64,000 nucleotides of DNA from Promethearchaeia archaeon (GTDB taxonomy: Archaea > Asgardarchaeota > Lokiarchaeia > Sigyniarchaeales > SOKP01). The stretch lies in contig JAHQWL010000070.1 of assembly GCA_029856155.1 (NCBI GenBank), positions 1 through 64,000 of the forward strand, in the 5' to 3' direction. Shown here piece by piece: positions 1 through 64,000 of this stretch (positions within the stretch are counted from its first letter, which is position 1; each line of letters begins with the position of its first letter). A program made the translations under genes and the position numbers. The notes under the pieces are model-generated. The model was given only the letters and a program-made list of their open reading frames with translations. It had not been told where the DNA came from and made no database searches.

Positions 1-285
1 ATCCTCCAAATCATTATATACGGCATGCGGTGAATTTGCTGCCATTACTATAAAAGCAACTCCTCCATTTTCTAATGCTTTAATACCACTCATTAAATAT
101 TCAATATATTTTTCTCTATTTACCACTATTTCATAATCAATAAGCTTCTGAAAATCCAAACTGAAAATTAAAACTTCAGGATAATGATAATCATTGAACT
201 TATCATAATACTTTTCTAGAAGTAAATCATAATACTTAATTGTAGATTCATAGGACATACCTCCTAATATTCCTATTCTATTCAT
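1..285 (-). CDS. Aspartate/amino-acid racemase family protein (5' part; runs off window)
   Basis: Manual translation from ATG at 285: MNRIGILGGMSYESTIKYY...FIVMAANSPHAVYNDLED. GILGGMSxESTxxYY is the Asp-racemase N-terminal signature. Not in the ORF track. Confidence 0.85.
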   Translation of the reverse strand, partial: MNRIGILGGMSYESTIKYYDLLLEKYYDKFNDYHYPEVLIFSLDFQKLIDYEIVVNREKYIEYLMSGIKALENGGVAFIVMAANSPHAVYNDLED

Positions 286-337
286 TTCTTTTAATCCACC
301 TTCGAATTTCTTCTATTTTACACTCTTACTATATCTA

Positions 338-895
338 TTAGTAATAGAACCTAGTGGTAATAACTTTTCCCTTTTCAGAAATCTCTATTCCTTCCATCTC
401 TAACAGTTTGCGTTTCATTTTTATCCCACCTTGATATCCTCCGAGCTCACCATTTGTTTTAATTGCTCGATGACAGGGAATAACGATCGGAAATGGATTT
501 CTGGCAAGTGCGTTTCCAACGACTCTAGCTCCATTGATTATGCCGATATGGGTTGCTATTCGTTTATAGGTACTAATATACCCTCTAGGAATCCCATATT
601 CTGCCAAAAGCACTCTTTTTTGCACCTCTAAACACCTATTAAAATCAACTAGCTCTAAATCAAATTCTACCTTTTCCCCTTTAAAGAACTGTTGCATTTT
701 CTCACCTAGTGATGTTATTAAAGAAGAAGAGGCTAATTTGATTTGCTTGAAAGATTCCAGAGCCTTAACTTCCGAGTTGAGCTTAGCATCACTAAGAAAT
801 ATACGTTGCACTTTTTGTTCGGAGCCTCTTCTTATCCATACAATAGTAAAAGACTCAAAAGGGGAAGAAAAAGTAGCGTAAAATGGATATTCCAT
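338..895 (-). CDS. ogt: Methylated-DNA-protein-cysteine methyltransferase
   Basis: IPRGYISTYKRIA...ARVVGNALARNP..IVIPCHR active-site motif, GGYQGG..KRKLLEMEG. Confidence 0.95.
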   Translation of the reverse strand: MEYPFYATFSSPFESFTIVWIRRGSEQKVQRIFLSDAKLNSEVKALESFKQIKLASSSLITSLGEKMQQFFKGEKVEFDLELVDFNRCLEVQKRVLLAEYGIPRGYISTYKRIATHIGIINGARVVGNALARNPFPIVIPCHRAIKTNGELGGYQGGIKMKRKLLEMEGIEISEKGKVITTRFYY

Positions 896-1160
896 GCCTT
901 GTCAACATTATCAATAAAATAAAAATTTTTTCTAGAAATATTCTTCGTGAAATCATCGTTATCCAATCTATGAGTTAGAACAACGGGAACACATAAATAT
1001 TTATAAATAAATAATATAAAATGAAAACCAATGTATACTATGATTTTATTTAAATTCGAACCTCAATATTATGATTTTCTTTTTATGTATTTCAAAGGAG
1101 AAAATCAAATTAAGCAAAAATATAAAAGAAAAAAATAAGGATTAAATTTTTACATTGTGA

Positions 1161-1406
1161 TTATAATATCGCGAACCATAAAACTAATGCAATAATTCCC
1201 AGAACCAAACCGCCCAAACCATAGCTTTTTGAGTCATCATATGCGATTCCAATTATGCCGGCAATTATAGCAAGGGCGGCTAGTATGAAAAAGACGATGT
1301 CTGCATAAGGAAAGGTGAATGCAAACTTCAATACTAGTTCCAATATTATTGCTAATATTCCCATTAGTAGAGCAAAGGTTCCAGCTGATCTTCCCACATT
1401 TATCAC
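1161..1406 (-). CDS. Small membrane protein (about 3 TM)
   Basis: 81 aa with three hydrophobic stretches. Confidence 0.65.
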   Translation of the reverse strand: MINVGRSAGTFALLMGILAIILELVLKFAFTFPYADIVFFILAALAIIAGIIGIAYDDSKSYGLGGLVLGIIALVLWFAIL

Positions 1407-1499
1407 TTTTTTTTATATTTTATAATTTTTAAATGACACTTTAAAAGTGTATATTATTATATGAATTGCCTTTTATTTAAAACTAATATTAATAAATAA

Positions 1500-1757
1500 T
1501 TAATTTCCCTTCAGATTTAGTCTCAAAATGCACACTACATTATATGTAAAATCCGCATATATGTTATCATATGGAAAATTCACTTTTAAGATATCAATTA
1601 CTCTTGGATAGAATTCTATTTTATTAGTATCCTTTACTACACAAATTATGATGTCGAGGTCATTGTCAGATCTATGTTGTTGGTGCGCTCTTGAGCCTGC
1701 TTTAGCAACACCAGAAATTTTAAGGTTTAGATCCTTGTGGTAAATAAGAATGGGAAA
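1500..1757 (-). pseudogene. Pol-beta-type nucleotidyltransferase fragment without a start codon
   Basis: 85 open codons reading ...KISGVAKAGSRAHQQHRSDNDLDIIICV (GS-x-DxD signature); in-frame stops immediately upstream. Confidence 0.6.
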
Positions 1758-1981
1758 TTATCAATAAAATACTTACATCTCCAGTAATTTCTGAAAATCT
1801 TACGGTCTTAGGAACTACCCAATATTCTTTACCGTTAATATAAACGATATCTGAATCCGCTAATCCTTCGAATGTAGATCCAATGGATACTGCTAATTAT
1901 TAAACGGCAAAATCGTGGTCAAATTATAAAAATAAATTTCCATGCACTTCAATTAAAAAAATACAATAAGAACCAGCGAGG

Positions 1982-2170
1982 GTGTTATACCAGAATATAT
2001 TCGAGTATCTTAGATTCTCCCTAATTTGGAAATTAAAAAATGACATTTCTTCGATTTTGGAAGAATTTGAAAAGAGTCAGAAGCAAAAAAGGTTGAAAAT
2101 TAAAGCTTGGATGGAAGATTTAAAGCCAATCTTACAAAATGTTATTGAAGAATTTGTAGAGCAATTATAG
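1982..2170 (+). pseudogene. Probable decayed gene fragment
   Basis: Short helical ORF; neighbouring frames carry protein-like text broken by stops. Confidence 0.3.
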
Positions 2171-2344
2171 AATTTTACTTATCGTAAAGAATTATGATAA
2201 TCCTAAACCGTTAAATCTATATGATTAGGAAAAGTAATTATAAGAATTTTGAATGAATTATAGAAATAAAATTTAAAAATTAGAATTTATTTTAAAAATT
2301 TATTTTATGTAATAGATTATAAAGCAAATATACTAAAGAGGCAA

Positions 2345-2947
2345 ATGATCGAAGATTGTATTGATAGTGTCTGGATATTAGAAATTGAATCTGGAATCGT
2401 TATTTATGAAGAAATTTATAAAGATATAACAAAACATGGAATATCAACAGATATGATTTTAAATTTTCTTTCAGCCTTAGTTAGTTTTGCTGGTGAAGTG
2501 TTTGTAGATAAGATGACACATATAAAGCTATCAAATCATAAGATCTTTTTTAATTTTTTAAAGCATATCATGTTGGTAATATCGATAACTGACAAAATTT
2601 CTATTGAGGAAAGGAAATTAAGCGTTTTAATTGAAAGAATCGGTAAAAAATTTGAATCTAAGTATGAGAACTTATATAACCAAGAATTATGGTATGCAAA
2701 TCTCGATGTGTTTAATTCTTTTTCTAAAGATTTAAGAGAGATCATTAATAGAGAACCAGATCCAATCAAAATAGTGCATAGTATTAATTTTTCTGAAAAA
2801 ATAAAAAAATTGAATGAATTAATTGATTATGAAACAAATAAATTTTTAAACAGAAAGCAAAAACTCCTAAAAGTTTATGAACAGAGGGTAGAGAGATTAG
2901 AATCTAAAAAGAGCAAAACAATGTTAAATGAAAAAACAATACCATGA
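2345..2947 (+). CDS. Longin/roadblock-like domain protein with C-terminal coiled coil
   Basis: WILEIESGIVIY..., FLSALVSFAGEVF, IGKKFESKY, FNSF pattern typical of Asgard longin-like proteins. Confidence 0.6.
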   Translation: MIEDCIDSVWILEIESGIVIYEEIYKDITKHGISTDMILNFLSALVSFAGEVFVDKMTHIKLSNHKIFFNFLKHIMLVISITDKISIEERKLSVLIERIGKKFESKYENLYNQELWYANLDVFNSFSKDLREIINREPDPIKIVHSINFSEKIKKLNELIDYETNKFLNRKQKLLKVYEQRVERLESKKSKTMLNEKTIP

Positions 2948-3119
2948 TACCTAAAATCAACTTCCTTCCAAATTATAAATAATTATAAAAAATTTTTAAG
3001 AAATTAATGAATCCAAATATTTTTTCAGTATTTTTAAAATTATGATCATCTTTCTTATTCCTTAATTGATCAAGATCTATAAAAGATTCCTCCTCTAAGC
3101 GTTGAAATAAAACTATATG

Positions 3120-3370
3120 TTAATTAATTAAATCTTTAACAATAATAAATTCTGTTTCACTAGTTCTTTGGATATGAGTTCCTCGTGGTATTTCAAATAA
3201 TACATTTTTAGTTTCAGGTAATATTTGAAAAGTATTGATTTTTCCATTACTATCATGATTGATACTTAATTTTCCATAAATCCAAAATGAAATATCTACT
3301 AAATCGCTATATTTCCAATTTTTATAAATGGGTAATTCCTTAATATCTTCTGTATATATTTTATAATCAC
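3120..3370 (-). CDS. Small hypothetical protein (about 83 aa), divergent from grpE, with an apparent 1-nt deletion near the start
   Basis: Frame 3359-3120 is open for 79 codons (IYTEDIKELPIYKNWKYSDLVDISFWIYGKLSI...VKDLIN*). GTG at 3370 joins it if one A is added to the A4 run at 3359-3362. Confidence 0.55.
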
Positions 3371-3433
3371 TATAATTATAAATTTAAATCACTTAATCAC
3401 TTAAAATCAATTTAGAAAAAAAATGTAGAGGAT

Positions 3434-4108
3434 TTGAACATGGTATTTGGGGATCATTTTGATAAATCCATAAGCGACAGAAATAAAGCTTCAAATAATA
3501 TAGCAATTTCCAAAGAAGAGTTTCAAGGTTTAAAAGAACGTGCGGAGAAATATGAATCTGTAGTTAGTCAAGTTAAAACATTAAGACTTGAAAATAAGGA
3601 ATTAAAGGAAGTTTTAAAAGATTTAAAAGTAGATGCTAGACCATACAAAGAATTGAAAGAGGAAAATGAAAAATATCTAAAATCTTTATTAAGAGTTCAG
3701 GCAGACTTCGAGAATTATAAAAAGAGAATAGATCGTGAAAATCAAAATTTCCAACTCTATGCTATGAAAAAAATCTTACTGAAGTTGATTAACCACTATG
3801 ACGATTTAAAGCGAGTTTTAAGAGTATTAGGAGCAAAAGGAATTGATGAGTCGATCAGAAAAGGTATTGAGATGATTGTACAGAATTACGAAAAGATACT
3901 TGAAGAGGAGGGAGTGAAACCCATGAATTCCGAAGGACAAATCTTTGATCCTTATAAACATGAAGTATTGAATTGTATTGAAAGCAATCTCCCTGAAAAT
4001 ACTATAATAGAAGAATTAGATAAAGGTTATTTTTTTAATGACAAAATATTACGACCTGCAAAGGTCATAATTTCCAAAAATTCAATTTTATGTAAAAAAA
4101 CTCAATGA
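3434..4108 (+). CDS. grpE: Nucleotide exchange factor GrpE
   Basis: [23 protein letters not shown]...LRPAKV motifs. Confidence 0.95.
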
Positions 4109-4145
4109 GAAATTAAAAATAAAACAAAAAAGAAGTGGAAAAAAA

Positions 4146-6061
4146 ATGGGAAAAATAATAGGAATTGATTTAGGAACATCCAACTCAGCAGCCGCTGTAC
4201 TTATAGGAGGAAAACCAACAATTATTCCAAGTGCGGAGGGACTTACACTAGGTGGGAAAGCTTTTCCATCAGTTATAGCTTTTACGAAAGATGGCCAGAG
4301 GTTAGTAGGAGAACCTGCAAGAAGGCAAGCAATTTCTAATCCGGACAGGACAATTACTGCGATTAAAAGGAAAATGGGAACATCATTTAAGGTAACTATT
4401 GATGGTAAGGATTATACCCCTCAAGAAATTTCTGCGATGCTTTTAAGAAAGATAAAGGAAGATGCGTCAGCTTATTTAGGTGAAGAAGTAACAGATGCTA
4501 TTATTACGGTTCCTGCCTACTTTAACGATAACCAGAGACAAGCGACAAAAGATGCGGGAAGGATCGCAGGATTAAATGTAAAACGTTTAATCAATGAACC
4601 CACTGCCGCTGCTATCGCTTATGGTTTAGATAAAGAAGGCCTTCAAATGAAAATTGCGGTATTAGATTTAGGTGGAGGTACATTTGATGTGACCATCATG
4701 GAGATGGATAATAAGGTATTTGAAGTAATTTCTACTGCGGGTGATACTCAATTAGGAGGCACTGACATGGATAGAATATTGGTTGATTATATAATTGATG
4801 AGTTCAAAAAAGATCAAGGAATCGATTTAAGAAAGGATTCTATGGCAGTTCAGAGAGTGCGTGAAGCTGCAGAAAAAGCTAAGATTGAATTATCTAACTC
4901 CGTCAGCACCGATTTGAATTTACCTTATATTACCGCTACCAATGAGGGTCCAAAACATTTGAATATGACATTGACCAGAGCTAAATTAGAACAGTTGATA
5001 GAGCCCGTATTAAAGAGACTTGATGCACCTATTCAGAAAGCATTACAAGATGCGGGGTTATCTAAAGGAGTTGTAGATAAAGTCATCTTAGTTGGTGGAC
5101 CTACCAGAATGCCTAGTATTCAACAGAAGTTTGAACAATTCTTAGGGAAGACACCAGAACGCAGTATAGATCCAATGGAATGTGTTGCCTTAGGAGCTGC
5201 AATACAAGGTGGTGTTTTAACGGGAGAAGTTGAGAATTTATTATTATTGGATGTCACTCCATTGTCCCTAGGCGTTGAAACATTAGGAGGAGTCTTTAGT
5301 AAGTTAATTGAGCGGAATACAACTATTCCGACAGAAAAGAAAGAGATCTTTAGTACTGCTGCAGACAACCAATCTGCTGTAGAGATTCATGTCCTACAAG
5401 GAGAACGGAAAAGGGCTGAAGATAATATCACACTCGGTAGATTTCATTTGACTGGAATTCCACCTGCTCCAAGAGGTGTTCCACAGATCGAAGTTAAATT
5501 TGATATCGATCAAAATGGCATTCTCAATGTTACCGCAAAAGATTTAGGTACTGGTAGAAGCCAATCCATTACAATAACCGCATCCACCAAGATGTCTGAA
5601 AACGAGATCAATCAGAAGATTCGTGAGGCCGAGATGAATGCTGAAGAAGATAAGAAATTCAAAGACTTAACTGAAGCTAAGAACCATGCAGAATCTCTAA
5701 TTTATCAAACCGAAAAGCTAATGAAAGAAAATGAAGGAGTAATTGGAGATTTAAAAGATAGCATATTGAGAAAAATCTCTGATTTACGGGCCGCTATGGA
5801 AAGCGAAAATGTTCCACGAATAAATAGTGCTATGGAAGCCTTACAAAAGGAATTACATGAAGTCTCCAGTCGTATGTACGGTCAACAAGCGAGACCTGGA
5901 CATATCCAGGAGGATATCAGGGAACCCCACCTGGTGGTATGGGTGACACGACCAATGGGGCAAATTACGGATCTAAAGCAAAGACGGAAGATGAGAAACA
6001 AGCAGAAAAATTTAGAAGGGCTACAGGACAAGATGATGTAATTGATACGGATTATTCTTAG
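4146..6061 (+). CDS. dnaK: Chaperone DnaK (Hsp70), with a frameshift near 5901; probable true stop at 6061
   Basis: [39 protein letters not shown]. The alternative frame from 5903 gives YPGGYQG...[11 protein letters not shown], a canonical DnaK tail. Confidence 0.97.
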
Positions 6062-6062
6062 G

Positions 6063-6098
6063 TTTTTTTTTTTTAATTAATATTTTTTTTTTATTTTA
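6063..6098 (+). terminator. Oligo-T tracts after dnaK (possible intra-operon terminator)
   Basis: Long T runs directly after the corrected stop at 6061. Confidence 0.4.
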
Positions 6099-6147
6099 TT
6101 AAAATTCTTAAATTCATAAAATCCTTAATCAAGATTCAAAGAAAGGG

Positions 6148-7170
6148 ATGAAAATCATGGTAAAAGATTATTATCAAGTATTGGGTATTGATAAGACGGC
6201 TAATAAGGATGAAATTAAACGGGCTTTCAGGAAGCTCGCAAGGAAGTATCATCCAGATGTAAATCCTGATGAACCCAAATCAGGTGAAAAATTCAAAGAG
6301 ATTAATGAAGCCTATGGTATTTTGAGTGATGATAAAAAAAGAGAGATGTATGATAAATTTGGCGTGGTAGAAGGAGATCCATCTTCCTATCAGCAACAGG
6401 GAGGATTTCCTGGAGGAGGACAAGCATATCAATCCCCAGATGGTACAACGTATTACTATAGCACTTCTGGAGGTCCAAGAGGATTTGATTTCAGTGAGAT
6501 TTTTGGTAAAGGAAGAAAATCGAGAAGTAGTCGTGGTTCTGGAGGATTTGATTACTTTAATGATTTAGGAGATATTTTTGATGTATTTTCAAAACAAGGG
6601 ACAAGTTCAAGAGTGAGAGATGGAGGTTTTGGAAATCGTCCTGTAGAAGGAGAAGATTTAAGGTATGATATGGAAATTGATTTTATGAATGCATATTATG
6701 GTGGAGAAAGTAAAATTTCCTATAGAGAATCCTCTACTGGCCAACAAACTACATTGACAGTGAAAATTCCAAGAGGAATAAAAGATCAACAGAAGTTAAG
6801 ATTAAAAGGAAAAGGTTTGCCAGGTATGAATGGAGGTCCTCCAGGGGATTTATATATTAATGTGAATGTGAAACCACACCCTATTTTTAAATTAGAAGAA
6901 GACGATATTTACATAGAAAAAGAAATATCTTTTACCACAGCAGTTTTAGGTGGTAAGGTAGATGTTCCTGGAATTGAAAAAACTTTAAATATGACAGTTC
7001 CTCTGGGAACACGGGACGGTGCGATTTTAAGGTTAAAAAATCAAGGATTTTTTAAGACGGGAACAGAAGAAAGAGGCAGCTTATTAGTTAAAATTTCGAT
7101 TAGAATCCCTAAAAAATTAAATAAAACACAAAAAGAATTATTAGAAAAATTACAAAAAACAGGTCTGTAG
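6148..7170 (+). CDS. dnaJ: DnaJ class B (CbpA-like, no Zn finger)
   Basis: J domain with HPD, G/F-rich linker and C-terminal domain; no CxxCxGxG repeats. Confidence 0.93.
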
Positions 7171-7183
7171 GTAAAATTATAAT

Positions 7184-9793
7184 ATGATGACATTTGATAA
7201 ATTCACGATTAAAGTTCAAGAAGCTCTGAAAGCTGCTCAATCATTAGCCCAAAATAATGAAAATCAGCAAATAGAACCCCTTCATTTGCTAGTTTCGTTG
7301 ATCGAGCAACAAGATGGGATAGCTACACCACTTTTTCAAAAACTCGGAGTAAATCTTTACACATTATTAAACGATTTGAAAGTGGAATTGGATAAGTTGC
7401 CAAAAGTTACAGGACCTGGTGTTACAGATGTTAGGATCTCACCAAGATCTAATAAGATATTCGATGTTGCATGGAAGGAAGCAGGATTTTTAAGAGATCA
7501 ATATCTAAGTACTGAGCATTTACTAATTGCAATAGCAGCAGACGAGTCTCTATCAATTTATCCTATATTAAAAAATTATGGAATAACTAAAGATAGGATT
7601 CTTCAAGCCTTAAGTAATATTAGAGGGAATCGAACAATAACAGACCAAGATCCTGAGGGAAAATATCAAGCAATTCTGAAATATAGTCGCAATTTTACGG
7701 ATTTAGCAAGAAGAGGAAAACTAGATCCCGTGATTGGAAGAGACGAAGAGATAAGAAGGGTTATGCATATCCTTTCAAGACGCACAAAAAACAATCCCGT
7801 ATTAATTGGAGAAGCTGGTGTTGGAAAAACCGCTATTGTGGAAGGTCTAGCTCAACGAATTGCTAGTAATGATGTTCCAGATTCTTTAAAAGAAAAGGAT
7901 CTTATATCTTTAGATTTAGCAGCTCTTATCGCCGGAGCGAAATATCGTGGTGAATTTGAAGATCGTCTCAAGGCATTCTTAAAAGAAGTTGAAGAAGGTG
8001 CTGGAAAATATATTTTATTTATTGATGAATTACACACTTTGGTAGGAGCCGGTGCGGCTGAAGGAGCGATTGATGCTTCAAATATGTTAAAACCTGCATT
8101 AGCCAGAGGAGAATTGCGATGTATTGGCGCTACAACATTAGATGAATATCGTAAATACATTGAGAAAGATGCTGCATTAACTCGCAGATTTCAAACCATT
8201 TATATCGCTGAGCCATCTGTAGAAGATTCTATAGCAATTCTAAGAGGTTTAAAAGAAAAATATGAAATACATCATGGAGTTCGAATAACAGATTCTGCGA
8301 TAATTGCAGCCGTTACTTTATCTCATAGATATATTACAGATCGCTTTTTACCTGATAAAGCTATAGATCTTATAGACGAAGCTGCTTCTAGATTAAGAAT
8401 AGAAATAGATAGTATGCCAACCGAAATTGATGCAATTGAGAGGAAAATTATCCAATTAGAAATCCAAAAAGAAGCTTTGAAAAAAGAAAAAGATAAATCT
8501 GCCAAGGACAAACTTGAAAAGATCGACGAAGAGCTTCATAATCTACGTGAAGAAAGCGATAAAATGCAGATTCAATGGAGAAACGAAAAAGAAAAAATAG
8601 TAAAAATTAGCGAAATTAAGCGAAAGATGGAAGAAACAAAGATGGATGCTGATAAAGCTGAAAAACGTGGAGATCTTGGGAAAGCCGCCGAATTAACTTA
8701 TGGTATACTTAATCAATTGAAGAAAGATTTAGAAAAATGTAACACAGAATTGAATGAAATTCAACAAAATAATAAAATGTTAAAGCAAGAAGTTGATGAA
8801 GAAGACATAGCAAAAATAGTTTCTCAATGGACTGGTATTCCCGTTTTAAGAATGCTGGAGGGAGAACGAGAAAAATTGTTAAAAATGGAAGATCGATTAA
8901 AGCAAAGAGTAATTGGACAAGATGAGGCATTAGTAAAAATCTCAAATGCTATTAGGAGAGCAAGGGCAGGGATTCAAGATCCAAATAGACCAATTGGCAC
9001 TTTTATTTTTATGGGTCCAACTGGAGTCGGAAAAACCGAGACTGCTAAAGCTTTAGCGGAATTTCTTTTTGACGATGAAAATGCTATGGTAAGAATTGAT
9101 ATGTCAGAATTTATGGAGAAACACAGCATAGCGAGATTGATTGGTGCACCTCCAGGATATGTTGGTTATGAAGAAGGTGGATACTTAACAGAAGCTATAA
9201 GGCGAAGACCTTATGCAGTAATTCTCTTTGATGAAATTGAAAAAGCACATCCAGAAGTGTTTAACATATTATTGCAGATTATGGATGATGGACGTTTAAC
9301 TGATGGTCATGGAAGGACTGTAGATTTTAAGAATTCAATTATAATCATGACTAGCAATATCGGTAGTCAATATATATTAGAATCCCGCGTTAAGGGCAAA
9401 GAAGAAACTGAAGAATTAATTTTGAAGACACTGAGTAGTTATTTCAGACCCGAATTTCTAAATCGCGTTGATGATATAATAATTTTTAACTTCTTAAAAA
9501 AAGATCAGATAAAACAAATCATTGATATACAACTTAGAAAATTAAACAAAATATTATCTGGTAATAAAATTAAATTAAAGCTCACGGATAAAGCAAAAGA
9601 ATTTCTTAGTGAAAAAGGATTTGATCCAGATTACGGGGTAAGACCGCTGAAAAGAGCAATACAAACATACATTCAAAATCCGTTATCTTTGAAATTATTA
9701 GAATGTGATTTTAATGAAGGAGACATTTTAGAAGTTGATTATAATAAAGATAACGTTTTTGACTTTAAAAAAGTAGGAGAATTCATCGTTTAG
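7184..9793 (+). CDS. clpB: ATP-dependent disaggregase ClpB
   Basis: Two AAA+ modules ([16 protein letters not shown]), long coiled-coil M domain, GAPPGYVGY. Confidence 0.97.
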
Positions 9794-10288
9794 GATTATC
9801 TAGAAGTACATATTTAAGATTTCTATTATTAAGGCGATTTACTCTTAAGATTTAAAGAAATACAAAACTATAATATTTCGGAATATCAACCACGTTTTTT
9901 AAGTTAATAAAATGAGCCACAGTTCATTAGGATTCAGACTTTAAAGTCCTTTGATATTGTTTATTTTTAATTAAATTTCTCTATTTCTCTTAACAATCAT
10001 AAATAATGTTGAAATCATTCATAATCTTGCAGAAATTCCTTTAATCTCTTTCGAAAATCTTTAAAGTTTCTGTTTTTCTATGAAATTGCTACAGAATAGA
10101 TTAAAAAAGATTCAATAATAATTAGAGAATGAAAATAAAAAGATTATAATTAAGGAATGTAGGATAAATATATTAACACAAATTTTATTCACAATTTTAG
10201 TTAAAAAGAAAATTATTTATATATCCTATAAAATTTTTATGATTCGTTAAAAATTTAATTGTAATAATACATCCAAAGATGTTTCAAA

Positions 10289-11278
10289 ATGAGCCAAATA
10301 CAAATAAGTCTACCTAATGAACCAAAAAATCGTATAGAATCAATAATAACTGCTTTAGATGAGAAATTAAATATTAAAAATAAGATTTTATTAACAGGAA
10401 AAAATAATTCATTAGTCATTGTTCGCTGTCAAAATAATAGAGTACCTAGAGTTCTTGAAGTACTGAACGAAATAGGAGTAGGAATTGAATTTGGGATAAT
10501 AGATATCTTAAAATTACAAGTAACGATTCCAGAGTTAAAAGAGGAAAAACAAGATATTTCCGAAGATATATCGAGCAGGGTATCCGTAGAAGAAATCGAA
10601 TCCACCATAAATGAAGGAATGGAATTACAAATTCATTATTATATATTTATTATGATAGCTGCTTTTATCGCAGGGGCAGGGCTTATATTAAATTCTACAG
10701 CAGTTATAATTGGGGCAATGATCATATCTCCATTAATGGGCCCTATTCTAGGTGTTTCATATGGTTTCATAAGTAAAAATTCACACTTAATTAAAAAGGG
10801 ATTACAGGGGCAAATTTTTAGTATCATTATCCCAATAGGTATTGGAGTTTTCTTAGCAAGCATAGCCTTCCTTATTTTTGGTACACCCTCCATAACCCAT
10901 GAAATGATGAGTAGAAATTTTCCGACGATTTTTGATATAATCGTGTCTATCGGTGCAGGTTTAGCTTTAGGATTTGCTATTACCGGAAAAATACAATCCT
11001 CTTTAGTAGGAATAGCTATTGCAGTTTCACTGATGCCTCCTGCCGTCAATGTCGGATTAGCTTTAATTTATGGTAATGTACTTTTATCAATTGGAAGTTT
11101 TACACTTTTAATGTCAAATATTCTTGCGATTAATTTTACAACACTATTGATATTTAAAATTAAAAAATTGAAGATATTAACAAAAAAATATCCTTTCTGG
11201 AAGGGTCCGGAAGAAGAGGCAGGTAATTTAGGTTTAGGTGTAAAATTAATCAGAAAAAGACCAAAGAAAGCTAACTAA
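10289..11278 (+). CDS. TIGR00341/DUF389 family membrane protein
   Basis: NSTAVIIGAMIISPLMGPI and GIAIAVSLMPP motifs. Confidence 0.88.
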   Translation: MSQIQISLPNEPKNRIESIITALDEKLNIKNKILLTGKNNSLVIVRCQNNRVPRVLEVLNEIGVGIEFGIIDILKLQVTIPELKEEKQDISEDISSRVSVEEIESTINEGMELQIHYYIFIMIAAFIAGAGLILNSTAVIIGAMIISPLMGPILGVSYGFISKNSHLIKKGLQGQIFSIIIPIGIGVFLASIAFLIFGTPSITHEMMSRNFPTIFDIIVSIGAGLALGFAITGKIQSSLVGIAIAVSLMPPAVNVGLALIYGNVLLSIGSFTLLMSNILAINFTTLLIFKIKKLKILTKKYPFWKGPEEEAGNLGLGVKLIRKRPKKAN

Positions 11279-11327
11279 TATTAAAAATTCTATTATCATT
11301 TTATGCTATATATGAAATTATTCAATG

Positions 11328-12167
11328 TTAATGCGATCTGTGTCTGCGACTAATCCTTTCATAGTCAATTTGAATTATAGCTGTTATTCCTAATATATAT
11401 ATAACAATGTTATCTGGAATATGCGGCTTAATTTTCACCTTAATGAATTTACGTCCTTTCCAATAGACCAACACTTCTTTCAAACCATCTTTGAACATAT
11501 GATACAAATAATAGCCATTTCCTTTCAGTTTTATAATTTTATTTTTATATTGGTCTTCAAACCAATATTTGGGTTTACCCATCACCGTTGGATGTTTTAA
11601 TTTTCCAATGAATTTGCCTTCATCTTCTTCTCCTCCCTCATAGAATATATATGTAACAGTTTTTTGACGTATTGTTAAAAGTGGACGCCCTTCAAGATTT
11701 TTCAAACGATATATGGTATGGAATAGTGTACCTTCACGTTCAAAATAACCAAGTTCGACTTCAGATGAAGTCATTACCTTATACTCAAATGTGTATATTT
11801 TTTTAATTAAAAATACTCTATATTTATTAATAACTCTTTCAGATCCATCTAAAGCTCTTTCTTCAACCGGACCAAATGCCAATTTGGCTTTCTCAATCTG
11901 GTTCCTTGCTTTTCCTATACTCCGAGTTACAGATATTATAAAAATACCTGGTAAAATCATGAATACACCTATCAATAATAATATCAGTAATATATTATTG
12001 ATATATCTAGAAACATTAGTAGTATCTTCGATAAGAATTAATATCGAAACGTCAACGATTGTTAATACCAACCCTATACCCAATATAATTTTTCCAATGA
12101 GTTTTCCTGTATTTCTTTTTGTTTTAACATTTACATCTTTTACTTGTATGTGTTCTATCTTTATCAC
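11328..12167 (-). CDS. 2-TM protein with LURP-one/scramblase (Tubby-C-like) domain
   Basis: Two N-terminal TMs, then repeated beta-hairpins ending in a hydrophobic helix (YILGITAIIQID). Confidence 0.5.
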   Translation of the reverse strand: MIKIEHIQVKDVNVKTKRNTGKLIGKIILGIGLVLTIVDVSILILIEDTTNVSRYINNILLILLLIGVFMILPGIFIISVTRSIGKARNQIEKAKLAFGPVEERALDGSERVINKYRVFLIKKIYTFEYKVMTSSEVELGYFEREGTLFHTIYRLKNLEGRPLLTIRQKTVTYIFYEGGEEDEGKFIGKLKHPTVMGKPKYWFEDQYKNKIIKLKGNGYYLYHMFKDGLKEVLVYWKGRKFIKVKIKPHIPDNIVIYILGITAIIQIDYERISRRHRSH

Positions 12168-12739
12168 CGTAAAATTAAAATCACATTTAACGTATCTTTT
12201 ATATTCACTTTTAATCCTTTCTTTTTATGAAGAATTCGATACTCCTAACTTTGAATTTTGGATTACTAATGCTAATGATTTTATATTAATATTTAACATT
12301 TTTGTAACCTTAGAAATCTACTTCTGATTGATGTTCCGTTGTTATAGAGAATTCGTGGTACATCATTGATGAAAACTCTAAAAATGCGTAAGTTCTTTTT
12401 GATGTTGTTAAAATTTTTAGGAAATGGGAGATTCGAGAATTATCACCAATCCGTTTTATGATTGATACTGAATGGGCTTGGCTTGAAGGGAAAACCATAT
12501 GTAGGAGAACTATAATTTTAATTTTCAGTAATAGGCTTTTAATGGTTTTAATTTTCGTAATATAGTAAGTTAATTATTGTTTGATTATTTCTCAAAAATA
12601 TGATAAAATCAAATTTATAGTAAATAAATAATTTAAATACCTACATCTCAAATAGAATGAATTTTAAGTAAGAACTTAATTTTCTATCAATACAAATTCC
12701 AAAAATACAAATATTCTTTTTAAAGCAATCGCTAAAAAA

Positions 12740-14056
12740 ATGGTAAAATCAAATAATCCGAAGGAAACTGATTCTAAGATAACTCCTGACTTTGTTCCAA
12801 TGATTAGAATAGTTTTTTGGAATAGTTTAGGGTTCTTCTTTTTTACGTTTTTAATTCCATATGTTACAGCTCAACTCTTTGAGGCTTCAGGTACCGAGAT
12901 GGGACTAACATTCGCAAGTCAAACACTTGGAGGTTTAATAAGCACACCGATAGTAGGATATCTCACTGATAAAGTATCTAAGAAACTTTTGGTATTAATA
13001 GGGAGTTTTGGTAGAGCTGCATGTTATATCCTTATGTATCTTGGTATAATTCTTTCTTCTTTGATTATATTTGCAATAGGGCTTTTTATACTAGGATTTT
13101 TTGTTGGATTTTTTTGGAGTCCTTTAAATGCATTGATTTCAGAGAAATCCCATAAGACATTTCGTTCTTCCGCATTTGGAAAACAAGGTGGAATGCTTGG
13201 TAAAGGAAATTTGGTGGGATCGATTGTTAGTTTTCTTATTTTTGGAGTAGCAAACTATTATGTGCCGAGTAATATATTTATAGTTTATTTTCCCTTAATT
13301 TTATTTACAATCTCTAATATCTATGCAGGAATCATATTTCATAAGAATGTGGACGAAAAATTAACATATGAAATTCATTTCAATCAGGTAAACTTATCCT
13401 CAGAGAAAATAATTGATAACATTTCAATTGAATCAAAAAAAGAAACTAATAATATTTCACCAAAATTATCTCTCGGTTTCCTCATAGGTTTTATCATTTT
13501 AATAACTGCTTTTATGACAAGTAGTGCAAATCAAACAATAGCTCCACCCTTTTTTCAAGTTTATTTAATAAATGAGTTAAAAGTAACTGACGCAACATTG
13601 GTAATGATTATTTATTTCCCTAGTCAAATAATATCATTGCTACTCGCTCCACGGATGGGTAAAGTAGCTGACAGAATCAAACCTCAAATTGCTATAACCT
13701 TTATTAGTGGATTCGGAGCTCTTGTAACATGGCTTATAGTAAATAGCTCGTCAGGATTAATGTTTGGGATTATTTTAACATTTGATGTTACCTTGGCTTG
13801 GGCTAGTTCTTTAGTATTGCAAAATGTACTAAGTCGCATATCTAAAGGACATCGAGGTAAAATATTTGGTATGACTCAATGGATGAGTTTCCTTGGAGCT
13901 ATCTTAGGTCCTATTGTAGGAGGATTAGCATGGGATCACTTAGGACCACAAGCACCATTTATAATCTCCATATTTATAGAATTGTCTGTGATACCACTAT
14001 ACATTACAGCTATAAAGATATTGAAACCATATATGGCTGAAAAAATAGAAGAATAA
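12740..14056 (+). CDS. MFS transporter
   Basis: About 12 TMs; GYLTDKVSKK and GKVADRIKP motif-A loops. Confidence 0.92.
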   Translation: MVKSNNPKETDSKITPDFVPMIRIVFWNSLGFFFFTFLIPYVTAQLFEASGTEMGLTFASQTLGGLISTPIVGYLTDKVSKKLLVLIGSFGRAACYILMYLGIILSSLIIFAIGLFILGFFVGFFWSPLNALISEKSHKTFRSSAFGKQGGMLGKGNLVGSIVSFLIFGVANYYVPSNIFIVYFPLILFTISNIYAGIIFHKNVDEKLTYEIHFNQVNLSSEKIIDNISIESKKETNNISPKLSLGFLIGFIILITAFMTSSANQTIAPPFFQVYLINELKVTDATLVMIIYFPSQIISLLLAPRMGKVADRIKPQIAITFISGFGALVTWLIVNSSSGLMFGIILTFDVTLAWASSLVLQNVLSRISKGHRGKIFGMTQWMSFLGAILGPIVGGLAWDHLGPQAPFIISIFIELSVIPLYITAIKILKPYMAEKIEE

Positions 14057-14129
14057 TAAAAGATATGCTAAAGGACTCCTAAAATAATAAAATTTAATTA
14101 TTTGGTAATGTTTTTTAATATATAATATT

Positions 14130-14201
14130 GGGCCTATGGATTAGTGGAAGATCGTTCGCTTGGCATGCGAAAGGCCGCGGGTTCAATTCCCGCTAGGTCC
14201 A
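14130..14201 (+). tRNA. tRNA-Ala(GGC), no intron, CCA not encoded
   Basis: Acceptor GGGCCTA/TAGGTCC with G3:U70, anticodon arm TTCGC-TTGGCAT-GCGAA, T arm GCGGG-TTCAATT-CCCGC. Confidence 0.96.
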
Positions 14202-14260
14202 AAATTCTTTCTTGATTTTAGTTAATTTTATGAAACTTAATTGAAGTAAAGTCAAAAAAA

Positions 14261-15013
14261 ATGCCTGTCGAGCCAAAAATTGCTGCCACTGTAGTATTAT
14301 TACGTGAACGAGTACCAAATTCAGAATCTGATGATGATTGTGAATTTGAAGTATTCATGGTCAAGCGACATGAAAATGCCAGGTTTATGAGTGCTCACCA
14401 TGTATTCCCTGGTGGAGGGATAGAAGCACAAGATATGACTCTAGAATCAAGAGCAAGAATAATCGGACCTGATAAAGAGATTCTAAGTATTGTTAAAGAA
14501 GTATGTGATGAGCCGTCTGATCTTTGGATAATTGCGATACGCGAACTTTTTGAAGAAACTGGGATTCTAATCGCAACGCAAGATAAAGTAAATATTATTG
14601 AAATAAATAGAGATAATGGCACGAAATTTAAAAATTATCAAGAGGCACTTCAAAAGGATCGGGAAACTATGACAAGTATTCTGATAAAGGAGAATCTTTA
14701 TTATACTGCGAATTATTTAAAATATTTTGGAAGACTAATCACCCCTAAGTCATCTCCTATTCGATTTGATACCCAATTTTTTCTATGTAAATTTACTCAG
14801 AATCAGAATATTAATTTGTTTAGAGACGAATTAACAGAAGGATTATGGGGTTCTCCAAGATTTTTTTTGAAATTATTTCGAAAAAAGAAGATTAAAATAA
14901 TTTTCCCTCAATATACAACACTTAATCGACTTAAAAGATTTAAGACAATTCAAGAAGCTTTTTCTAATTCGAGAAATGGATTCAAAATGGTTCAAGTGAA
15001 GGATTTTAGATAA
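14261..15013 (+). CDS. NUDIX hydrolase (NUDT19-like, possible acyl-CoA diphosphatase)
   Basis: AATVVLLR, VFPGG, AIRELFEETGI, ITP...RFDTQFF. Confidence 0.88.
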   Translation: MPVEPKIAATVVLLRERVPNSESDDDCEFEVFMVKRHENARFMSAHHVFPGGGIEAQDMTLESRARIIGPDKEILSIVKEVCDEPSDLWIIAIRELFEETGILIATQDKVNIIEINRDNGTKFKNYQEALQKDRETMTSILIKENLYYTANYLKYFGRLITPKSSPIRFDTQFFLCKFTQNQNINLFRDELTEGLWGSPRFFLKLFRKKKIKIIFPQYTTLNRLKRFKTIQEAFSNSRNGFKMVQVKDFR

Positions 15014-15200
15014 CTTAGATTATGGTTAAGGTACAAGGTTTATCACTTTAATTCTACTTTACAAATTTTATTTTTATTATCTAGGTCATTAAACACTTCT
15101 CACAGAAATACAATAAAAATTAAAATATATCAAATGAGGAAGATAATTAAATAGAAATACAAATTAATATAATAAAACAAATTTAACGAGGTAGTTTATT

Positions 15201-15698
15201 GTGGTAAAAGGAAAAGGATTAGCTATCTTCGCCCTTATTATTGGGATATCGGGTTTAGGGTTAGGAGTGTATTCTCTTGTTATCCCTCCGCGACAGATTA
15301 GTGGCATTCAGAAAACTTGGTTTATATATGATTCAGGAGTCCATTTCACAAATCCAACTTACACAGATATTCCTATTAATGCTATTAAAATTAATTTTAC
15401 AGTAAAATCAGGAGAATCAGTATATGGAATTTTTAATACATGGGCTACATTAGTCGAGATTGGAGAGGCTGCAATTATATTCAATTTTGCTCTAGACGGG
15501 TTTGTAATAACGAGTCCTGTTTCTCCAGAGGTAATATTTTCTAGTGATCATCTAGCTATAAGTGGGTCAGTTACACTTCAAATGGCTACAGATACAATTT
15601 TACCAGGACTTCATTCTATTACTATAAACATACAAGGAAACTTCTTGAATAACGCTATCGAAGAAAGCACGTTGTTAATTCAAACATATCTCCCTTAA
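15201..15698 (+). CDS. Membrane-anchored/secreted beta-rich hypothetical protein
   Basis: N-terminal KGKG plus hydrophobic helix; beta-sandwich-like remainder. Confidence 0.6.
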   Translation: MVKGKGLAIFALIIGISGLGLGVYSLVIPPRQISGIQKTWFIYDSGVHFTNPTYTDIPINAIKINFTVKSGESVYGIFNTWATLVEIGEAAIIFNFALDGFVITSPVSPEVIFSSDHLAISGSVTLQMATDTILPGLHSITINIQGNFLNNAIEESTLLIQTYLP

Positions 15699-15916
15699 AA
15701 ATTTATTGAACATTGTAATATTGACCGTATAAATAGTGTTTTTTTTTTTCTTATTTGTTTAGATATATTTTTGATTTCATCAATACTATTTTTTTGTTCA
15801 GATGAAACGAACTTATATGCATTCTCAACAATTTCAGAAATAAATTCAATTTTGCCTTTTTTACCTTTTAATTGAAAATTGGAGATTAATGGAGAAACAG
15901 AGATTTTTTATCCTAA

Positions 15917-16663
15917 TTATCTTGAAGCGTAGAAAGGAAGAGTGCTGAATTTCTTTTGGATTTCGTTAAATGGGTGTAAAACCATTTTTTTGGTGAGTTC
16001 CAATTTATCCTCTGTATCTGCGTAAATGCTGTACCATTTTACAGATTTACCAAAAACAGTTTTTAGTATTACTTTCTTATTAAGGAGGACGTCCTTTGCC
16101 ACATTATTTGGAATATTCCCAAGTGAATCCTTATAAACTTTTTCTATAGCAGTTTTTACTTTCATCTTGGGATTAGCTTGTAATTTAATAACTACGTTAT
16201 CCATATAGTCTTTATATTCACTTAAATAGCCAAAAGTTTTTTCAGCATAATCAATAACTTTTTGAGCGTCTATTTTATTCACATCAAAACTTTGAAATGT
16301 TGCTTCAATCCTTTCTTTAGCTTTATCTACAAGCCCTACTTTAAGTTCTTTAATAAGAACATCTATTGATCCTTGATCAGATAAAACATCATTAGCCATC
16401 TGTTCTAATCTTGAGAGTAGGTTTTTATCTATCTCTAGTGGTAAAGATTGAGTACTCTCATTGGCAACTTCTATTTTATGGTCTTGTTCCGTATCAGATT
16501 TATTCGCTATATGAATCTCTGCAGTTTCTTTCTGCATTTGATTTTCTTGTTGTTCTGCTGTTATGCATGAAGGGCAAATTCCGCTATATGTATGTACCTC
16601 ACCTATCCAGGTTTCAGTATTATAAACCTTTTTACATTTCTCACAATGATTATATTTTACCAT
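15917..16663 (-). CDS. Hypothetical protein with N-terminal Zn ribbon
   Basis: CEKC...CPSC followed by a helical region. Confidence 0.6.
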   Translation of the reverse strand: MVKYNHCEKCKKVYNTETWIGEVHTYSGICPSCITAEQQENQMQKETAEIHIANKSDTEQDHKIEVANESTQSLPLEIDKNLLSRLEQMANDVLSDQGSIDVLIKELKVGLVDKAKERIEATFQSFDVNKIDAQKVIDYAEKTFGYLSEYKDYMDNVVIKLQANPKMKVKTAIEKVYKDSLGNIPNNVAKDVLLNKKVILKTVFGKSVKWYSIYADTEDKLELTKKMVLHPFNEIQKKFSTLPFYASR

Positions 16664-16787
16664 AAATAATTCATATCTTGTTTTTTAAACATTTGAAATT
16701 TACTTTTTAAGGCGAATATATTGATTGAATTTAAAATTAATAGAGTTAGCGATAATTTAAAGATAATGTATTTTTTTTTATTCTTTT

Positions 16788-17000
16788 TTACAAATTCCTC
16801 ATTCTTTCTGAAGCACGTACCATCATGCGACATGTTAATTCTTTAAAAGCATCTTCAATATTTTCGCCTGTTTTAGTAGAAGTTTCAATGTAAATCCTTT
16901 CGTTATTTTCTGCGTATTCCCTTATTGTCTCAAAATCAATTAAGCACCCAATTTCTTCTATTAAATATATTTTATTTCCTACACAATAATAGAGGGAATA
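16788..17000 (-). pseudogene. Truncated Rab-like small GTPase (3' third), paralog of 20105-20647
   Basis: Translates VGNKIYLIEEIG...YIETSTKTGENIEDAFKELTCRMMVRASERMRNL*; clear nucleotide similarity to 20118-20300; no G1-G3 motifs and no start. Confidence 0.9.
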
Positions 17001-17106
17001 TTATCTATATTAGCCAGAAAAAGGGTTTACTTTACATAGATATCTCTCTAATTCGCATCCACTAAATAATGAAAAAAGAAGAAAAGTTTTATATACAGAA
17101 TTATAC

Positions 17107-18177
17107 ATGCATTTATTGAGCAAAATAGGCAAAATACCAATGACTGAAACAGTTATTCAATTAGATAATGTTTGTAAGAACTTTGGAAGTTTAAAAGCTG
17201 TTAATAATTTAAGCTTAGAAGTTAAAAAAGGTGAAGTTATTGGATTTGTGGGACCAAATGGGGCTGGCAAGACCACAACATTAAAATTAATTGCTAAGTT
17301 AATGAGACCAAATTCTGGTCAAATTTTAATAATTAATAAACAAGGAAAATTACAGAATCTTCATGAAAATCATAAAAATCTGATTGAAATGGGATTCTTA
17401 ATAGATATACCACATTTTTATAATTCCACACCATATAGAATATTAAAATATATTGCGAACCTGAGAAATTATCCTAAAGAAAAATTAAACCAGAGAATAG
17501 ATGACCTTCTATCAGACTTTAATTTAAGTAAATGGAAGTATAGGAAGATTAAAAATTTCTCAAAAGGAATGATCCAAAAATTAGGTTTTATAGTAGCAAT
17601 AATTCATGATCCCGAAATTGTAATATTAGATGAACCTCAAACAGGGTTAGATCCTACTGCTCGTATTGACGTACGAAAACATATAAGATCGCTTCAAAAG
17701 AAAGGAAAGACAATCTTTGTCGCTTCTCATATGTTATATGAAATAACTGAAGTATGCGACAAAATCGCACTATTAAATGAAGGATCGCTCGTAGGATTTG
17801 ATACATTAGATAATTTAGAGTTTTTACTCAGGGTTAAGGAAATAGTCTGTAAGATCACGAAACCAATCCCACCAGAAAAAATAGACTCAATATTAAAAAA
17901 ACTTGTCCAAAGTCTTGAACCCTACTTAGAACATGATTTAGATCCAACGATTTCTGAGGAATCTATAAAATATAATCCAAATGAGAAGAGTTTTTTTATC
18001 TATTATGATGGTACTGAAGAATCAAGTACTAAGATATTAAACATTTTAGTTAATGAATTCAAATCCGATTTTACAATTTCTTCATTTTCTAAACCAAAAA
18101 CTGTACAGTTAGAAAGATTATATACTCAAATGATATATGATAATGAAAATCCAAAATTAAATAAAGATGCTATATGA
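17107..18177 (+). CDS. ABC-2 type transporter ATP-binding subunit
   Basis: GPNGAGKTT, FSKGMIQK signature, ILDEP. Confidence 0.95.
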   Translation: MHLLSKIGKIPMTETVIQLDNVCKNFGSLKAVNNLSLEVKKGEVIGFVGPNGAGKTTTLKLIAKLMRPNSGQILIINKQGKLQNLHENHKNLIEMGFLIDIPHFYNSTPYRILKYIANLRNYPKEKLNQRIDDLLSDFNLSKWKYRKIKNFSKGMIQKLGFIVAIIHDPEIVILDEPQTGLDPTARIDVRKHIRSLQKKGKTIFVASHMLYEITEVCDKIALLNEGSLVGFDTLDNLEFLLRVKEIVCKITKPIPPEKIDSILKKLVQSLEPYLEHDLDPTISEESIKYNPNEKSFFIYYDGTEESSTKILNILVNEFKSDFTISSFSKPKTVQLERLYTQMIYDNENPKLNKDAI

Positions 18178-18989
18178 AAATGCAATCAATAAATAATGTA
18201 CATGTAAAAATAAAACCTATTTTTCATACTTTTTCTTTTGAAATAAAGCTTCAAATGAAAAAATTTTTAATTTTTTCAGTTGTGACTATTCTTCTAATTA
18301 CTTTAAATAGCTATTTATCATACATAACAATATTTTCCCGAACTATACCACCTTCACAAGCTCATTTTTATGAATCTGGAAACAGTACTTTAATTTTAAT
18401 TATTGTTTTAGCCATCAGTTTCTTTTTTGGAGGTGTTATTTGTTCTGAATTTAAAAATAAAACGGGAATGGTAATATTACCCCTTACAAATAGATTTAAA
18501 TTGCTTATTGGAAAGTATTTTGCAAATTTAGTTTTTGTAATTGGAATTGCTGCCGTTTATTATTTAACAATGGCACTTTTTGCCTACAATTTCTATGGTG
18601 GTCCACTAATTAAAAATTTAGTATATAGTTTTGGATTTACTATATTATGTATTCTTACGTTAGGTAGTATAGCAACTTTTTTAAGTTCAATTATGCCATC
18701 TCAAATTTCTGTAATTGTGATTTTAATTGGATATGTTATAATACTGGAACCGATTCTTTCTTTTGTTATTTGGGGGATTAATAGTGAATTAGAACCATTA
18801 TATTCATTATCTTATATTTTTAATATTATAAATTATGTTTTATATCCAAATTTTTCAACTTTAGATAGACGCGAATTTGATGGGCGGTGGATATATCCAA
18901 GTATAGAAGTAGCATTAACATTTTTATCAATATATACTGTAATATTCTTCATTTTTGGATTTTTATTATTTAAAAGAAGAGAATTTTAA
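18174..18989 (+). CDS. ABC-2 type permease
   Basis: About 6 TMs, SEFKNKTG..P..R..GK loop; overlaps the ATPase stop. Confidence 0.88.
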   Translation: MKMQSINNVHVKIKPIFHTFSFEIKLQMKKFLIFSVVTILLITLNSYLSYITIFSRTIPPSQAHFYESGNSTLILIIVLAISFFFGGVICSEFKNKTGMVILPLTNRFKLLIGKYFANLVFVIGIAAVYYLTMALFAYNFYGGPLIKNLVYSFGFTILCILTLGSIATFLSSIMPSQISVIVILIGYVIILEPILSFVIWGINSELEPLYSLSYIFNIINYVLYPNFSTLDRREFDGRWIYPSIEVALTFLSIYTVIFFIFGFLLFKRREF

Positions 18990-19033
18990 GATTAACTTAA
19001 AAAAATAATAAAGTGCTTGAGGGTTCATAATAT

Positions 19034-20017
19034 ATGGTAAATATAAAAAAAAGCCTAGCAATAAAGTTTATAATTATCTTATTACTTGGAATAGATTTAA
19101 TAAATCAATATTCAATCATTTTAGTTCAAGCTCAAATTAATTATAAACCTACTTTAGAAATGGGCACTCAAATCTTAGAAGTTAAGAGATATAATGAACA
19201 AATATGGAAAAACACGGTGAATATAAATTCAAGCCCTATTGATTGGTTTGGAGGAGAAGCTAATAAAGTTGGGGCTAAAAGTAAAAATACTCTATTTGAG
19301 TTGGGATATGGTGGTGCTAGTACTACAGCTATATTTGCTTATTTTGTTATTCCGCGAAACGTTATAGATATATACAACCTTTTATGGGAGTATGGATATG
19401 ATCAAAGTTATATTGAGAATAATTATAATCGTAATTATATCGATTGGGGATACTCATTTAGCAACTGGCGATTTACAATCAAAGAATTTAATGACATACC
19501 TGATATTTTACACAGTCATTCAATTATTCTTCAATTTCCCCAAAATCTGTCTACAGCCTTAAAAGACTATAATAATTTTACTGCAATAATTAATAATGAT
19601 ACAAATCTACAATCATTAGGTTATTCATTCCCAATTCTCAGTGGAGACGATTTACTTTGGCAATTTTTTACTCGTAGATTTGCTGTCGCAAGTCCTATTA
19701 GTGAATATTTAACTACATTAACAAATACTCTTGAATGTGAAAATACGACAAATCGAGGTAATACACTTATATTTCAACGACATGGAGTAAAAAATTATAC
19801 CGTTGAAGTTACCTATAGTACTAAAGGAATAATTGATTATGTTGTTGTAAAGAATTCAGAAGGATACATATTTTATGAAATTACCAGTTTTTATCCAAAA
19901 ATAATCTTTTATGTCATAGTAGGAATATTGGCTATTTTCATTTTAGGGGTAGCTACTCTGGTTATTGTTAAAAAAATAAAATTACAGAAACAGTTCAAAA
20001 ATGGTATGAATAGATAA
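19034..20017 (+). CDS. Surface protein with signal peptide and C-terminal TM anchor
   Basis: N-terminal hydrophobic segment, C-terminal TM followed by a basic tail; co-oriented with the ABC genes. Confidence 0.7.
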   Translation: MVNIKKSLAIKFIIILLLGIDLINQYSIILVQAQINYKPTLEMGTQILEVKRYNEQIWKNTVNINSSPIDWFGGEANKVGAKSKNTLFELGYGGASTTAIFAYFVIPRNVIDIYNLLWEYGYDQSYIENNYNRNYIDWGYSFSNWRFTIKEFNDIPDILHSHSIILQFPQNLSTALKDYNNFTAIINNDTNLQSLGYSFPILSGDDLLWQFFTRRFAVASPISEYLTTLTNTLECENTTNRGNTLIFQRHGVKNYTVEVTYSTKGIIDYVVVKNSEGYIFYEITSFYPKIIFYVIVGILAIFILGVATLVIVKKIKLQKQFKNGMNR

Positions 20018-20104
20018 TTTAAAAAATTTTATCTTCCTTGTAAATAAAAGAGTAAAAAGAAACAAGTTCTCCTTTTCGGATAAATTTTATTTTTTAATAT
20101 GATT

Positions 20105-20647
20105 CTATAAATCCTTTATTCTTTCCGAAGCACGCGTTATCATACGGTGTGTGAGTTCTTTAAAAGCATCTTCAACATTTTCCCCCGTTTTAGCAGAAGT
20201 TTCTATGTAAATACTATCTTTAATTTCCGCGTATTCCTTTACTACATCATTATCAATCGAGCGTCCAACATCTTCAATTAAGTCTACTTTATTCCCAATT
20301 ATAATGAAAGGTATTTTTTCTTTTAATATTGAAAACATCTCTGAAACCCATGTTTCAAGCGCTTCATAAGTTTTAATCTGAGTAAGATCAAAAATGACAA
20401 GGGCACCTTGAGTTCCTTCATAATATTGTTTATGGAGAAATTCAAATTTTTTCTGGCCAGCTATATCCCAGATAACAAGCTTAGCAAAATCTTTTTTTTC
20501 CATATGTATTTCTTTTGTTAAATAATTAATGCCTATGGTTGTTATGTAATCATGAGAGAATTGGTTTTTCACAAACCTATATAATATGCTAGTTTTACCT
20601 ACTGCTGGTGCTCCGAGTAAAAGTACTTTAAAGCTATATTTAGTCAT
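20105..20647 (-). CDS. Rab-like small GTPase (Ras superfamily)
   Basis: GAPAVGKTS, TIG, WDIAGQ, GNKVD, ETSAK; no C-terminal CAAX/CC. Confidence 0.95.
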   Translation of the reverse strand: MTKYSFKVLLLGAPAVGKTSILYRFVKNQFSHDYITTIGINYLTKEIHMEKKDFAKLVIWDIAGQKKFEFLHKQYYEGTQGALVIFDLTQIKTYEALETWVSEMFSILKEKIPFIIIGNKVDLIEDVGRSIDNDVVKEYAEIKDSIYIETSAKTGENVEDAFKELTHRMITRASERIKDL

Positions 20648-20763
20648 ATAAATTACATGATTTTAGAATTTTCCACGTAAGAAGATATAATTCATAATTT
20701 TTAAAAACATTTTAGGTTAAAATATTTAGGTTTAAATATCTGTCCTTATTTGATAAAACTAAT

Positions 20764-23700
20764 ATGAGGAAGATAAAAAAAAGTATAAAACTATTAATCC
20801 CTACTGTCATTTTTGTCACATATTTCCTTATTCCATTTATTGGGATACAATTAAATAGCTCAGATCCTTATAATCCAAATTCTAATAATACCGTTAAAAT
20901 GGATTTATCACCTACTTCTTTTGACACACAAATTAGTTCAAATGATATAGTTCTAGAGGATCATTCAGAAAAAGAAAATTCTAAGTTTGATACTTATCTT
21001 GAAGAATTCTTATTAAATATCACTCTAACTAAAGTTAGTAATCCAAAAGAGATCAAAATAATTGTCCATTTTGAGGATTCTATATCAAAAGAAGAAAGAG
21101 TTGATATCATAGATTCTGTTTTTAATGATTACGATTTAGTAACAAATTATGATATTATTTCCGCAATTTATTTAAAAATTAATCCAAATCAGTTAATTGA
21201 AAAAGAAAATTTAATTGAAAGCAATCTCGCGATAACCAAAATTTACAAATCGAGAGTATTTCAATATCCTTATATTCAGGAAGATAATCTACAAATAAGT
21301 GCTTTAGAAGAAGATAATTATCCTAATTGGTGGCTTTCTGCAATTGGAGCAGAAGATCTAGCATATGATGGAACGGGTGTGAAAGTGGCTGTAATTGATA
21401 CTGGAATTTACGCTCATCCAGATTTGACTATTGTTAATAATCGTAATTTTGTTACTGATGAGCTAGCATCAAATTTTAATGATGATATTGGACATGGTAC
21501 CCACGTAGCTGGAATAATTGCCGGTGATGGAGGAGCATCATCGGGGAAATACCGTGGTGTTGCTCCAGGAGTCCTTTTAATCAATGCAAGAGCTGGAAAT
21601 GCAAGTGGACTGAGCGATGTTGATATAATAAGCGCTATTCAATGGAGTTCTAAACCTACAAGTGAGGGTGGTGCTGGAGCTGATATCATTTCGATGAGTT
21701 TTGGTGGAGGTTATCCAATTATTTCAGATTCAATAACAGATGCAATTTCAACAGCTAACAAGGATTATGGTGTTATTTTTGTATCATCTGCAGGTAATTC
21801 TGGTCAGGATTACTTTACGGGATCTACTCCTGCTTCTGGTGTGGATGTAATTGCTGTAGGTGCGACAGATAAAGATAATGAACTAGCCTCTTTTAGTAGT
21901 TGGGGACCCACATTTAATTATATAGGTTACCCTGATGTCGTTGCTCCTGGTATTGACATTATCTCAGCGGAGTCATTGAATTCTGTTATTTCCGACGAAA
22001 AACGGTATAAAGGAGATTATTTCGATTTTCCCGGAAATGGAGATTATATTCCATTAAGTGGAACAAGTATGTCCTGTCCTATTGTTGCTGGAGCTTTAGC
22101 AATTTTATTAGAAGCTTATCCTAATATTACTCCTGAAACTGCTAGGATTGCTTTGTTAGAAGGAGCAAAAAAACTTGAAGATGAAAATAATGATGACATT
22201 CTTAAGTCTGGAGAGGGAATAATAAATGTTACTGCCTCTCTTAATTATTTAAACAGTATTTCTCCCGACTATAATAATACAGCAAAATTGTATCCGGATG
22301 ATCTTCCCGTTAAACCATACGATTTATTACACTTTCCAGGAGATCACCAAAAATTTAATTTAACAATAATTTCAGGAGAGAGTAATACAATTGATATAGA
22401 AATTCCAGATAATATTCAAGGTGTATCCCTTTCCATAGATAAGTCAAATATAAACTTCTCTGAAGCGGGAATTGGTTTTATAGAACTTGATATTCAAATA
22501 GATAAGGATGCTTTTCCGGGAGTAAGAAATTTCCATATTAATCTTACAGTTGAAGGTCAAATATATGATACAGCAGAAGTTACATTAGATATTCGATTCC
22601 CAGAATATCGGATATTAATGGAATCGTTTCATGGATTAAATGATTGGTTTCCAGATCCATTTTATTCATTTTATCAGATGGGTTTTTATGAAGCTATGGA
22701 AGATCTTTCTGAATTAAATATTTCAATTGATTATGGCATGGAATATTGGACTCCAAATTACAACAAGAATTTAAATAATTCAATATTAACAGAAGAAAGG
22801 TTAGCGCAATATGATCTTGTATTATTACAGACCCCAATACTCCCATATAGCCCATTGGAAATAAAAAATTTAGAAAATTATTTTGATAAGGGAGGTAATC
22901 TATTATTTTTGGGTACAAGATATCAAGATATGGTGATAGAAAATATTAATTATTTATTCTCGAGATTGGGAGTAGATATTCAAATTAATGAAGAAAATGT
23001 AATGAATGATGAGTGGTTAGGAATTGGAATTAGCTTAGATTCTCAAAGTGTGAATGAATTTGATAATCCCGAGATTTTTAAGGGTGTTACCCAATTCTAT
23101 TGGCAATATGGCAATAGTTTTAGCGTTTCTACAAATGGAGAATCAATTGCTACAATCAATAGCACAACTGTTGCAGCTATGTTTAACGGGACCTCACAAG
23201 GGAAAGGACGATTCTTAGCTTTTGGAGATTTACATTGGATATTTAATGAATATAAATCATCATCATATTCTCAAGATCATTTTAAATTGTTGAAGAATGT
23301 CATCGAATATCTTATACCTAAAGAAGATGTATCTATTAATATTGATTTAACTAAAGATCGCATTTCGGACCCTGAGATTGGCTTATCTATTTATTTAAAA
23401 AATCAAACCTCCGAATCCCCTATAACCGAATCTGAATATAATTCTTTAGAGGTAACTATTTCAAATTCATCTTTACCTAAACAAATCTTATTAAATACTA
23501 CGTTTTCAGATAATGGAATCTATTTTAATACTTCATATAATCTTCCATATCCCAGTTATACACCTTATACTATCGAAGTAAATTTAACAATTGGAACTGA
23601 AAATTATATTAAAACTACGAAAATTCTCTTTTTTAAACAAAGCGAAGTTCCACAGATCATTGATCTAACCAGTGATCTCCCTAGCAATGATCTTTCTATT

Positions 23701-24771
23701 ACAAGAGCAATTGGAGATTCAACATATTTAATAGCTGAGTTGGATGGTTCTTCGTACAATGTAGAAGGTTATTTATCAATTTATTCTTATTCCTTCTATA
23801 ATACAAAAGAATCTGTAAATAAAACTTTAGCATTTAGTTATTCTTCGCCTAATCATGCTTATAGGAATAATTTTAACCCAATTAGTATCGATCCTTCAGG
23901 TTATGCAATTTATTACATAATTCCGTCCTATTCAAATTATATTAACCCAAATTCACCTAGATATGCATTTACAATTATCAATAATAATCCTGAAATTTTA
24001 AAAGTAACTTCTACATTCAATTATGGTGGAAATTCTGACATTAGCTTTGACGATACGGAATCTGATGATGGCTCCTTGGTCTATTCAGCGACTCAAGGAA
24101 ATACATTTAATTTTGAAATTGATGTATCGGACTTAGAAGAAACTGATAAATCTAATTTAAGAGTGTTTGTAAATTTATTTATCTGCTCAGTAACTAGTGA
24201 TAATTTCATCATGCTAATTTCTCCAAAAACCATCGAAGTAGCTGAATTGAACTATCAATTTTTATTGAATAAATTTGAAGGATCCTTTATTATACCGGAT
24301 ACAATGCAATATAGCTCTATTGCTGGAACTAAATCAATATCAACAGCTGCTGGTTTTGACACTAATACTAATAGAGGTTATCTGGGTATTCTTCTCATCA
24401 CAGTTTATGATAGTGAAGGTGGATATGATGATTTTATAATTATTTTGATTATTTCTCAAAGACCAGTAGATTATTCCCTTATTATCATAATTGTAGTTTC
24501 AATAGTTGCTCTACTAGGAGTTATGAGTATGATATTGTATTACGCAAGAAGGAAAAAATATCCAAGAGTTACTCAGACTCAACCATCATTTCAAGAATAC
24601 TATTACCGCCCATCCTATGACGAACCAGAAGAAAAGTCATATATAACTCCTGAACCCTTATCTCAACTAGGACAATTTTATTGTCCTTTCTGTGGACAAT
24701 TAGTTGCAACACCAAAAAAATTCTGTCCCCATTGTGGCGAATCACTTATGTTTAATGAAGAAGATCAATGA
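20764..24771 (+). CDS. Membrane-anchored S8 subtilase with GATase-like domain, TM and C-terminal Zn ribbon
   Basis: VIDTGI, HGTHVAGII, SAGNSG, SGTSMSCP; TM near the C-terminus; CPFCG...CPHCG. Confidence 0.93.
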   Translation: MRKIKKSIKLLIPTVIFVTYFLIPFIGIQLNSSDPYNPNSNNTVKMDLSPTSFDTQISSNDIVLEDHSEKENSKFDTYLEEFLLNITLTKVSNPKEIKIIVHFEDSISKEERVDIIDSVFNDYDLVTNYDIISAIYLKINPNQLIEKENLIESNLAITKIYKSRVFQYPYIQEDNLQISALEEDNYPNWWLSAIGAEDLAYDGTGVKVAVIDTGIYAHPDLTIVNNRNFVTDELASNFNDDIGHGTHVAGIIAGDGGASSGKYRGVAPGVLLINARAGNASGLSDVDIISAIQWSSKPTSEGGAGADIISMSFGGGYPIISDSITDAISTANKDYGVIFVSSAGNSGQDYFTGSTPASGVDVIAVGATDKDNELASFSSWGPTFNYIGYPDVVAPGIDIISAESLNSVISDEKRYKGDYFDFPGNGDYIPLSGTSMSCPIVAGALAILLEAYPNITPETARIALLEGAKKLEDENNDDILKSGEGIINVTASLNYLNSISPDYNNTAKLYPDDLPVKPYDLLHFPGDHQKFNLTIISGESNTIDIEIPDNIQGVSLSIDKSNINFSEAGIGFIELDIQIDKDAFPGVRNFHINLTVEGQIYDTAEVTLDIRFPEYRILMESFHGLNDWFPDPFYSFYQMGFYEAMEDLSELNISIDYGMEYWTPNYNKNLNNSILTEERLAQYDLVLLQTPILPYSPLEIKNLENYFDKGGNLLFLGTRYQDMVIENINYLFSRLGVDIQINEENVMNDEWLGIGISLDSQSVNEFDNPEIFKGVTQFYWQYGNSFSVSTNGESIATINSTTVAAMFNGTSQGKGRFLAFGDLHWIFNEYKSSSYSQDHFKLLKNVIEYLIPKEDVSINIDLTKDRISDPEIGLSIYLKNQTSESPITESEYNSLEVTISNSSLPKQILLNTTFSDNGIYFNTSYNLPYPSYTPYTIEVNLTIGTENYIKTTKILFFKQSEVPQIIDLTSDLPSNDLSITRAIGDSTYLIAELDGSSYNVEGYLSIYSYSFYNTKESVNKTLAFSYSSPNHAYRNNFNPISIDPSGYAIYYIIPSYSNYINPNSPRYAFTIINNNPEILKVTSTFNYGGNSDISFDDTESDDGSLVYSATQGNTFNFEIDVSDLEETDKSNLRVFVNLFICSVTSDNFIMLISPKTIEVAELNYQFLLNKFEGSFIIPDTMQYSSIAGTKSISTAAGFDTNTNRGYLGILLITVYDSEGGYDDFIIILIISQRPVDYSLIIIIVVSIVALLGVMSMILYYARRKKYPRVTQTQPSFQEYYYRPSYDEPEEKSYITPEPLSQLGQFYCPFCGQLVATPKKFCPHCGESLMFNEEDQ

Positions 24772-24800
24772 ATTAATATTCTTAAAAGAGTGTATTTTCT

Positions 24801-25520
24801 TCATTTTTTATTTAATATTAAAACTTTCCCATCGCGATCTCCTATGTAAGCCTTAGTTGTCATTCCAATAAATAAACCTGTGTCAACTACTCCAGGAATA
24901 AATAGAATTTTTTCATCTAATTCTTTTGGATTACTAATTTCCCCAAAATCTACATCTATAATAAAATTTCCATTATCCGTAATTAAAGGACCACTCTTTG
25001 ACTTAGCCATTCGAAGTTTAGGATTTCCACCTAATTCTTTTAATTTCATCATAATTGGAAAATAAGCCATTGGAATAACTTCAACAGGAACTCCGTGTTT
25101 CCAATTCATACCTAATTTCTCAGATTTTTTCCTAAAATCTGCTATAATAATAAGCTTTTTTGAATTTGAAGCAATTATTTTCTCTTGTACTAGACAACCC
25201 CCTCCACCTTTAATTAAGTTGAGATCTTTATCTATTTCATCTGCGCCATCAATATCAACATCAATTTCTGGATAACGTTCTAAAGAAACTAACTCTAATC
25301 CATTCTGTATTATTAATTGAGAAGATTGAAATGAGCTTGGAATGCATTTCAAATTTAAATCCTTTTCTTTGTTTATTTCGCCTAATCTTTTTACAGCATA
25401 CACAATAGTCGATCCACTTCCTATACCGATAATCATATTTTCTTTAACATTTTTTTCTATAGCTTTTATAGCAGCGTTCTTCTTTCCCAGTTCAATTAAT
25501 TCTTCTGTCAAAATTATCAC
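24801..25520 (-). CDS. rpiA: Ribose-5-phosphate isomerase A
   Basis: GIGSGST, DGADE, KGGGG..EK, TDNGN. Confidence 0.96.
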   Translation of the reverse strand: MIILTEELIELGKKNAAIKAIEKNVKENMIIGIGSGSTIVYAVKRLGEINKEKDLNLKCIPSSFQSSQLIIQNGLELVSLERYPEIDVDIDGADEIDKDLNLIKGGGGCLVQEKIIASNSKKLIIIADFRKKSEKLGMNWKHGVPVEVIPMAYFPIMMKLKELGGNPKLRMAKSKSGPLITDNGNFIIDVDFGEISNPKELDEKILFIPGVVDTGLFIGMTTKAYIGDRDGKVLILNKK

Positions 25521-25527
25521 TTTAAGA

Positions 25528-25935
25528 TTATTTTTTTAAAAGATCCAAAATCCTAATTGCCAAATATGCAGCATTTTCACCTCTATCAATGCCAACTGTC
25601 GCAACGGGAACTCCTGGAGGCATTTGAACAATAGATAACAATGCATCCAAACCACCTAATTTAGAACTTACTGGAACTCCTATAACTGGTTTACTTGTCT
25701 TCGAGGCGATTACTCCTGGTAAAGCAGCAGAAAGTCCAGCAACTGCTATATAAATTAACGAATCACAATTCTTAAGATAATTATCTAATTTTTCAGGATC
25801 TCTGTGTGCGGATATAACCTTTGACTCGTATGAAATATTATTTTCCCTTAAAATCTTTTCTGCTTTCTCGTATACTAATTTATCAGAAGTACTACCCGCA
25901 ATAATTGAAACTAAAGTTTTATTAGCACTTGACAT
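25528..25935 (-). CDS. purE: AIR carboxylase/N5-CAIR mutase PurE
   Basis: [37 protein letters not shown]. Confidence 0.95.
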
Positions 25936-26095
25936 AATTAATCTAACCCATCGAAAAATAAAAAGTATTTTAATAGGTTCTTAATATTTGTAATAAATTT
26001 GCTATAAAGGAAAGTTTTATTATTTTTTTTTAATTTCATAAATTAACATTCAATATTAGAAAATTAATTTAAAAAAAGTATAGAGGGATATTTAA

Positions 26096-27379
26096 ATGGA
26101 AATGAAAGAAGTTTGGTTAATAGATTATGCTAGAACTGCATTTTCTCGTTCAAGACCAAAACAACCAGAAAGAGATGTTTTTGGTGAAATTCGTGGCGAT
26201 GAACTTTTAGCTAAACTGCTAATGAAATTTTTTGATGAAAAACTTGCTGATAAAGGAATCAAAAAGGAAGAGATTGATGAGTTCACTGTAGGTACTGCAA
26301 TGGGTGTATATGAAGCCTGGACATATGGAGGACGATTACCATTATTTCTAGCAAACTTCCCTGATTTTGTTCCCGCTTTGTTCGTAGATCGTCAATGTGG
26401 TTCAGCCGGCTCGGGAATGCATGTGGGTATTATGGAAATTATGACGGGTCATAGTAAAATTTGTTTAGGAGGAGGTGTAGAACACATGACTAGAATTCCC
26501 ATGCAGAATGATTGGATTCGTCCAAACCTAGCAATGATTAACAAAAAGAGTGAATGGTATAGGCCTCAATATGATTTGATGACTACAATTAATATGATTC
26601 AAACAGCACAAAAGCTTTATGAGCAAGAAATACCTGCTTTCACAAAGGAAGATCTGGATAAATTTGGAGTCAGAGCTCATAATCTAACGGTTGAAAATCA
26701 AGAAAAGGGTTGGTTTAAGGGTGAAATCATCCCTATTGAGGGTCATGTTGAAGGAAATGTTGAAGAACCACTAATGGTAGATAAAGATATGGCAGCAAGA
26801 AAATCTACATTAGAAAGAGTTGCTCAATTACCTAGATTATCAAAACCCTTTTATTTAAAAAAGAATGGTGGTAGAGAGGGGTATGTTGAACGTGAAGGAA
26901 CAAAAGATGGAGTAATTACTCCTGGAAACTCTTCACCCCTAAATGCTGGGGCTACTACATGCTTAATTATGGAAGCAGAAGAAGCGAAAAAGAGAGGACT
27001 TGAACCATTGGCTAGAATTGTATCAATTGGTTGGGCGGCTGTAGATCCATCAGTTATGGGAAGAGGACCAGTTCCCGCCACTCAAAAAGCATTAGAATAT
27101 GCGGGAATGACTGCAGATGATATAGATTATTGGGAAATTAATGAAGCATTCACAATAGTAACTCTTAACTGTATGAAAGAATTCAATATTCCGGAAGAAA
27201 AAGTTAATGTAATGGGTGGATCTACTGCAATTGGACATCCTTTAGGTGCCACAATGATAAGACTGCCAGGTACTCTTGCTCGCATCTTAAAAGACAAAAA
27301 AGCTAAATATGGTGTTGCAAATGCTTGTTGCGGTGGTGGGCAAGGTGTTGCAACTATATTAGAAAATTTAGATGCCTGA
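26096..27379 (+). CDS. Acetyl-CoA C-acyltransferase (thiolase)
   Basis: RQCGS, NEAF, GHPLGA, CCGGGQG. Confidence 0.95.
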   Translation: MEMKEVWLIDYARTAFSRSRPKQPERDVFGEIRGDELLAKLLMKFFDEKLADKGIKKEEIDEFTVGTAMGVYEAWTYGGRLPLFLANFPDFVPALFVDRQCGSAGSGMHVGIMEIMTGHSKICLGGGVEHMTRIPMQNDWIRPNLAMINKKSEWYRPQYDLMTTINMIQTAQKLYEQEIPAFTKEDLDKFGVRAHNLTVENQEKGWFKGEIIPIEGHVEGNVEEPLMVDKDMAARKSTLERVAQLPRLSKPFYLKKNGGREGYVEREGTKDGVITPGNSSPLNAGATTCLIMEAEEAKKRGLEPLARIVSIGWAAVDPSVMGRGPVPATQKALEYAGMTADDIDYWEINEAFTIVTLNCMKEFNIPEEKVNVMGGSTAIGHPLGATMIRLPGTLARILKDKKAKYGVANACCGGGQGVATILENLDA

Positions 27380-27490
27380 AATCTCAAAAACATTAATTTA
27401 AAAAAACTTTTTTTTTTTTTCTCTACCATTATTCAATATTGATTTTATTAGGGCTTCAATTGTGAAGTCTTTTCTATTTTTATGTTTTCT

Positions 27491-27506
27491 GCGAAATATT
27501 TAAATA
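27491..27506 (+). promoter_or_regulatory. Putative BRE/TATA box for the dodecin gene
   Basis: GCGAAA followed by TTTAAATA (27499-27506); SD-like GAGTGA at 27562-27567 precedes ATG 27574. Confidence 0.45.
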
Positions 27507-27573
27507 CTAACCTTGAACATATAAAGATCACAATCTAAATAAAAAATTTTCAAAAATTTGAGAGTGATATAAT

Positions 27574-27811
27574 ATGACGGTTTATAAAAGTATTCAGTTA
27601 GTTGGAAAATTATACTAAATATCTTAGTATATCCAAAACCTCTGACAAGAATTGGGCTGATGCTGTTAAGAATTGTTATGATGAAGCTAAAAAATCTCTA
27701 CGGGGCATTAGGAATATTCAAGTAATTGAATCTGATGTTAAGGTAAAAGAAGATATTGACAAGTTGATTTACAGGGTCAGAGTCCAAGTAAATTTCCAAC
27801 TAGAAAGATAA
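27574..27811 (+). CDS. Dodecin family protein split by a 31-nt insert (exons 27574-27607 and 27639-27811)
   Basis: Joined exons give 68 aa: MTVYKSIQLVGTSDKNWADAVKNCYDEAKKSLRGIRNIQVIESDVKVKEDIDKLIYRVRVQVNFQLER, with the dodecin YKxIxLVGTS motif. Confidence 0.85.
27608..27638 (+). other. Candidate bulge-helix-bulge (BHB) intron in mRNA
   Basis: 4-bp helix TTGG/CCAA, 3-nt bulges AAA and AAC, internal 8-bp hairpin TATACTAA/TTAGTATA; canonical cleavage restores the frame. Confidence 0.75.
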
Positions 27812-28084
27812 AATTTCAAAATATTTCTTATTTTTTTCTTTTTTGTTTATTTTTTAAACAACAAGGAAATAACATAATCCCGGGGTATAATATCTTTATC
27901 CTAATTAGTATAATTAATTCAATATTAGCATTCTTAATTATTCAAAGATATAAAATTCAAATCAAACTTAGAAATGAATAATTTTTTAACTTTAATGATT
28001 AATTCATTTTTTTTTATTTTATTGCTAAAATTTTAAATATTACGAGTTCTATTTAGATTTTAATAAATTCAAGAGAGGGTAATT

Positions 28085-28213
28085 ATGTTTCAGTCAGACA
28101 TTATAGGAGAAATATTTTCTGATCCACGTGTGCTTCAATATATAATTGGGGGGATAATTTTAATAATAGTTTTTATATTATGTTATTCATTACATAGAAA
28201 GCTAACAAATTAA
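28085..28213 (+). CDS. Small single-TM protein (42 aa)
   Basis: MFQSDIIGEIFSDPRVLQYIIGGIILIIVFILCYSLHRKLTN*; purine-rich GAGAGGG upstream; below the track cutoff. Confidence 0.6.
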   Translation: MFQSDIIGEIFSDPRVLQYIIGGIILIIVFILCYSLHRKLTN

Positions 28214-28237
28214 AATTAAATAAAATGTTATATAATT

Positions 28238-28774
28238 TCAATCAATTCTTATTCTTTTTATCTGGTCTAGCTTTTGTCTTATTTGAGATTGCGCCGCTAA
28301 CGCATAGGAAAAATTAGGATCAATTTCTAAGGCTTTCCCATAGTAGATCAGAGCTTCCTCGTACAATTCCATCTCTTCATATATTAAACCCAAATTATAT
28401 AAAGAATATTTATAATCTGGCTTAATTTTTAGGGCAGTTTCAAAAGAAACCTTAGCTCTTTCTATTTGACATAGATTGAAATAAGCAATGCCTAAATTAT
28501 AATGAGCTCTATAATTATTTGGACTCAGATCCGTTATTCTTTTAAATAATTGTTTTGCTTTGTCATATCCTTGAGTATAAACATCATTGAGATATCCACC
28601 ATAATCAAATAAAGTTTCAATTAAAAATTTTTTAACTTCTTCAGAATTGGGATTGATTTTATATAATTCATCTAAAATTTCTAAAGCTTCATCAAACTTT
28701 TCTTGATTTTTTAAAATTTTCGCTTTTTCAATTATGTCCTTAGTGTTATTACAACCTTCCATAGAAACATTCAC
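28238..28774 (-). CDS. TPR-repeat protein
   Basis: AHYNLGIAY...ALKIKP and YNLGLIY...ALEIDP repeats. Confidence 0.9.
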   Translation of the reverse strand: MNVSMEGCNNTKDIIEKAKILKNQEKFDEALEILDELYKINPNSEEVKKFLIETLFDYGGYLNDVYTQGYDKAKQLFKRITDLSPNNYRAHYNLGIAYFNLCQIERAKVSFETALKIKPDYKYSLYNLGLIYEEMELYEEALIYYGKALEIDPNFSYALAAQSQIRQKLDQIKRIRID

Positions 28775-28811
28775 AATCTTTTGAATAAATTAGAAGAGAT
28801 TAATCTCTAAT

Positions 28812-29276
28812 CTATATCTCACTTTCATACCAGATATATTTTGACTTCTTTATTCCTAATTTTAAAAATAAGCTTCTTAAAGCTCCATCCTCATCCGGAC
28901 ATATAAAGTGAACTTTATCAATTTTTAAGGATCTTTTGATATATAATTGAAGCTCCCGTATTACTTTTTCTTCAATTCCTCTTTTAAAGGAATCTTCTTT
29001 TTTAGTTAAGACTTGATGAACTAAAACTCTATCATTACCTAAATAGTCTCGAAATAATGTATAGGTTCCAAAACCTATGATTTTTCCATCCTCTTTCGCT
29101 ACAACCATTGAATTTCTGTATTGAAGGTCAAGACTCCTTCGATTCAACTCATCCTCAAATTTATCCCAATGGGAGAAGAAATAAGATTTATTCTCAATAA
29201 AATCTTTAAAGATTTCCTTCAATACTTCTTTGTCCACTCTTGGGTCATACCTATCAATAATAATCAAATTTTTCAC
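28812..29276 (-). CDS. GNAT-fold protein
   Basis: VVAKEDGKIIGFG, degenerate KRGIE motif A, LFLKLG. Confidence 0.6.
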   Translation of the reverse strand: MKNLIIIDRYDPRVDKEVLKEIFKDFIENKSYFFSHWDKFEDELNRRSLDLQYRNSMVVAKEDGKIIGFGTYTLFRDYLGNDRVLVHQVLTKKEDSFKRGIEEKVIRELQLYIKRSLKIDKVHFICPDEDGALRSLFLKLGIKKSKYIWYESEI

Positions 29277-29360
29277 CGTAGGAAATAGATATTTAACAAA
29301 ATATCTATTCTTTAATAAAAATTATTTTTTAAAACTTAGAATTATTCTAATTGATATAAT

Positions 29361-29876
29361 ATGAACCAAAAAAATGATGAAAAAATCGTCTCGATTCCTT
29401 TAAAAAAATTGAGAGAAAATACAATAGTTCCACAACCATCAAAATTAGGAGATGCAGGTGCTGATGCTCGAATCATGGGTTTTAAAAAAATAATTCATGA
29501 AAATGATAAAAAAGAATTAATTGAAGTTGATGAAGATAATTATGCATTAAAACCTCTTGAAAGAATCGGATGTCCATTAGGTTTTTCAACAGCCATACCT
29601 GAGGGATATTATTTTAAAGTTGTTCCTCGAAGTGGGTTAGCTTTGTGGGATGGACTGTCTATTGTGAATTCTCCCGGTACAATTGATTCAGGATATCGAA
29701 ATGAGTGGATGGCCATAATAGTCAATCTTTCGAATAAGGAAGTAATTTTAAAAAAGGGAGACCGTATTTGCCAAATTATCTTATGTAAGATTCATGAATA
29801 TGAATTTAAAGAAACTAGTATTTTACCGGAGTCAGAAAGAGGATTAAGCGGTTTTGGTTCTACTGGTAAGACATAA
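29361..29876 (+). CDS. dut: Trimeric dUTP diphosphatase
   Basis: AGAD, PRSGLA, GTIDSGYR, GDRICQ, RGLSGFGSTG. Confidence 0.95.
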   Translation: MNQKNDEKIVSIPLKKLRENTIVPQPSKLGDAGADARIMGFKKIIHENDKKELIEVDEDNYALKPLERIGCPLGFSTAIPEGYYFKVVPRSGLALWDGLSIVNSPGTIDSGYRNEWMAIIVNLSNKEVILKKGDRICQIILCKIHEYEFKETSILPESERGLSGFGSTGKT

Positions 29877-29923
29877 ATTTATAAATTCATAATTAATTAC
29901 ATTCTCAATTATACGTTAAGGTA

Positions 29924-30127
29924 TTGATTATTTTGGAACTTTCTCATGAAGAAAAATTCATTGTAGCAAAACTTAAAGAAAATGAAGGTAAGTTAAATTA
30001 CAAAGAATTACAAACACTTTGCCAAGATGAATTCGAAGGAGTAAGATTGATTTTAAAAAAATTAAAAGAGAAAGGAATAGTTGAATATGATGGAATGATT
30101 CCCGGATTTTCTGCTGAAATTGAGTGA
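29924..30127 (+). CDS. Small winged-helix protein (true C-terminus uncertain)
   Basis: LNYKELQ...VRLILKKLKEKGIV pattern. Confidence 0.6.
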   Translation: MIILELSHEEKFIVAKLKENEGKLNYKELQTLCQDEFEGVRLILKKLKEKGIVEYDGMIPGFSAEIE

Positions 30128-30220
30128 TTGCGAGATAATGAAGTTTCATAAATTTTTCAATCGTAACCCTTATGTTCTTTTTTTAATTTTCTTTAATAGT
30201 ATTTTGGTTCAAAATATACT

Positions 30221-31732
30221 ATGAGTGAAAATAATTCAGAATCCATTAAAGATAATTTTATTGAACAAATTCTAAACCCTAAGAGTATTTGTGTTTTTGG
30301 TGCTAATAATAATCTCATGACAACAATGGGCTCAATGCAACTACGAAATATTATTGCTGGAGGAGGATTTGATGGAAATATATTCCCTGTGCATCCAAAA
30401 TTGGAAAAAGTTCAAGGAATTAAAGCTTATCAATCTATATTCGATATCCCAATAATACCAGATTTAGCATTTATTATATTACCAACTAGAATTGTTCCCC
30501 AAGTTATGGAAGAATGTGGTCAAAAGGGTGTAAAGCATTTAATAATTACGTCAGGTGGTTTTCGAGAGGGTGGATCCGATGGAATAGAATTATCTAAACA
30601 AATTGACGAAATAGCCAAGAAATATAATATGAGATTTATTGGTCCTAACTGTTTAGGTATATACAATGGATGGTATGGGTATCCTGATAAAAAAGACGCT
30701 TATTTTAATACCTTTTGGATCTATCTCCCACATAAAAGAGGAAATATTTCGATAATTAGTCAATCTGGTACTGTTGCGGCTCAAACTGCTTTTTATACAA
30801 ATGATCTAGGAATTAAAATTGGAAAATCTATTTCTGTAGGGAATGAGAGAAATATAGATCTAGTAGATGTATTAAATTATTTAAAAAATGATCCTCAAAC
30901 AGAAGTAATTGGACTTTATATTGAAGAAATCAAACAGGGGAAGGATTTTATTAAATTAGCGAAATCTATTACTCCTAAAAAGCCGATAGTTGCAATTTAT
31001 GCTGGAGGTACAAAAGCAGCGGCAAGATCTATAATGAGTCATACGGGATCAGTTAGTACTGATGATAAAATTTATGAAGCTGTCTTTAAAAAAACGGGTA
31101 TATTTTCTACTAATTCAATTATGGATTTTTTGTATTATCTTAGAACTTTATCATATGCACAGTCATATAACATCTTTCCAAAAGGCAACAGAATAGGAAT
31201 TATAACTGATTCCGGAGGCCCTGGTGCTATGATGACAAAAACTGCCGAATTGTATGGAATGGAAGTACCAGAATTCTCACAAGAATTGCAATCAGAATTT
31301 AAAAAGTATATTCCTAAAACAGCTAGTTCAGTGAATCCTATTGACATCACTTTTCACGAGAATTTTATGAATATGTTTATAAAGTTCCCAAAATTATTGA
31401 TGAAATCCCGCGAAGTTGATGTAATTGTTGTCTTTGGTGTTTATGATTTTGATGATATAATGAATGTTATTGAAAAATCTGGGATGAAACTTGATGAAGA
31501 CATGAAAAATATGAGAGATGTATTTGAAAAGATGGTTCTAGAGTCTATAAAAAGCTTAATGAAGAAACATTCAATACCTGTGTTTTTTGCTGGACCATAT
31601 CCTTATAGATATTCCTGGATGCAAAAATTTGTAGAACATGATATCCCTATTTTTAGTATGTGGGATGATATAACTAAATGCCTTAACATTTTATGTCGTT
31701 ATGCCGACTATCGGAACAAATTTTCGTGTTAA
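30221..31732 (+). CDS. ADP-forming acyl-CoA synthetase alpha subunit (CoA-binding), paralog 1
   Basis: GGFRE, IGPNCLG, SQSG, SHTGS phospho-His, NPID. Confidence 0.9.
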   Translation: MSENNSESIKDNFIEQILNPKSICVFGANNNLMTTMGSMQLRNIIAGGGFDGNIFPVHPKLEKVQGIKAYQSIFDIPIIPDLAFIILPTRIVPQVMEECGQKGVKHLIITSGGFREGGSDGIELSKQIDEIAKKYNMRFIGPNCLGIYNGWYGYPDKKDAYFNTFWIYLPHKRGNISIISQSGTVAAQTAFYTNDLGIKIGKSISVGNERNIDLVDVLNYLKNDPQTEVIGLYIEEIKQGKDFIKLAKSITPKKPIVAIYAGGTKAAARSIMSHTGSVSTDDKIYEAVFKKTGIFSTNSIMDFLYYLRTLSYAQSYNIFPKGNRIGIITDSGGPGAMMTKTAELYGMEVPEFSQELQSEFKKYIPKTASSVNPIDITFHENFMNMFIKFPKLLMKSREVDVIVVFGVYDFDDIMNVIEKSGMKLDEDMKNMRDVFEKMVLESIKSLMKKHSIPVFFAGPYPYRYSWMQKFVEHDIPIFSMWDDITKCLNILCRYADYRNKFSC

Positions 31733-31836
31733 TTTATTTTAGCCAACTTTTCTAATGATTCAATATTAAAAACTAATTATATTCAAATTTTTATTTTAAT
31801 TAACTTAAATAATCTAGAAAATAGATATATAGAATT

Positions 31837-33348
31837 TTGACTGAAATCAATAGAAACATCTCAAAAAATCATTTTCTTCATCGTTTTTTAAATCCAGAGA
31901 GTATTGCTGTTTTTGGAGCATCTAATTCCTTTTTAGATAATATGGGTGCTATGATGCTACGAAATATTATATTTGGTGGATTTCCTAAAGAAAAGATTTA
32001 TCCTATACATCCTAAATTGGAGAATATTCAGGGTTTAAAGGCCTATAAATCAATATTAGACCTTTCAGAAACTCCAGATTTGGCTTTTATCATTTTAAGA
32101 CCCAATCATGTTCCAAAAGTAATGGAAGAATGTGGAAAAAAAGGAATAAAACGAGTAATTATAGTATCAGGAGGATTTCGAGAATTTGGTTCAGATGGAA
32201 TTCAACTTTCTAATAAAATTCTCGAGATAACTAGAAAATATGATATTAGATTTATTGGTCCAAACTGTTTGGGAGTTTATAACGCATTTTTTAATTATCC
32301 TGAATTTAGAGATATATGTTTGAATACAATGTGGATATATGAGACTCCTCACCGAGGTAATATTTCTATTATTGCTCATTCAGGTACAGTTGCATCTCAT
32401 GTATTTTGGTATTGTAACAGGATTGGAGTAAAAATAGGGAAATCTCTTTCTATTGGGAATGAAGAAAACATAGATTTAGTTGATTTTTTAGATTATCTTA
32501 AAGATGATCCAGAGACAGATGTTATTGGCTTATATATTGAAGAAGTAAAGAAGGGAAAAGAATTTATAAATATAGTAAAGAAAATTACGCCTAAAAAACC
32601 GATTGTCGCGATTTATGCTGGAGGAACAGCAGCAGCTTCACGTTCAATCATGGGACATACAGGCTCAATTGCGGGAGATAATAAAATTTTTGAAGCTGTG
32701 TTTAAAGAAACAGGTATAATTTCTACTGATTCAATTAAAGAATTTTTTTATTACTTAAGGGTATTTTCACATAATATTATTCCAAAAGGTAATAGATTAG
32801 GAATAATAACAGATTCAGGAGGATGTGGTGCGATGATGGCAAAGGTTGCTGAGAAAATAGGTTTGATGGTACCTGAATTTTCAGATGAATTAAAAGGTAA
32901 ATTAAGACCGTATGTCCCACCTGTAGCAAATATTGATAATCCTTTAGATTTAACTTTTCAATTCAATCAATACAATCTTTATATAAAAATTCCAAAAGCT
33001 ATGATTAATTCTGGTGAAGTTGATGGAATAATTATCTATGCTGCATTTGGTTTTGAAGAAATTTTAAATATAATTAAAGCCTCAGGCGGTAAAAGTTATG
33101 AAGAATTTGAGATATCTAATGATATGATGAAAGGTTTATATTTAAAACCAATTCAAAGGCTAGTAAAGAAGAAAGGAGTTCCTGTTTTTTATATTGGTCC
33201 ACAAGGGTATTCTAATCCATGGGTTCGAGAATTCATCAAATCAAATATTCCTATTTTTGATTTATGGGATATGCCCGTTAAATGCTTCTCAGTATTGGCA
33301 AAATATTCTGAATATCGTAAAAATTTAAATCCTAAATTTAAAAATTGA
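31837..33348 (+). CDS. ADP-forming acyl-CoA synthetase alpha subunit, paralog 2
   Basis: GGFRE, IGPNCLG, GHTGS, NPLD; colinear with paralog 1. Confidence 0.9.
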   Translation: MTEINRNISKNHFLHRFLNPESIAVFGASNSFLDNMGAMMLRNIIFGGFPKEKIYPIHPKLENIQGLKAYKSILDLSETPDLAFIILRPNHVPKVMEECGKKGIKRVIIVSGGFREFGSDGIQLSNKILEITRKYDIRFIGPNCLGVYNAFFNYPEFRDICLNTMWIYETPHRGNISIIAHSGTVASHVFWYCNRIGVKIGKSLSIGNEENIDLVDFLDYLKDDPETDVIGLYIEEVKKGKEFINIVKKITPKKPIVAIYAGGTAAASRSIMGHTGSIAGDNKIFEAVFKETGIISTDSIKEFFYYLRVFSHNIIPKGNRLGIITDSGGCGAMMAKVAEKIGLMVPEFSDELKGKLRPYVPPVANIDNPLDLTFQFNQYNLYIKIPKAMINSGEVDGIIIYAAFGFEEILNIIKASGGKSYEEFEISNDMMKGLYLKPIQRLVKKKGVPVFYIGPQGYSNPWVREFIKSNIPIFDLWDMPVKCFSVLAKYSEYRKNLNPKFKN

Positions 33349-33488
33349 AAATTTAAGTAGTAAAAGCTCTACTTATTTCACTAATTATATATATGTTTTT
33401 TATCTATAATTATTAGAATTACTTCAAAAAGTTATTTCAGATATAAGAAAATTTACTTATAATAAATTATACGAGCGTAGCTTTAATT

Positions 33489-34487
33489 TTGCCAATAGAA
33501 TTTTATAATCCTCCTTTAGCGATTTTAGCGTCTGGATCAAAATTAGGGGTTGACCTTGGAGGCAGCAAAAGCATTTTAAGTATGGATGCTCGTCATAACT
33601 TATATTCTGAAGGTATAATCTTTAGTGAGCTCAGCTGGGGTGCATTTTATCAAGAAGAGGGGTTAGAAGATCAAATTGATACATTTGAAACTAAAGAGTA
33701 TGACTCTGTTCGCGAAGACCCGGAAGCTTTAGTTAAAACGATCGTAAGAAGTATTTATAATATCATTAATAACAAAAAACTTTTCTATGGTATTGCTGAT
33801 TTTGAAGTAGATGCTTTTCTTAACCAAAATACTATTATTCCTGGACTTAAATTGGATTATTCAATAATCAATAAATTATTAAATGCCCATAAAAATATTA
33901 GAGATAAGGATTTATTTCCCCAGATCTTATCGGATGCAAGAGGCGCAAAAAGAATTAAGATTGAATTTCAAGGAACGAAAAAAAAGAACCTCCATTTAAT
34001 AGGAAGTAAATTAGAAGATTTTGCAGATATGTTAAGATTAGCAAAGGGATTTGCTACAGGTATTGTCTGTACTTCCCGGGGAGCAGCAAACCTTTACATT
34101 ATGAGCGATAATATTGTTTTTCAAGAAGATTTATTACCAGATCTCTATATTGATGATGATAATTTAGCTATTATTGAGATGGGTATCCAAAGAGAACTAT
34201 TATTTCCAATTAGTTGGTTCAGAATAGATCTTGGAATTAAATCATTAGAGACCTTAGAACTTTGGGACAAAATTAAAGATCACTCTAAATTGAACAAAGC
34301 TTTTGAGCACTATGAGAAATATATTAGCAGTTTAGTCTATAAAAAGTTTCAAGTTATGGCTTCTACTGAAAAAATAGGGAAGGATGGAGAAGAAGATTTT
34401 CACGAGATGAGCCCCGCAGAAAGAAGGCAAGCACTAAGAGATATGGCTGAAACTATAAGAAAATTAACTGATGAGTATAAAAAGTAG
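33489..34487 (+). CDS. Hypothetical protein
   Basis: 332-aa ORF with no motif recognised. Confidence 0.7.
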   Translation: MPIEFYNPPLAILASGSKLGVDLGGSKSILSMDARHNLYSEGIIFSELSWGAFYQEEGLEDQIDTFETKEYDSVREDPEALVKTIVRSIYNIINNKKLFYGIADFEVDAFLNQNTIIPGLKLDYSIINKLLNAHKNIRDKDLFPQILSDARGAKRIKIEFQGTKKKNLHLIGSKLEDFADMLRLAKGFATGIVCTSRGAANLYIMSDNIVFQEDLLPDLYIDDDNLAIIEMGIQRELLFPISWFRIDLGIKSLETLELWDKIKDHSKLNKAFEHYEKYISSLVYKKFQVMASTEKIGKDGEEDFHEMSPAERRQALRDMAETIRKLTDEYKK

Positions 34488-34491
34488 AATT

Positions 34492-34800
34492 TTATTTTTC
34501 TTTTAGAATTCTCGGAGCTTTAAAATAACCATCTTTTGTATGTTTTGCATTTTTTAATGCATCTTCGGTTGAAAGTGATTCCCAAGGTATATCTTCTCTA
34601 AAAACATTCTTTAAGCCATCTATCGGATGGGTCATGGGTTTAATATTGCTAGTATCTAATTTATCCAATTTTTTAAAGTAATTTAGGATATCACCTACTT
34701 CTTTTGCAAGTTTTACTTTTTCTTCCTCAGATAAATCAAGTAAAGCTAATTTTGCAATATGGTCTATAGTTTCTTTTGATAACTCTTTATTCTGATTCAT
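34492..34800 (-). CDS. gatC: Asp/Glu-tRNA amidotransferase subunit C
   Basis: HIAKLALL, LDTSNIKP..H, NVFRED, GYFKAPRI. Confidence 0.93.
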   Translation of the reverse strand: MNQNKELSKETIDHIAKLALLDLSEEEKVKLAKEVGDILNYFKKLDKLDTSNIKPMTHPIDGLKNVFREDIPWESLSTEDALKNAKHTKDGYFKAPRILKEK

Positions 34801-34938
34801 AGCTTAGCTCACATAGTTATAGTCATATATAATAATTAAGCTTGATCCTATATTGTTTTTTAAAAGTATTGAATTGAAAGTTATACTTTTTACTTATTTA
34901 AACTCAGTTTTAAACTGTGATATATAAGAATATCAAAT

Positions 34939-34995
34939 AAAAAGTTATAAATATCCAATAATCATTATATCAGTTACTGGTAGTCCAGTGACTGG
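34939..34995 (+). promoter_or_regulatory. TATA box plus tandem palindromic operator upstream of the PadR gene
   Basis: TTATAAAT at 34945-34952; CAGT-T-ACTG (34971-34979) and CCAGT-G-ACTGG (34985-34995). Confidence 0.65.
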
Positions 34996-35056
34996 TAATT
35001 AGAGTAAAATTAGTTATATTGACTATTAAAACGCTATCGATGATTTTGAGTTAACT

Positions 35057-35638
35057 ATGGTTGAAAATTATAATAAAAATTTTGAAAAGGTAATGAAAAA
35101 AAATTTCACTAATATCTTTATACTTTCTATACTTGAAAAAGGTCCTTCTCATGGTTATAGAATAGGCAACGAAATTGAAAAACGCACTTTGGGAATGTGG
35201 AATCCATCTGCATCGACACTATATTGGATATTAAATAACTTAAGGGAAAAAGGATTCATAAAACTCCTTGAAGAAGATAAAAATAAAAAAGTGTATGAAA
35301 TTTCAGATACAGGGAAAGAAGCATTAAGATTAATGAAATTAACTCAACGAAATATAAGAAATACATATCGGCGGTTTTTAGCAGCATCAATAGATAATAG
35401 TAATACAATTGATTTAGAGGATCTCGAACACTTTGATGAAATTCCTTCAATCCAAGTGCTACCGACCGCCTTAAGACCAGAAAGGTTTAAGGGTAATTTA
35501 ACTCTTAATGAAAGAATCCAACTACTTGAGTCTAAAAAAGCAGCATTTATAGAAACTCGAGATCGAATGAATGAATACATCAAGGACTTTGATGAAACAA
35601 TTTTAAAAATTAGAAAAGAATTGGATAAACAGGAATAG
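35057..35638 (+). CDS. PadR family transcriptional regulator
   Basis: ILSILEKGPSHGYRI...STLY..L..L...G...KKVYEISDTGK. Confidence 0.92.
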   Translation: MVENYNKNFEKVMKKNFTNIFILSILEKGPSHGYRIGNEIEKRTLGMWNPSASTLYWILNNLREKGFIKLLEEDKNKKVYEISDTGKEALRLMKLTQRNIRNTYRRFLAASIDNSNTIDLEDLEHFDEIPSIQVLPTALRPERFKGNLTLNERIQLLESKKAAFIETRDRMNEYIKDFDETILKIRKELDKQE

Positions 35639-35708
35639 TATTCTCTACCAGGAAAATTTAGAAAAAACAAAAAATAATGATTAAAAAAGAGTTGATATAA
35701 AAACGAGT

Positions 35709-36674
35709 ATTGACCAAAATAAAAAAAGAATACCTTTTCTTACTTTTCTTATATCTTATAAATGCACTAATGAATGCAAGCATTGTGCACTTCATGGATC
35801 TCCAAATCAAGACGACATTTCAATGGAATTAGGGGATGTAAAAAGATATTTAGAAGACATTACAACTAATTATATTATTGATGAAGTTGGTTTTTTTGGA
35901 GGAGAACCTCTACTTAATGTTGATTTACTAATAAGTCTCATTGAAGAGGTGAAAAGATATGATATTCCAAATATTGGATTACCAACGAATGGATATTGGG
36001 GAAAAAATGATGCAACTGCTAAAAAATATGCCCTAAAGTTAAAAGAAGCAGGTTTAAATACTATCGGTTTTAGTATTGACACGTTTCATCAAGAATTTAT
36101 TCCACTCGATGTAGTGAAACGAGCAATGAAAGCTGCACATGAAGTTGGAATTGAACGGATATATTCAATAACTCAAAATCTAGGGCCTGGTAATATAAAT
36201 GATTCTTTTAATGAACAGAATAAAAAAATTACAGAAGTGATTTCCAATGAGTTTGAGTTTTGTCAGGTAATAAATAGTGAGTTACAAGTAAGAGGTCGAG
36301 CGGCAAAAAAACTTACCAAATATTACTCAATGAATACAATACCCTCAGATAAGTGTCTTATTTTCAAAGTTCCGATGTTTATGATTGATCCTAATGGATG
36401 GGTTTTCCATCAATTATGTCAAGGGATTTGTATTGGGAATGCCAAAAAAAATTCTTTATCTAAAATAATAATGGACTTTAACTATAGAAAACATCCGATA
36501 ATAGGGAAGTTGGTGGCTAAAGGAGGCACTAATAATCTTCTTGAAATTGCAATTGAAAAAGGATATGAGCCTCAAAATGGATATGCGGACATATGTCACG
36601 TCTGTTCTTTAGCGAGGAATTTTCTCCGTCCTTTTTATCCAAATATCCTCGAACCTTCAAATATATATTATTAA
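35709..36674 (+). CDS. Radical SAM protein; real start lies upstream of track start 35823
   Basis: In-frame upstream YKCTNECKHC (CxxxCxxC), GGEP, TNGYWG, SIDTFHQEF, C-terminal CHVC. Confidence 0.88.
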   Translation: MDQNKKRIPFLTFLISYKCTNECKHCALHGSPNQDDISMELGDVKRYLEDITTNYIIDEVGFFGGEPLLNVDLLISLIEEVKRYDIPNIGLPTNGYWGKNDATAKKYALKLKEAGLNTIGFSIDTFHQEFIPLDVVKRAMKAAHEVGIERIYSITQNLGPGNINDSFNEQNKKITEVISNEFEFCQVINSELQVRGRAAKKLTKYYSMNTIPSDKCLIFKVPMFMIDPNGWVFHQLCQGICIGNAKKNSLSKIIMDFNYRKHPIIGKLVAKGGTNNLLEIAIEKGYEPQNGYADICHVCSLARNFLRPFYPNILEPSNIYY

Positions 36675-36773
36675 ATACTACGAGAAGAGATAGAACATCC
36701 ATTAAAGAAATTTATAGAGAAACTTTAAAAAATAATAATAAGAATTAAGTGATATCTCTATTTTATTATAAAT

Positions 36774-37127
36774 ATGGTGGATGAAGAAGATTTAAGGGAT
36801 ATGATCCCTAGCTATGCTTTTATCTCGTTAGCGAGACGTGGAATGGAGAAAATCTCTTTAGATCAATGTTTTCTTAAAGATTGCGATAATCAAGACCTTA
36901 AATTATTACAACCGTTTAAAAAAGAAGAATATGAAGAGGAGAAGAAAGAAATTAAGAAAATTCATATAAAATGTAAAAAGTGCAATGGTATTTTCATATT
37001 AAAACTTGAGACATTAAAATATGTAGCAAAATCGACTAAAGATGAAGAAGAGAAACCATTATCTATGGGATTAGTATACGCATTAGATGAAAATGGCAAT
37101 TCTCTTGGACATATAGGGTATTTTTAA
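36774..37127 (+). CDS. Hypothetical protein with Cys pairs (possible Zn binding)
   Basis: CFLKDC...CKKC. Confidence 0.65.
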   Translation: MVDEEDLRDMIPSYAFISLARRGMEKISLDQCFLKDCDNQDLKLLQPFKKEEYEEEKKEIKKIHIKCKKCNGIFILKLETLKYVAKSTKDEEEKPLSMGLVYALDENGNSLGHIGYF

Positions 37128-37143
37128 ATAAATTACATAAACC

Positions 37144-39165
37144 CTATAAGTTTTTATGGATGAAAATATCTGTAAGAAGGAATTTGAGTGGGGGATTTTC
37201 CTTTAATTCTATAGTTTGATGAGTTCTATAAAAACTATTAAAAGTTTCTTTTATTTCATCTGAATTCTGAATTTGTTCGATAAAGCTATTTATCCTTTTT
37301 TGAGCTAGATATGATACTCCTTTAAATAAATAACATATTGAAAATGTTTCAAATGATTTCATCAAGACGGTATGTCGACCAAATTTAGCACGATCTAGTC
37401 CTTCAGAAAACAATTCACCGCTAAAAGAATTAAGAGCAGAGAGGAACCCTCCAACTAGATCATCTTCATGAGACCAATCCTTAGAAAATATATGAGAAAA
37501 CATTGTCACACCACCTTCAGCTAAGATTAAAATTAAGACTGGATCTTCATCAGAATTTTCTAGAGAACTTAAATCACGATCCCAGAGCAAGCTTTTCATC
37601 TGATCATCTATTTGTGCCATTTCCATACGTTCACTTAAAGTTATCTCTTGTTCTTTCAGATTTTCCCATTTGCTTAATTCTTTGAGTAAATTATCATGCT
37701 CAATTGAAATTTTCATAGCAAGGCGATGCATACCCTGTTTTTCAGCTATTTGTTGAGCTTGAGTAAGTAATCGTCTAGCTCCTTTTAGATCTAATGTTAA
37801 TAATGCCAACTTGGCTTGTAATGTGTAAGTTTCAGCTAGAACCCAGTATGAGTTTGACTCTCTTGTAATATCTAATAATTGAGTTATAAAAGTATTTATC
37901 TCATTAAGTACTTCGATAGAATTAGTAATTCTTAATTCATCTAATAGTAATTCACAAAGATTTAACAAAGCACTTATGTAAACATCACTTGCTAACATTT
38001 CACTGTGAATGATTTGTTTTAATAATTCTTCTGCTTTTGCCCGATTATGAATCCTTGAGCTTGCTTTTAAAACTACGGCTTTAGAAAAGAGATATTTTTG
38101 TTTAATCAATTTATTATCAGACTGTTCATTTAATTCTTCCAATTGTTCCAAATATCTCTGAGCCTGTTCCAAATCGCCCTTTAAAACAAATAATTCTATT
38201 TTATTACAGATGATCCCACATAAAAAAAATAAATTTTCAATTTCCTTTGCTACTTTAGAGGATCGTTCTAAATATTTAAAGGCTTGATCCAAATCACCTA
38301 GATAAAAGTAATTATTAGAAATATTAACGAGAATTGGAACAATCAATTGTTTATTATCAAATTTTTCAAACATCAATAAGGCTTGTTTATTATATATTTG
38401 TGATTGCTCATAATCACCTTTTAAAAAATAAATAATCCCTAAATTCATGAGATTAAATGAAATGATTTGCTGGGCGTTGATTTCCTCCGCCAGCGTTTGA
38501 CAGCGCTGAGCGTATATAAGAGCTTGATCGGTATCAATTTTTAACCAGGCATAATGAGCTCCAATTAAAAAGAGAGATTCAACAATTTCATGTTTCTTTC
38601 CAAATTTTTCACGGATTTCTAGACTATGTTTCGCATATTCTAAGCCCTGAGCTGAATTACCTTGAAAATAGCAAACACCTGATTTAATAAAATCTATTGA
38701 TGCCAGTCTTAGATCAATTTCAATAGATTTCTTTTTTCTGAAAGGTTTAATTAAATCTTCGCATTTCCCTATTAAATCTAAAGTTTTTTCCAAATTCCCT
38801 AACCACATAGTGGCAAACGCTATATTTACAAGAGCGTCAATTGAATAAAGATTATCTCGCAATCTCTGACTTTCTTGATAAGCTTGCTCGCCAATTTTAA
38901 TACTTTCCTCATAATTCGCCATTTTATTTAAAAGAGAACTTTTAAGAATGTGAAGTGTTAGTTGATCAGAAGCTGATAAACTCTCTTCTTCTAAATTGTT
39001 CAATATTAATAGTACTTCATCATATTTTCCAGAGTTCATTAATTCTTCTGCATTATTTAATTCTCGCGATTTTGATATAATTTCATGCTTACTTCGTGGA
39101 AAAAAATATTCTTTTAATTTTTTAAAAAATTCTTTCCCTTTTCCAGGTATTTTTTTTTCATTCAT
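37144..39165 (-). CDS. TPR-repeat protein with C-terminal longin/roadblock-like domain
   Basis: Long TPR array, then LILILAEGG..FSH.F...LVGGFLSALNSFSGELF..GLDRAKFG. Confidence 0.85.
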   Translation of the reverse strand: MNEKKIPGKGKEFFKKLKEYFFPRSKHEIISKSRELNNAEELMNSGKYDEVLLILNNLEEESLSASDQLTLHILKSSLLNKMANYEESIKIGEQAYQESQRLRDNLYSIDALVNIAFATMWLGNLEKTLDLIGKCEDLIKPFRKKKSIEIDLRLASIDFIKSGVCYFQGNSAQGLEYAKHSLEIREKFGKKHEIVESLFLIGAHYAWLKIDTDQALIYAQRCQTLAEEINAQQIISFNLMNLGIIYFLKGDYEQSQIYNKQALLMFEKFDNKQLIVPILVNISNNYFYLGDLDQAFKYLERSSKVAKEIENLFFLCGIICNKIELFVLKGDLEQAQRYLEQLEELNEQSDNKLIKQKYLFSKAVVLKASSRIHNRAKAEELLKQIIHSEMLASDVYISALLNLCELLLDELRITNSIEVLNEINTFITQLLDITRESNSYWVLAETYTLQAKLALLTLDLKGARRLLTQAQQIAEKQGMHRLAMKISIEHDNLLKELSKWENLKEQEITLSERMEMAQIDDQMKSLLWDRDLSSLENSDEDPVLILILAEGGVTMFSHIFSKDWSHEDDLVGGFLSALNSFSGELFSEGLDRAKFGRHTVLMKSFETFSICYLFKGVSYLAQKRINSFIEQIQNSDEIKETFNSFYRTHQTIELKENPPLKFLLTDIFIHKNL

Positions 39166-39294
39166 AATAGAGTGAAACCAGATTATATTTAGATTTTTAG
39201 ACAGTTTTTAATCAAATTATATTTATAAATAAATAGATTATGATTATTATTATAAATTCGATAGTATTAGGATTACTAAAATATATAAAAAATC

Positions 39295-40014
39295 TTGTTT
39301 AATCTCTTTAAATATCTAATGAAATTTGATTTTTATTTATTTGATTTAGATGGAACTTTGCTCCATCTTGGTAATATCGGAACTTATGTAGATCAGATAT
39401 TAATAGAAACCTTTACAAGATTGGGAGCCACTAATCCTCCAAAAAAGAATGAAAAATATAAACTATGGTCTCCAGAAGAAGACTTCTTTGAAGTCTTAAA
39501 AGAATGGGGTGTCAAGAATCCTCAGAATTTTTGGAAGGTTTTTGATGAGATAGATTTTAATTTAAGAAAAAAGCTAATAGAAAAGAGTCAGGTTTTCCTA
39601 TATAAAGATGTTTATAATATATTAGAAAGAATTCATCATCACAAAAATAATAAAAAACTCGCAATAGTTTCAAACACAGCATATTATATAGTTGAGTTTA
39701 TATTGAAAAAATTTAATATCACTAGATTTTTTCATGAAACTTTTAGTTTAGGGTATTATACTAATGATCAAGAACTAGCCAAACCGTCTCCAAAAGGCGT
39801 TCTCACGATATTGGATAAATTTAATTATGATCCAAAAGAATCAAAAGCTCTTTTCGTTGGAGACTCTAAATTTGATATTATTGCTGCTAAAAAAGCTGAC
39901 ATTTATGCTTGTTTAATAAGAAGGGAAATAAATACACATAATAAAAATTATAATAAATGGGATATTCAGCCAGATTTCGTCATAGAAGGGTTGGATGAAC
40001 TACTTCATTTGTAA
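39295..40014 (+). CDS. HAD superfamily hydrolase (phosphoglycolate-phosphatase-like)
   Basis: FDLDGTL, VSN, KPSP, VGDSKFDI. Confidence 0.92.
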   Translation: MFNLFKYLMKFDFYLFDLDGTLLHLGNIGTYVDQILIETFTRLGATNPPKKNEKYKLWSPEEDFFEVLKEWGVKNPQNFWKVFDEIDFNLRKKLIEKSQVFLYKDVYNILERIHHHKNNKKLAIVSNTAYYIVEFILKKFNITRFFHETFSLGYYTNDQELAKPSPKGVLTILDKFNYDPKESKALFVGDSKFDIIAAKKADIYACLIRREINTHNKNYNKWDIQPDFVIEGLDELLHL

Positions 40015-40142
40015 TAATAGGAAATCTAAAAATTATTAACTTAATCATTCAAAATTAATGAAATAATAGATATTGAATGAATAAAATTAAATAATCAAAC
40101 TGATTTTTATTTAATATTGAAAATCTTAAGAGACTTGTCCAA

Positions 40143-41870
40143 ATGTCGACAAAATTAGGAGAGGAAGACGGTTTACGAAAAAAAGTGTGGAAAATTATCA
40201 ATTTAATACAAGCGAACCAATTATTTGTACACTATAAAGATTTGAGCATCAAATTCTTACCTGAAAAGAGTAAAAAAGTAAATACAAAATTATTACCTGA
40301 AATATTATCATTATGCATCCTTAATGCTATAGTTCCCAACTCCGCTATGTTATTGATTGGAGGACACGGAGGGGGTAAAACAACTCTTGTAAAGCTTCTA
40401 GGTAGGATGTTCACAGCAAATTCACTTAGCAATATTGAAAATTCAATCATCAGAGGGCATCCTCAACTGACTGAAGAGAAATTAATTGGTACATTAAAGT
40501 TAGGAAAATTAATGAAAGAAGGTGAAGAAGTGGTAGTATGGAGACAATTTGTTACAAATTTTTGGAAAATTATTGACGAGGTGAATCGGCTAACTCCATA
40601 TGCTCAAGACATCTTATTATCTTTGCTTGCTGAGGGAACAGTTAAATACTACGACTCGATAGCAACTATTAATAAATTTTGTCTATTTGCAACGATTAAT
40701 CCTCATGATGTTGGAACTTTTGAACTATCTCAACCATTTTTAGATAGATTTGGAATTTCAGTTCCAATATCAATGCCGAGCAGTCATGATTTACAACTTA
40801 TCTTAACAGGAAAAGATGAGAAATATTCGGGGATGGATGAATTAATTCAAGTTCCCGAAATATTAACTATTGATGAATTGATGGAAATTTGGTATTACGT
40901 GAATAGAGTCTCATTCACTCCTGAAGTTAATAATTATATCCACGCTATAATAAGAGAATTTACACTTTGTTCAAGAGTAGACAAGGGTAATACTGAAGAC
41001 ATAAAACCTAGCACTGGATTATGTTCAGGCTGTCATTTCAATACAGCTCAAAATATCTGTAACAAAATTGATTCGATTCTAAGTGTAAGGGTTGCTAAAG
41101 ATCTTTTAAGGTATTCTAAAGCTTTAGCATGGTTATTGGGAATAGATAAGATCGATGTTAATATTGTAAACACTATAGCACCATATGTAATTTCACATAG
41201 AACAATTTATGTAAAAAGGGAAATAGATAAGTCTCCGTATTTTGGAAATAAGTATGAGTTTTCTAAGAATATTTTAACAACAGTTCAAAAAAGGTTTAAA
41301 AATCGTGAAATCTGCTATGAAATTGCTGATAGATTTCGAGGAGGAAATCCTAATGAAAATGATTTAGCAGAGTTAAAAAAGTTTGAAAAGAATGATTTAA
41401 TTGTACAATACGATTTAATCCCGTTTGTAACTTCTGTTAATAACAAGGAATATTCTCCGATTGCCCAACAAATACAACAAGTTGTAAAAAAAGGAGATAT
41501 TAATAAGTTAGCTGAAATAAGAAATAATCTTTTAGAAGAAATCAATTTCCCAAATAGAGGAGACTTAATTGAATGGTGTAATCGAGAACTTTTTAGGCAA
41601 ACAGTTACCGATTATGTTATTAAATATTCTTATTGGAAAGAAGTATGGGCAGATATCGCGGCTGAATTCTCTAATTTAGATCAACCATTGAAGGAAGCGT
41701 TTAGTCAAAGACAAACTAAACAAATTCGTACAGAGGATATGCTAATTGAAATTAATGTGACAGGGACTAAAGAAGACTCGTTAGTAAATATTCAAATTTC
41801 TGGTGGATCTGAAGCTTTAAGACTAAAAACAATTTTAGATAATTTTGAATACATGCTAAAGGAAGAATAG
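40143..41870 (+). CDS. MoxR-like AAA+ ATPase with long C-terminal extension
   Basis: GGHGGGKTT, IIDEVNR, ATINP, FLDRF; internal CSGC...C. Confidence 0.88.
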   Translation: MSTKLGEEDGLRKKVWKIINLIQANQLFVHYKDLSIKFLPEKSKKVNTKLLPEILSLCILNAIVPNSAMLLIGGHGGGKTTLVKLLGRMFTANSLSNIENSIIRGHPQLTEEKLIGTLKLGKLMKEGEEVVVWRQFVTNFWKIIDEVNRLTPYAQDILLSLLAEGTVKYYDSIATINKFCLFATINPHDVGTFELSQPFLDRFGISVPISMPSSHDLQLILTGKDEKYSGMDELIQVPEILTIDELMEIWYYVNRVSFTPEVNNYIHAIIREFTLCSRVDKGNTEDIKPSTGLCSGCHFNTAQNICNKIDSILSVRVAKDLLRYSKALAWLLGIDKIDVNIVNTIAPYVISHRTIYVKREIDKSPYFGNKYEFSKNILTTVQKRFKNREICYEIADRFRGGNPNENDLAELKKFEKNDLIVQYDLIPFVTSVNNKEYSPIAQQIQQVVKKGDINKLAEIRNNLLEEINFPNRGDLIEWCNRELFRQTVTDYVIKYSYWKEVWADIAAEFSNLDQPLKEAFSQRQTKQIRTEDMLIEINVTGTKEDSLVNIQISGGSEALRLKTILDNFEYMLKEE

Positions 41871-41887
41871 ATAAATTTAACGGTAAG

Positions 41888-43606
41888 ATGATTCAATCTA
41901 GAAGAAGAAAAGGTAAAAAAATAAATAAAGAGCTCACAGAAAAGGAAAAGAAAACAATAGAGTTAGCTAATGTTGCATGGAGTAAGACGTTAAAGGAATT
42001 TTATTATCCTCCATTAAACGATCCTAATTATGTATTTGATTACACGCACTTAGAGGGTTTTTATATCGATCCTGAACACCGATGGCAAATAACAATGAAT
42101 CTAGCTAACACACCATTATTTAAAGATGATCAAGAATATATTAACTATTTTTACATCATCTCTCTTCATGAAGTATCTCATTATCAAATCATTCCTTACG
42201 ATGGTCTGACTCACGCTAAATTATTAAGAGCCGCTATGACCCATGTGAATCAAAATTATGCTCCTATTGTTGTAAATATTTTTGCTGATTTGGTTATTGA
42301 CACTAAATTATACCAGAAATATTCTAATCTCATTGAATGGGAAATGGCTGAAACCTATAAACATATCACAAATAAAGGCCCAGTAAGTAATTTTAGTAAA
42401 TTTTTATTTCGAGCCTATGAAAAAATGTGGGATAAAGATGTTATAGGTGATGAGAAGCTTAAGGAGATGGATTCCTTAGCAGATAGGGTAACTAAAATAA
42501 TTCTCAAAAATTTCGAGGATGAATCAACGTGGGAAAAGAAGGTATCTCAAGTTGCGTTATCTTTGAAAATGTTAATCCAAGATACATTTGCCTTAATAGG
42601 AACTGGAGGTGTTGTAGATAAAAACAAGGAAAAGAGAAAAAGTCCCGGAGGAGCATTTTTAGAAGTTCCAAAAGATGTGCTAGAAGTAATGGATAATCCG
42701 TTAGAAAATAAAAATGCAGACAAATTAAAAGAAGGGAATGAAGATAATTTACGACAAAAATCAGAAGAATTTGCTAAAGATATCCCATATTCTGAATTTG
42801 GTGGACCTGCGCGTCAAGCTGGAATTTTGATTGATGGAAATGCTTTAGCTACTTGGTATAGAGGGCTAGCAAGAAATCTAATAGAAATAAAAATTTTTGA
42901 AGAAAAACCAGGAGGGCAATTACCAGTTTATCCAGAAGTTTGGCGTATTGGAGATAGAATAGAAGATTTAGATATAGTTCAGAGTTTATTAAATAGTCCC
43001 GTAATGATTCCTAATATCACTACAAGAAAATGGGCATATAAAGAAGGACCAGGTCATTTGGTTGATAAACAAATCCCTGATCTTCTAATTGTTTTAGATT
43101 CTTCGGGTTCTATGGGTTGGAACTATACTTCAAGATCAACTCGTGGTAAGGGGCCATATCACACAGCTTTAGTAGCGGCATTTGCCTCTTTACATTGTGC
43201 TGCAAGTAAGGGTGCTAAATTTAGTATAATTAATTTCTCAAATAGAGCAGATATATGCCAATGGACATCCGATTATAATAAAGCCGAGAACGTGCTGTTG
43301 AGGTATCAGGGGGGAGGAACCTTTTTACCAATTAGAGAAATTGCAAATCAATGTGAAAAAGCAGAAAAAAAGGCTCTTGTTTTTATCATCACCGATTTTG
43401 GCATCTATAATTGGAGTAAAACAAAAAAAATAATGATTGAGTTAGCTCAAAAAGGACATAAAATTGTTGGATTTTTCATAGGTTCTACTAAGATACCTAA
43501 AGACAAATTTAAAAACCTTCTAAATAATGTAACCTTTTACGGGATAGGAAATGCTAAAGATTTAATTAGTTTGGTTATAACTGAAGTCAAAAAATATTAT
43601 TTATAG
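41888..43606 (+). CDS. VWA-domain protein with N-terminal HExxH metallopeptidase-like region
   Basis: LHEVSHY; MIDAS DSSGS, GGT, ITD. Confidence 0.85.
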   Translation: MIQSRRRKGKKINKELTEKEKKTIELANVAWSKTLKEFYYPPLNDPNYVFDYTHLEGFYIDPEHRWQITMNLANTPLFKDDQEYINYFYIISLHEVSHYQIIPYDGLTHAKLLRAAMTHVNQNYAPIVVNIFADLVIDTKLYQKYSNLIEWEMAETYKHITNKGPVSNFSKFLFRAYEKMWDKDVIGDEKLKEMDSLADRVTKIILKNFEDESTWEKKVSQVALSLKMLIQDTFALIGTGGVVDKNKEKRKSPGGAFLEVPKDVLEVMDNPLENKNADKLKEGNEDNLRQKSEEFAKDIPYSEFGGPARQAGILIDGNALATWYRGLARNLIEIKIFEEKPGGQLPVYPEVWRIGDRIEDLDIVQSLLNSPVMIPNITTRKWAYKEGPGHLVDKQIPDLLIVLDSSGSMGWNYTSRSTRGKGPYHTALVAAFASLHCAASKGAKFSIINFSNRADICQWTSDYNKAENVLLRYQGGGTFLPIREIANQCEKAEKKALVFIITDFGIYNWSKTKKIMIELAQKGHKIVGFFIGSTKIPKDKFKNLLNNVTFYGIGNAKDLISLVITEVKKYYL

Positions 43607-43790
43607 TTCATTTTTTTTACTTAAAGATACTTAATCAATTTCTTTGAGTTTTTTTTTTCTCCTATGAAGTCTTCAAACTAAGTACCTTTATAAACAGGAG
43701 GATTAATTCTACTTATAATCTATTGACTGACCAAGAAAAAGTTCATTTAGATTTGGAGGAAAAAGTTGCAAATGCATAAGTAGTAATGTA

Positions 43791-44282
43791 TTACCTTGAA
43801 TCAGGTTTGTTAATTTCCCGTAAATACAATTTCATAAAATATCTTTGACTTTGACAATACATTAGTTTATCTCTTTGTGTTAAATGCTTGCATTTTTGTA
43901 ATACCCTCTGGATATCTGTAAGTAGTTTGAAACTATCATATTTTGCCTTTTGTGGGAAAATTTCTACTCTATTTTTTATATCATTATTTACCTTAATTTC
44001 AAAAAACAAATTCTTAAGATTTAAAACGGGTTCTGAATTTTCTAATCTTAAATCTGTCAATACTTCTATTTCCTCTTCAAGATTTATTGAATTATCACTA
44101 ATGGAATTACCAGAATTATATTCAATAAATATATCGCATATTCCTTTATGTCTATATCTACAATCTTGGCAATCATAAGAACAAGGAGAATATTTGACTC
44201 GACAAATGTTTTGGATTTTTTTAAGAACATTTTCCGATTCTTGCATATTTGAACTCATCATTTTCATTACTCTTGCATTCAA
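43791..44282 (-). CDS. Hypothetical Cys-rich protein
   Basis: C-x6-C-x3-C-x2-C-x7-C cluster near the N-terminus. Confidence 0.55.
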   Translation of the reverse strand: MNARVMKMMSSNMQESENVLKKIQNICRVKYSPCSYDCQDCRYRHKGICDIFIEYNSGNSISDNSINLEEEIEVLTDLRLENSEPVLNLKNLFFEIKVNNDIKNRVEIFPQKAKYDSFKLLTDIQRVLQKCKHLTQRDKLMYCQSQRYFMKLYLREINKPDSR

Positions 44283-44483
44283 TTTTATGTAATTCTTCTA
44301 ATATTTTTCTTAGACTTTTCTGGTAATAGCAGAGAGATATGTAGATATATATTAAAAACATATGGTTTGGTCTTTTGAAACTAAGCAATATCTAGGTAAC
44401 ATCTTCATTTAGTTTAGAAATATAAATTAATAAAAATTCAAAAAAATTCAAAAAAATGATAGAATCTTCTTTGATTTCAATGA

Positions 44484-45014
44484 TTAAAGTACGGAAAGAA
44501 GACTATCAATATCAAGCCAACCTTTTAAGGCGTGAATAATTGTTCCTTGTTCATCAATAACAAATTGTCCAGGTCCTTGTTTTTCCCATCCTTCATATTC
44601 TCCATGTTTTATACCTAATTTTGTAGCTTCTTTCAATTTAGATCTCACTTTAGTGAACGCTTCTGCTGTCATTAATCCTAATCCATATTCTGAATATAAT
44701 TCATCTTTTGAGCTTGGAATAACTGGAAAATCAATTTTTTCTTTTTCTATAAATTCTTTAGCTACTTTTTCACCTGATTGCGTGATATACAAAATTTTTC
44801 CTCCTTTCTCTTTGATTGCATTTTTATTTTCAAGAAGAGTTTTTAAATCCAACTGACATAGAGGGCAACCAAAATATCTTGAAAAAATCAAGACGATTTT
44901 TTGATCTCCAATTAATTCTGCCAAATTAATAGTTCCTGCGTTATATGATTCTATTGTAAATAATGGAGCTTTATCTCCTTCATTTATATCTTTTTTTCCC
45001 ATAATTTCCCACAT
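44484..45014 (-). CDS. Peroxiredoxin-like redoxin (AhpC/TSA, PRXL2-like)
   Basis: GDKAPLF, RYFGCPLC, Q.PGQFVID. Confidence 0.85.
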   Translation of the reverse strand: MWEIMGKKDINEGDKAPLFTIESYNAGTINLAELIGDQKIVLIFSRYFGCPLCQLDLKTLLENKNAIKEKGGKILYITQSGEKVAKEFIEKEKIDFPVIPSSKDELYSEYGLGLMTAEAFTKVRSKLKEATKLGIKHGEYEGWEKQGPGQFVIDEQGTIIHALKGWLDIDSLLSVL

Positions 45015-45084
45015 TACGTTAGTTATTTGATATTTAAATTAATATTTTTATAAAAAATTTATTAAAATTTTCTTCTTTTCTATA

Positions 45085-45873
45085 CTAATCATATCTTTCT
45101 TCAACAGACATCAAAACAAACCCTAGCAAAATTGGAGTTAGCGAAAGCAAAAATAAAAAATACCAGATAAAGTATAAATATACTACATCTTGAAAATGCC
45201 AAGGAGCCCATCCATGATAAGATACCATAAGAACAAAAAATCCAAGTCCTACTAATTTTGGCCCTGTCTCTTTTGCTTTATACCCATAGTATACGAAAAT
45301 ATACGCCATAGTAAAGCAAATGGGAATCCAAATCGTATGAAGAAAAAGATACATAGTTACTTCAATTGGATTTCCTGAAGGAATTATAAATAACCCAATG
45401 ATTAACAATAGAAATCCAATAATAAGCACCGAAACACTAGGAATTTGCTGTTTTTTTTTATTTTCAGTTAAAATTAATAAAATTCCATATAATATTCCCG
45501 CAGAAAAGCATGGCATGCCCCATCTCCATGCAAAAAAATGGAAGGTAGACAAATTCTCATTAGCATTTGGAAATCCTAAAGCTCTAAAGATATGGGCTAC
45601 AAATGTAATGCTATATATGAAAAAAGATATACTCCAAATCAATAAAGAAGTATTTTTTCTTTTAGTTTTAATCCACCTTAATAATAGATATCCTCCTATA
45701 GTCCACAATAATATGGTGCTATTCAAACCAAGGCCGAATAAGAAGAAATTTAATTTTAATACAAGTACTGGTGCACCATGAGGAAGAACGATTAATACAT
45801 AAGCAGAAATAATTGAAATAATAATGATTCCCACTATATAAATGAAGTGAGTCTTTTCCAAATTAATTACCAT
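45085..45873 (-). CDS. Multi-pass (7-8 TM) membrane protein
   Basis: Hydrophobic helices throughout; start overlaps the stop of the upstream gene. Confidence 0.75.
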   Translation of the reverse strand: MVINLEKTHFIYIVGIIIISIISAYVLIVLPHGAPVLVLKLNFFLFGLGLNSTILLWTIGGYLLLRWIKTKRKNTSLLIWSISFFIYSITFVAHIFRALGFPNANENLSTFHFFAWRWGMPCFSAGILYGILLILTENKKKQQIPSVSVLIIGFLLLIIGLFIIPSGNPIEVTMYLFLHTIWIPICFTMAYIFVYYGYKAKETGPKLVGLGFFVLMVSYHGWAPWHFQDVVYLYFIWYFLFLLSLTPILLGFVLMSVEERYD

Positions 45874-46361
45874 TTAAATTTCTTAAATTTTTTAATTATT
45901 TTTTCATCATCGATTTTTTCTTTTAACCTTTCTCCTAAGCTATCATAAAATTCCAGAAGTATTTCATATAATTCTGTTACTTTTTCATCAATCTCTGGAT
46001 CATTCTCTTTTAGATACCCTTTAGTATAGAAAGCTTTATATAAGTTCACTATTGACATTATCTTATTAGAATAATCTTTCATTATATCGTAAAGTAATTC
46101 ATTCCTGAAATTTTTATCAGTAATTACTGAAAGCATTAACATTTCTTTATTACCACGAGCCCAACAAGAAGTAATTTCAAAGTACAAGTTTGTTATCTTT
46201 AAATCTTCCTCGATTAATGAAACTTCGAAGAATTTATCTGACATATCTAAATCAAAGAAACCTAACATTTTTCTGCCAACTTTCTCTAAAATCGAACCCG
46301 GGTGAGAAAAGTAGATCTCAGGACCAATAACTGTATTAAAATATAATAAAGCTAATTTCAT
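45867..46361 (-). CDS. Longin/uDENN-like domain protein
   Basis: N-terminal YFNTVIGPEI...P motif and ARG..E.LML segment. Confidence 0.55.
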   Translation of the reverse strand: MKLALLYFNTVIGPEIYFSHPGSILEKVGRKMLGFFDLDMSDKFFEVSLIEEDLKITNLYFEITSCWARGNKEMLMLSVITDKNFRNELLYDIMKDYSNKIMSIVNLYKAFYTKGYLKENDPEIDEKVTELYEILLEFYDSLGERLKEKIDDEKIIKKFKKFKW

Positions 46362-46546
46362 TATATCAAATTTCTTTAAACTTGTTATTTCTTTTTTTTT
46401 TTTAAAAGCTTGAGTTAATTTTTATTAATTTGATTTTTTGAATATTTAATTCTTATTATTTTTCAAATACTACTTTTACTATAACTCTTATAATTTTCAT
46501 TAATTACCTTTAAAAAAGAGATTTTATAGAGATCCTAAGAATTTTT

Positions 46547-47191
46547 TTAAAAATTCTGTTTTATCCAATCTCCAAATTTAATCTTTCTAAGTTGTTCTGC
46601 CCATAAAGCCTTTATATTAGGTGTATCGGGAATTAAATTTTCTCTTTTGAGAATTTTATATAAATTTTCGATTGTTTTTTCAATTAAAATTTCGTATAAA
46701 GGAGTTTCCTCATTAGAATCTGCCAATTCTTCTTGAATCTCGATGTATAACTGCTTAATAATAGTTATCAAATTTTCTGCAAACTTAATGATGTATTCTT
46801 CTAATTTCTCGGACTTTTCTATTGATATAATGGGGATGGTTAGTTCATATTTATTATTGGTTAATTCAATTAAATTATACCATTCTAAATTCATAAGATG
46901 ATTCTCAATGGTTTCTTTTGTCCATTGATAAGAAATTTGGCAATCATATTCCTCGTTTGTAATTAATAAAGGTTTAGGAGAAAAATTAATACGTTCATAG
47001 ATCTCTTGAAATGTTTTTGGGTTATCAGCAAGTATTATTAAAATTTCACGTCTAACCTTATTATCTAAGATCCATGGAATTTCGGGATCATCCCACGGTT
47101 TTGATGTGCCAAAATCGAACCATGGTTCGATTTCATCTACATTTATTCTTCCAACAAAACGATAATTATGATATTTTGTATTTTCTCTCAT
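46547..47191 (-). CDS. Hypothetical protein, winged-helix-like
   Basis: RREILIILADNPKTFQEI...IENHLMNLEWYNLI. Confidence 0.55.
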   Translation of the reverse strand: MRENTKYHNYRFVGRINVDEIEPWFDFGTSKPWDDPEIPWILDNKVRREILIILADNPKTFQEIYERINFSPKPLLITNEEYDCQISYQWTKETIENHLMNLEWYNLIELTNNKYELTIPIISIEKSEKLEEYIIKFAENLITIIKQLYIEIQEELADSNEETPLYEILIEKTIENLYKILKRENLIPDTPNIKALWAEQLRKIKFGDWIKQNF

Positions 47192-47236
47192 TTTTAGTTT
47201 CTATTTCCAATTTAATTTATCTTATATATTTTTTAA

Positions 47237-48199
47237 TTATTTTTCTTGAAGCATTGCCTCTATAAGGACTTGAGTAGCCTCTTCCTCAGATAAACCCCTA
47301 GATTGTAGTTCATCAAGCCATTTTTGTGGAAACCTACCTAAGGAAGCTTCATGTGAAACACTTGAAGTTGGATCTATAGCTCTGATAAAAGGACGAGCTC
47401 TACATATAGATCCTTTTCCTAATACAATTTCAGTACACTCTACATGACCGTTGCATCGTGGAGCATTTCCCTCAGTAATCCCATACATTAGTACTTCTCC
47501 ACCATCTTTAGCAGCTGCTTTCATTTTAATTACGCTTCTTGCATTTTCTCCCTCAAGAAAGACAGAATCTCTTATTCTGATTGAATCCTTTTTACATTTT
47601 CCAAATGCTCGTATGTTTGATTTTATAACACTGTTTTTCATTGCATATATATCTAGCAAAATTTTTACTTGTCCAGGAGTCCCTCTTGTTAAGTTAAAAT
47701 TATTTTCAAAAATACTATTTTCTCCAACGTACATATAACCAACTGGTGCAACTAATGCTCCTGAATTTTCACCATGATAATGAGTTTCACTATAAGTAAA
47801 TTTACAATTTTTTCCAATGTAGAAATGACCAAACATTTTGTGAATGAGTCCATTTGCTTTTGGGAAACTACAATGTGCTTGTATAGTTACTTCTGTATTA
47901 TCTTCAGCAATAATTCTAGGAAATATCTCTTGAATTCCTGTCTCTTTATTAACTCCAAAGCATAAATGAACGGGGTCTTCAATTTTTGTTCCTTGTTTAA
48001 TTACAATATCTGCTACAATTCCATTTTCAATCTCTCTACCTTTTAAGATAACGCCCTCTACTTGTTCTAATCCGCTAATCTTATTAAAATCTAATAAAAG
48101 TTTAGCCCCCTTTCCATGTCCCGGTAAAAAATCTCTAATGTCTATATTATAGTCCTCAAGACTTGCTAATATCTCTTCTGGATATTCTGTTCTACTCAT
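47237..48199 (-). CDS. sufB: SufB/SufD-family Fe-S scaffold (SmsB-like)
   Basis: PVHLCFG, AHCSFP, GHVECTEI, VSHEASLG, L.SRGLSEEEA. Confidence 0.9.
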   Translation of the reverse strand: MSRTEYPEEILASLEDYNIDIRDFLPGHGKGAKLLLDFNKISGLEQVEGVILKGREIENGIVADIVIKQGTKIEDPVHLCFGVNKETGIQEIFPRIIAEDNTEVTIQAHCSFPKANGLIHKMFGHFYIGKNCKFTYSETHYHGENSGALVAPVGYMYVGENSIFENNFNLTRGTPGQVKILLDIYAMKNSVIKSNIRAFGKCKKDSIRIRDSVFLEGENARSVIKMKAAAKDGGEVLMYGITEGNAPRCNGHVECTEIVLGKGSICRARPFIRAIDPTSSVSHEASLGRFPQKWLDELQSRGLSEEEATQVLIEAMLQEK

Positions 48200-48981
48200 A
48201 ATCCTTGCTCCTCCCTAAATATTTTATCGATATAATCATCATGCTTCCCATTGAATAATTTTCTTTTGCAAAATTCTTTTAATCCCGCTTTAGCACAATA
48301 TCTTAACATAACTTTCGGAAACACATCTGTTAATATAGCATCACCCCTCCATATAAGAGTTCCATAATCTGCAACCATCCCAATATCTTCTCTGTGGGTA
48401 ATCAATAGGATTGTCATATTCAATCCCTTGATTTTACCAAAAATATGTAGAAAATCTTCAATAACAATGAAATCTAATCCTGAATCAGGCTCATCTAATA
48501 TAACCAACCGAGGTCTCATCGCAATGGTTGCTGCTAACTCTACTCTCTTTCTTTCTCCTCCACTTAAAGATTCATCAATAGTGCGATTCATATATCTATC
48601 AGGCTCTAAGTTTACAATCTCTAAAGCTTCCTGTATTATATCTTTCATATTTGCTTTATCCTTAATACCAAGCGAGATGTATTTAGGAATTGATAATCCG
48701 TCGATTCTTGCTGGTTCTTGCCATGCTAAAGTTATACCTAATTTGGCACGTTCTGTTATACTCATATCTGTAATGTCAATTCCATCAAAATATATTTTTC
48801 CTCCTGAGGGCTTATAATTATTTAATCCCATTATAGTATAAGCTAATGTTGATTTTCCAGATCCATTTGGACCAATAATAGCATGAATTGAACCTTCTTT
48901 AACATCAAATGAGACCTTATTTATTATTACACATTCTTGATCAAATGTAGGTATCGTTAGATCTTTTACTTCCAAAATCAA
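48196..48981 (-). CDS. sufC: SufC-family ATPase (SmsC-like)
   Basis: GPNGSGKSTLAY.IMG, ERAKLGITLAWQEP, LSGGERKR, LDEPDSGLD. Confidence 0.92.
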   Translation of the reverse strand: MILEVKDLTIPTFDQECVIINKVSFDVKEGSIHAIIGPNGSGKSTLAYTIMGLNNYKPSGGKIYFDGIDITDMSITERAKLGITLAWQEPARIDGLSIPKYISLGIKDKANMKDIIQEALEIVNLEPDRYMNRTIDESLSGGERKRVELAATIAMRPRLVILDEPDSGLDFIVIEDFLHIFGKIKGLNMTILLITHREDIGMVADYGTLIWRGDAILTDVFPKVMLRYCAKAGLKEFCKRKLFNGKHDDYIDKIFREEQGL

Positions 48982-49240
48982 TTTGATTCACTCGAAATCT
49001 TTCATTTTAATCTTTATTGAGAATTCAACTAAGATATTAAATTCTTTGTGTAATAAAAATTTAAATTAAAATGCTCTTCATTTCATAGACTCTTCCTTTT
49101 TTAACAATTTTTTTAAAGAAATTTAAAATTTATATATAAAAAGATTTAAAATACTTATTATGGAAATCTATAAAAAATATTTTAGCAAATATTATTCAGA
49201 ATTAGTTCTTATTGCTCTTTTATTCCTGTTCTTTTAACAT

Positions 49241-49674
49241 TTGATTAAAGGAGAACAGACAGCCACGATTGAAGCACAGATTTCAATTGGAGCTCTTACA
49301 TATAATGTCTATGTAACTCATCTTGGAAATTATGAGGATCTGGCGATTGATAGATCTCAAATAATCCAACAAGAACAAATATTAGAAAGAATTGGAGTAA
49401 AAACTAATGTTATTTTGATGGGAGATTTTAATTTTGAACCTTATACTGAACAATATAATATTACGACGGCAGTGCTAGATGATTGTTGGGAAATTGCAAA
49501 TTCAACATTAATAGGGAATATTCCATTAAGTTGGGCCCTCGCCTACCAGCTGAAAGAATCGATCATGTTTTTATTTCACCAGATTTAACAATTTTAAGCG
49601 AAAATATTAAAGTAACCTACTTCGGAGGTACTGTTGCTGACCATCCCGCCTTATTAACTACTATTAGGGTATAA
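49241..49674 (+). pseudogene. Endonuclease/exonuclease/phosphatase C-terminal fragment, frameshifted near 49535
   Basis: VTHL and GDFN in one frame, RIDHVF and DHPA in the next; the N-terminal part of the fold is absent. Confidence 0.8.
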
Positions 49675-49886
49675 CTTATTTTTAAATTCTCTTTTTTTTT
49701 TAAGCTTCTTAGACAAGAATTATCAGTCTTAATATTCCTGAATTAAAGCCGATTATTATTAATACAATTTTAAAATACTATAAATGGAATATAGTAGATA
49801 AATTAAAAAAGACCTTTAATATTATATTCATAGATTCTAATATATTCATAAAATAAAATATATAATGATTATAGAATTTTTAGGAA

Positions 49887-50684
49887 GTGAGAAATATGGT
49901 AAAAAAGGAGTATATTTGTAATAAAGGAAAAAGAAGTACAATAGTAATTGAAGATCTTACTACCGAAATTAAGGAAGGCGCAACTTTTGTTATAGGTTTC
50001 GCGGGAATTGGGCTAATAGGTCCTATTGTGGCTAATACTTTAATTGAACAACTTTCAGATGTAAAAGAAATTGGTTTTGTTACTTCAGAGTATCTGCCAC
50101 CTATCTCAGTATTCTATGCAGGTGTTTTAAAACATCCCTTTCGATTGCTTTATTCTCCACAAAATAACTTGATTATAGGTATATGTGAGGTTCCTTTTCA
50201 AATACCAACTGCCTACAACGATTTAAGTAAAACTTTATGTAATTGGGCTTTATCTGAGGATGTTAAAGCAAAGGAGATAGTGATTTTTCAGGGAATCCCC
50301 CAGAGAGGAATTATTGATGAATACCCTGTTTATTATGCTGCAGAGGAAGCTATGATAGAGCATCTTGAAAAATTCGGAATTGCTAAAGTTGAGAAAGGAA
50401 TCATTGTAGGACCTGAGGCAACTGTTTTAAACGAAGCATTAACGAACAGACTTGATGCTTATGCATTATTTACTCCTGTATTAGAAATACCTACCCCAGA
50501 AGGTGCTGCTAGTATTTTAGAAGTTTTAAATAAGATATATGATTTAAAAATTGACACTACATCTCTTATCGAGCAAGGAAAAGAAATAAAAGCCAAAATG
50601 TTGGAGCTCGCTCAGAAGGCGCAGCAATATCAACAACAACAATTACCCGGAACTGGGAAAGAATACACAGGATATTTCCAATAA
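49887..50684 (+). CDS. PAC2-family proteasome assembly chaperone
   Basis: GFAGIGLIGPI, IG...S..LPP, P.PEGAA.ILEVL, IDT..L.EQ..EI. Confidence 0.88.
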   Translation: MRNMVKKEYICNKGKRSTIVIEDLTTEIKEGATFVIGFAGIGLIGPIVANTLIEQLSDVKEIGFVTSEYLPPISVFYAGVLKHPFRLLYSPQNNLIIGICEVPFQIPTAYNDLSKTLCNWALSEDVKAKEIVIFQGIPQRGIIDEYPVYYAAEEAMIEHLEKFGIAKVEKGIIVGPEATVLNEALTNRLDAYALFTPVLEIPTPEGAASILEVLNKIYDLKIDTTSLIEQGKEIKAKMLELAQKAQQYQQQQLPGTGKEYTGYFQ

Positions 50685-50869
50685 CGTAAATGTATTGTTC
50701 AATTTATATTCAGATTGTCTAATTAATTTTTTCTTTAATTTTTATATTAAATATGTACATATCTTTTGTCTAATATTGATATTCTATAAAAATTACATTT
50801 ATAATTCACCTATATTTAGATAAATTGAATAAATATAACGCTAAAAATTAAAATAGTCTGTAAGGTAAT

Positions 50870-51321
50870 TTGCTATTAAAGAAAAATTTATACCTGTCCA
50901 AATTGATCAGGAGCTTTGTTTAAGGTGTGAACGATGTCTACGAGCATGTCAAGCTAAAGCAATATATTTTGAGCATGGAGTAAGAAAAGTTGATTATACT
51001 AAATGTAGAGCTTGTTTAAACTGTGTTCAAGTATGTCCAAGAAACGCAATAGTGGTAACTTCTATTACACATCCAGATCAAATTATAAGTATTAAGATAG
51101 ACCACGAAAAATGTAATATGTGTGAAAATTGCCTTGATGAAAATGGAAAATTTTGTCCTAAAAACCTTTTTTATAAAGATATCGTGAAAAAAGTAGGAAG
51201 AGAAGAAGAAGGAATAAGATTTAAATTTAAAGAAATATCTAAATGTCAGGGTTGCTTAAAATGCGAATTATCTTGCCCAGAAAGGGCTATAAAACCTGTA
51301 AAATTTGAAGCTGAAATATAA
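50870..51321 (+). CDS. Polyferredoxin (about four [4Fe-4S] motifs); track shows only the C-terminal half
   Basis: In-frame upstream CLRCERCLRAC and CRACLNCVQVCP, plus CNMCENC..CP and CQGCLKCELSCP; TTG at 50870 is one base out of frame. Confidence 0.85.
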
Positions 51322-51331
51322 AATGAAAATT

Positions 51332-51886
51332 TTAGCTTTTCTCCTTAACTTTTTTTAAAATTAGTTTTCTAATATCTTCAAATTTCTTTATTACAACAAT
51401 CCCTTCCATCTGATTTAATCTTTTTATATTTTCAATTTCAACATCCCTAATTTTTAAGATTAAAGGAGAACCGTCAGGTCGAGAAGTAACAATTGGCTCA
51501 GTATCTTGATCCGAGGGAAAAATATAGACTATCTGTCCTCCTTTAATGGCTTGAGCCACACAATTTGTTATTAAAGTATCTGCAATACCATAAACAATTT
51601 TAGCTACACTATTAGCAGAAACCGGGCAAGTTAAAAATAAGTCGTAATTTCCAAGTTGTAGATGTCCAGCATAAAAAGGAATATTTGGAGTCTTTTCAAC
51701 TTTTAACTTTTTAACAGTTTCAGTGAGAGCTAACCACTTTTTATACCACTTAACGACAGCACTCCCTTCTTTTGATAAAATAACAGTTAAATCTATATTA
51801 AAATCGTCTTGTAATTCTTTCATCAAATCAATGGATTCTTGAAGAACATAACCCGTTCCTGTCATACCCCACATTAATTTAAACAT
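51332..51886 (-). CDS. Archaeal flavoprotein (AfpA/dihydromethanopterin-reductase-like)
   Basis: WGMTGTG, P.SANSVAKIVYGIADTLITN.VAQA.KG, PSD. Confidence 0.85.
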   Translation of the reverse strand: MFKLMWGMTGTGYVLQESIDLMKELQDDFNIDLTVILSKEGSAVVKWYKKWLALTETVKKLKVEKTPNIPFYAGHLQLGNYDLFLTCPVSANSVAKIVYGIADTLITNCVAQAIKGGQIVYIFPSDQDTEPIVTSRPDGSPLILKIRDVEIENIKRLNQMEGIVVIKKFEDIRKLILKKVKEKS

Positions 51887-51998
51887 TTCAAATACTTAGT
51901 TTTATTTATTATTATATCTACTAATAAGAAGAATTAATAATTTAAGCATAATAAATATTTAATGAGAATAACCTAAAATTATTAGCTATAGATTTAAT

Positions 51999-53231
51999 AT
52001 GAATGATTCAAAATATATCTATCTTGATAATGCTGCGACGACTCCAATGGATCCTAGGGTTATTGAAGAGGTTACTAAACACTTTAGGGAGACTTATGGA
52101 AATTCTTCGAGCTTGCACTCAGTTGGGCAAAAAGCAGGCCAGGTATTAAATAAATCTCGTGAAATGATTGCAACATTAATTAATGCGAATAGAGATGATA
52201 TTTTTTTCACTTCTTCTGGAACTGAGGCAGATAACATTGCTATTTTTGGTGTTGCTTCTAAAAATAAAGAAAGGGGTAACCATATTATTATGAGTTCAAT
52301 TGAACACCATGCGGTAGAAAATCCTTATAAAGAATTAGAAAAAAGAGGGTTTAAGGTTACTTTCTTACCAGTTGATAATTATGGTCTTATTAATATTAAA
52401 GATTTAGAAAATGCAATAACGAAAAAGACAATCTTAATTAGCATAATGTTTGCTAACAATGAAATTGGTACAATTGAGCCAATTAAAGAAATTGGAACAA
52501 TAGCCAAAACTCATGATGTTATTTTTCATACAGATGCAGTGCAAGCTTTTGGGAAAGTTCCAATTGATGTAGATGATATGAAAATTGATTTATTATCTGC
52601 TGCTGCTCATAAGCTTTATGGTCCGAAAGGAGTAGGTATGTTATATATTCGAAATAAGGGAGTAAGAGAGGGTTGGGGTAAATTTATTGACCCTATTATG
52701 TATGGTGGAGGACATGAAAGGGATATGAGACCAAGTACCGTCAATGTACCGGGAATTGCAGGTTTTGCAAAAGCTGTAGAAATCGCAAAGGAAGAAATGG
52801 AAAAAGAGATGGAAAGACATATTAGATTAAGGGATAAAATTATAAATTTTGCGATTACAAATATAGAAGACTGTTATTTAAACGGACATCCTACTCAAAG
52901 ACTGCCAAATAATGTAAATTTAGGTTTTAAATACATAGAAGGAGAGTCAATTGTATTAGATTTGGATGGAGAAGGAATTGCATCCTCTACTGGCTCAGCA
53001 TGTTCCTCAAAATCATTAGATCCTAGTCATGTACTGCTAGCTATAGGGTTAAAACCTGAGGACGCTCATGGCTCATTGAGAATTTCAATAGGTAGATTTA
53101 CAACCGAGGAAGATATTGATTATTTCCTTGAAAAATTACCCTATGTTATAGAGAGACTTAGAAAAATATCCCCTCTTAAAAAAGGAGTTAAATATATGTC
53201 TAATGAAACAGTTGTAAATCATCATCATTAA
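51999..53231 (+). CDS. iscS: Cysteine desulfurase, group I (IscS/NifS)
   Basis: YLDNAATTP, HTDAVQ, HKLYGPKG, STGSACSS. Confidence 0.95.
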   Translation: MNDSKYIYLDNAATTPMDPRVIEEVTKHFRETYGNSSSLHSVGQKAGQVLNKSREMIATLINANRDDIFFTSSGTEADNIAIFGVASKNKERGNHIIMSSIEHHAVENPYKELEKRGFKVTFLPVDNYGLINIKDLENAITKKTILISIMFANNEIGTIEPIKEIGTIAKTHDVIFHTDAVQAFGKVPIDVDDMKIDLLSAAAHKLYGPKGVGMLYIRNKGVREGWGKFIDPIMYGGGHERDMRPSTVNVPGIAGFAKAVEIAKEEMEKEMERHIRLRDKIINFAITNIEDCYLNGHPTQRLPNNVNLGFKYIEGESIVLDLDGEGIASSTGSACSSKSLDPSHVLLAIGLKPEDAHGSLRISIGRFTTEEDIDYFLEKLPYVIERLRKISPLKKGVKYMSNETVVNHHH

Positions 53232-53267
53232 CTATTTTTTTCTAATAATTATTAACAATTAGGACAA

Positions 53268-54011
53268 CTAACGATATATTTCATCAGGGGGTTCTGTCTC
53301 TATTATTGTATGATTTCCACTACTCCAAGAATTAATAGTTCCAGACCAATTTGGATATAAACTAAATCTCGGTCTTAAGTAAATTTTAACCCAATCATAG
53401 GGAGCAACCATAACATGCCTTGCTAATTCTATTTCCCAAAATGCTGATTTGAAAAGATAATGTTCGACTACTAATATAAATGGTGCATTTCCAAACCCTT
53501 CCCAAACTGTACTCTTATTAATTTTAAAATTCGAATGATTACTGGATAGATAATTAACAAAAACGTCTCTCATTGTTTCTATTGTAGGTGAAATATTCGA
53601 TGTCCAGTTTAGCACCTGCACTTTTGCATAATCTTTTTTGGAAATCCTCCCACTGCTAGCTACTGCTTCAATTTCAATTATATTATCAAGATGAGTTATA
53701 TTAGGATATAAAAATACTTCAACAATCTTCCTTAATGGTTCATTTTCCCAAATTTTATATTCTAATTCAATCGATACATTAGTCTTTATCGATATCGATA
53801 AATTAGACATCAATTCATTGTTGCTGGTTTTTATTTCTAAAAGTAACCATGCTGTATGATTTGAATGTGATTTCATTTCTTTAGGCGTAAATTCAATTTG
53901 GAGGGTTTTTTGTCCTGGTATATTAATAATAAAAAAAACAACTGAAATTGAAGCTACAATCAATGTAATTCCCACTATAGCCACAATCGTATACCTTTTA
54001 TTCCGTTTCAT
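53268..54011 (-). CDS. Membrane-anchored hypothetical protein
   Basis: Basic N-terminus, one TM, extracellular domain. Confidence 0.65.
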   Translation of the reverse strand: MKRNKRYTIVAIVGITLIVASISVVFFIINIPGQKTLQIEFTPKEMKSHSNHTAWLLLEIKTSNNELMSNLSISIKTNVSIELEYKIWENEPLRKIVEVFLYPNITHLDNIIEIEAVASSGRISKKDYAKVQVLNWTSNISPTIETMRDVFVNYLSSNHSNFKINKSTVWEGFGNAPFILVVEHYLFKSAFWEIELARHVMVAPYDWVKIYLRPRFSLYPNWSGTINSWSSGNHTIIETEPPDEIYR

Positions 54012-54017
54012 AACAAA

Positions 54018-55334
54018 TCAACTAAAAAATAGCGATAATAAGAATAAATATCCAATGGATAAAATAATATGAATTATAGCAAATGTCGCGCCAACTTTCA
54101 ACAATCTTTTAAAATTTAAATTTGGTACATCATTATTTTGAGCAATTTTAAGTGTCATTACATCACAAGCTGCTCCTTGAGGTATAAGGTTTCCACCAAG
54201 ATTTACTGCTATAATTAATGAGTAATATAAGGGGATTGAAGGAAATCCAAAGCCATCAGGGATTGGGGCCACCAACAAATTTACGATTGGAATAAAAACT
54301 AATGCAGTAGGAGTATTAGCAACAAATCCCGACACAAAACTAACAAGTACTAAAATAATTAAACTTACTAAGAAAGGGTTCAAAGTTTCAAACGGGATTC
54401 CTTTGAAAAGCTCATCAAAACCGGCTACTTCTAAACAGCCAACAACAACATATAATGAAATAAAGAAAAATATGATTTCCCATTCAATATCTTTTAAAAA
54501 CTCACTCATTTTTTTGTTTGTAAATTTTTTATTAATTAACACTAATAAAAATGCTGAAAATGCTGCCGTTAAATAAAGAAATGGTAAAATTGCAAAAAGA
54601 ACTATAGTAACAATTATAGCAATACTATTAAAATAAAACATTCTTTTATCTGATATCATTACTTTAGCATCTACTAAATCCAAAACGTATTTTTTTTGAA
54701 GATCTTCTATTTCTGGTTCTTTACTCAATTGGAATTTATCTAATAAAAAAGCTGTTATGAATAAAAGGAAAAAAGAAAATATCCAATAGTAGGTTATGAA
54801 ATAAACAGTATCTAGATTAAATGCAGCAGAGATAATAATATTTTCTCCACTAGAGAATGGAGTTATAATTGACCCTATATTTATACAAATTGTCATTCCT
54901 AATAAATAAGTTCCTGCTCTTATTTTTAAAAAACGACATAAACGTATTACAACTGGTGCTAATATTAATACAACAACAACATCACTAATAATTGATGCTA
55001 AAATAGTTGTAATAAAACATAATAAATAAAAGAATATTTTTCTATTTCCCTTTGAAATTTTAAAAAGTTTTACAGCTAAAAATTCTAAAATATTCGAATC
55101 TTGTGCGATTTTAGTGATAATACTCATACACAAGATAACTATTATGGCTTCAAATTCAATAAATGATATAAAAGTAGATATTGTTAAACCCTTCGTTATA
55201 CCAGTAATTGTGCCAGCTGTAAAACAGCATAATAAAGAAATGGTTACAAAATCTAATTTCTTTGACGAATAACTAATTAATATAATAATAAAAATAATAA
55301 ATATTACAATTAGGAGCCATGGATCTTCCAACAT
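54018..55334 (-). CDS. ArsB/NhaD/SLC13 (P-type anion) permease
   Basis: NIGSIITP, IEWEIIFFFI, SGFVANTP, NLGGNLIPQGA. Confidence 0.88.
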   Translation of the reverse strand: MLEDPWLLIVIFIIFIIILISYSSKKLDFVTISLLCCFTAGTITGITKGLTISTFISFIEFEAIIVILCMSIITKIAQDSNILEFLAVKLFKISKGNRKIFFYLLCFITTILASIISDVVVVLILAPVVIRLCRFLKIRAGTYLLGMTICINIGSIITPFSSGENIIISAAFNLDTVYFITYYWIFSFFLLFITAFLLDKFQLSKEPEIEDLQKKYVLDLVDAKVMISDKRMFYFNSIAIIVTIVLFAILPFLYLTAAFSAFLLVLINKKFTNKKMSEFLKDIEWEIIFFFISLYVVVGCLEVAGFDELFKGIPFETLNPFLVSLIILVLVSFVSGFVANTPTALVFIPIVNLLVAPIPDGFGFPSIPLYYSLIIAVNLGGNLIPQGAACDVMTLKIAQNNDVPNLNFKRLLKVGATFAIIHIILSIGYLFLLSLFFS

Positions 55335-55706
55335 AGTTAATTATAAAGGAATTTATTTATAAAATAATTTTTATTAAAGCTAATTAATAATTTAAATTTG
55401 ATTAATTGCTTGTTCGTTATTCCTTCTTTTTCAAATTGGAATGTAAGAATTATTTAAATTAAATGAATTGCATATAATACATTAATTATTATTTAGCAGG
55501 GATTTATACATATTTAGGGGATTTATTTCAATTAAAAGAATGGAGTAATAGTATAAGGCATCGTCTTGAAACATTAGAAGATATTTATAATGTCACACAA
55601 TCCAATATTAATGAAAAATTTTTACTTTATTTAGAAATTCTACTAAGTTTTATTTTTATAATGGAGTTTATACTCCTATTATTTGATTTCTTTTTATAAT
55701 TCCAAT

Positions 55707-56918
55707 TTATAAGAAAATGTCTGATGTTGGAAAATCCTCTTTTTTTTTTGACATAATTTTATCTATGGCCATGATAAAATCTTCATAAGAAATAATTTCA
55801 GAATTTTTTCTAATAGCATACATTCCTGCTTCTGTACAAATACCTTTAATGTCAGAACCTGTTGCGCCTTGAGTACGAGCACTTAAATGCTTTATTTCAA
55901 TATTTGCTTCAATATTTAAATTTTTCATATGAACTCTAAAGATTGATTCTCTGGCTTTTTCATTAGGAATGGGAAATTCTACTATTCGATCAAATCGACC
56001 TGGTCTTAATAAAGCGGGATCCAATATATCTGCTCTATTTGTTGCTCCTATAAATTTTATATCACCTCTTTGATCGAATCCATCTAATTCACTTAATAAT
56101 TGCATTAATGTTCTATTTACTTCTCTATCACCTGAAGTATCATCTTGCATTCTAACAGCACCTATTGCGTCTAATTCATCAATAAACAAAATAGTAGGTG
56201 CTTTCTGTCTTGCTAAACTAAATATTTCTCTAACATATTGCGCACCTTCCCCTATAAATTTTTGAACTAATTCTGTTGCAACCACTTTAATAAATGTTGC
56301 ATTTGTTTCACGAGCAACAGCTTTAGCTAGTAATGTTTTCCCCGTTCCTGGCAAACCATAAAAAAGAACGCCTTTGGGTGGTTCTATCCCAATCTTTTTG
56401 AATAATCCAGGTTTTTTCAATGGTAATTCTATTATTTCTTTAACTTCTTGAATTTGATATTCTAAACCCCCTATATCATCATAGGACACGTCAATTGGAC
56501 TATCTATTATTTCCATCCCCCTAACAAATGGGCTAAAATTGGAAGGTAATATTTCCATTATAGCATAGTTTCTTTGATTTAAGGCAACTTGTAAACCAGG
56601 TACTAGCTTCTCTTTTTGCAATCTATTGCTAATTCTAACAATAAAACTAGCGCTAGGTGAACTATCTACAATAGCACGGTCATTATTATCATCTAACATA
56701 TCAGTTATACATCCCGATATTAATGGAAGTTCACTTAACCGTCCAATTTCTTCACGTAAACTTTTTACTTCAAATTCCGCTTTTTTTACTCCGTTATTTA
56801 GTAAATTTATTACGATTTTAATATCCTCTATTTTTTTTTCAAGATGGCGTATATAGGAAGAAATTTTTTCGACATTCTCTGGATCTTTTTTACCATTTTC
56901 AATTTCTGTAGAGGTCAT
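55707..56918 (-). CDS. pan: Proteasome-activating nucleotidase (PAN)
   Basis: Coiled coil plus OB fold, GIEPPKGVL.YG.PGTGKT, KFIGEGA, DPALLRPGRFDR. Confidence 0.95.
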   Translation of the reverse strand: MTSTEIENGKKDPENVEKISSYIRHLEKKIEDIKIVINLLNNGVKKAEFEVKSLREEIGRLSELPLISGCITDMLDDNNDRAIVDSSPSASFIVRISNRLQKEKLVPGLQVALNQRNYAIMEILPSNFSPFVRGMEIIDSPIDVSYDDIGGLEYQIQEVKEIIELPLKKPGLFKKIGIEPPKGVLFYGLPGTGKTLLAKAVARETNATFIKVVATELVQKFIGEGAQYVREIFSLARQKAPTILFIDELDAIGAVRMQDDTSGDREVNRTLMQLLSELDGFDQRGDIKFIGATNRADILDPALLRPGRFDRIVEFPIPNEKARESIFRVHMKNLNIEANIEIKHLSARTQGATGSDIKGICTEAGMYAIRKNSEIISYEDFIMAIDKIMSKKKEDFPTSDIFL

Positions 56919-56956
56919 TTTATTATAGGTATTTGATATTAGAATTATAATTAAGT

Positions 56957-58885
56957 TTATCCAATTCTTTTCACTGCGACTTCTAAAATCTTATTTATCA
57001 TTTCCTTATATGGAATATTAGCAAAATTACACATTTTTGCTAAATGACCATCCCAACACCAACCGGGATTAGGATTTACTTCTAAAAGCTTTGGATTTCC
57101 TTTCGCATCCAAACGCCAATCAAATCTAGCATAATCTTGACATTCTAATCGTTCAAATAATTTGAGAGAATAATTTTCAATAATTTCTATTATATTTTGA
57201 GGAAGATTTGCTGGAATTGATTTAATATTCCAATAAGGAGAATCTGGTAGCCATTTTGCTTCATACCCACAAATTTTTGGTAATTCAGCAGGCAAATTTG
57301 AATAATCTTCTTCAATTATTGGAAGAATTATAAAATTATCTGGTTTATTTCCGATAATTCCAATTGTGAGATCCTTACCAGTAAGAAACTGTTCAACTAA
57401 AACTGGTTTATCATAACCAAAATTTTCACGAATCTCTGAAATTGCATTTAATAATTCCTCTCCGTTTTTAACTACACTTCTCTGAGTAATTCCAAAACTC
57501 GAGTCCCCAAAATTTGGTTTTACAATTGCAGGGAAATATAAAGGCAAATCTATTATTTTTTCTTCTGGTTTAATGAAAATAGCTTCAGGAACGGGAATCT
57601 CTAATTCTTTTGCAATACCTCTTACTAAGGATTTATCATAACAAAAGGCTAGACATTGAGGTCCAGATCCGGTATATGGAATTTTTAGAATTTCTAATAA
57701 AGCGGGTATATGCAACTCCTTCCTAGCATCGTTGTAATAACCTTCATCGCACAAATTAAAAACAAAATCAATCTTTCCTTTCAAATTAAGTAAATCTTGA
57801 ACAAGAGTGCTGTGATTATCTAAAAATGAAAAATTATATTCATTAAGGTCCTTTATTGCTGTTTTTAATTGAAATATAGTAAAGAAATCATCATCATCGA
57901 ATTTATTTAAGGGTTTAAGTAAATCGGGTCTATGGGGGTCTCCAAAAATAACAACAGTATTTCTTTTCGCCTTTTTTTCTTTCTTTTTAACCTCTGTCCA
58001 TTCTTTTTTAACAATAGCACTAACGATAATCCTTTTCTCCATCATACCTAAATCTTGGTCTCTTGCAGATTCAGGCGTAATTGATCCATGGAATACTACA
58101 TCACTAAACCCTACATTTTCTAATAACTCTGAAATCCCTCTTTTTGAGTATAATCTTTCTGCATAGAACTGATCCACTAATACCCCTTTATTAACATGGG
58201 TTATTACTTCCCGTGCAATCAATTTTTGTTTGTCAAAAGATAAAGATCTCTCTCGACAAACGAAAAGATTCTTATCAATCCATTCCCATGAACGTGGTTG
58301 ATAATTATACTTGATGTATTCACCATCAGTTATATCTATTAATATTTTTCCCCAAGGTTTTAAAACACGGAAAACTTCTTTTAATACCAGAAGATCATCA
58401 TTGATTGATTCAAAATATCCAAAGCTATTACCTAAAATCATAACAAAATCAAATGTATCAGGAGCATATGGTAGTTTTCTTGCATCACCTTCACGAAATT
58501 TGCATGAAACCCCACTTTTTTTAGCGTTTGCTTTAGCTTTTTGAATTAGAAATCTTGAACGATCTAACCCATATATATTTTTAAAATTATTATCAGCAAG
58601 CTCAATAGAATGTCTTCCTTGTCCACAACATAGATCAAGAATCTGATGATCTGGCTGGAAATTCATTATTTTCAAAAAATATTTCACTTCAAATTCAGTA
58701 ATTTTATGATCTTCTACTACATCACTATCTGTTTTTAGATAATATGCATTGAATATCCTTTTCCACCAATCCTTTTTGACATATTCTTCTAAGTCAAGAA
58801 CAGGACCAAGACATTTGGATGAATTTTTTTCTTTACTTTCAAAATTTCTTTTTTTATTATTTATGTTTTCTGTTTGAGATGCCAT
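56957..58885 (-). CDS. Class I SAM methyltransferase fused to a D-Ala-D-Ala-ligase-like ATP-grasp domain
   Basis: LDLCCGQGRH, GDAR.LP; then IPYTGS, DK, VKP..GDSS.GI, YEAKW, ARFDWR, LEVNPNPG. Confidence 0.9.
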   Translation of the reverse strand: MASQTENINNKKRNFESKEKNSSKCLGPVLDLEEYVKKDWWKRIFNAYYLKTDSDVVEDHKITEFEVKYFLKIMNFQPDHQILDLCCGQGRHSIELADNNFKNIYGLDRSRFLIQKAKANAKKSGVSCKFREGDARKLPYAPDTFDFVMILGNSFGYFESINDDLLVLKEVFRVLKPWGKILIDITDGEYIKYNYQPRSWEWIDKNLFVCRERSLSFDKQKLIAREVITHVNKGVLVDQFYAERLYSKRGISELLENVGFSDVVFHGSITPESARDQDLGMMEKRIIVSAIVKKEWTEVKKKEKKAKRNTVVIFGDPHRPDLLKPLNKFDDDDFFTIFQLKTAIKDLNEYNFSFLDNHSTLVQDLLNLKGKIDFVFNLCDEGYYNDARKELHIPALLEILKIPYTGSGPQCLAFCYDKSLVRGIAKELEIPVPEAIFIKPEEKIIDLPLYFPAIVKPNFGDSSFGITQRSVVKNGEELLNAISEIRENFGYDKPVLVEQFLTGKDLTIGIIGNKPDNFIILPIIEEDYSNLPAELPKICGYEAKWLPDSPYWNIKSIPANLPQNIIEIIENYSLKLFERLECQDYARFDWRLDAKGNPKLLEVNPNPGWCWDGHLAKMCNFANIPYKEMINKILEVAVKRIG

Positions 58886-59657
58886 TATCGTTTTATAATT
58901 AATATTTTAATTTTGATAAAATTGGAGTAAAATAAAGACTTTTTACATTGAATGAAGTTTTTAAGAATTTTATATTATTACTAAAAAGTTTTACACAGAG
59001 ATTAATCCATCTTAAATTCTCAATTATAATATAATATATCATCTATTATTTAATCGAATACCCTTAATATGTTATTTAGATTTAATTTTACTTCATTCTA
59101 TTGAAAATTTATATTTGAAGTTAAATATAAATAATCTTATTTAAAAACTTTTCCTTTAAATTTTTACACTCCAAGACAAATTTTATTTAGATTAGATATC
59201 TTGGAATTAATAAAAAAATTGTTCAATCTTAGATATAGGATACTAACTTAATCTAATGAGATAAATGTGAGTTTAATTTAACACCTTCTCCTCTTTTTAT
59301 ATGCATTTTGGAATATTAGGTAATTTCTAATAATTATTATTTATTTGCGTCCTAAAGGGGTTATTTTTTACAATTGATGGATTTAAATATTAAATTTTTA
59401 GAACCTAATCAAGTATTAAATTCCATTTTTAATTAAAGTAAAAAGTATTACTTTATGTATAATAAAAATTAACTGTTATAATTAATAAAAGTACCCATAA
59501 TGAGTTTTGAATCGTATGCAATTTCGATTAATCTTCTTTATTTTAATTATTGTTATTAAAATTAAAAAACTTTTAATATTGAATAAGTCTTTAATCGTAA
59601 TTGAAAATATATCATTATTTTAATCTATTATAAATAATAAAAAAAGAGGTCTAAATC

Positions 59658-59794
59658 GTGAATACAAAACGAAAATTTGAAAAAAAAAATTCGTGGAAGA
59701 TGATGATTGGGATGAGGACGTAGAATATGATGATGATACAGACTGGGATGAAGACTGGGAAGATTATGATGACTTAAAAGAAGACTTTTTCTAA
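59658..59794 (+). CDS. Very acidic Trp-containing microprotein (about 45 aa), frameshift in an A10 run
   Basis: GAGG upstream of GTG; adding one A gives MNTKRKFEKKKFVEDDDWDEDVEYDDDTDWDEDWEDYDDLKEDFF*. Confidence 0.6.
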
Positions 59795-59913
59795 TTGACT
59801 TTAGAATGATATTACACCTAATTCGATTAATCCATCCCTTACAAAATGTTTAATTGATCTAATTTTTTTAATAAATGATTTAATACTCTAAAATATTAAA
59901 TTTAAATAACAAC

Positions 59914-60573
59914 ATGGAAAAACAAACTAATTTAGCAATTCTAATATTAATCGGTGGAAAGAGTACTCGTTTTGGGACCGAAAAAGCGATTGTAGAGATA
60001 TATGGTAAACCTTTAATCTTACATCAATTAGAGATTTTGGCTCAAATTGATCAAGATATCTATTTGGTCGCTCATTCTGAAGAGCAAATATATAGCTATC
60101 GAAAACAAATAGATTTTCCAAAAGATACTAATTTTATAGTAGATGATAGGGAAATTTTTGAACATCCCAAAATTTTCAAACCAATGTTAGGCATATATTC
60201 TGGATTTAAAGAATTGAATAGATTAGGATTTGAAAAAGCATTTGTACTATCTTGCGATATGCCTCTCATTAATCCCGATATAATTAATTTAATGATAAAT
60301 GAATCCAAGGAATTTGAATGTTGTATTCCAAGATGGAGTAATGGCTTCTTAGAGTTATTTTTTGCTATATATCCGGTCGGGAAAGGATATCTAAAAGCAA
60401 AACAAATTCTGTTAACTGAAAATTATGGGTTAATAAATTTTATTGACAAGAATTGGAAAATAAAATATGTGTCCGTAGAAAATACTATTCGACCTTTTGA
60501 TAAAAATTTATCAAGTTTAATAAACATTAACGGACCAATAGATTTGGATAAATTAATAAAATTAAATAAATAA
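59914..60573 (+). CDS. mobA: Molybdenum cofactor guanylyltransferase
   Basis: LIGGKSTRFGTEKA, P.LGI.SG, CDMP, NIN...D. Confidence 0.9.
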   Translation: MEKQTNLAILILIGGKSTRFGTEKAIVEIYGKPLILHQLEILAQIDQDIYLVAHSEEQIYSYRKQIDFPKDTNFIVDDREIFEHPKIFKPMLGIYSGFKELNRLGFEKAFVLSCDMPLINPDIINLMINESKEFECCIPRWSNGFLELFFAIYPVGKGYLKAKQILLTENYGLINFIDKNWKIKYVSVENTIRPFDKNLSSLININGPIDLDKLIKLNK

Positions 60574-60615
60574 AAATTTAATTCATAAAAAAAAATTTAA
60601 ACCTGTGATAGTATA

Positions 60616-60984
60616 ATGACCGGAAATGACACTAAATACAATAAATTGGAAAATAATGTATTTTATATAAAAGAGGATTTTAAGAAAAAAGGAAAGGAAT
60701 ATGGCATAGTGAAATTAAATAAAAGACAATTTAATGCACTAGTAGAATGTATAGATTTACAATCGGTAGCTCCATTAGTTTCTCCAAGATTTAGTCAGAG
60801 AATAGAACATTTTCTAATACCTCGAATTGATGAAATAAGTAGAATACTATATGCATTAAAACCATTTCCTGATGAGTTGGGAATTGAAATGTCAAAAGAA
60901 AATTGTAACGATATTCTTAAAGGACTTAAACTTGGTATTGTTAGTAGTGGGTTAAAAACAGAGGTTATTCCGCGGAGGAATTAA
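60616..60984 (+). CDS. Hypothetical protein
   Basis: 122-aa ORF co-oriented with mobA. Confidence 0.6.
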   Translation: MTGNDTKYNKLENNVFYIKEDFKKKGKEYGIVKLNKRQFNALVECIDLQSVAPLVSPRFSQRIEHFLIPRIDEISRILYALKPFPDELGIEMSKENCNDILKGLKLGIVSSGLKTEVIPRRN

Positions 60985-61295
60985 ATACAACACTCAAAAA
61001 AATCAAATTTCATAAGTAAAATAAGTTATCTAGACTTTCAAAATTTTTATTTTCAATTCAAATCTTTATCATCAAATAATTTAAATATTTCTTATCTACA
61101 CAACAAAAATAACTAGGCTATAATAGAACTCTAAAATTTCTAGCATATCAATAAACGAAGTTATTTAAATTTATATTTCAATATTTCTAAAAAATTAAAA
61201 TAATAGATAAGTTTATTAAGCTGATACTCTAATTAGAATATTCAACGGAGTAATGTATTTTATTCAATTAAAATCAGTAAAAAGTGATATTGTAA

Positions 61296-62213
61296 ATGAA
61301 AAGTTATAGAGAACAATTGAACCCTAGAGAAAAATCAGAGGATAAATGCTGCGAAGACCAGTGTATAGTTCTTAAAGGAGGTAATAAAGTTTGTTTGAAT
61401 TGTGGTATGGTATTAGATGTTCATTTGGTCGATAATGGAAGAAGGGCTTATAATAATGAAGAAATGGTAAAAAGAAAACAAAATGAACCTAGATGGAGAG
61501 AATTTGGTTCGAGAACAGTGCTTCCTAATCACAAAATAGACTACAAAGGAAATTATTTAAATGCTGAAAAGAAGACTTTATTTTTACGTTTATCTAAAAT
61601 TCAAAATTCTTTAATTTCAAGCATAGAAAGAAATTTTTGGGAAGCAAAACCAAAAATGAAACAAATTACTTCAAAATTAAATATTCCTGAATATATTCAT
61701 GAAACAGCATGGAAAATTTACACTCTCACAGCAAAAAAAAAATTAACAATGGGGCGCTCAATTGAGGGATTTATAGCTGCTTCTTTATATGTTGCTGTTA
61801 GAGTCCATGAATTTCCAAAAGTATTAGAAGAAATTAGTGATGCTGCTATGATTCCCCGAAAATCTATAATACATTCATTAGGTTTACTTCTTAAAGAAGT
61901 TTTACCCGAATTAAACCTTAGTTATAAGCCAATTAGTGTTAAACAGTTGATAATTAAATTTGGAAATGAATTAGGACTTCCAATAGAAACCCAGAAGAAC
62001 GCTTTATATTTAGTTTCTATCACATCTAAGATGGGACTTGCTTTAATAGGTAAAGACCCAAAAGGACTTGCTGCTTCAGCTATTTACTTAGCAGTAAAAT
62101 CAACAGATAAAAGGATGACTCAAACTGAAATTGCTAAAGCTGCTAAAATAACAGAAGTTACATTAAGATCACGAATAAAAGATTTTAAAAGCAAGCTTGC
62201 ATTAGTGGAGTAA
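61296..62213 (+). CDS. tfb: Transcription initiation factor IIB (TFB paralog)
   Basis: Zn ribbon (CC...CLNCG), GRS...AASLY, GKDPKGLAASAIY, TQ.EIA....TEVTLR. Confidence 0.93.
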   Translation: MKSYREQLNPREKSEDKCCEDQCIVLKGGNKVCLNCGMVLDVHLVDNGRRAYNNEEMVKRKQNEPRWREFGSRTVLPNHKIDYKGNYLNAEKKTLFLRLSKIQNSLISSIERNFWEAKPKMKQITSKLNIPEYIHETAWKIYTLTAKKKLTMGRSIEGFIAASLYVAVRVHEFPKVLEEISDAAMIPRKSIIHSLGLLLKEVLPELNLSYKPISVKQLIIKFGNELGLPIETQKNALYLVSITSKMGLALIGKDPKGLAASAIYLAVKSTDKRMTQTEIAKAAKITEVTLRSRIKDFKSKLALVE

Positions 62214-62320
62214 TCCAATAACTCTAAATTTAAAAATTTTTATGGACTTATTTTGTTAAAAATGAGATAACCGCTTAATTTTTTAAAAATTAAAATATAA
62301 TAATGAAATCGGTTAAATAG

Positions 62321-62907
62321 ATGACTCTTTTTATTGCCTTAATGGAAAATCCATTTTTTTCTCTTATTATTTTACCTCTATTGATTCTTATAGCTCGGGT
62401 TTTTGATGTAACACTTGGAACTTTAAGAATCGTGTTTATATCTCAAGGTAGACGCAAATTAGCTCCAATTGTTGGTTTTTTTGAAATATTCATTTGGCTA
62501 TTAGCAATGGGACAAATTTTCAGTAATTTAACGAATTTTATATATTACTTTGCATACGCTGGAGGATTTGCAATAGGCAACTATGTTGGATTAATAGTTG
62601 AAGATAAAATATCTTTAGGTTTATTAAGTTTACAATTAATCATTAGAGATAATCCCGATAATTTAATTGGACTATTAAAAGAAAATGGTTATAGTTTAAC
62701 TACAATGTCTGCTGAGGGCCAAGAGGTATAGTTAAATTAGTATTATTAATTATTAAACGCAAAAATCTACCAAAAATCCTAGAATTTATACGACAGAATA
62801 ATCCAAAAGCATTTATATCAATTGAACAAGTAAAATCTGTGAGAGGGGGTAATTTTCCTTCACATTCAAAAACTAGATGGGAACTTTTTAGTAGAAGAAA
62901 GAAATAA
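62321..62907 (+). CDS. DUF2179/UPF0316 membrane protein, frameshift near 62722
   Basis: ARVFDVTLGTLR, GFFE, YAGGFAIGNYVG; the shifted frame continues GIVKLVLLIIKRKNL...NPKAFISIEQVKSVRGGNFP...RRKK* to 62907. Confidence 0.88.
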
Positions 62908-63163
62908 TAATTCTAATTTAAAAGAGGGAGCAACTTTTTCTTTTTAAATTAAAATTATATTAGGATTTGCTATTAAAAATTATTTAATATCTAAAAATGA
63001 AAAGATATAGAAATTGATATTAATAAATTTAATTTATTATCATCTTTAACTTATAAATAAGAAGAATTTGATAATTTTAATGCTTATAGTGTTAATAAAT
63101 TAATTCCAGAATCAATAAAAAAAATAGTAATTGTTAATTTACTTGACAAATATCATTAAATAA

Positions 63164-64000
63164 ATGATTGTTGAGGAATTTAAATTTTCAGAAAAAAAAA
63201 TTCCAATTGAACGAAGAGAAGAAATTAGCTCTTCTTATAAAATCAAATCTTATGAAAGAAAAATAAGATACATGGAAGAGAGAAAAATTCCTCAGAAAGA
63301 TATTAAAGATGTTCTTGCTCATTTTTTCAATATTAATAAAAACATCTCGAGAAAAACGAAAGACTCAATATCTAAAATAATATTTTCCCAAAAAGATAGA
63401 ATTTTAATAATAATTACCCCTTCTGGGAAAGATATTATTCTAAATAGAGAAAGATTAATTAAAGATTATGGATGGTTCTTTTTCATAGAAATGCCAGAAA
63501 AAGAAGAAAAAGTATTAAAAAAGAAGAAGCCTAAAAAAGAAAAGGAAAGAATGGAAGAAAAAACCATAAGTACAGAAGAATTTCGCTTTGAAGAAGTAAT
63601 ACTTCCTCTAAAACAAAAGGAAAATATGAGAGCATTATATAGAACAAAAGAATATAATCATTACCTAAAAATAATTAAATCCAAAGAATTACCTCAAATT
63701 CCTATAAAAGACGTACTTCATGATTTTTTTTTTAAAGATGCGCTCGTTCCAGTTGAAGAAAAAAAAGGAATTCGAAAGATCATCTATTACCAAAAAGAAA
63801 AAGTCATAGTCATTAAATCATTAATAGGTGATGAAATGTATGAAAACTTGGAGAACTTAGTTAAAAAATATGGATGGTATTTTTACATAACTGGAGTCCC
63901 TGTAGGAAAAAGTGAACTTTGCATTGCAATAGATAAAATAGAAAAAAAATTTGATGCCGAATACTTTTCTAATATCTCTCTTAAAAATGATAATGATAAA
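63164..64000 (+). CDS. Hypothetical protein with a tandem-duplicated domain of about 108 aa (runs off window)
   Basis: Open for 279 codons from ATG 63164; two copies of EEF.F...PQ..IKDVL..FF...I.KII..QK....I....G......L.K.YGW.F.I. Confidence 0.8.
   Translation, partial: MIVEEFKFSEKKIPIERREEISSSYKIKSYERKIRYMEERKIPQKDIKDVLAHFFNINKNISRKTKDSISKIIFSQKDRILIIITPSGKDIILNRERLIKDYGWFFFIEMPEKEEKVLKKKKPKKEKERMEEKTISTEEFRFEEVILPLKQKENMRALYRTKEYNHYLKIIKSKELPQIPIKDVLHDFFFKDALVPVEEKKGIRKIIYYQKEKVIVIKSLIGDEMYENLENLVKKYGWYFYITGVPVGKSELCIAIDKIEKKFDAEYFSNISLKNDNDK

What the first reader, a model, noticed from the sequence alone, without database searches (positions are those of the whole stretch)
27574..27811. 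Candidate BHB (tRNA-endonuclease-type) intron inside an Asgard protein-coding gene (dodecin)
Seen: ATG 27574 (SD-like GAGTGA 6 nt upstream) reads MTVYKSIQLVG, then KLY and a stop. The rest of the dodecin (TSDKNWADAV...) resumes out of frame 31 nt later. The junctions fold into a BHB: central 4-bp helix T27602TGG/C27633CAA; 5' bulge AAA (27606-08); 3' bulge AAC (27637-39); inner stem A27609:T27632 plus TATACTAA(27611-18)/TTAGTATA(27624-31) around a 5-nt loop; outer exon-exon pairs G27601:C27640, A27600:T27641 and TCAG(27594-97)/CTGA(27642-45). Established: archaeal splicing endonuclease cuts after the 2nd nucleotide of each bulge. Applying that rule removes exactly 27608-27638 and yields GTT GGA ACC TCT (V-G-T-S), a 68-aa dodecin with the conserved YKxIxLVGTS motif. 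BHB introns are known from tRNA and rRNA, and in mRNA mainly from crenarchaeal cbf5. Inference: this lineage splices mRNA with EndA/RtcB, possibly as a regulatory switch (conceptually like non-spliceosomal HAC1/XBP1 splicing). More such introns may be hidden genome-wide as apparent frameshifts.
Basis: partly seen in the sequence, partly recalled or inferred. Interest (0 to 1): 0.95.

Follow-up and report, generated by a model that had tools for sequence, protein, structure and literature searches.

The report
tRNA-type mini-intron in Asgard dodecin gene
A 31-base hairpin breaks the dodecin gene of a Loki-type Asgard archaeon and very probably has to be cut out of the messenger RNA by the tRNA-splicing enzymes; relatives carry different such inserts at six places in this tiny gene, and this genome has at least a dozen more, although published work documents this inside an archaeal coding sequence for one gene only (cbf5).

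Summary
Confirmed. Removing 27608-27638 gives a 68-aa dodecin 88-97% identical to uninterrupted orthologs of the same genus (Promethearchaeota/Lokiarchaeia). Two other assemblies carry the same insert, so it is not an assembly error. The junction fits the bulge-helix-bulge (BHB) cut rule. In relatives dodecin is a hot spot: 21 distinct 29-38 nt inserts at six sites, 18 passing a BHB test (0.35 expected from shuffles, somewhat more allowing for boundary ambiguity). Two have the window's site and length but different stems. Exons stay under purifying selection. A motif-free comparison of two genomes found 17 frame-breaking 28-33 nt BHB-like inserts (CdhA, FwdB, TFS, uL11, NAD synthase, UppS, histone), while 1 of 43 ordinary in-frame indels passed. 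Two EndA paralogs and RtcB are present. Carriers of the window's site do not form one clade, which points to repeated gain or loss and argues against a conserved regulatory switch. No RNA evidence could be obtained. This scan has noted the same class before on other DNA (54 notes, at least 36 genomes, including dodecin). In print only cbf5 and a Haloferax 5' UTR are known.

The parts
27491..27506 (+). BRE/TATA-like promoter element (GCGAAA, TTTAAATA) upstream of dodecin; inferred
   Evidence: Sequence; a GAAAT-TTTAAATA-like box is also upstream of dodecin in L031, L032, L033. Not tested as a promoter.
27562..27567 (+). SD-like GAGTGA, 6 nt before the ATG
   Evidence: relatives show GTGA at the same place
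27574..27607 (+). Dodecin exon 1 (codons 1-11 plus first base of Thr12)
   Evidence: matches the conserved N-terminus of intronless orthologs
27602..27605 (+). 5' (exon) strand of the 4-bp central helix, TTGG
   Evidence: identical in all three independent site-34 introns, but in 13 of 96 intronless alleles
27606..27608 (+). 5' bulge AAA; predicted cut after 27607
27608..27638 (+). 31-nt BHB intron; causes a frameshift and an in-frame TAA at 27616-27618 if kept
27609..27632 (+). Intron hairpin: 9 pairs with one bulged base, 5-nt loop
27633..27636 (+). 3' (intron) strand of the central helix, CCAA
27637..27639 (+). 3' bulge AAC; predicted cut after 27638
27639..27811 (+). Dodecin exon 2 (Pfam PF07311) to the stop codon
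   Evidence: E 9.3e-12, profile positions 10-64
27500..27749 (.). Tract that is far more divergent from the sister species G005 (intronless) than its flanks: a probable recombination tract over the intron site
   Evidence: about 96% identity upstream and at 27750-27849, about 65-85% per 50-nt bin inside
26096..27379 (+). Thiolase gene, conserved upstream neighbour (context only)

Best explanation
The 31-nt insert is an archaeal BHB intron in an mRNA. After transcription the exon TTGG pairs with the intron CCAA. The two-subunit tRNA splicing endonuclease cuts after the second base of each 3-nt bulge (27607/08 and 27638/39), and RtcB joins the exons, giving an ordinary 68-aa dodecin message; unspliced RNA yields only a 14-aa stub. 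It is one of a population of roughly 30-nt hairpin introns that come and go in coding genes of this lineage. They are tolerated because the housekeeping splicing system removes them, so they behave as near-neutral or selfish passengers. Shown here: the insert, its geometry, recurrence with unrelated stems, purifying selection on exons, presence of the enzymes. Inferred: cleavage, ligation, translation, and the route of gain or loss.
For: (1) The homology-defined boundary coincides with the BHB cut. (2) 21 distinct dodecin inserts at CDS nt 34, 47, 65, 143, 156, 168; all leave a stop if unspliced; 18 pass the BHB test against 0.35 expected from shuffles, and two of the three failures have a 4/4 helix with a 4-nt bulge; all 21 have A as the first base of the 3' bulge. 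(3) L259 and L260 have 31-nt inserts at the window's site with different stems and the same helix. (4) Exons of intron-bearing alleles: pS 0.37-0.82 against pN 0.025-0.092, including within the group that shares the site-65 intron. (5) Motif-free census over about 2,280 gene pairs: 14 of 20 frame-breaking interior inserts pass a strict test against 1 of 43 in-frame indels (expected 0.8 shuffled, 2.5 moved), and the helix register peaks at the canonical offset, 13 inserts. (6) Hosts include genes with no second close copy in their assembly (CdhA with two inserts, FwdB, TFS, NAD synthase, UppS) and uL11; removal restores full-length frames with pN well below pS. (7) Two EndA paralogs (the best PDB matches of one are crenarchaeal catalytic subunits) and RtcB. 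(8) Precedent: cbf5 pre-mRNA is cut by EndA at a BHB-like motif (PMC2738675).
Against: The minimum-energy fold prefers a slipped register and outer helices are weak. Dodecin is dispensable in some genomes (no match in 9 of 54, several incomplete), so this gene alone does not prove a need for splicing. The CaiB gene with two inserts also has a separate 1-nt deletion. Sites were chosen with BHB as the tie-break among 1-14 near-equal boundaries, so its null is too low by a few-fold.
Confidence: 0.88

Rival explanations
1. The inserts are mutational hairpin insertions that knock genes out, so this dodecin is a recent pseudogene.
For: The window's intron is young or patchy: its closest relatives are intronless. 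One two-intron gene (CaiB) has an extra 1-nt deletion. Dodecin is not found in some relatives.
Against: The site-65 intron is shared by alleles with pS 0.37-0.58 and pN 0.025-0.087. Inserts sit in uL11, TFS, CdhA, FwdB, NAD synthase and UppS. Random hairpins would not give a fixed 4-bp/3-nt register whose cut restores the frame.
Confidence: 0.05
2. The intron is spliced but serves as a conserved regulatory switch for dodecin, like HAC1/XBP1.
For: Unspliced RNA is non-productive, so output depends on EndA activity. Dodecin carries introns unusually often (11 of 45 genus genomes with a match are interrupted or truncated).
Against: 34 of 45 are intronless, positions differ between lineages, and one clade is rejected for sites 34, 143 and 168 (p-AU 4e-8, 2e-10, 0.006). 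Intron sequences are unrelated.
Confidence: 0.1
3. The ribosome skips the insert (translational bypassing or frameshifting) and the RNA is never cut.
For: The inserts are short hairpins in coding sequence, like known bypass elements (from memory: T4 gene 60, fungal mitochondrial byps).
Against: Bypassing needs matched take-off and landing codons. Direct repeats at the junctions are only 0-2 nt and junctions fall in all three phases. The conserved exon-intron helix would be unexplained.
Confidence: 0.02
4. The protein is made from TTG 27602 with a new N-terminus, as gene callers annotate it.
For: A 69-aa open frame exists and JGI calls it in L270.
Against: It loses the N-terminal strand conserved in all 15 orthologs aligned. 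The original ATG, SD and first 11 codons remain intact. It cannot explain inserts at the five other sites.
Confidence: 0.02
5. Assembly or sequencing artefact.
For: The genome is an assembly with 5.7% estimated contamination.
Against: The identical insert is in a JGI and an ENA assembly; different inserts at the same site occur in other samples.
Confidence: 0.01

Closest known systems
cbf5 pre-mRNA intron of Desulfurococcales and Sulfolobales (Watanabe 2002; Yokobori 2009, PMC2738675)
   Same: Short intron inside an archaeal coding sequence, BHB-like ends, cut between the second and third bulge bases, host with a two-subunit EndA.
   Different: cbf5 is one ancient intron at one position, inherited and sometimes lost, with splicing shown by cDNA. 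Here many genes, six positions in one 204-nt gene, up to two per gene, a tight 28-33 nt size class, patchy and recurrent, in Asgard archaea; splicing not shown here.
HVO_1309 5' UTR BHB intron of Haloferax volcanii (PMC7714728)
   Same: An mRNA substrate of the tRNA splicing endonuclease.
   Different: It lies in the untranslated leader and does not break a reading frame.
Archaeal tRNA introns, including the repeatedly gained Asgard tRNA introns (bioRxiv 10.64898/2026.10.13.758758; PMC11291895)
   Same: Same motif and enzymes; repeated recent gains at sites that allow a BHB; tRNA introns of 31-33 nt are called in this genome.
   Different: The host RNA is an mRNA. That preprint treats tRNA genes only (no occurrence of 'mRNA'), and its intron-rich families are other Asgard classes.
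IRE1/RtcB splicing of HAC1/XBP1 (PMC13149111)
   Same: Spliceosome-independent cutting and ligation of an mRNA that changes the reading frame.
   Different: Different nuclease and motif, one conserved regulated target; no evidence here for regulation.

Membership tests
Archaeal BHB (EndA/RtcB) introns | 4-bp helix between the 5' exon end and the intron 3' end, flanked by two 3-nt bulges | tested here: met
   TTGG/CCAA with AAA and AAC; 18 of 21 dodecin inserts have a 4/4 helix
Archaeal BHB (EndA/RtcB) introns | Cut after the second base of each bulge gives the functional mature sequence | tested here: met
   the rule picks one of three equivalent optimal deletions; register peak at the canonical offset
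Archaeal BHB (EndA/RtcB) introns | Intron-side helix next to the 5' bulge | tested here: met
   9 pairs in the window; 6-10 in most others, with unrelated sequences at one site
Archaeal BHB (EndA/RtcB) introns | Exon-exon outer helix (strict hBHBh' form) | tested here: inconclusive
   Only 1-2 contiguous pairs; the fold pairs 27594-97 with 27642-45 across an internal loop. Relaxed motifs are usual in cbf5 introns.
Archaeal BHB (EndA/RtcB) introns | Host encodes the splicing endonuclease and a ligase | tested here: met
   two PF01974 genes (198 and 202 aa), one PF01139 gene
Archaeal BHB (EndA/RtcB) introns | Excision from RNA in vivo (spliced product, often a circular intron) | not tested
Archaeal BHB (EndA/RtcB) introns | Cleavage by EndA in vitro | not testable with these tools
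   bench experiment
Translational bypass elements | Matched take-off and landing codons in phase 0 | tested here: not met
   direct repeats of 0-2 nt, phases 0, 1 and 2
MITE/IS-type mobile DNA | Target-site duplication and dispersed near-identical copies | tested here: not met
   0-2 nt repeats; no full-length second copy of any intron in G000 or the G006 tiles
Homing-endonuclease-driven introns | Endonuclease gene inside or beside the intron | tested here: inconclusive
   31 nt cannot code one; flanking ORFs of intron-bearing dodecin loci look like thiolase, TPR and the same neighbours as in the window by eye; no family scan, and a distant gene is not excluded

The most novel reading that the evidence does not exclude
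Loki-type Asgard archaea carry a mobile population of about 30-nt mRNA introns that is still spreading: it repeatedly colonises the same few short exon targets (for example TTGG-AA, GGTT-AA) in unrelated lineages, moves or is erased with recombined DNA tracts, and makes tRNA-type splicing a routine step for dozens of mRNAs, including essential ones, in close prokaryotic relatives of eukaryotes.
Probability: 0.5. Interest if true: 0.92.

Novelty: new variant of a known kind. Interest (0 to 1): 0.8.

Why it matters
Papers I could search describe EndA splicing inside an archaeal coding sequence for a single gene. If these inserts are spliced, Asgard archaea splice many mRNAs without a spliceosome, many apparent frameshifts and truncated genes in their annotations are wrong, and translation must wait for splicing in a cell with no nucleus. 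Dodecin is a compact natural experiment: six intron positions in 204 nt, with gains or losses between sister species, makes the open question of how archaeal introns arrive testable on one small gene.

Tried and rejected
Motif-only genome scans did not separate signal from background (2071 against 2042 for a shifted control, timed out; 100 against 80 and 93), so the census was rebuilt on homology first. The first census missed frameshifting inserts, including the dodecin control, and was fixed. Relaxed ARAGORN gave noise, so tRNA and mRNA introns were not compared systematically. A mis-indexed alignment was redone. Pair counting on three site-34 sequences is too thin for covariation. No second copy of any intron was found. 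Several motif candidates proved to be gene junctions. Tocchini-Valentini 2011 was not held. Four literature searches found no report of Asgard mRNA introns; most subscription papers are not searched. Census inserts at C44, C50, C64, C102 (19 nt) and G006 (20, 82 nt) were rejected as terminal misalignments without BHB.

Full report
Observation. The sequence is as described. From ATG 27574 the frame stops at TAA 27616-18. The downstream frame is a dodecin from profile position 10 on (PF07311, E 9e-12). Removing 31 nt gives a 68-aa protein 88-97% identical to uninterrupted dodecins of the same genus. Of all deletions of 20-44 nt, three sequence-equivalent 31-nt ones are best, and the BHB rule selects 27608-27638 among them. 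The hairpin is stronger than shuffles (z -4.25), though the minimum-energy fold slips the register by one base and the outer exon helix is weak. A JGI and an ENA contig carry the identical insert, so it is not an assembly error. Orthologs are named Promethearchaeota/Lokiarchaeota by NCBI. The alternative TTG-27602 product replaces the N-terminal strand conserved in 15 orthologs.

Dodecin across relatives. In the genus, 45 of 54 genomes have a dodecin match: 34 full-length and 11 interrupted or truncated. The four I could read (G000, G004, G013, G016) have inserts of 30-32 nt at four different codons. A metagenome scan added more. In all there are 21 distinct inserts of 29-38 nt at CDS positions 34, 47, 65, 143, 156 and 168; two alleles carry two. 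All leave a stop if kept. 18 pass a BHB test (4/4 helix and a stem of at least 4, or 3/4 and at least 5) against 0.35 expected from shuffling; boundary ambiguity would raise that null a few-fold, which does not change the result. At the window's site, L259 and L260 have 31-nt inserts with different stems but the same exon helix strand, TTGG, which only 13 of 96 intronless alleles have. Exons of intron-bearing alleles show pS of 0.4-0.8 and pN below 0.1, also among the alleles that share the site-65 intron, so these are not decaying genes.

History. On a tree of the thiolase 3' end plus spliced dodecin (66 rows, introns excluded), the window sits inside a supported 10-row group that is otherwise intronless. 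One clade is rejected for carriers of sites 34, 143 and 168, and not rejected for site 65. The tree is dominated by thiolase, and the locus is mosaic: against the sister species G005 identity is about 96% up to 27499 and at 27750-27849 but much lower over 27500-27749, which covers the intron site. G005's 5' part is 92% like alleles of another clade, while the window's has no match above 85%. That fits G005 importing an intronless tract, but direction is not proven. Repeated gain, lateral spread and repeated loss therefore cannot be fully separated; all three contradict a conserved regulatory switch.

Genome-wide. I aligned proteins from 2.8 of 3.3 Mb of G006 to G000 and back, found insertions by homology alone, and only then tested shape. 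Of 20 frame-breaking interior inserts 14 pass the strict test, against 1 of 43 in-frame indels; 0.8 are expected for shuffled and 2.5 for relocated inserts; the helix register peaks at the canonical offset. Two more 29-31 nt inserts (FwdB, second CaiB) narrowly miss on stem length, and a 28-nt insert in uL11 was excluded by my terminal filter but has a 4/4 helix. That gives 12 in G000 (dodecin, CdhA twice, FwdB, CaiB-family twice, acyl-CoA dehydrogenase, AIR-synthase-like, nucleoside-phosphorylase family, TFS, Roadblock, a small Cys/His protein) and 5 in G006 (uL11, NAD synthase, UppS, histone, a molybdopterin-binding-domain gene). Removal restores full-length frames with pN well below pS, except CaiB, which has a further 1-nt deletion, and the Roadblock gene, whose match differs in length. 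These are lower bounds: inserts shared by both genomes are invisible to the method, and at least two such look real (an RNase HII-like DEAGR motif at C83 and a GHMP-kinase-like motif at C29, named from memory of the motifs). Junction repeats are 0-2 nt and all phases occur, which excludes ribosomal hopping and target-site duplication.

Machinery and mechanism. G000 has two EndA-family genes and RtcB; one paralog best matches crenarchaeal catalytic subunits, consistent with the two-subunit type that accepts relaxed motifs (PMC2738675; Asgard survey). The likely path is transcription, folding, two EndA cuts, RtcB ligation and translation of a normal dodecin. The enzymatic steps are inferred from established EndA chemistry, not observed. 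RNA evidence could not be obtained.

Comparison and novelty. It works like, and by every feature I could test belongs to, the archaeal BHB introns; in vivo excision is untested. Published mRNA cases are cbf5 and a Haloferax 5' UTR. A 2026 preprint covers Asgard tRNA introns only, and searches found no paper on Asgard mRNA introns. Earlier notes of this scan report the same class in at least 36 genomes, including dodecin and other genes of this genome; I treat them as leads, not support.

Verdict. A real BHB intron, very probably spliced (0.88); a new variant of a known kind; interest 0.8.

Noticed in passing
G000:C86 minus strand 80397-80366 and 80345-80315: Two BHB inserts (32 and 31 nt) 20 nt apart in the only cdhA gene, around the first Cys motif.
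   Followed up: yes
G000:C102 plus strand 39505-39537, 39606-39636, about 39860: CaiB-family CoA-transferase with two BHB-like inserts and a separate 1-nt deletion: pseudogene or assembly error.
   Followed up: partly
G000:C58 about 2994-3022 and C40 about 2045-2074: FwdB and acyl-CoA dehydrogenase inserts both have a G.A mismatch at the outermost pair of the central helix, suggesting a tolerated variant.
   Followed up: partly
G000:C83 92757-92786, C29 23943-23973, C98 52575-52604, C1 10074-10102: Further BHB candidates; the first three appear shared with G006 (older introns), the last resembles a proteasome alpha subunit junction.
   Followed up: partly
L146:9379-9406, L119:19625-19654, L165:5072-5101, L151:3002-3033, L160:10049-10020: G006 inserts in uL11, NAD synthase, UppS, a histone and a molybdopterin-binding-domain gene; the G000 orthologs are intronless.
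   Followed up: yes
introns listed: Many hairpins close a 5-nt loop of the form A-x-x-T-C (ATATC, ATTTC, AATTC, ATCTC, AACTC), and lengths cluster at 30-32 nt; not tested statistically.
   Followed up: no
L033 (G013 dodecin start): The intron-bearing dodecin begins with ATA instead of ATG: a rare start, an error, or decay.
   Followed up: no
L222, L254 (about 1100-1750): Tandem dodecin duplication 416-425 nt apart; in L254 one copy has a premature stop.
   Followed up: no
window 52656-52676 (minus strand): 21-nt in-frame difference against G006 without BHB geometry; an ordinary indel.
   Followed up: partly
window 30221-31732 and 31837-33348: Two tandem 503-aa paralogs that look like acyl-CoA synthetase (NDP-forming) subunits by sequence; not scanned.
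   Followed up: no
G000 whole genome: ARAGORN finds only 23 tRNA genes, several with introns of 9-79 nt, so further intron-rich tRNAs are probably missed; a tRNA-Sec is present.
   Followed up: no
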